Positions 1 through 24,710 of a stretch of DNA of 24,710 nt are shown in pieces; the first letter of the stretch is position 1; each line of letters begins with the position of its first letter. Both the position numbers and the translations under genes were made by a program. The notes below the pieces were generated by a model. That model was not told the origin of the DNA. It saw only the letters and a program-made list of their open reading frames with translations, and did no database searches. Origin of the DNA: a virus (taxonomy: Duplodnaviria > Caudoviricetes); IMG/VR virus record IMGVR_UViG_3300035139_000043, positions 1 through 24,710 of that record; one strand, given 5' to 3'.

Positions 1-2
1 AC

Positions 3-50
3 CCTAAATTTGATCGGGAAAAGTTTGAAAAAAGAATAGAATTAGATTGA
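3..50 (+). CDS. 3' end of an upstream ORF (partial), ...PKFDREKFEKRIELD*
   Basis: Open frame from the window edge to TGA at 48-50, followed by a terminator-like hairpin. Confidence 0.5.
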   Translation, partial: PKFDREKFEKRIELD

Positions 51-76
51 CAGAAAACAGTAAAACGTGCTACATT
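47..76 (+). promoter_or_regulatory. sigma70-type promoter P1 (-35 TTGACA, extended -10 TGcTACATT)
   Basis: TTGACA 47-52, 18-bp spacer, TG at 68-69, TACATT 71-76; RBS AAGGAG 114-119 and ATG 128 lie downstream. Confidence 0.7.
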
Positions 77-111
77 TAAAGCAGGTTCGTTGAACCTGCT
101 TTATTTTTTTT
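77..111 (+). terminator. Intrinsic terminator-like hairpin / perfect inverted repeat over the P1 start site
   Basis: TAAAGCAGGTTC (77-88) - GTT - GAACCTGCTTTA (92-103), then a T run at 104-111. Confidence 0.7.
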
Positions 112-127
112 ATAAGGAGTTTTGCAG

Positions 128-565
128 ATGGCAAAAAGCAAAACAAAATCTTCAGGGGATGCTTCAAAGGAAGAATTGAAGCAAGCGAAAAGGGAAGCAA
201 AGATCAGGATCAGGGATTTTATTAAATCCCTGGAAGATGATCACCAATTGAAAGCTGATCTTCTGCTTGTAGTGGGTGTTGGTAGAGTTGGTAGAAAATC
301 AACAGTTGCTTCTATGAACATGCAAATCAAAGATGCTTTGATAGAAGCAGGGGAACAGGGACTAACCGAAATGGACATTTTCAAACAGTTCAAAATTGGT
401 CGTCCTGAAATGAACAGGAAGGTTCGTTTGTTCCTAAAGGTTGCCGATCCTGATTCAAGGGTATGGGTTAGCTTCAAAGATGGTGTTTACAGAGTTGAAG
501 CACTTGGAGCAAACCCACCTGAAGAATGGGGTGGTTATCTTCCTTCAGATGTAGAGCAGCTATAA
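128..565 (+). CDS. Putative DNA-binding protein (Lys-rich N-terminus, winged-helix-like C-terminal half)
   Basis: ATG 128 is 8 nt after AAGGAG (preferred over TTG 122). QIKDALIEAG-EQGLTEMDIFKQFKIGRPEMNRKVRLFLK...VWVSFKDGVYRV resembles helix-HTH-beta-hairpin. The fold is inferred. Confidence 0.55.
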   Translation: MAKSKTKSSGDASKEELKQAKREAKIRIRDFIKSLEDDHQLKADLLLVVGVGRVGRKSTVASMNMQIKDALIEAGEQGLTEMDIFKQFKIGRPEMNRKVRLFLKVADPDSRVWVSFKDGVYRVEALGANPPEEWGGYLPSDVEQL

Positions 566-585
566 AGCTGCACGGTTTACCTTGC

Positions 586-615
586 AAAATCCCCTGGAAA
601 CAGGGGATTTTTTTT
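586..615 (+). terminator. Rho-independent terminator
   Basis: AAAATCCCCTG-GAAA-CAGGGGATTTT stem with a GNRA loop and a T tract to 615, 20 nt after the stop of 128..565. Confidence 0.9.
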
Positions 616-616
616 A

Positions 617-645
617 TTGACAATTTAATTTAAATCTGGTACTGT
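617..645 (+). promoter_or_regulatory. sigma70-type promoter P2 for the packaging/virion operon
   Basis: TTGACA 617-622, 17-bp spacer, extended -10 TG(637-638)-G-TACTGT(640-645). Confidence 0.7.
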
Positions 646-711
646 TTAATAAATCCCATCTTCTAAATTCATTTTTAATTTATTACAACCTGCAATAATG
701 GGCTATACTAA

Positions 712-1065
712 ATGACATTAGATGAAAAGAAACAGGTAATTATAAATGAATTTGAAGCAATCCCAAATTTAGATTTAGCAATTGAATCTGCAAAAATAAA
801 TTATGGTTTAACAGATAAAGATATAAAACGTGCTTTTGAAGATTCTGATTTTAATAGAAGAATTAAGAAAGTTGAAATTGATTTTAAAAAAGAACTATTA
901 GATAATTATCTTGATTTGGTTAGATCAGTAAAAGATGATGATAGGTTAAAATCACAATTGTTAATTAAAAGTTTAGAAACATTTGTTTCTGAAGTATTTG
1001 GTTCAAAAGATAAAAAAGAAGCGCCTGTTGTTCCGCAAAAGATCATATTGGAAGGTGTAGATTGA
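712..1065 (+). CDS. terS: Probable terminase small subunit
   Basis: 117-aa helical protein directly upstream of TerL with a 4-nt overlap; C-terminal beta-strand-like KIILEG. Assignment is positional. Confidence 0.65.
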   Translation: MTLDEKKQVIINEFEAIPNLDLAIESAKINYGLTDKDIKRAFEDSDFNRRIKKVEIDFKKELLDNYLDLVRSVKDDDRLKSQLLIKSLETFVSEVFGSKDKKEAPVVPQKIILEGVD

Positions 1066-2339
1066 TCCAAAAAGTACAGATAATTAAAAAGGTTCAAGAT
1101 ACACTTGTTAAATCAGATAAAAGGCATAGGTTGATTGTTGGTGGTAGGGGTAAAGGTGCAAGTTGGTCAATAGCACGTGTTCTATTATTGGAAGGGATGC
1201 GTGATTCTTTATTTATTCCTTGTGTTCGTGAAATCCAAAAAACAATACGTTATTCAGTAAAAAAATTGCTCGACGATACAATTGAACATTTCGGGTGGGA
1301 ATGGTTTTATAATTCAACACTAACTGAAATTTCTGGTATTAATGGAACTAAGTTTATTTTTGTAGGGATGCAGGATTTTAAAGCTGATGATGTTAAATCA
1401 CTTGAAGGTGCAGATCGGTGTTGGGTTGCTGAAGCACAAGCAATTAGTAGAAGATCAATTAATATTTTAAGACCAACAATCAGAAAAGAAAATTCTGTTA
1501 TCTGGTGGGATTTTAACCCACGATATGAAACTGATCCTGTTTGGATAGATTATATTTTAAATGCTGATCCTAATGCAGAAGTGCTTTGGTTAAATTGGAA
1601 AGATAACCCTTGGTTTACTGATGCATTAAAATTAGAATTAGAATCTGATTATAGAAGAAATGAAGAGGAAGCACGGCATATTTGGGAAGGTGAATTAAGA
1701 ACTGCTGGTGATCGTTTTGTATGTCCATCTTCTTTAGTTGATATTGCAATTGAAAATAAAATTAATTTTCTTGAAGGTGATAGTGTAGTAGGTGCAGATA
1801 TAGCGCATCAGGGTGGTGATCATATTGTATTTTATCGTAGGCATGGAAATAAAATAGTTGATAAGTATGAATCTCAATATCAAAATACACAAACAACAAT
1901 TAGACATTTAAAATCCTTTGCAATTGATAAATCAGTAATAATTAATATTGATAATGGTGATATTGGGAAAGCTGTTGCAGATTTTCTTGAAGCAGATGGT
2001 TGGAAAGTAAACAGAATTAATTTTGGTGGTAAACCAATTGATACAGAACACTATGAAGATATTGCAACAGAAATGTATTTTAATTTAAGGGATAAACTAC
2101 AATATATTGATATTCCAAATGATGAAGAATTAAGAAACCAATTAATACAAAGGAAATATGATTTTATAAATGGTCGTAGAGGTTATGAAGTAATGAAAAT
2201 TGAAAATAAAGATACATTTAAAGAACATGCTGTTATGAATAGTAATTCTCCTGATAAAGCTGATGCTTTAGTATTGTGTTTTTATGAAGGTGCAGCAAAA
2301 AATGCTTATGCTACAACAGTTGATTATAACATTTTTTAA
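1062..2339 (+). CDS. terL: Terminase large subunit (PBSX-like ATPase plus RNase H-like nuclease)
   Basis: GGRGKGAS (variant Walker A), CVREIQKTI, KSLEG-AD-CWVAEAQ (variant Walker B), LRPTIRKENS-IWWDFNP, NWKDNPW; nuclease GADIAHQGGD, IDNGDIG, SPDKADAL. Confidence 0.95.
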   Translation: MIQKVQIIKKVQDTLVKSDKRHRLIVGGRGKGASWSIARVLLLEGMRDSLFIPCVREIQKTIRYSVKKLLDDTIEHFGWEWFYNSTLTEISGINGTKFIFVGMQDFKADDVKSLEGADRCWVAEAQAISRRSINILRPTIRKENSVIWWDFNPRYETDPVWIDYILNADPNAEVLWLNWKDNPWFTDALKLELESDYRRNEEEARHIWEGELRTAGDRFVCPSSLVDIAIENKINFLEGDSVVGADIAHQGGDHIVFYRRHGNKIVDKYESQYQNTQTTIRHLKSFAIDKSVIINIDNGDIGKAVADFLEADGWKVNRINFGGKPIDTEHYEDIATEMYFNLRDKLQYIDIPNDEELRNQLIQRKYDFINGRRGYEVMKIENKDTFKEHAVMNSNSPDKADALVLCFYEGAAKNAYATTVDYNIF

Positions 2340-2350
2340 GGAAAATTAAC

Positions 2351-3712
2351 ATGGGGTTATTCGACCGAAAAAATAAAAAGAAAGAAAGAACTATTACAAT
2401 ACAAGCAATTTCAGATGTAGAGGGAAGAAAAGAAGCAGTTTTAATTGAATCATTATTAACTGGTAGAACAATCAATATTACTATTCCAGGTACAGTAAAT
2501 GCATATTCAAATTATGAATCACAAGTTATTGAAACGTATAGAAAATATAATGGTTTTAGTAGTTTTGGAAATCAGCAAGCACGTGCAATTGTTGATTTAA
2601 GAACTGCTTTTATTGCAGGGGAAGGTATTTCTGTAAGTGCTGAAAAAGATAGAACTGCAAAATGGATTGAAAAACAATTCCAGAAAAATAATTTTAATTC
2701 TATCAACTTTATTGAATCTGTAAAGGGTACTGAATTAGCTGGACAATCCCTTTTTATTCTAAAACCTAAAGAATGGATGGATGGTCAATTATATATAAAA
2801 TTTATTCGTGTTCCTTATTCAATTGACCATGCATATCGTCCTGTTTATGATGATAAACTAACAAAAGAAAATATTATTGATATTCAAATTAAAAAAGATG
2901 GTGTTTGGGTTAGTGCAGGGTTTAGGAATTATCTTTATGTTAGAACTGGTGGTGATGATTTTAGCAGCTATGGAGCAGTTACAAAAACAGGTGTTGTTTT
3001 AACTGACATAGAAAATTATGATAGAGCAATTAAAGATATGCGTAGAAATAATCATATCTTTGCAAGAATAACACCCGTTTTTGAAACTGCATCAGCAGGT
3101 GAAGCTAATGGTTTACAGGCAAAGTTGAATGATTTAAAATGGAAAATTGGTCAAGCTTTTATTGGAAGTGCGAAATTTAAATATGAAACACCATCACAAG
3201 GTGCACATGAAAATTTAAATTCTGAATTGGTTGCAACAGTTAAAACAATTTCTTCTGTTACTGGTGTACCTGTACACTGGTTAGGGTATGTTGATTTAAT
3301 GTCTAATAGATCAACAGCAGAAACCCTTTATGAAATGATCAAACAACATACAGTAAATGAAAGATCAATTTGGGAATCTTCATTATATGATATGATCATC
3401 AAAGCACAAGAAATGTATATTGATTCTGGTGGTCAAGAAATTTCAAACCTTGATTATAATTTTGAAGTAAAGTTACCCCTTATTGATTTTGCTGGTTTTC
3501 TTGATCGTGTAAAAGCTTTGAATCTTGCCTATACTGATGAAGCAATTTCTATTGATGATTATAGAAATATGCTTCCAGGTATTGATCCATATAAAACAAA
3601 ACGTGCAATTGAAAAAGAAAAGAAAAGTGAAAAAGATAATTTAATGTCTATGGGGTTGCAGTTGCAACAGCAAGAAAACAATTTAGAGCAGGAAGGGGAA
3701 CAGGCGATATGA
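2351..3712 (+). CDS. Portal protein
   Basis: 453 aa immediately after TerL; ISSVTGVPVHWLG...NRSTAE is a typical portal motif. Confidence 0.88.
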   Translation: MGLFDRKNKKKERTITIQAISDVEGRKEAVLIESLLTGRTINITIPGTVNAYSNYESQVIETYRKYNGFSSFGNQQARAIVDLRTAFIAGEGISVSAEKDRTAKWIEKQFQKNNFNSINFIESVKGTELAGQSLFILKPKEWMDGQLYIKFIRVPYSIDHAYRPVYDDKLTKENIIDIQIKKDGVWVSAGFRNYLYVRTGGDDFSSYGAVTKTGVVLTDIENYDRAIKDMRRNNHIFARITPVFETASAGEANGLQAKLNDLKWKIGQAFIGSAKFKYETPSQGAHENLNSELVATVKTISSVTGVPVHWLGYVDLMSNRSTAETLYEMIKQHTVNERSIWESSLYDMIIKAQEMYIDSGGQEISNLDYNFEVKLPLIDFAGFLDRVKALNLAYTDEAISIDDYRNMLPGIDPYKTKRAIEKEKKSEKDNLMSMGLQLQQQENNLEQEGEQAI

Positions 3713-3840
3713 AAGTAGTTACAGTAATGGATTGGTACAAGAAAAAGTATCCTAAAAAGTATGCTGAAATTACAGGTGAAGAAAAAGAGGAAAAACCAAA
3801 AGCTAAAATTGAAAAGAAATCAGAAATTAAAAAGGAATAG
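3709..3840 (+). CDS. Small Lys/Glu-rich protein, 43 aa (MKVVTVMDWYKKKYPKKYAEITGEEKEEKPKAKIEKKSEIKKE); not in the ORF track
   Basis: ATGA overlap with the portal stop, upstream GGAAGGGG SD-like sequence, and it exactly fills the gap to the next ATG at 3843. Confidence 0.75.
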   Translation: MKVVTVMDWYKKKYPKKYAEITGEEKEEKPKAKIEKKSEIKKE

Positions 3841-3842
3841 TT

Positions 3843-4298
3843 ATGTATAAAAAAGTTTTACAAGTTGCAACACCTGAAGGCGAAAAGATAGTTGCCCATG
3901 TTCAAAAATCAGGTACATGGGTAATTATTAATGTACCTTATTTAGAAGCTGTTAAAAAAGATAAACCTGAATTTGCAAAAAAGGGAATTATTAATTTCAA
4001 AGTAAAACTTTCAGATTATTCAAATGCAATTATTAGTTTAACAAAATATCTTGAAGATTTGTTTTTAAAGGAAATGTCTGATGAAAATAACCGTACAAGC
4101 ATTAGAACTAAATCTAAATCTGGAAGAAATGAAAGAAAAGATACCGAAACAAAAACTGGAACAACTGAAGGGGAAGGGGATTCTGCAAGCTTACACGATA
4201 GCACAAGAGGGAATCAGCAAACCCAAAGTGATCGGGGAAGGACAGCAGATTCTAAAATGGACAAAATCGACGATCAGGAGATTAGCAGACAAGATTAA
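3843..4298 (+). CDS. Hypothetical protein; about 80-aa globular part plus a polar/charged tail overprinted on the protease gene
   Basis: AAGGA SD before ATG 3843; the last 218 nt overlap 4081..5136 in another frame. Confidence 0.7.
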   Translation: MYKKVLQVATPEGEKIVAHVQKSGTWVIINVPYLEAVKKDKPEFAKKGIINFKVKLSDYSNAIISLTKYLEDLFLKEMSDENNRTSIRTKSKSGRNERKDTETKTGTTEGEGDSASLHDSTRGNQQTQSDRGRTADSKMDKIDDQEISRQD

Positions 4299-5136
4299 AG
4301 AGGGAACAAAGTTTTTTGTTGGGCATGGTGCAACAAATGATCATGATAATCGTGCTTCAGTTGGGGAAGTTTTGGTTTCTTTTCTAAAAGATATTGGTGG
4401 TAAATTATCAAATGTAATTATTGGGCATTTTCCAGATGAAAACAAAGTTAAAGATATGGATGTTTGCAGCATGGAAAGCGATATTGAAATAACTGAAGAT
4501 ATAGTTTCAGATATAAATGATGTAACTGGTATTGCATTAGGTTCAAGCGATCGTGAATCACCTGCTTTTCCAGGTGCTTTGCGTTTGGGTACTGTCCACT
4601 GTTTTAATATTCAAGCAGAAGAAAAAAACAATAAGGAGTCAAAAAAAATGGAATTAACTGTACAAGATGTAAAAAAAGCGATTAGTGATCTTAACATTTT
4701 CCCTTGGCAATTGTATAGCATAGACGATATGAAAAATGATCGTGTATTTGGGAAATTGTTTTCAGAAAACCAAACTTTAAAATCAGATAATGAAAGACTG
4801 AATAAAGAAAAATTAGATTTGGAGAGTAAAAGTAAAGAAGCTTTGCGAAAACTTGATATTGATAATGCAAGAAAAGAAATAAATAATTTAATGAGTGAAG
4901 GATTTACTGATAAACAGAAAAAGTTTATTAGTGATCGGTTTAAACCTGAAAGTATGGAAGATTTAAGTAAAGAAAGTTTAAATACATTTATTGAAAATGG
5001 AAAAAAAGAATTTGCTGAAACTGCACGTTTGTTTGGAGTTGATGAAACAATAAACAAAGGTACAGATAAAGGTGAAACTGAAGAAACACCTGAATCTTTA
5101 GAAGAGGAAGCACTAAAGTTAATGGGTGTAAAATAA
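4081..5136 (+). CDS. Prohead maturation protease fused to a scaffold domain
   Basis: Lies between portal and capsid. FFVGHG (His), VCSMES (Ser) and GIALG..ESPAFPGA resemble SH-clan prohead proteases; the C-terminal half is a charged coiled coil. Confidence 0.8.
   Translation: MKITVQALELNLNLEEMKEKIPKQKLEQLKGKGILQAYTIAQEGISKPKVIGEGQQILKWTKSTIRRLADKIKEGTKFFVGHGATNDHDNRASVGEVLVSFLKDIGGKLSNVIIGHFPDENKVKDMDVCSMESDIEITEDIVSDINDVTGIALGSSDRESPAFPGALRLGTVHCFNIQAEEKNNKESKKMELTVQDVKKAISDLNIFPWQLYSIDDMKNDRVFGKLFSENQTLKSDNERLNKEKLDLESKSKEALRKLDIDNARKEINNLMSEGFTDKQKKFISDRFKPESMEDLSKESLNTFIENGKKEFAETARLFGVDETINKGTDKGETEETPESLEEEALKLMGVK
4648..5136 (+). CDS. Nested in-frame scaffold protein (162 aa, MELTVQDVKK...)
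   Basis: Perfect AAGGAG at 4633-4638, 9 nt before in-frame ATG 4648, at the protease/coiled-coil boundary. Same arrangement as lambda C/Nu3 and Mu I/Z. Confidence 0.75.
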   Translation: MELTVQDVKKAISDLNIFPWQLYSIDDMKNDRVFGKLFSENQTLKSDNERLNKEKLDLESKSKEALRKLDIDNARKEINNLMSEGFTDKQKKFISDRFKPESMEDLSKESLNTFIENGKKEFAETARLFGVDETINKGTDKGETEETPESLEEEALKLMGVK

Positions 5137-5166
5137 TTTAATTTAATTTTTAAGGAGTAAAATGAA

Positions 5167-5541
5167 ATGGCAAAAGAAGTTGAATTGCTTGCAAAAAGCT
5201 ATGAAGAAGTAACTTATACACCTGCTGCTGCTGGTGTTGCAGGGGAAGTGCTTAAATCAAATGATGTACTTGGGTTTCTAATTGAAGATATAACTGCTGC
5301 ACAAGTTGCAGCAGGTGAAACCCGTACACTAATTACTAAAGCTGAAACTTGCAAAGTAATTAAAAATACTGGTGAAGTTTGGGCAGTTGGTGAACCTGTT
5401 TATTGGGATGATACTAATAATTGGTTTACTAATGTAGCTGGTGCGCTTGATCTTGCTGGTTACATTAAAGAAGCACAAACTGCACTGGTGCTTGAAGGTG
5501 TAATTAATTTTGACGGTTATGCTGCTTTCTTGAAAGCATAA
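5167..5541 (+). CDS. Capsid decoration/cement protein (DUF2190-like, beta-tulip)
   Basis: 124 aa just upstream of the MCP; AGEV...LGFLIEDI..GET...WAVGEPVYWD...LAGY pattern; strong RBS. Confidence 0.75.
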   Translation: MAKEVELLAKSYEEVTYTPAAAGVAGEVLKSNDVLGFLIEDITAAQVAAGETRTLITKAETCKVIKNTGEVWAVGEPVYWDDTNNWFTNVAGALDLAGYIKEAQTALVLEGVINFDGYAAFLKA

Positions 5542-5584
5542 TCTAATCTAATTTAAAAATTTATTTTTAAGGAGTAAACAAGAA

Positions 5585-6646
5585 ATGAATGTTGATCTTG
5601 AAAGAATGTTTGATCTTGTAGTTCACATGAATGAAAATGCTGGTGAAGATTATGTTTTGGAAAAGAAAAAAGGCATAGTCCTAAATTATAAACAGCAGGG
5701 GCATGTTCTGAATAAATCAATTCAGGCATTTATGCAAGCTGTTGCTGTAAAAGATTCAGATAATAAAATAATTCAGGCATTTTCTGGTAGTAGTGATCTA
5801 CCACAATTGACAAAAGATGTTTTTAATGTAACACAAGCTGTTCCTGAATTTGATACCTTTTGGCAACAGTCTTTCAGGGGTATTCGTTTGCGCCGTGGAC
5901 AACTAAGTTGGGAAATTGCAGACGTTGAAACTGGAATGACATTTGAACTAATCCCTGAAGGTGGAAAATGTAAATTTTATTCTGTATCTGGAAGTAAAAC
6001 AGATGCAAAAATTGAAAAGTATGGAATGGGAATTGGTGTTACATGGGAAATGATAGAGGCAAGAAAACTCTATCAGTTCATTAATTTAATGGAAGATGTA
6101 CGTGCTAAACTTAACAATTTGTGGGCTGATGTTCATTACGGTTTGCTTGCAACAGCTTGTGCTTTAAATGCTGTTGCATGGCAAGGTGGGGCAACTGATC
6201 CAATTTTGTCAAGGGATATTGCAACTGTAAATACAGGTTATGTAACAATTGGAAATGCAACTAAAGATAAAGGTTATGGTGATACTGCAAATGCGCCGAT
6301 GGTAATGTATGCTTCACCTAATCTAAAAGCACGGTTGATGCAGGTGTTCCGTGCAACTTCACCTGATATTGTTTCTGGTAGGGTTGTCGGTTCTGCTACA
6401 ACTTTAGCTGATGGGCAAATACTTGAATATAATGTAATTCCACGATTTAGTTGGAATTCAAATATTCCAGTTAATAAAGCTTTGCTTGTATTGCCTGCAA
6501 ATAAAATTCAAAATTCAGTTTACATGCAGGAAATGGGTTTGAATGAAAGGGATATTTCAACCCTTTCAGAAATGAGAACTTACTGGACAGCTTTTGGTGC
6601 AATTGTTGCTGATACGGATCAGTGCGCCGAATTGGCATTTGCTTAA
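5585..6646 (+). CDS. Major capsid protein (HK97 fold)
   Basis: 353 aa with a strong TAAGGAGT RBS; IPEGG...KYGMGIGVTWEMIE resembles HK97/Mu-gpT-type capsid motifs; followed by a hairpin. Confidence 0.9.
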   Translation: MNVDLERMFDLVVHMNENAGEDYVLEKKKGIVLNYKQQGHVLNKSIQAFMQAVAVKDSDNKIIQAFSGSSDLPQLTKDVFNVTQAVPEFDTFWQQSFRGIRLRRGQLSWEIADVETGMTFELIPEGGKCKFYSVSGSKTDAKIEKYGMGIGVTWEMIEARKLYQFINLMEDVRAKLNNLWADVHYGLLATACALNAVAWQGGATDPILSRDIATVNTGYVTIGNATKDKGYGDTANAPMVMYASPNLKARLMQVFRATSPDIVSGRVVGSATTLADGQILEYNVIPRFSWNSNIPVNKALLVLPANKIQNSVYMQEMGLNERDISTLSEMRTYWTAFGAIVADTDQCAELAFA

Positions 6647-6675
6647 AAGTAAGTAAGTAAATTAATTAAGTAATG

Positions 6676-6710
6676 AAAGCAGCAGGTAATTAATTTTACC
6701 TGCTGCTTTT
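6676..6710 (+). terminator. Stem-loop after the capsid gene (partial terminator or mRNA stabiliser)
   Basis: AAAGCAGCAGGTAA (6676-6689) / TTACCTGCTGCTTT (6696-6709), a 14-bp perfect stem with only a 4-T tail. Confidence 0.7.
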
Positions 6711-6722
6711 CAAGGGGTTAAA

Positions 6723-7163
6723 ATGGCATTAACAGTTGGTGTTAATAGTTGGTGTACTGTAGCAGAAGCAAATGATTATTTAGAAAATAAATTTGATACA
6801 AGGGAATGGTTTACATCAATACAAGATACTAAACCTAAAGGAATGGAAAGCAAAGAAACTTTATTAGTTTCTGCTTTTTATTGGTTGTATAATTCCCCTG
6901 ATTTAAATTTATCACCAACTTTAACTTCACAAAAAGTAAAAAATGCACAAGCTGAAGCAGCATGGTATTTATATAATCATTTTGAAGAATTAGATGCACG
7001 TAGAGCAGAAATCTATTCTGGTTTGACAGAATTTGAATTGTCAAAACGTAGGGAAGAATTAGAAATTAAAAATATTAAAATTCCTGATTTTATTATAGGT
7101 ATGTTACCTGAATACATGGTTGAAAATTATATTGTTGAATTACGTGGTCAATATGATATTTAA
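6723..7163 (+). CDS. Head-tail adaptor/connector (DnaT-like family)
   Basis: N-terminal NSWCTVAEANDYL and VKNAQAEAAWYL match typical adaptor patterns; located after the MCP. Confidence 0.8.
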   Translation: MALTVGVNSWCTVAEANDYLENKFDTREWFTSIQDTKPKGMESKETLLVSAFYWLYNSPDLNLSPTLTSQKVKNAQAEAAWYLYNHFEELDARRAEIYSGLTEFELSKRREELEIKNIKIPDFIIGMLPEYMVENYIVELRGQYDI

Positions 7164-7175
7164 GGAGTTTTATTT

Positions 7176-7529
7176 ATGGATTTTTACGGAGATAAAACAC
7201 AAATACTTGCTGAAGATTCAGCAGTAAATGCAACACAAGTTGTTTATACTGTACCCGCAGGGAAACGGTTTTATTTAATTTCATCTGATCTTGATACAGA
7301 TGCAGGTGCAGTTGGTATTGTATCTGCTGTAATTCAAGATGGAACACCAACAATTCAAAAATATATTAATCAAATTAGAGTTGGTGCAACAGCACAAGTA
7401 ATTCATATGGATCATTCACCTTTGAATTATCCTATTGAAATCCCTGCTGGTTGGGAAATTGCAGTAATTAGTGATACTGCTTTATTGACTGGTACACTGT
7501 CAATTTTTGGATTTGAAACAAACGCATAA
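7176..7529 (+). CDS. Small beta-sandwich virion protein, function unknown
   Basis: AAGGAG RBS; beta-rich sequence with VYTVPAGKRFYL and PIEIPAG; sits within the head-completion genes. Confidence 0.6.
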   Translation: MDFYGDKTQILAEDSAVNATQVVYTVPAGKRFYLISSDLDTDAGAVGIVSAVIQDGTPTIQKYINQIRVGATAQVIHMDHSPLNYPIEIPAGWEIAVISDTALLTGTLSIFGFETNA

Positions 7530-8503
7530 TGTCAAATTTTGGTGGTCCTAATAGTGCATTTGAAAAAGATTTTGCTTTAAGATTTCAAAGCTTGTCAAAG
7601 AAACTAACAAAGCTTGAAACATCTTTGCAGAAACTATTGGTATCATCAATTAATGGAGCAAAAGCAAGTATTGGATATTGGAAAGCAATTGAAGCTGAAA
7701 TGAATTATATCTATGCACAAATGATTGCCCAATTTGATACATGGTCGTTACAGCAAATCCCAAAAAGGTATAAAAATAGTCTATATACAATTAATCAAAG
7801 AATAAAAAGAAATAAATCAATTCTTGCAATTGGAAAAAGAACTACAACAGCATTATGGAATAGTAATGCTTCAAGGCAAATCGTAAATGCATTATATAAA
7901 GATGCAGCAGATTCTTTTGCTTCTGCTGCATTATCAGGAAAAAGAAATATACAACGATTATTAAGGCAAACACAACAGGCATTAATTAATGAAGGATTAG
8001 TTGATATTACTGTTGCTGTTGGTTTTGAAATGGGTGATTTAAGAAAAGCAGCAGATGCTTTATCTGGTGGTTTGTGGTCTGCACTTGATGAAGCTGTACA
8101 AAATAAACAATTTGTGCAAGCTGGAAGATATAAATATAAACCTGATTATTATGCTGAATTGGTTGCACGAACAAAATTTCATGATGCACATACACAAGCA
8201 GCACTTGCACAAGCAAGAAATTATGAAACTGATTTAGTGCAGGTTTCTTCCCATAATACTACAACACGAATTTGTATGCCATTTGAAGGGAAAATATTTT
8301 CTGTATCTGGAAATGATAATAGATTCCCACCTTTAAATGATTCACCACCTTATCACCCGAATTGTTTGCATTTAATTTATCCTACATTTATAGAAGCTTT
8401 GGAAGCTTCAAAACAATTAGATTCATTTTCAGCTTTTAGTAAAGGTGATATAGAAAAACCACCTGCACCTGCTGGTTTTATTCCAGTAGGGCAAAGGGCA
8501 TAA
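7529..8503 (+). CDS. Minor head protein (phage minor capsid 2 / SPP1 gp7 / Mu gpF-like)
   Basis: YAELVART...DLVQVSSH...ICMPFEGKIFS...PPYHPNCLH metal-binding signature. Confidence 0.88.
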   Translation: MSNFGGPNSAFEKDFALRFQSLSKKLTKLETSLQKLLVSSINGAKASIGYWKAIEAEMNYIYAQMIAQFDTWSLQQIPKRYKNSLYTINQRIKRNKSILAIGKRTTTALWNSNASRQIVNALYKDAADSFASAALSGKRNIQRLLRQTQQALINEGLVDITVAVGFEMGDLRKAADALSGGLWSALDEAVQNKQFVQAGRYKYKPDYYAELVARTKFHDAHTQAALAQARNYETDLVQVSSHNTTTRICMPFEGKIFSVSGNDNRFPPLNDSPPYHPNCLHLIYPTFIEALEASKQLDSFSAFSKGDIEKPPAPAGFIPVGQRA

Positions 8504-8504
8504 T

Positions 8505-8831
8505 ATGCAGATTTATTTTACTGATGAAGTTATGATTTATAATAATTCTACTGATCCAAATTTTAGAACTAAAACAGTTTTAAATTCTTTTGAATCAAAA
8601 GCATATATAGAAGAAAATAGTGAAATTAAATATAATGCAACTGGACAACCTATTGATCCTGAAGTTTGGGTTTTTCTTCCACCAAATACAGAAATTCATT
8701 TAGGGGATGATATAGAAATTATTAAATTTCATGGGAATGATCCGACAGCACAAGAATCAGGAAGGCGTCAAGTAAAAAGAATACATAAAGCAGGTGCATT
8801 TAAACAATCACATTTGGAAGTATTGATTTAA
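8505..8831 (+). CDS. Head closure (stopper) protein
   Basis: 108-aa beta-rich protein; VFLPPNTEIHLGDDI...HLEV pattern; synteny. Confidence 0.7.
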   Translation: MQIYFTDEVMIYNNSTDPNFRTKTVLNSFESKAYIEENSEIKYNATGQPIDPEVWVFLPPNTEIHLGDDIEIIKFHGNDPTAQESGRRQVKRIHKAGAFKQSHLEVLI

Positions 8832-9319
8832 TGGCAAAAGCTGCACGTTTAGAAATGACAGTTAATTTAAAACCCTTGCAAAGATTAGCACGTAAATCAC
8901 CTGCTATGTTTCAAAAAGCATTAGAAAAAGGTGCAATACAATTTTTAACATGGGCAAATACTGGTTCATCTGGTTCAAAGGAATCAAGAAAACCACCTAT
9001 TAGGTGGGGTGTTTTGCGTGGTTCATCTTCTGCATTTGTTGGGAATAAACTTGTAAAAATATATGAATTAACTATTAATTCTGAATCACCTGAAAGACCT
9101 GATCCTGCAAAAACACATTCTGCTAAACCACTAACAGCAACTTTTGTTTGGAATACAGATTATGCAAATAAAATGCATGAATGGCAAGGTGGGTGGGGAA
9201 GGTTTACAGTTCAAGATTCTGATGCTGGTAATAAATGGGTTGAAAAACATTTGCAAGCAGATAAAGATTTATTAATGGAAGTTATCGGTCGAGCATATAA
9301 AAGGGAATCAGGTATATGA
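8831..9319 (+). CDS. Neck/tail completion protein (HK97 gp10-like)
   Basis: PPIRWGVLRGS...NTDYANKMHE...AGNKWVE matches the P-x-x-x-G-x-LR-x-S / YA-x-x-x-HE signature. Confidence 0.82.
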   Translation: MAKAARLEMTVNLKPLQRLARKSPAMFQKALEKGAIQFLTWANTGSSGSKESRKPPIRWGVLRGSSSAFVGNKLVKIYELTINSESPERPDPAKTHSAKPLTATFVWNTDYANKMHEWQGGWGRFTVQDSDAGNKWVEKHLQADKDLLMEVIGRAYKRESGI

Positions 9320-9705
9320 TTTATAATTTAGTGCAATATGTAATTAATAATTTATCTTCTTTAAATATTATTGCAAATGGTTTTGATCCTGATTCAAATT
9401 CTGATCAAATTATGATTAATGTTACTGGTGGAGAACCACAACATTTTTATAATAGAACTGACTGGACAGTACAAATTTTAAGCAGAAGTAAAAATGTAAC
9501 AACAGCAAAAAAACAAATAGAGCAGGTTTATAATTTATTAAAAAATAAATTCGGTATTGTTTTGCCACAAGTAATTGTTGATGGTGTTACCTATCCAACA
9601 ATTACAGCATGGCAAATATCACCAATTCAAGCACCTGGTTATTTAGGTGCAAATCAAGAAAGCATAGAAATGTTTTCTTTTAATTCTATTGTAACAACTT
9701 CATAA
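9316..9705 (+). CDS. Tail terminator protein
   Basis: 129 aa directly before the tail tube; TGG...VQILSRS...FSFN pattern. Confidence 0.78.
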   Translation: MIYNLVQYVINNLSSLNIIANGFDPDSNSDQIMINVTGGEPQHFYNRTDWTVQILSRSKNVTTAKKQIEQVYNLLKNKFGIVLPQVIVDGVTYPTITAWQISPIQAPGYLGANQESIEMFSFNSIVTTS

Positions 9706-9725
9706 ATTTAAGGAGTGAAAAAGAA

Positions 9726-10652
9726 ATGAGTTTTGGTGGAACGGTTTTTGAAGGAATTTCAAAACTATTTGATGGACCTTTAGGTGTAGTACAGGTTGCA
9801 TTTGAAGGTTTTGATTTAGGGAAAACAACTGCTGATACTTTGCTTACACCTGATCAAGATGTAAAGGATATTCTTTATCAGCAAGATGGTACAAAAGCTG
9901 CTGATCATGTAAGAACTGGAATTGATTATATTTTAAATGTTACTTTTGGTGAAATTAAAACTGGTTTGCTTGTACAGCTAATGTCTGGTTTGTCAAGTGA
10001 AAATACAAACCCTGCTGATGATGCTGGTACAGTTGGTAGAAGTATTTACCAATCTATGCGTGATCTTGAAGCTGGTGTTTTGCGTGTTGGTGCAGTTGAT
10101 GAAAATGGTGTACCCCTGGAAGATGATTACAACACTATGTGGTTTTATGAAGCTATCCCAATTGTAAATGGTGATCTTGTTAATTGGGGTGCTGATACAC
10201 AAAGGAATTTGCCTGTTCAGTTCCGTATTAAATGGCATAGATTTTCAACAGGGGAATCGACAACTAAAGTAGGTGCATTTGGCTATTGGGGTGATCCTAC
10301 TGGTGAAGATGTACCTGCTGTTGTTTGGCCTGATGTTGCTGGTCCTGTAATTCTAACTGCTGAAGCTACAGATGCAGTTACACTTGAAATTACATTTGAT
10401 GAAAATATTGCCTTTGTTGGTGCATCTTTCAGTGCAGCAGATTATGTTGCAAAAGCAGATGATGAATTTTTTGTACCGACAAATGGTGTAATTGCATCAG
10501 CACTATTAACCTTAACATTCCCTGCATCAACATTTGTTGCTGGTGATGTAATTAGGTTTTATATGTCTGGTGATGCAATTGAAGATTTGGAAACTACACC
10601 TAATGTTGCAGGTGCAGTAAATGATTTACCTGTAACTAACAGTGTACCATAA
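9726..10652 (+). CDS. Major tail tube protein with a C-terminal Ig-like (SwmB-repeat-like) domain
   Basis: Strong RBS; N-terminal LG.V.V.F.G.DLGKT tube motif; residues from 10332 (DVAGPVIL...LEITFDENI...LTLTF...GDVIRFY...IED...VTN) look Ig-like. Confidence 0.88.
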   Translation: MSFGGTVFEGISKLFDGPLGVVQVAFEGFDLGKTTADTLLTPDQDVKDILYQQDGTKAADHVRTGIDYILNVTFGEIKTGLLVQLMSGLSSENTNPADDAGTVGRSIYQSMRDLEAGVLRVGAVDENGVPLEDDYNTMWFYEAIPIVNGDLVNWGADTQRNLPVQFRIKWHRFSTGESTTKVGAFGYWGDPTGEDVPAVVWPDVAGPVILTAEATDAVTLEITFDENIAFVGASFSAADYVAKADDEFFVPTNGVIASALLTLTFPASTFVAGDVIRFYMSGDAIEDLETTPNVAGAVNDLPVTNSVP

Positions 10653-10674
10653 TTAAAAATTAGAAAGGGTTTTG

Positions 10675-10750
10675 AATGGTGGGGATTAAATATCAATTTT
10701 ATTATTATTCTTCCTCTAATTAATAAAATTGTTCCCCACCATTTTATTTT
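10675..10750 (+). other. Long interrupted RNA hairpin between the tail tube and chaperone genes
   Basis: Outer stem AATGGTGGGGA 10675-10685 / TCCCCACCATT 10733-10743; inner stem CAATTTTATTA 10694-10704 / TAATAAAATTG 10721-10731; T-rich tail. Confidence 0.75.
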
Positions 10751-10772
10751 AATTAAAAAGGAGATTTGAGAA

Positions 10773-11093
10773 ATGGCAAAATTTGTTGCACAAAAATTAG
10801 ATTTAGATTTGGAACTAACAACTTTAAAAGGTGAAGAAATTATAGTTGTTCCAAAAGAATTTATTAATGCACAAAAATGTGTTGAAATAATGAACCACTG
10901 GACAAAACTTGAAAATGCAGCAAAAAAAGATAAAGATTCAAATCCTTTAGAAACAATTGCTATTGAATTAGCTATGATTTATGATAAAGATAAAAATTGG
11001 TTTTTAGAAAATATTGAACCTGGAACATTAACGGAAATTCTGGTTTATGTTGCAGAAACAATTGGTGGGGTTAAAAAAAACTTGAAGAAATAG
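10773..11093 (+). CDS. Tail assembly chaperone (gpG-like)
   Basis: Between tail tube and tape measure; AAGGAG RBS; ends just after a slippery site. Confidence 0.85.
   Translation: MAKFVAQKLDLDLELTTLKGEEIIVVPKEFINAQKCVEIMNHWTKLENAAKKDKDSNPLETIAIELAMIYDKDKNWFLENIEPGTLTEILVYVAETIGGVKKNLKK
11075..11081 (+). other. -1 programmed ribosomal frameshift site A-AAA-AAC
   Basis: X XXY YYZ heptamer in the frame of 10773..11093; the -1 frame is open from 11075 to 11443. Confidence 0.85.
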
Positions 11094-11443
11094 AATTAAT
11101 TTTATATTTGATTGAATTAGGTTTTAGTATAACTGATTCAATAATTTTAATTGATAGATATGATGTTGTATTAGATAATTTTCTTGAAAAATTAACAAAC
11201 AGCAAAAGAAAAAAAGAATTAGTCAATTTATTAGAACAATCAAATTTATTGTCTGTTGTTCAAAATGTTGGAACTAAAAAAGGCAATCCGATCTTTTATA
11301 AATACAGGCAACAGTTGGTAAATGAACTGGATGAATTATATAAAAAGAAAAAAGAAACTGTTTTTGAAAGGTTGAAGAAATTAAAAACAAAAGGAACTAA
11401 TACAGTATTTGATCGGTTAAAGTATATGAAGGGTGTTAAATAA
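11081..11443 (+). CDS. C-terminal (T) part of the frameshifted chaperone gpGT (about 223 aa in total)
   Basis: The -1 frame reads LEEIELILYLIELGFS...; the track's TTG start at 11108 has no SD; the stop overlaps the tape measure ATG. Confidence 0.82.
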   Translation, partial: LEEIELILYLIELGFSITDSIILIDRYDVVLDNFLEKLTNSKRKKELVNLLEQSNLLSVVQNVGTKKGNPIFYKYRQQLVNELDELYKKKKETVFERLKKLKTKGTNTVFDRLKYMKGVK

Positions 11444-13896
11444 TGGCATTTAAAGCTGGTGCTATTTATGGTGAAGCAATATTAGACACAAAAAAATGGC
11501 AAGGTGGATTAGGAAAATTAACTAAATCTGCTGGTATTGCTGCTGCTGCAATAGGTGCTGCTTTTGTTGCTGCTATGACAAAAGCTGTAGCAACTGCAAA
11601 CGAATTTCAAAAAGCTATGTCTAATGTTGCAACAATTGTTGATACAACACAAGTTGATTTACAGGGATTAGCTACAGAAGTTTTAACATTAAATCCAGCT
11701 TTAGGTGATGCAACAGAATTAACACAAGGTTTATATCAGGCTTTTTCTGCTGGTGCAGGTACAGCAGAGGAAGCTATGAAAACTACAACTGATGCAGCTA
11801 TGTTTGCAAAAGCTGCTTTAACTGATACATTTACTGCTGTTGATGTTTTAACAACTGCTGTTAATGCTTATGGTCGAGAAACAATAAATACAACACAAGC
11901 TTCTGATATTTTCTTTAAAACAATTCAATTTGGTAAAGTAACTGGTGATCAATTAGCTTCAACAATTGGTCAATCAATACCCTTGTTTGCATCTTCAGGT
12001 ATTGCACTTGAAGAATTAGCTTCAGGAATTGCAGCTATGACAAAACAAGGTGTTAGTGCTGCAAATGCTACAACACAATTAAATGCAATTGTTAATTCAT
12101 TTTTAAAACCTTCACAAGCTATGACAGAAGCACTTGAAGAAATGGGTTATGCTTCAGGTTCTGCTTTTCTTGAAGCTGAAGGTTTAGCAGGTGCATTACG
12201 ATTAGTTGAAGAAAGAACTGATGGTGATGCTGCTGCTATGTCTGCACTTATGCCAAATATTAGGGCATTACGTGGTGCTATGGCATTAACTGGTGTAGGT
12301 GGTGAAGAGTTTACAAATACCCTTGAAGCTATGGGTGATGCTGCTGGTGCAACAGAAGAGGCATTTAATAAACAAGAAAAAACATTTGAAACACTAAGAA
12401 ATTCAACAAATAATTTATTAACTGTTGTAGGGAATGTTGGTAAAGTTTTTGTTGATGAAATAGCAGTTGGTGCAACACAAGCTACACAAGCTATGATTCA
12501 ATTTTTGCTTTCTTCTGAAGGTATGAATGTTGTTTCAAATATAATTGGTGGGTTAGCAGGTGCATTTGAATTAGTTAAAACAATTGCTGTTCCTTTAATA
12601 GAAACTATGCGTGATGTTTGGGGTGGAGTATTTGAAACAATACGTGATGCACTTGCAGATATTACAGGTGAAGCAACTGGTGGAGCAGGTGCATTAAAAT
12701 TACTTTCTTTGGTTGTTAATCTTTCAACTTCTGCATTAACTGTAATGGGAAAAGTTTTGCAGGGATTAATTAGATTAATTGCTGATCTTGTAATTGGAAT
12801 CAGGGAAAGTATAGATACAGTTGGTACATTCTTTGATTTTTTACGTGGTGAAGCTACATGGGAAGATGTAAAAGCTAATGCAAAAGAAGCTGGTGGTGCA
12901 TTTAAAGATTTAGGACAGAATTTTATTACAAGTGTAGGCGCTGTTTATGAAACTGTTAGAAATGAAATAGAAACTTTTGCTGGTGATACTGAAGAATTAA
13001 CTGCTGATTTAAATGCTAATATTCAAACATCTTTTCAAAATACAAGGGATAATGTCCGCACCAATTGGGGTGAAATGGTAACTGGACAAAAAGATTTAGT
13101 TACAGCTTTAAATGATGCATCTGCTGAATTGGTTACTGGTGTACAAAATCAAAATGATGATATTAAAGATGATACAGACGAAACAGTTGATGAACTTGAA
13201 GCAACATGGGAAGATTATTTTGATAGTATAAATCAAGGGTTTAGTTCTGTTTTTTCTTCAATTGGTAATTTGTCAACTATGGCATATCAAAATGAAAAAG
13301 ATAGATTGGATTTAGCATTACAGGAACAATTAGATGATCTTGAAGAAAAAAGACAACAGGGAATAATAACAGAAGAAAACTATGAAGCACAAAAAGAAAG
13401 CATAGAAGCAGAAGCTTTAGAAAAATCAAATGCACTTGCAGAAAAACAATTTGAATCACAAAAGAAATTTCAAACAGCACAAGTTTGGATTGATACAGCA
13501 GGTGCAATTGTTGGGTGGTGGCGAGCAGCAACACGATTAGGTCCGATTGCTGGACCAATTTTTGGTGGAGTAATGACAGCAGCATCATTAGCTTTAGCTG
13601 CTGCACAAACTGCTTTAATTGCACAACAGGTTTTTGTTCCTTCAAGGCAACAGGGTGGAATGACAGCAGGTGCAACACGTGTTAATGAAGCTGGTGGTGA
13701 AATTATTACTTTGCCTGATGGATCACAAGTAATTCCAAATGACATTTCAAGGCAAATTGCAGATAATATTGCTGGTACTGGAAACAATATTAATGTTTCT
13801 TTTGCTGGTGCAAAAATATCTGATGAAATGGATTTAAACAGAGTAACCGATCAAGTAATTAAAAAACTTGGTAGGGAATTAAGGTTAGCAGTATGA
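11443..13896 (+). CDS. Tail tape measure protein (TP901-like core)
   Basis: 817 aa, Ala-rich; FQKAMSNVAT, GLYQAFSAG, GKVTGDQLA, A.TQLNAI...LKPS; C-terminal GG...VNEAGGE motif. Confidence 0.95.
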   Translation: MAFKAGAIYGEAILDTKKWQGGLGKLTKSAGIAAAAIGAAFVAAMTKAVATANEFQKAMSNVATIVDTTQVDLQGLATEVLTLNPALGDATELTQGLYQAFSAGAGTAEEAMKTTTDAAMFAKAALTDTFTAVDVLTTAVNAYGRETINTTQASDIFFKTIQFGKVTGDQLASTIGQSIPLFASSGIALEELASGIAAMTKQGVSAANATTQLNAIVNSFLKPSQAMTEALEEMGYASGSAFLEAEGLAGALRLVEERTDGDAAAMSALMPNIRALRGAMALTGVGGEEFTNTLEAMGDAAGATEEAFNKQEKTFETLRNSTNNLLTVVGNVGKVFVDEIAVGATQATQAMIQFLLSSEGMNVVSNIIGGLAGAFELVKTIAVPLIETMRDVWGGVFETIRDALADITGEATGGAGALKLLSLVVNLSTSALTVMGKVLQGLIRLIADLVIGIRESIDTVGTFFDFLRGEATWEDVKANAKEAGGAFKDLGQNFITSVGAVYETVRNEIETFAGDTEELTADLNANIQTSFQNTRDNVRTNWGEMVTGQKDLVTALNDASAELVTGVQNQNDDIKDDTDETVDELEATWEDYFDSINQGFSSVFSSIGNLSTMAYQNEKDRLDLALQEQLDDLEEKRQQGIITEENYEAQKESIEAEALEKSNALAEKQFESQKKFQTAQVWIDTAGAIVGWWRAATRLGPIAGPIFGGVMTAASLALAAAQTALIAQQVFVPSRQQGGMTAGATRVNEAGGEIITLPDGSQVIPNDISRQIADNIAGTGNNINVSFAGAKISDEMDLNRVTDQVIKKLGRELRLAV

Positions 13897-14705
13897 TTGA
13901 ATATGCATTACGTGATGATGCAGGTAATGAATTAGATTTAAATGATGTTACTATTTTACAACCTGCACGTGGAAGTTTAACCTATGATTCAGATATATTT
14001 TCTTTTGAAAATGAATTAATACCAAATTCTGCATTACCTGGATCGGTTAAAGTTGGTAAAATAAGAACACGATCAAGGCAAATTGTTTTAACATTTTCAC
14101 GTGCATTAGGTACTGATAAAGTTGGTGAAGAAAATTCTGATGATTTTAGATCAGCAGAAAATGAATTAATTTCATTTCTTTTTAAAACAACAGAATTAAG
14201 GGATAACACAAATAATTTAAAAATACCTATTGCACCTGTAGATTATAATATTTCATATGATAGGGGTGGGCATAAAATAGGTGCAGATATTCAATTTACT
14301 TTAGAATTACTTGATCCTTTTTGGTCTGCTATAACAGCAATAGTTTATACACAATCAATACCAATAGGAACAACATTAATTTCTGTTACTAATAGTGGGT
14401 TTGCATCTGTTCCACCTTATATTGTACTTGATGCAATTGCACCTGTAACAGAATTTCAAATATATATTGAATCTACAAAGGAAGGTATTCAACTTTCTGA
14501 AGATGTTTTTGGTCAAACTGGTTTTGGTGAATTAATAATTGATTGTATTAATGGTTTAGTTTCAATTGGTGATTTGGATAGAACTATTTCAATTCTTCCA
14601 GGTACAGGATTTTTTACTATACCTGTTGGAACATCTAATTTAGTTATTGTTACTGATGCAATATTTGATTTTACTATGAACTTTAATGAAAGGTTTTATA
14701 TTTAA
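13893..14705 (+). CDS. Distal tail protein (Dit)
   Basis: After the TMP; R-x-I-x-L, LELLDPFW, VTNSG...P, LIIDC..G, FFTIPVG.SNL siphophage Dit pattern. Confidence 0.85.
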   Translation: MIEYALRDDAGNELDLNDVTILQPARGSLTYDSDIFSFENELIPNSALPGSVKVGKIRTRSRQIVLTFSRALGTDKVGEENSDDFRSAENELISFLFKTTELRDNTNNLKIPIAPVDYNISYDRGGHKIGADIQFTLELLDPFWSAITAIVYTQSIPIGTTLISVTNSGFASVPPYIVLDAIAPVTEFQIYIESTKEGIQLSEDVFGQTGFGELIIDCINGLVSIGDLDRTISILPGTGFFTIPVGTSNLVIVTDAIFDFTMNFNERFYI

Positions 14706-17101
14706 TGCCCGAATTTGAAGTAATTAGTCCACCTGAAGGAATACAATTACAATTAAGATCACCAACAGGTGAAGTATTAGCTTATTTATCTGATACAGAT
14801 AAATCAGGTGCAATATTAAATGCTCAAATTGTAGAAAGAAAAATTGGTGGTGTAGAAAAATTTAGTTTTCAAATTTCAAGTGATAATGATTTACCTATTA
14901 CAAGAAATACAGAATGTTTTTTCTATGTATCAGGTGTTTTACGCTTTATCGGTCAAGTTGTAGAAATTCCTTTGCCTGATCAAGATGATCCTGTATTAGA
15001 AATTAGGGGTGAAGGATTTTATAAAAATCTTTATAAAAAAGTTATTAATGAAAATTATTCATCTGCTAACCTGGAAGATATTATTAATGATATTTGCTCT
15101 AATTATCTTGGTGCAGATATTGATATATTTTATAATTCTTTTAAAATTGATGTTCCTAATTTAACAAATATAACGGTTGAATTTAAAGATAAGAATTTAT
15201 TTCAGGTATTTTCTACTATTTTACAAATAGCAAATTATGATTATGATAATGCTAAATATAGATTTTATGTTGATAATGAAAAGGATTTTGTATTTGAATT
15301 ATTGCCTGAAGAATTAAGAACAGGTTTATTTGAAGGTTATCAATATCAAACACCTGAAGTTACAGAAGATAATTCAAACATAATAAATAAAATTCTTACT
15401 TTTAGAACAACTGTTGCTGATCCTAAAGCAGTTGAATATGTTAATACTTATGAAGATACTGAATCACAAGGAAGATTTGGTTTATTTGAAAAGAAAATAA
15501 CTTTTCCTGATTATATTGATACACCTACAATTGCAAATATTTGTGATTTTATTTTAGAAAGAAGATCACTTCCCCAAACAAAAATTGCAGTTACTAAATC
15601 TGAAGTATTTAGAAAAGATAGAGTTAGTGCAGATTTAGGAACTATGAATAATGGTGCTGGTGAAGAACCTTGGAATTTAGATTTTGATTTAAGTACTACA
15701 GAACAAATCACATTAGCAACATCTATTAGAAGAGGATTAAGTGCAGTTGATTTTGGTAATTGGGCAATTTCAAATAAAAGAAATTTATTTTGGGAAATAA
15801 TAGCGGAATGTGATTCTTTAAATAATTGGGATTTATCTAATTTATCTGTAACAACTGCTGTACTTTCAGCAACACGTGTTTTAACTGGTAGACAATCAAT
15901 TAAATTTACTACTGGTTCTGGTTCAGATGGTGAATATGCAGAATTTGTTTTAGATCAAGAAATACCATTAGCACAATTGGCAAGATTATATATTTATTTT
16001 GAAGATACTGTTGATAAAATATCAATAATATTTTCTGATACTTTTGGAAATACAATTACTCTTGAATTTGGTTCAGTTGAAGGAACATTAGAAGTTGATA
16101 CTTCAACACCTGCAACAGATGATGCAGAAATTGATTATTCACTTGGAACAGATTTACTTGATGTAGATATTATAAATGCAGTTACATTTAATCAGTGGTT
16201 AAAACTTATTCAAAATATAGATTTACAAACTACCCTTTCAGGTTTTGAAGTTAAACCTAATGGTGGTTTATTTGATTTTCAAGTTGCTGCTGGTATTGAT
16301 TTTACTGATTTAATGGATCGTGGTAATTGTGAATCAACCGATCCACCTATGATACAAGGTGAAACAACACCTTTAAATGTTGGTGTTAGTTGGGCACGTT
16401 CTGCTGATCAAGCTGCTGAAGGTTCATTTAGTTATAAATTAACAAAAACTGATGGTACTGCTGGAAATAAATATATTTCCATTTTTGATAATGAAAGCAC
16501 AACTGATTTACATGGTTTGCTTCCTGGTAAAAGTTATAACATTAAATTAAAATATTATATTCCTTCAACTGGTGGTCCATCTTTAACAGGTGAATTTAGG
16601 TTACTTGTTCAAAATTATGTTTCTGGTGCATGGTCTGGTTTAGTTTCAGCAACAGGAACTAATCCTAAAGATGCATGGAATCAGTGGGATTTTGATTTTA
16701 CGATAGATGCTGCTGCAACAGGTATTAGAATTTGGTTTTATTTAGTTAGTTTAACACAAGTTGGTGAATTTGTTTATATAGATAATATAGAAATGCTTCA
16801 ACCTGTTGCTGAAGATTTTGAAGTTAGAGTTATAACTAATCCAGGTTTATTAAATGTTAAAACAATTAGAATTAATATGCTAACAAATAATGTTTTGAAT
16901 TTTTATTTAGATAGGATTGATGCATATGCAAATATTTACAAATACCATGAATTACAATTAGAAGAGGTTATTTTTAATTTAGCATCTAAATTGTTTACTG
17001 CTGAATTAAATTTTGGTGAATTAGAAGATAATATTATTGATGAAATTGATAAAAAAGTAGAGGAAGGGGATACTGCTTTAGCAATATTCTCTAAACAATA
17101 A
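14705..17101 (+). CDS. Baseplate hub / Tal-like protein with inserted carbohydrate-binding-like domains
   Basis: GGVEKFSF, FIGQV, IRGEGF...L, FYVD..KDFVF, IINKI, EDTESQGRFGLFEK hub motifs; jelly-roll-like segments at about 15800-16927. Confidence 0.82.
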   Translation: MPEFEVISPPEGIQLQLRSPTGEVLAYLSDTDKSGAILNAQIVERKIGGVEKFSFQISSDNDLPITRNTECFFYVSGVLRFIGQVVEIPLPDQDDPVLEIRGEGFYKNLYKKVINENYSSANLEDIINDICSNYLGADIDIFYNSFKIDVPNLTNITVEFKDKNLFQVFSTILQIANYDYDNAKYRFYVDNEKDFVFELLPEELRTGLFEGYQYQTPEVTEDNSNIINKILTFRTTVADPKAVEYVNTYEDTESQGRFGLFEKKITFPDYIDTPTIANICDFILERRSLPQTKIAVTKSEVFRKDRVSADLGTMNNGAGEEPWNLDFDLSTTEQITLATSIRRGLSAVDFGNWAISNKRNLFWEIIAECDSLNNWDLSNLSVTTAVLSATRVLTGRQSIKFTTGSGSDGEYAEFVLDQEIPLAQLARLYIYFEDTVDKISIIFSDTFGNTITLEFGSVEGTLEVDTSTPATDDAEIDYSLGTDLLDVDIINAVTFNQWLKLIQNIDLQTTLSGFEVKPNGGLFDFQVAAGIDFTDLMDRGNCESTDPPMIQGETTPLNVGVSWARSADQAAEGSFSYKLTKTDGTAGNKYISIFDNESTTDLHGLLPGKSYNIKLKYYIPSTGGPSLTGEFRLLVQNYVSGAWSGLVSATGTNPKDAWNQWDFDFTIDAAATGIRIWFYLVSLTQVGEFVYIDNIEMLQPVAEDFEVRVITNPGLLNVKTIRINMLTNNVLNFYLDRIDAYANIYKYHELQLEEVIFNLASKLFTAELNFGELEDNIIDEIDKKVEEGDTALAIFSKQ

Positions 17102-17113
17102 GGAGTTAAATTC

Positions 17114-18868
17114 ATGGGCATTAAAATGTCTGGATTAGATGAACAATTAAATGTTAATGATGATGATATTTTTCATTTAAGAACATCTGGTGGATTAGAT
17201 AAAAAAATTACTGCACCCAATTTAAAAATAGGTTTAGATGTTGCTGGTAGGGTTGTCGGTCCTGCTGTAACATTAACTGGTGCTGTTAGTAGGGGTGATC
17301 CTATTTTTAGATTACATCAAAAATTTGGTACTGGTTCAGATTTTGCTTTTAGAACAATAATTCCTGGTGTAAATATTTTAGCTGGTCCTGATTATGGTGC
17401 ATCTGGTTTTTATATCGGTGCAGATTTTTATGCAGTTTGTTATATTGATGTTCCAACAGCAACATGGGAATATAAATTAAGAATTTATGAACATAATTTT
17501 AATCAAACAGCTTTTACTTTGCGTGGTTCTGGTGTTGATATTTTTACTGCTTCAAGTAATTATCCGTTTTTTATGGGTGGTGGTTATTTACGTGATGTAG
17601 ATTCAAATACAATTGAATTTTGTATTGTGATTGCAGAAGATTCTACAACATATAAAAGAATTTATACTTATCGTTTAAATAAAACAACTTATGTTGTAAC
17701 ACAAGTTGGTTCATTTCATGAAATGGATGATTATTGGTCAGCTTCAAATAATTCTTATGCACGAACAGCAGCAGATGGTTCAGAAGAATTATATTGTTTT
17801 TATAATATTGTAGCATCAAATAATAGATTTAGGGTTTATCATTCAAATAGGGATGGTACATATACTGAAAGGGGAACATTTTTACAGTATAGTGAATCCC
17901 ATAATTTTCAAGATTGTGGAATTCCATTTAAAGTTGATGGTAAATATATTTTCGGTTATTCCTATGGAGCAGCAAATATAATACAAACTGGTTATGATCC
18001 AATAACCTATGCTAAAACAGAACAAATAAAAGCGCCTATATTAAATTATTTTGGTACAAATCAATATCCAACAAAAACACATTTTAATACATCCCCAATA
18101 GGTTATGATTATTCAAATAGAACTGATGATTATGATTTTACTATTGCACGTACTTTTGGTAATGTAATTGGTCCTGGTTTGATTCTTTTAATTTATGCTG
18201 CTTCTGCTGTTGCAACTGATTCTGAAGCACCTTATTGGATGCAAGTTTTTAAATATGATGCAGTACTTGATTTTTGGCAACCTGCAAGTAATCCTGTATC
18301 AATTGCATCATTAACAGATAATGTTTCACAAGGAAATATTGCAAAAGTATTTTTATTGACAAACGGTTTAATTTTAATTGATTGGGTTGCATTTAGTTCT
18401 ATTGATACGGGTGCTGCTTCTGTACAAAACCGTGAAGCTTATGTTATGTCATTTCAAAATGGATTTTTGCAATTGATATGGAGGGGTTTAATTCGTGCAC
18501 CTTTGGATGGTTCACAAGCAAGGCGTGGTATTTCTGGTGATTTAACTTTTGATGGTAGATATTATGTTGCTGGAAATACTGGAAATGCGGATATACCTTT
18601 TCATGGTTTACTTTATATGTCAGAACTTTTAGGTTTTGCTGATCGTGATTATTCAATTAGTGAATCTGTAAATCCTGTTATTAAGGGTGCAATAACTGGA
18701 ATGTCAAATTTAATTGCTGGTGTTCCTTATGGATGGGATGTTAATATTGGAGCAATAAAACCATATTATACTGGTGGTTTAAATGTTGCAAAAGCAATTT
18801 CTGATTCTATTTTAGAAGTTGATGTACCAACTTCTAAATATGAATGGATTTGTATTGATGAAAGGTGA
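17114..18868 (+). CDS. Putative receptor-binding/fibre protein 1
   Basis: N-terminal anchor shared with 19024 and 19871; aromatic-rich beta body; C-terminal beta-tulip-like motif. Confidence 0.72.
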   Translation: MGIKMSGLDEQLNVNDDDIFHLRTSGGLDKKITAPNLKIGLDVAGRVVGPAVTLTGAVSRGDPIFRLHQKFGTGSDFAFRTIIPGVNILAGPDYGASGFYIGADFYAVCYIDVPTATWEYKLRIYEHNFNQTAFTLRGSGVDIFTASSNYPFFMGGGYLRDVDSNTIEFCIVIAEDSTTYKRIYTYRLNKTTYVVTQVGSFHEMDDYWSASNNSYARTAADGSEELYCFYNIVASNNRFRVYHSNRDGTYTERGTFLQYSESHNFQDCGIPFKVDGKYIFGYSYGAANIIQTGYDPITYAKTEQIKAPILNYFGTNQYPTKTHFNTSPIGYDYSNRTDDYDFTIARTFGNVIGPGLILLIYAASAVATDSEAPYWMQVFKYDAVLDFWQPASNPVSIASLTDNVSQGNIAKVFLLTNGLILIDWVAFSSIDTGAASVQNREAYVMSFQNGFLQLIWRGLIRAPLDGSQARRGISGDLTFDGRYYVAGNTGNADIPFHGLLYMSELLGFADRDYSISESVNPVIKGAITGMSNLIAGVPYGWDVNIGAIKPYYTGGLNVAKAISDSILEVDVPTSKYEWICIDER

Positions 18869-18872
18869 TTAA

Positions 18873-19031
18873 ATGAGCGGATTAACAAAAGATGAAGTTA
18901 TACCAAACTGTAGTGTTTGTGGAAATAGAGTTGATTTTGAATGTTATTTTAATTTTAATAAAATAAGAAGAATAAAAGATATAAAGAAAAAACCTACATG
19001 GTGCCCATTAAAGGAAAAAGAAAATGGCTAA
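18873..19031 (+). CDS. Small Cys-rich, probably Zn-binding protein, 52 aa (MSGLTKDEVIPNCSVCGNRVDFECYFNFNKIRRIKDIKKKPTWCPLKEKENG); not in the ORF track
   Basis: AAGGTGA SD; fills the intergenic gap; CxxC-x7-C...PxWCPL motif; overlaps the next start by 8 nt. Confidence 0.75.
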   Translation: MSGLTKDEVIPNCSVCGNRVDFECYFNFNKIRRIKDIKKKPTWCPLKEKENG

Positions 19032-19869
19032 ACAATTAGGTGATTTAACTGAAGCTTCTGCACTTTCAGCAGTAGATTTATTATTAGTTAGAAATTCTGC
19101 TGGTATTGATCAGAAAATACTTTTTAATAATTTAATTAAATCTTCACGTGTAACTGTTGCAAAAAGTTTTAATTTTTCTGTATTAAATACAGATGTTAAT
19201 TCAGTTTTTTTAATAACAACTGGTGCAACTGATAGAACTGCTGCTTTACAAGCTGCTGCGGAAAATGAAAATAAAATATATACTTTTATTAAAGCTGATT
19301 CAGGTATAGGTAAAGTAATTGTTGAACCACAAGGTTCTGAATTAGTTAATGGTACTTTAAATTGGGAAATTACTGATCAATATGGTTATGTTGTTATAAT
19401 TTCTGATGGTGTTGGTTGGTGGGTACTTGCAAATGAAGGTACTGTTTATGAAGATATTGTTACAACTGGAACACCTGCACAAACAAACCCTGTTTCTGGA
19501 ACATGGTATAATGTAGGTTCACAAAGTTTAACTGTACCTGCTGGTGTTTATATGGTAGAGTATAGTCAATATGCTGTTAGGCAACATGGAACAGCACAAG
19601 CAATAATTAATTTAGCTGTAACATTATCAAAAACTGCTGGTGCTGAAGATGATTTTAATTTTACCCAAAACTTTACTTTTTCAAATCCTGGTACAAACTT
19701 TTCGACAACAGTAAGTTTTGGTCAAATGTATCAAAAGAAATTAAAACAAATATTAACAGCAGCTACAACTTTTTATATAAATTTAAAAACTACTTCAGAT
19801 GGTGGTCAAGGATCAATATTTAAAACTAATTTAGCATCACAAATTATTAGAGCTACAAGGATAGGATAA
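19024..19869 (+). CDS. Putative fibre protein 2 (anchor, hinge domain, jelly-roll tip)
   Basis: Shared anchor; IKAD...V.VEP.G.E.VNG...YG.V.IISDG..W resembles T4 gp9/gp10/gp34-type modules; C-terminal SLTVPAGVYMV...IRATRIG. Confidence 0.72.
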   Translation: MAKQLGDLTEASALSAVDLLLVRNSAGIDQKILFNNLIKSSRVTVAKSFNFSVLNTDVNSVFLITTGATDRTAALQAAAENENKIYTFIKADSGIGKVIVEPQGSELVNGTLNWEITDQYGYVVIISDGVGWWVLANEGTVYEDIVTTGTPAQTNPVSGTWYNVGSQSLTVPAGVYMVEYSQYAVRQHGTAQAIINLAVTLSKTAGAEDDFNFTQNFTFSNPGTNFSTTVSFGQMYQKKLKQILTAATTFYINLKTTSDGGQGSIFKTNLASQIIRATRIG

Positions 19870-19870
19870 A

Positions 19871-21463
19871 ATGGCATTAAACATTTCAGATTTAGTTGCA
19901 GTAACAGAAATAAATGATACTGACATTTTACACCTTAGAACATCTGGTGGTTTGGATAGAAAAATAACAGGTGCAAATGTTAAATCAGTTTTAGTACCAA
20001 AGAATTCTAAAACTGTTACAATACAAGATAATATAAATGAAAATGAAATTGTTGTATTAGATTGGGGTGAAAGCTTATATAGAAAAGCAAGCACTTCATT
20101 TAATCCTTGGAATAGTTTTCAATTACTTACAACTGTAGCTGATCCACCTTTGGTAGCTTCTATATTTTTAGTACGTTTATCTCAAAATAGATATGCTTAT
20201 ATTTATGATACAACATCACCACCTGAATGTGGAATTTCTGTAATAACAACAAATGTAGATGGTACAATTAGTCAAGGTACAGTTCAAACATTTACAGATT
20301 TACAATCAGCAGCAGTAAGAAAAGTAATTCATGTTGATACAGATAAAATTGTTATACTTTATGAAGATGCAGCAGGTTCAGATTTATATGCACGTGCAGT
20401 TTCTTTTTCTGGATCAACTGTTACAATTGGTGCTGCAACATTATTGGATAGTGTTAATACTTCTTTTGATTTTAATGGTTGCAGAGTTAAAGCAGGATTT
20501 TTTGTTTATCATCATTCTGATACTGGTGATAATATTGGTCGTTTGCAACTTTGTTCTTTATCAGGTACTACAATTTCTAAAGTTGGAAGTGAATATAATA
20601 CTACAAAAGTAGTTGCTGGATTTGATGCTGATCATTTAGCAAATGTTAGAGATAATGTAATTGTTTATCAATATGAAGATAATGCAGGTACAGGTGCTTT
20701 TTTAAAATTATATCATATTAGTGATACTGGAACATTTACACCCTTTCAAGAAACAACACGTGAAATCTTTTTTCCTGATTCTGGATATGATACCCAAAAT
20801 ACAACTATGTTTGTTCGTAATTTATGGGAAGATTATTTTATTGTATTTCGTAGAGTACCTGTAGGAAATAGTGTTTTTGTTTTTCGTGTTCCTTTTGACG
20901 GTGATCCTGTTGCTGCTTCTTTAGATCAAGTACAATCGTATCATCCACGTGTTGTACACGAACAACTTTTTTATGGTGGTAATAATCTTAGTTCTATATT
21001 TTTAGAAACTACAACATATAAACCTGGTTTTTATTGTATGCAAGAAAACGGATTAGATACAAATATAATTTTTATTAGTAGAAAAGGCATTTTTGGTTTT
21101 ATTCCTGGTTGGGGTGAAGATAAATCTGGAAGATGGCAAGTTGCATGTACAGATAAATATCGTGGTTTATTTATTGGTAGTACTGTAGATACATCAGAAA
21201 TTTATGGCCGTACCTTTAGAGGGTTTCAAAAAGTTGTTGGTATTGCAACTGAATCTGTTGTTGCTGCACAAAGTTTAGAAGTACAATTTAAAGGAATTAA
21301 AAACGGTTTTACTGGATTAACACCTGAAGCTGATTATTATTTAAAAGAAGATGGTACTTTAGGTGCTGATGATGGTACTTTAGATAATATAGAAAGATTA
21401 GTTAAAATTGGTAAAGCAGTAAGTACAACAGAAATTGATATTAATATTGTTGAACCTTGGTAA
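19871..21463 (+). CDS. Putative receptor-binding/fibre protein 3 (beta-propeller-like body)
   Basis: Shared anchor; repeated blade-like units (DKIVILYED...LYARAVSFSGSTVTIG; FVYHHSD...LQLCSLSGTTISKVG); C-terminal GIATE...GLTP...YYL..DGTL...IGKAVSTTEI. Confidence 0.75.
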   Translation: MALNISDLVAVTEINDTDILHLRTSGGLDRKITGANVKSVLVPKNSKTVTIQDNINENEIVVLDWGESLYRKASTSFNPWNSFQLLTTVADPPLVASIFLVRLSQNRYAYIYDTTSPPECGISVITTNVDGTISQGTVQTFTDLQSAAVRKVIHVDTDKIVILYEDAAGSDLYARAVSFSGSTVTIGAATLLDSVNTSFDFNGCRVKAGFFVYHHSDTGDNIGRLQLCSLSGTTISKVGSEYNTTKVVAGFDADHLANVRDNVIVYQYEDNAGTGAFLKLYHISDTGTFTPFQETTREIFFPDSGYDTQNTTMFVRNLWEDYFIVFRRVPVGNSVFVFRVPFDGDPVAASLDQVQSYHPRVVHEQLFYGGNNLSSIFLETTTYKPGFYCMQENGLDTNIIFISRKGIFGFIPGWGEDKSGRWQVACTDKYRGLFIGSTVDTSEIYGRTFRGFQKVVGIATESVVAAQSLEVQFKGIKNGFTGLTPEADYYLKEDGTLGADDGTLDNIERLVKIGKAVSTTEIDINIVEPW

Positions 21464-21468
21464 ATTAA

Positions 21469-21774
21469 ATGGCAAAAGATAATACAGAACATCATACTTC
21501 AGGAGTTTATGAAAAATTCTGTAAACCACGATTTGAAGGAATAGAGGAAGATATAAAGGATACACAAACAACAGTTCATAGTATAGATAAAGTTGTGAAT
21601 GATGGATTAAAAGATAAAACAGAAAGATTAGAAAAACATAGCAATTGGATTATAGGTTTATTAATTAGCTTGTTATTTATAATTATTGCATCTACAATTG
21701 GATTATACGCAACAAATCAAAACAAAGTTGAACAGGTAAATGAAAAAGTAGAAAGGTTGCTAAATGATAATTAA
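21469..21774 (+). CDS. Putative holin/XhlA-like membrane protein
   Basis: Coiled-coil N-terminus plus one TM (WIIGLLISLLFIIIASTIGLY); first gene after the fibres. Confidence 0.6.
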   Translation: MAKDNTEHHTSGVYEKFCKPRFEGIEEDIKDTQTTVHSIDKVVNDGLKDKTERLEKHSNWIIGLLISLLFIIIASTIGLYATNQNKVEQVNEKVERLLNDN

Positions 21775-22246
21775 ACAATATAATACTGATCTTCACCCAT
21801 ATATTCAAACTGATGGTTGTTTATTTATGTCTTTACTTGATATTGCTTGTGATTATTGTAAAGCAAAATGTCAACCTGCTTTAAAAAGTGAATTGACAAT
21901 TGCAGAAGTAAATAAAATATATTGGTATGCAATACCCCAATTTATGCAAGATGGTAGACAAGCACAACAAAACAGATGCTATATTTTAAATCATGCAGAA
22001 ATTATTAGATTGGGTTTTTATATACTTGGAAAACGAAATATGTTTATACAGTACTTATATCGTGATGATTTTGATCCTTCAAAAAGTTTTGGAGAAATTA
22101 AGGGATGTAATTATTTTATAACTGAAATTCAATTACCTACTTTTAATCATTTCTATAGAAGTGATGCAGATGGAAATGTTTTATATAATCCTGGTAGAAG
22201 TTTTTCAAATAATATAGAAAGCACAAGAGGATATAAGATTGAATGA
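21764..22246 (+). CDS. DUF261-like papain/C39-type cysteine hydrolase, candidate endolysin
   Basis: IKQ...L...IQ..GC.F.SL, CYILNH..I, HF and LYNP resemble Borrelia DUF261 proteins as I recall them; residues Q5, C19, H129, N142; occupies the endolysin position. Confidence 0.65.
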   Translation: MIIKQYNTDLHPYIQTDGCLFMSLLDIACDYCKAKCQPALKSELTIAEVNKIYWYAIPQFMQDGRQAQQNRCYILNHAEIIRLGFYILGKRNMFIQYLYRDDFDPSKSFGEIKGCNYFITEIQLPTFNHFYRSDADGNVLYNPGRSFSNNIESTRGYKIE

Positions 22247-22649
22247 AAAAATTATACCTATCATTCTTATTATTCTTATTGCTGTTGCCTTGTTTATCGG
22301 CTACGGATTTGGAAAAAGAATTAGTAATAGAGAAATTAAATCAGCTAAAGATACAATTAGTGAACTTGAAAATACAATCGGAAAACTTAACACAACAATT
22401 ACAGCAGCAAAATCAGAATATAATGAACTTGAAAAGTTATATAGAGCAGATAGAGAATCAATTGAAAATCTCAAAAACGCAAATAGAGAACTTGGAACTA
22501 TCCTTGAACAACAAAGAAATATCATTAGAGAAATTGAAAAAAGAAATTCAGAAGTTGGAGAATCAAGTACAGGAATTACAAAAGGAATTGCAGAAGCTAT
22601 CACAACAGTTGATGCAATTATTAAAACAATCAAGAAAGGAGAAAATTAA
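22239..22649 (+). CDS. i-spanin-like protein (N-terminal TM plus coiled coil)
   Basis: TTG start 7 nt after AGAGGA; IIPIILIILIAVALFIGYGFG followed by about 105 aa of heptads; lysis context. Confidence 0.65.
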   Translation: MNEKIIPIILIILIAVALFIGYGFGKRISNREIKSAKDTISELENTIGKLNTTITAAKSEYNELEKLYRADRESIENLKNANRELGTILEQQRNIIREIEKRNSEVGESSTGITKGIAEAITTVDAIIKTIKKGEN

Positions 22650-22734
22650 AGTTGGTTTAATAGTTGGTGGTGTTTCGTTTTCAATCGGTGTAGGTACTGG
22701 ATTAATTTTATTTCAGTTACTAAGGAGTGATTAA
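22243..22734 (+). CDS. Overlapping spanin-partner-like protein (signal peptide, coiled coil, C-terminal Gly-rich TM)
   Basis: MKKLYLSFLLFLLLLPCLSA signal; L/Q/E heptads; VGLIVGGVSFSIGVGTGLILFQLL tail; +1 frame over 22239..22649. Confidence 0.65.
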   Translation: MKKLYLSFLLFLLLLPCLSATDLEKELVIEKLNQLKIQLVNLKIQSENLTQQLQQQNQNIMNLKSYIEQIENQLKISKTQIENLELSLNNKEISLEKLKKEIQKLENQVQELQKELQKLSQQLMQLLKQSRKEKIKVGLIVGGVSFSIGVGTGLILFQLLRSD

Positions 22735-22735
22735 A

Positions 22736-23098
22736 ATGGGTGAAAAGAGTTTACTAAAATCAAAAACCTTTTGGGGTATGATTGCAGCAATTATACTTGC
22801 AATTATATCGTGGATAACTGGACAACAAAGTTTACAAGCAGTAGTGCTTGAAATTGTTGGTGCAGTTGGTGTTATTTTTCTAAGATCAGAAATAGATAAC
22901 AATCTTAGAAATTTTTTCAACAAATTTAATTGGTTCACCAATAAAACCGTTTGGGTTGCTATTGCAGCAGCACTTGGGTTTGTAATTTCCTGGTTAGCAG
23001 GGGAAATTGAATTGTTGCAAATGTTAATTGGTGTAGTAACTGCAATTTCAGGTATCTTTCTTAGAAGTGCTGTAGAACCTGAAAACCCTGGTACATGA
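22736..23098 (+). CDS. Holin-like membrane protein made of two tandem repeats (about 4 TM)
   Basis: AAGGAG 22722-22727 favours ATG 22736; two copies of KT(F/V)W..IAA....ISW..G.......V.A...IFLRS. Confidence 0.7.
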   Translation: MGEKSLLKSKTFWGMIAAIILAIISWITGQQSLQAVVLEIVGAVGVIFLRSEIDNNLRNFFNKFNWFTNKTVWVAIAAALGFVISWLAGEIELLQMLIGVVTAISGIFLRSAVEPENPGT

Positions 23099-23137
23099 TA
23101 AAAAAAGTACATCATTAAATTTTAAGGAGTAAAAAGA

Positions 23138-23839
23138 ATGATCAGAAGTAAATCAATTATGAAAGGTGTTGTTAGAGCAAAAGTAATTTCCCTTGATCCT
23201 GTTGGAATTGAAAAACTTGAAGCACTAAGAATTCAATTCCCTGAAAGAAAACAAAATCCAGATTATTTTATTGCACGTGATGCAATCTATAAAGAACATA
23301 GTTTTAGAAAGAAAAGAACAACTTGGAATTTTAAAGTATTTACAACTATGGTTGCTTGTGCAATTAGAAAAAATTTCCGTGAAGCTTTTGAAGTATTAAA
23401 ATTTGAAACTGCTGTAAACCACAACATAGTTACCGATGAAGGGGATGCACTGGTTGCTGATAATATGGCAAATACCCCTGCACGAACTAAAGTTGATCAA
23501 ACAAATGGACACATTACAGTTGGTACAGGGTGGACAGGAACAACCCCAAAACAAAATACAGCAGTAAATACACCTACTGGTTCACCTGAAGTAATGGATA
23601 CAGGTTATCCAGTACTTAAAGGAACATGGGGAAATACAGATGATAATGTTGTACAGTATCGTGCAACTTTTGAAGCTGGTGATTTAAACCAAACTGGAAT
23701 TGATGAAGCTGGTTTAGGAAATAATGCAGTTGAAGCTTCAGGTGATAATTTGGCATATGGTCAAATTACACCTTCAGTTGATGTTGCTTCAACAGATACT
23801 TTGCAGGTGGATTGGGAAATAACTTTTTTGGGTGCATAA
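23138..23839 (+). CDS. Virion structural protein (collar/fibre-attachment-like)
   Basis: NIVTDEG...VGTG...VQYRATF.AG...I.EAGL.N....G....DTLQVDWEITF is a widespread phage structural pattern; capsid-type RBS. Confidence 0.65.
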   Translation: MIRSKSIMKGVVRAKVISLDPVGIEKLEALRIQFPERKQNPDYFIARDAIYKEHSFRKKRTTWNFKVFTTMVACAIRKNFREAFEVLKFETAVNHNIVTDEGDALVADNMANTPARTKVDQTNGHITVGTGWTGTTPKQNTAVNTPTGSPEVMDTGYPVLKGTWGNTDDNVVQYRATFEAGDLNQTGIDEAGLGNNAVEASGDNLAYGQITPSVDVASTDTLQVDWEITFLGA

Positions 23840-23843
23840 ATTA

Positions 23844-24245
23844 ATGGCAACTTTTATTGTCAGATGGGAATCATCCTGGATGGAATTAGCTGATCGCACT
23901 GATTGGGGTGTAGGTAAATTAAAACAGTATGATCAGCGATACATTCAGGGTGATCCTGTTTCTGTTGTAGCTGATGGGGTTTTATTTGATCCTTTAACAG
24001 AAACTTGGTTACAAGAAATAACAAATCCTAAATGTGTTGGTGTACACGTTTATGATTTATCATTAGCTGAAGCAGAAGCATTTTTAGTTGCTTATCGTTC
24101 AGGTGAAACTATAATATTTAAAAGGAAATATACAATTGATAAATTAAATTTACCTACACCTTTAGTTGATAGAATTGAAGCAGAAAGAAAAGTTGAAGTA
24201 ACAAGGGATCAATTTAATGCAGCTATAAAAGATAAAAGTGTATGA
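23844..24245 (+). CDS. Hypothetical protein, possibly a fibre-associated chaperone
   Basis: ATG 23844, 4 nt after the upstream stop (preferred over GTG 23832); ATGA coupling to the next gene. Confidence 0.55.
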   Translation: MATFIVRWESSWMELADRTDWGVGKLKQYDQRYIQGDPVSVVADGVLFDPLTETWLQEITNPKCVGVHVYDLSLAEAEAFLVAYRSGETIIFKRKYTIDKLNLPTPLVDRIEAERKVEVTRDQFNAAIKDKSV

Positions 24246-24574
24246 ATAAAAAAAGAAAGGTTTCTATTCTAAGTGATTTAATATCTGGTGAATTAAATAG
24301 AAGAAACCTTTGGTTATTTGCTGGTATTGAACCAATTGGATTTTTTAAACAAGAAAATCAGAAATGGTATATTAAAATTAATGGTTGTTCATCTTGTGGA
24401 AAATGTTGTATTGATGCAAATGTTTTTAATACAGGAAGATGTAAATATTTAAAACAGGTTTCTAAAATTACAACTGAATGTGAATTAAAATTAAATCGTC
24501 CTTTTAACTGTTCAACAGATGATGGTAGAAATAGCATCCCTGAATGTACAGTTAAATATAAAAAGGTGGAATAA
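24242..24574 (+). CDS. CxxCxxCC (YkgJ/FliB-like) Zn or Fe-S cluster protein
   Basis: CSSCGKCC...CKYL...C....NRPFNC...C, eight Cys in total. Confidence 0.75.
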   Translation: MNKKRKVSILSDLISGELNRRNLWLFAGIEPIGFFKQENQKWYIKINGCSSCGKCCIDANVFNTGRCKYLKQVSKITTECELKLNRPFNCSTDDGRNSIPECTVKYKKVE

Positions 24575-24710
24575 TTGGGTAAACTAAAACCACCAGTATT
24601 AACATCTTCACGTATTTGTGATGCTTCACGTGTAGCTATTGCTGCTGATGATACACCAGTAAAAAAACAGAATTGGGAAAATGAATTTATTTTATGTACT
24701 CAAATTGAAG
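24575..24710 (+). CDS. 5' part of the next ORF (partial), MGKLKPPVLTSSRICDASRVAIAADDTPV...
   Basis: TTG directly after the upstream TAA, AAGGTGG SD, open to the window end. Confidence 0.65.
   Translation, partial: MGKLKPPVLTSSRICDASRVAIAADDTPVKKQNWENEFILCTQIE

Follow-up and report, generated by a model that had tools for sequence, protein, structure and literature searches.

In two-component spanins a type II subunit works with a lipoprotein; a spanin survey names other topologies only as possibilities, a type I inner-membrane subunit being an untested one (PMC6139136). In lambda Rz/Rz1 and P2 LysB/LysC the outer-membrane subunit is such a lipoprotein, and T1 gp11, itself a lipoprotein with a beta-rich periplasmic domain, acts alone (PMC6139136). 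Looking for lipoboxes, the survey left 91 of 677 phage genomes without a spanin (PMC6139136), and the spanins of Leptospira were predicted by lipobox (PMC8705779).

Here we describe a pair of overlapping genes, frame A (22239..22649, plus strand, 136 aa, TTG start) and frame B (22243..22734, plus strand, +1 frame, 163 aa, ATG start), that rather probably form a two-component spanin without a lipoprotein. They lie in a stretch of 24,710 nt, hereafter the window, a 24.7-kb part of a siphovirus-like genome in which terminase, capsid, tail, and tape-measure genes are followed by a lysis region. The initial annotation had set this pair apart from Rz/Rz1 and from T1 gp11, and both distinctions stand. 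Compared with lambda Rz/Rz1 and P2 LysB/LysC, B is longer than A, fully helical, and without a lipobox, has a Pro-free coil, starts 4 nt after A, and carries its anchor at the C terminus. In a sister subtype it is the first gene that encodes the lipoprotein, and the inner-membrane subunit appears to be type I. The outer-membrane lipoprotein of the lambda and P2 systems has no counterpart here: a pattern scan of every frame of the window and of the rest of the same phage’s 45-kb contig gave no canonical lipoprotein gene, a negative that, like all our lipobox negatives, refers to the canonical pattern. B resembles T1 gp11 in its N-terminal export signal and C-terminal hydrophobic segment, but it has neither the N-terminal lipoprotein signal nor the beta-rich periplasmic domain of a unimolecular spanin, is predicted as one helix, and always occurs with A. 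The +1 frame and the extension past A formally resemble the “overlapped” spanin class, but the common stretch takes up 407 of A’s 411 nt. Judged by its sequence, the pair would function like a two-component spanin but lacks the lipoprotein that this class demands. Searches of open-access text yielded no description of such a pair.

The neighbors of the pair suggest a lysis cassette, a position for which the endolysin and holin genes are themselves candidates. A 101-aa protein (21469..21774, plus strand) with a soluble N-terminal half and one transmembrane segment is a holin or antiholin candidate, with a weak PHROG holin match (E 0.034). It is followed by a DUF261-like candidate endolysin (21764..22246, plus strand), then by A and B, and then, behind TAAGGAG, by a 120-aa multi-pass membrane protein (22736..23098, plus strand; the 120-aa form is a public-data call), a possible holin for which family searches gave no match of note. 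Virion-like genes resume downstream of the cassette (23138-24710), with a 1156-aa frame starting at the window’s end. Two longer records of this phage are 99.97% identical over the stretch compared; on the opposite strand of the 45-kb contig (L013) we read by eye a polymerase-like and helicase-like block. A spirochaete host is suggested by the DUF261-like gene and by the relatives of the pair. All 24 public runs listed with the stretch 21700-23150 are wetland metagenomes of 2020, nine of them possibly its source, and the one RNA run contained 6% of the stretch’s words.

The two starts lie 4 nt apart (TTG 22239, ATG 22243) behind an SD-like AGAGGA (22226..22231, plus strand), which precedes the TTG by 7 nt and the ATG by 11 nt; in 12 other genes this spacing is 4-11 nt. 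Rereading the sequence bears out these starts, and also the common stretch of 407 nt (22243-22649). The further suggestion that one SD sets the stoichiometry of A and B is not borne out: the ATG of B is interlocked with the upstream gene’s stop codon (ATGA 22243-22246, absent from the initial annotation), so that B need not depend on the common SD, and start offsets vary among relatives, being 4 nt in 40 of 79 pairs.

Given protein A and the phage’s codon usage, 11.8 stops would be expected in B’s frame and none is seen (P 1.5e-8); the reverse test, for A being open given protein B, gives P 2.6e-7. The longest open +1-frame run among 28 other window genes is 94 codons, against 135 here. Frame A avoids TTA, ATA, and GTA, the codons that give stops in B: its Leu is encoded by TTA in 1 of 10 cases, versus 354 of 614 in other genes, and its Ile by ATA in 1 of 24, versus 159 of 585. 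Codons ending in A or T make up 23 of 27 in the B-only tail, like ordinary genes, versus 80 of 132 in the overlap. Selection acts on both frames. Contigs of four wetland runs hold a single difference (22407, Ala57Thr in A, silent in B).

Heptads run through both frames, as had been noticed, with a hydrophobic period of 3.50 in A30-132 and B22-133, a value that 0 of 1000 shuffles reach; B is predicted as a single helix (residues 2-162, pLDDT 91.5). Part of this twin anatomy is forced by the genetic code, since NTT in A reads Leu or Phe in B; 28 of 39 hydrophobic positions of A are also hydrophobic at the same index in B. The hydrophobic N-terminus reported for both frames is present, but that of B is not independent evidence, because recodings of A reproduce it: 95 of 200 synonymous stop-free recodings equal or exceed the hydropathy observed. 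The coil of B has 37 hydrophobic residues versus 52.5 +/- 3.9 in recodings of A, 0 of 200 being as low, and 5 of 200 are as periodic. The polarity and periodicity of B’s coil are evidence independent of A’s coding.

Frame A has a transmembrane anchor at about residues 5-25, a heptad region of about 110 aa, and no Cys, and matches the PHROG Rz-like spanin families 739, 89, and 214 at E 7e-6 to 5e-5; we infer an Rz-like inner-membrane subunit, type II with a periplasmic coiled coil. Frame B combines a signal peptide, with a likely SPase I site after Ala20, heptads over about 115 aa, and, encoded past A’s stop, a Gly-rich, weakly hydrophobic C-terminal segment of 19 uncharged residues. B is predicted to be the outer-membrane subunit.

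Direct searches did not reach relatives of the pair. Word searches with A and B found none, B had no match among the INPHARED phages, neither exact protein was found in a public collection, and the only sequence that the window’s proteins recovered from viral, metagenome, and genome contigs was the same phage, at 99.97%. Atlas matches to unnamed clusters, at 0.90-0.92 with low recognition, are leads only, and L006 proved to be a chance coil. Relatives were reached by using the upstream DUF261-like gene as an anchor. The resulting B alignment matches 12 of 401 Spirochaetota genomes and, once enlarged, 69 of 381 genomes within a single spirochaete family, to which we joined five viral contigs. 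Among the 89 loci examined, six were dropped (L146 and L149-L152, weak matches in unrelated proteins, and L148, a broken B-like C-terminal piece with A’s frame open for only 40 codons) and four were duplicates, leaving 79 distinct pairs. Both frames are open throughout this set, an arrangement retained in dozens of spirochaete prophages: A is open for at least 89 codons past B’s start in 79 of 79 (median 131), while the third frame is open for at most 46 codons. Third-position change in B is lower in the overlap (0.24-0.47) than in the B-only tail (0.37-0.57) in six of six groups.

Profiles built without the window give its B 47.5 bits and its A 29.3 bits, versus shuffled maxima of 30.9 and 21.5, and kinship with the family is probable by these scores. 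Convergence is possible, since the window’s pair sits on a long branch (4.27) and the link rests on those bits and on the architecture. A family-level search around G214 gave 0 of 4 and missed even G214’s own pair, which shows that distant members can escape the B profile.

The family occupies the slot expected of the spanin pair that the initial annotation proposed: 66 of the 79 pairs lie behind a gene of peptidoglycan-hydrolase type within about 1.5 kb upstream (C39-like 22, CHAP 16, DUF261 16, M15 9, M23 3), and in the other 13 the upstream stretch examined holds no hydrolase gene. Among those without one are the lipoprotein-A pairs L083, L084, L136, L138, L142, and L147, those of L083 and L084 following apparent tail genes.

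The window’s own upstream gene falls under the cut-off of Pfam DUF261 (PF03196; 17 bits versus 26.1, E 0.0065), has a profile match of 93.6% to the DUF261 member Borrelia BB_RS06020, and matches 21 of 401 sampled Spirochaetota genomes; against phages and plasmids it gave nothing significant. G18-C19 and H129-F130 are invariant in the 14 rows of the DUF261-like alignment, and the best fold matches of the predicted model are all papain-like, with middling Z scores of up to 6.5. A papain-like Cys-His peptidase, and with it a candidate endolysin, is predicted from this model. We read 14 phage-type DUF261 cassettes, a set outside the Borrelia plasmid matches: seven have a double-coded pair, five a canonical i-spanin and lipoprotein (by eye), one a type II protein with a lipobox-free partner, and one neither. 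None of the 14 shows both the double-coded pair and canonical spanins in the stretch examined, and the two genomes that best match the window’s DUF261 clade are both among the seven with the pair. Within cassettes DUF261 itself swaps with CHAP, M23, M15, and C39-like genes. The Borrelia cp32 copy (L015:24609-25034) is also a candidate endolysin, though 9 kb from blyA, on account of the invariant Gly-Cys and His-Phe, the predicted papain-like fold, and the exchange with hydrolase genes. The cassette count leaves out matches that sit in long non-phage proteins (L039, L040, L042-L045, L051); in these the DUF261-like domain ends long repeat-containing proteins, followed by small signal-peptide genes. 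Such an arrangement of a long repeat protein tip and a small downstream gene resembles polymorphic toxin tips with their immunity genes.

The 79 pairs fall into two subtypes. Frame A is a lipoprotein in 47 (eight lipoboxes, missed by the script, were assigned by eye; the unedited result points the same way, p 6e-9) and a plain transmembrane protein in 32, the window included, which have the sequence of a type II i-spanin. We compared anchors in 77 full-length pairs, excluding L119 and L132, which reach contig ends, and called a B C-terminal segment strong below -1.25, on a hydrophobicity scale summed without position terms. Strong segments occur in 43 of 46 pairs with lipoprotein A versus 0 of 31 with transmembrane A; the window’s own is weak (+0.9, with at most two charges behind it), and three more transmembrane-A pairs, found by endolysin alone, score +1.3, +3.5, and +4.8. 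The median number of basic residues behind the segment is 3 with lipoprotein A versus 1 with transmembrane A, and an acidic residue lies inside it in 1 of 46 versus 14 of 31. Because the subtypes are largely clades, this covariation amounts to one to three events, not 77: the subtype label changes twice on the B tree and three times on the A tree, with one change forced by strong branches. An Rz-like PHROG match is found in only 4 of the 31 transmembrane-A proteins.

One member of the family is carried by the syphilis spirochaete. Frame B of G106 (L069:1467-1944, G106:C1) is identical in sequence to Treponema pallidum TP0222 (TPANIC_0222, hypothetical protein), and TP0222 is a B-family member by profile. 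It lies at a chromosomal housekeeping locus without a lysis cassette and is annotated as one hypothetical gene; the A frame of G106 is intact, with 135 codons and an N-terminal hydrophobic segment (P 1.3e-4 by chance). TP0222 is transcribed (PMC12223175), detected by MS in 4 of 12 in vivo samples (PMC10600179), and treated as hypothetical (PMC10013896). Two motifs of the G106 A frame had 0 matches in the 1261-protein MS database.

We suggest the following mechanism for the lipoprotein-free spanin. An N-terminal helix would tie A to the inner membrane, and about 110 of its residues (16 nm if helical) would extend into the periplasm. After export and removal of its signal peptide, B would pass the translocon completely, C-terminal helix included, and that helix, Gly-rich and weakly hydrophobic, would lodge in the outer membrane; that this helix reaches the outer membrane is the least supported step, and the window’s segment, with its score and few charges, could instead stop transfer in the inner membrane. 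Together the two proteins would form a parallel rod anchored once in each membrane and kept in place by peptidoglycan until the wall is taken down by the holin and the DUF261-type enzyme; the coils might then refold antiparallel, draw the two anchors together, and fuse the membranes. In the sister subtype the rod would be turned around, with A as a lipoprotein of the outer membrane and B as a type I protein of the inner one, so that in either subtype the coils would carry an inner-membrane anchor at one end and an outer-membrane anchor at the other.

Anchors of these types can be read from the sequence, which upholds the earlier view of two coils anchored at opposite ends; the “SNARE-like” label is not supported. 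Like SNAREs and class I viral fusion proteins, A and B have long heptad regions and two membrane anchors, and the Gly-rich, weakly hydrophobic end of B recalls a fusion peptide, although by analogy only. SNARE coils zip up in parallel, which puts both of their anchors at one end, whereas those of the window’s pair are at opposite ends and would meet only by antiparallel pairing, which, as in the hairpins of class I viral fusion proteins, may join anchors at opposite termini.

Four other readings bear on this proposal. That the locus holds a single gene, its second frame being open merely as a side effect of the genetic code, is very improbable: NTT codons in A do yield Leu and Phe in B, B’s N-terminal hydropathy does follow from A, and translation of A has been observed nowhere, but the probabilities of the open frames, the polarity of B’s coil and its own tail, MS detection of a B homologue, the lipoboxes found in A in 47 of 79 pairs, and the 79 of 80 B-like matches that keep A open all stand against it. 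B might instead be a spirochaetal lipoprotein, lipidated at Cys17 and with a C-terminal inner-membrane helix, that acts as an all-helical unimolecular spanin to which A is accessory. Lipoboxes of spirochaetes follow a looser pattern than those of E. coli. Cys17 after a hydrophobic run, together with the C-terminal hydrophobic segment, would fit the topology of T1 gp11 (PMC6139136). The residue at -1 is Pro, however, and hydrophobic residues follow the Cys; TGY codons in B’s frame arise from NTG codons of A; and the lipoboxes of the family sit in A. Moreover, the scan for a canonical lipobox with a polar stretch behind it picked out 0 of 79 homologues, and a loose pattern for an SPase I-like site 73 of 79; Cys is missing from the first 30 residues in 10 of 79, and the B of L178 has none either. 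We hold this reading to be highly unlikely; of the two signals first considered for B, SPase I cleavage is favored and lipidation at Cys17 is not.

A more serious alternative, though still an unlikely one, is that both proteins reside in the inner membrane, A as type II and B as type I, and form either a coil needing an outer-membrane partner from the host or a holin regulator that times lysis. A signal peptide and a 19-residue uncharged C-terminal segment are type I anatomy, and pairs with lipoprotein A show the segment as an unmistakably strong helix followed by basic residues; yet it is weaker, shorter-tailed, and often interrupted by Glu exactly where A has no lipobox, the pair takes the place of canonical spanin pairs in DUF261 cassettes, and separate holin-like genes flank it. 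Finally, the pair could be an envelope protein with a job other than lysis, such as membrane tethering, vesicle formation, or superinfection exclusion, and be kept by the host lineage for that reason. This would agree with G106, which keeps both frames between a VanY-type carboxypeptidase and an aminotransferase when 0 of 20 other treponemal loci carry the pair (some of them reaching contig ends), and with the transcription and translation of TP0222 without a phage. A single domesticated copy also fits reuse of a lysis module, however, and the placement of 66 of 79 copies behind hydrolase genes of five families argues for lysis; we judge a non-lysis role quite unlikely, if slightly less so than a lipoprotein B.

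The lipoprotein-free spanin is part of a broader proposal, possible but short of probable: spirochaete phages may carry a double-coded fusion rod that works either way round, the two coils staying the same and the outer-membrane anchor being an N-terminal lipid on A or a C-terminal Gly-rich helix on B; the window’s form would be a lipoprotein-free spanin with an alpha-helical outer-membrane anchor; and the syphilis spirochaete would have domesticated the window’s form, with a second, unannotated membrane protein inside TP0222. If true, a helix at the C terminus can serve as the anchor for outer-membrane fusion, and the device works in both orientations. A lipoprotein-free pair in two frames is a candidate for part of the gap left by the phage genomes without a recognized spanin, and gene callers miss one or both frames of such pairs. 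The locus is also a rare case of two structured proteins with nearly all codons in common, explained by the code (NTT to Leu or Phe). For TP0222 the proposal offers a testable origin and predicts a second, unsearched protein there.

A further locus, L153 (G296:C119, minus strand), matches neither the A nor the B profile. It encodes a type II protein with a +1-frame partner that overlaps it by only 46 codons; the partner lacks Cys, begins with a signal peptide, and has at its C terminus a Gly-rich segment resembling that of the window. From its sequence, L153 is possibly an independent lipid-free pair or an intermediate.
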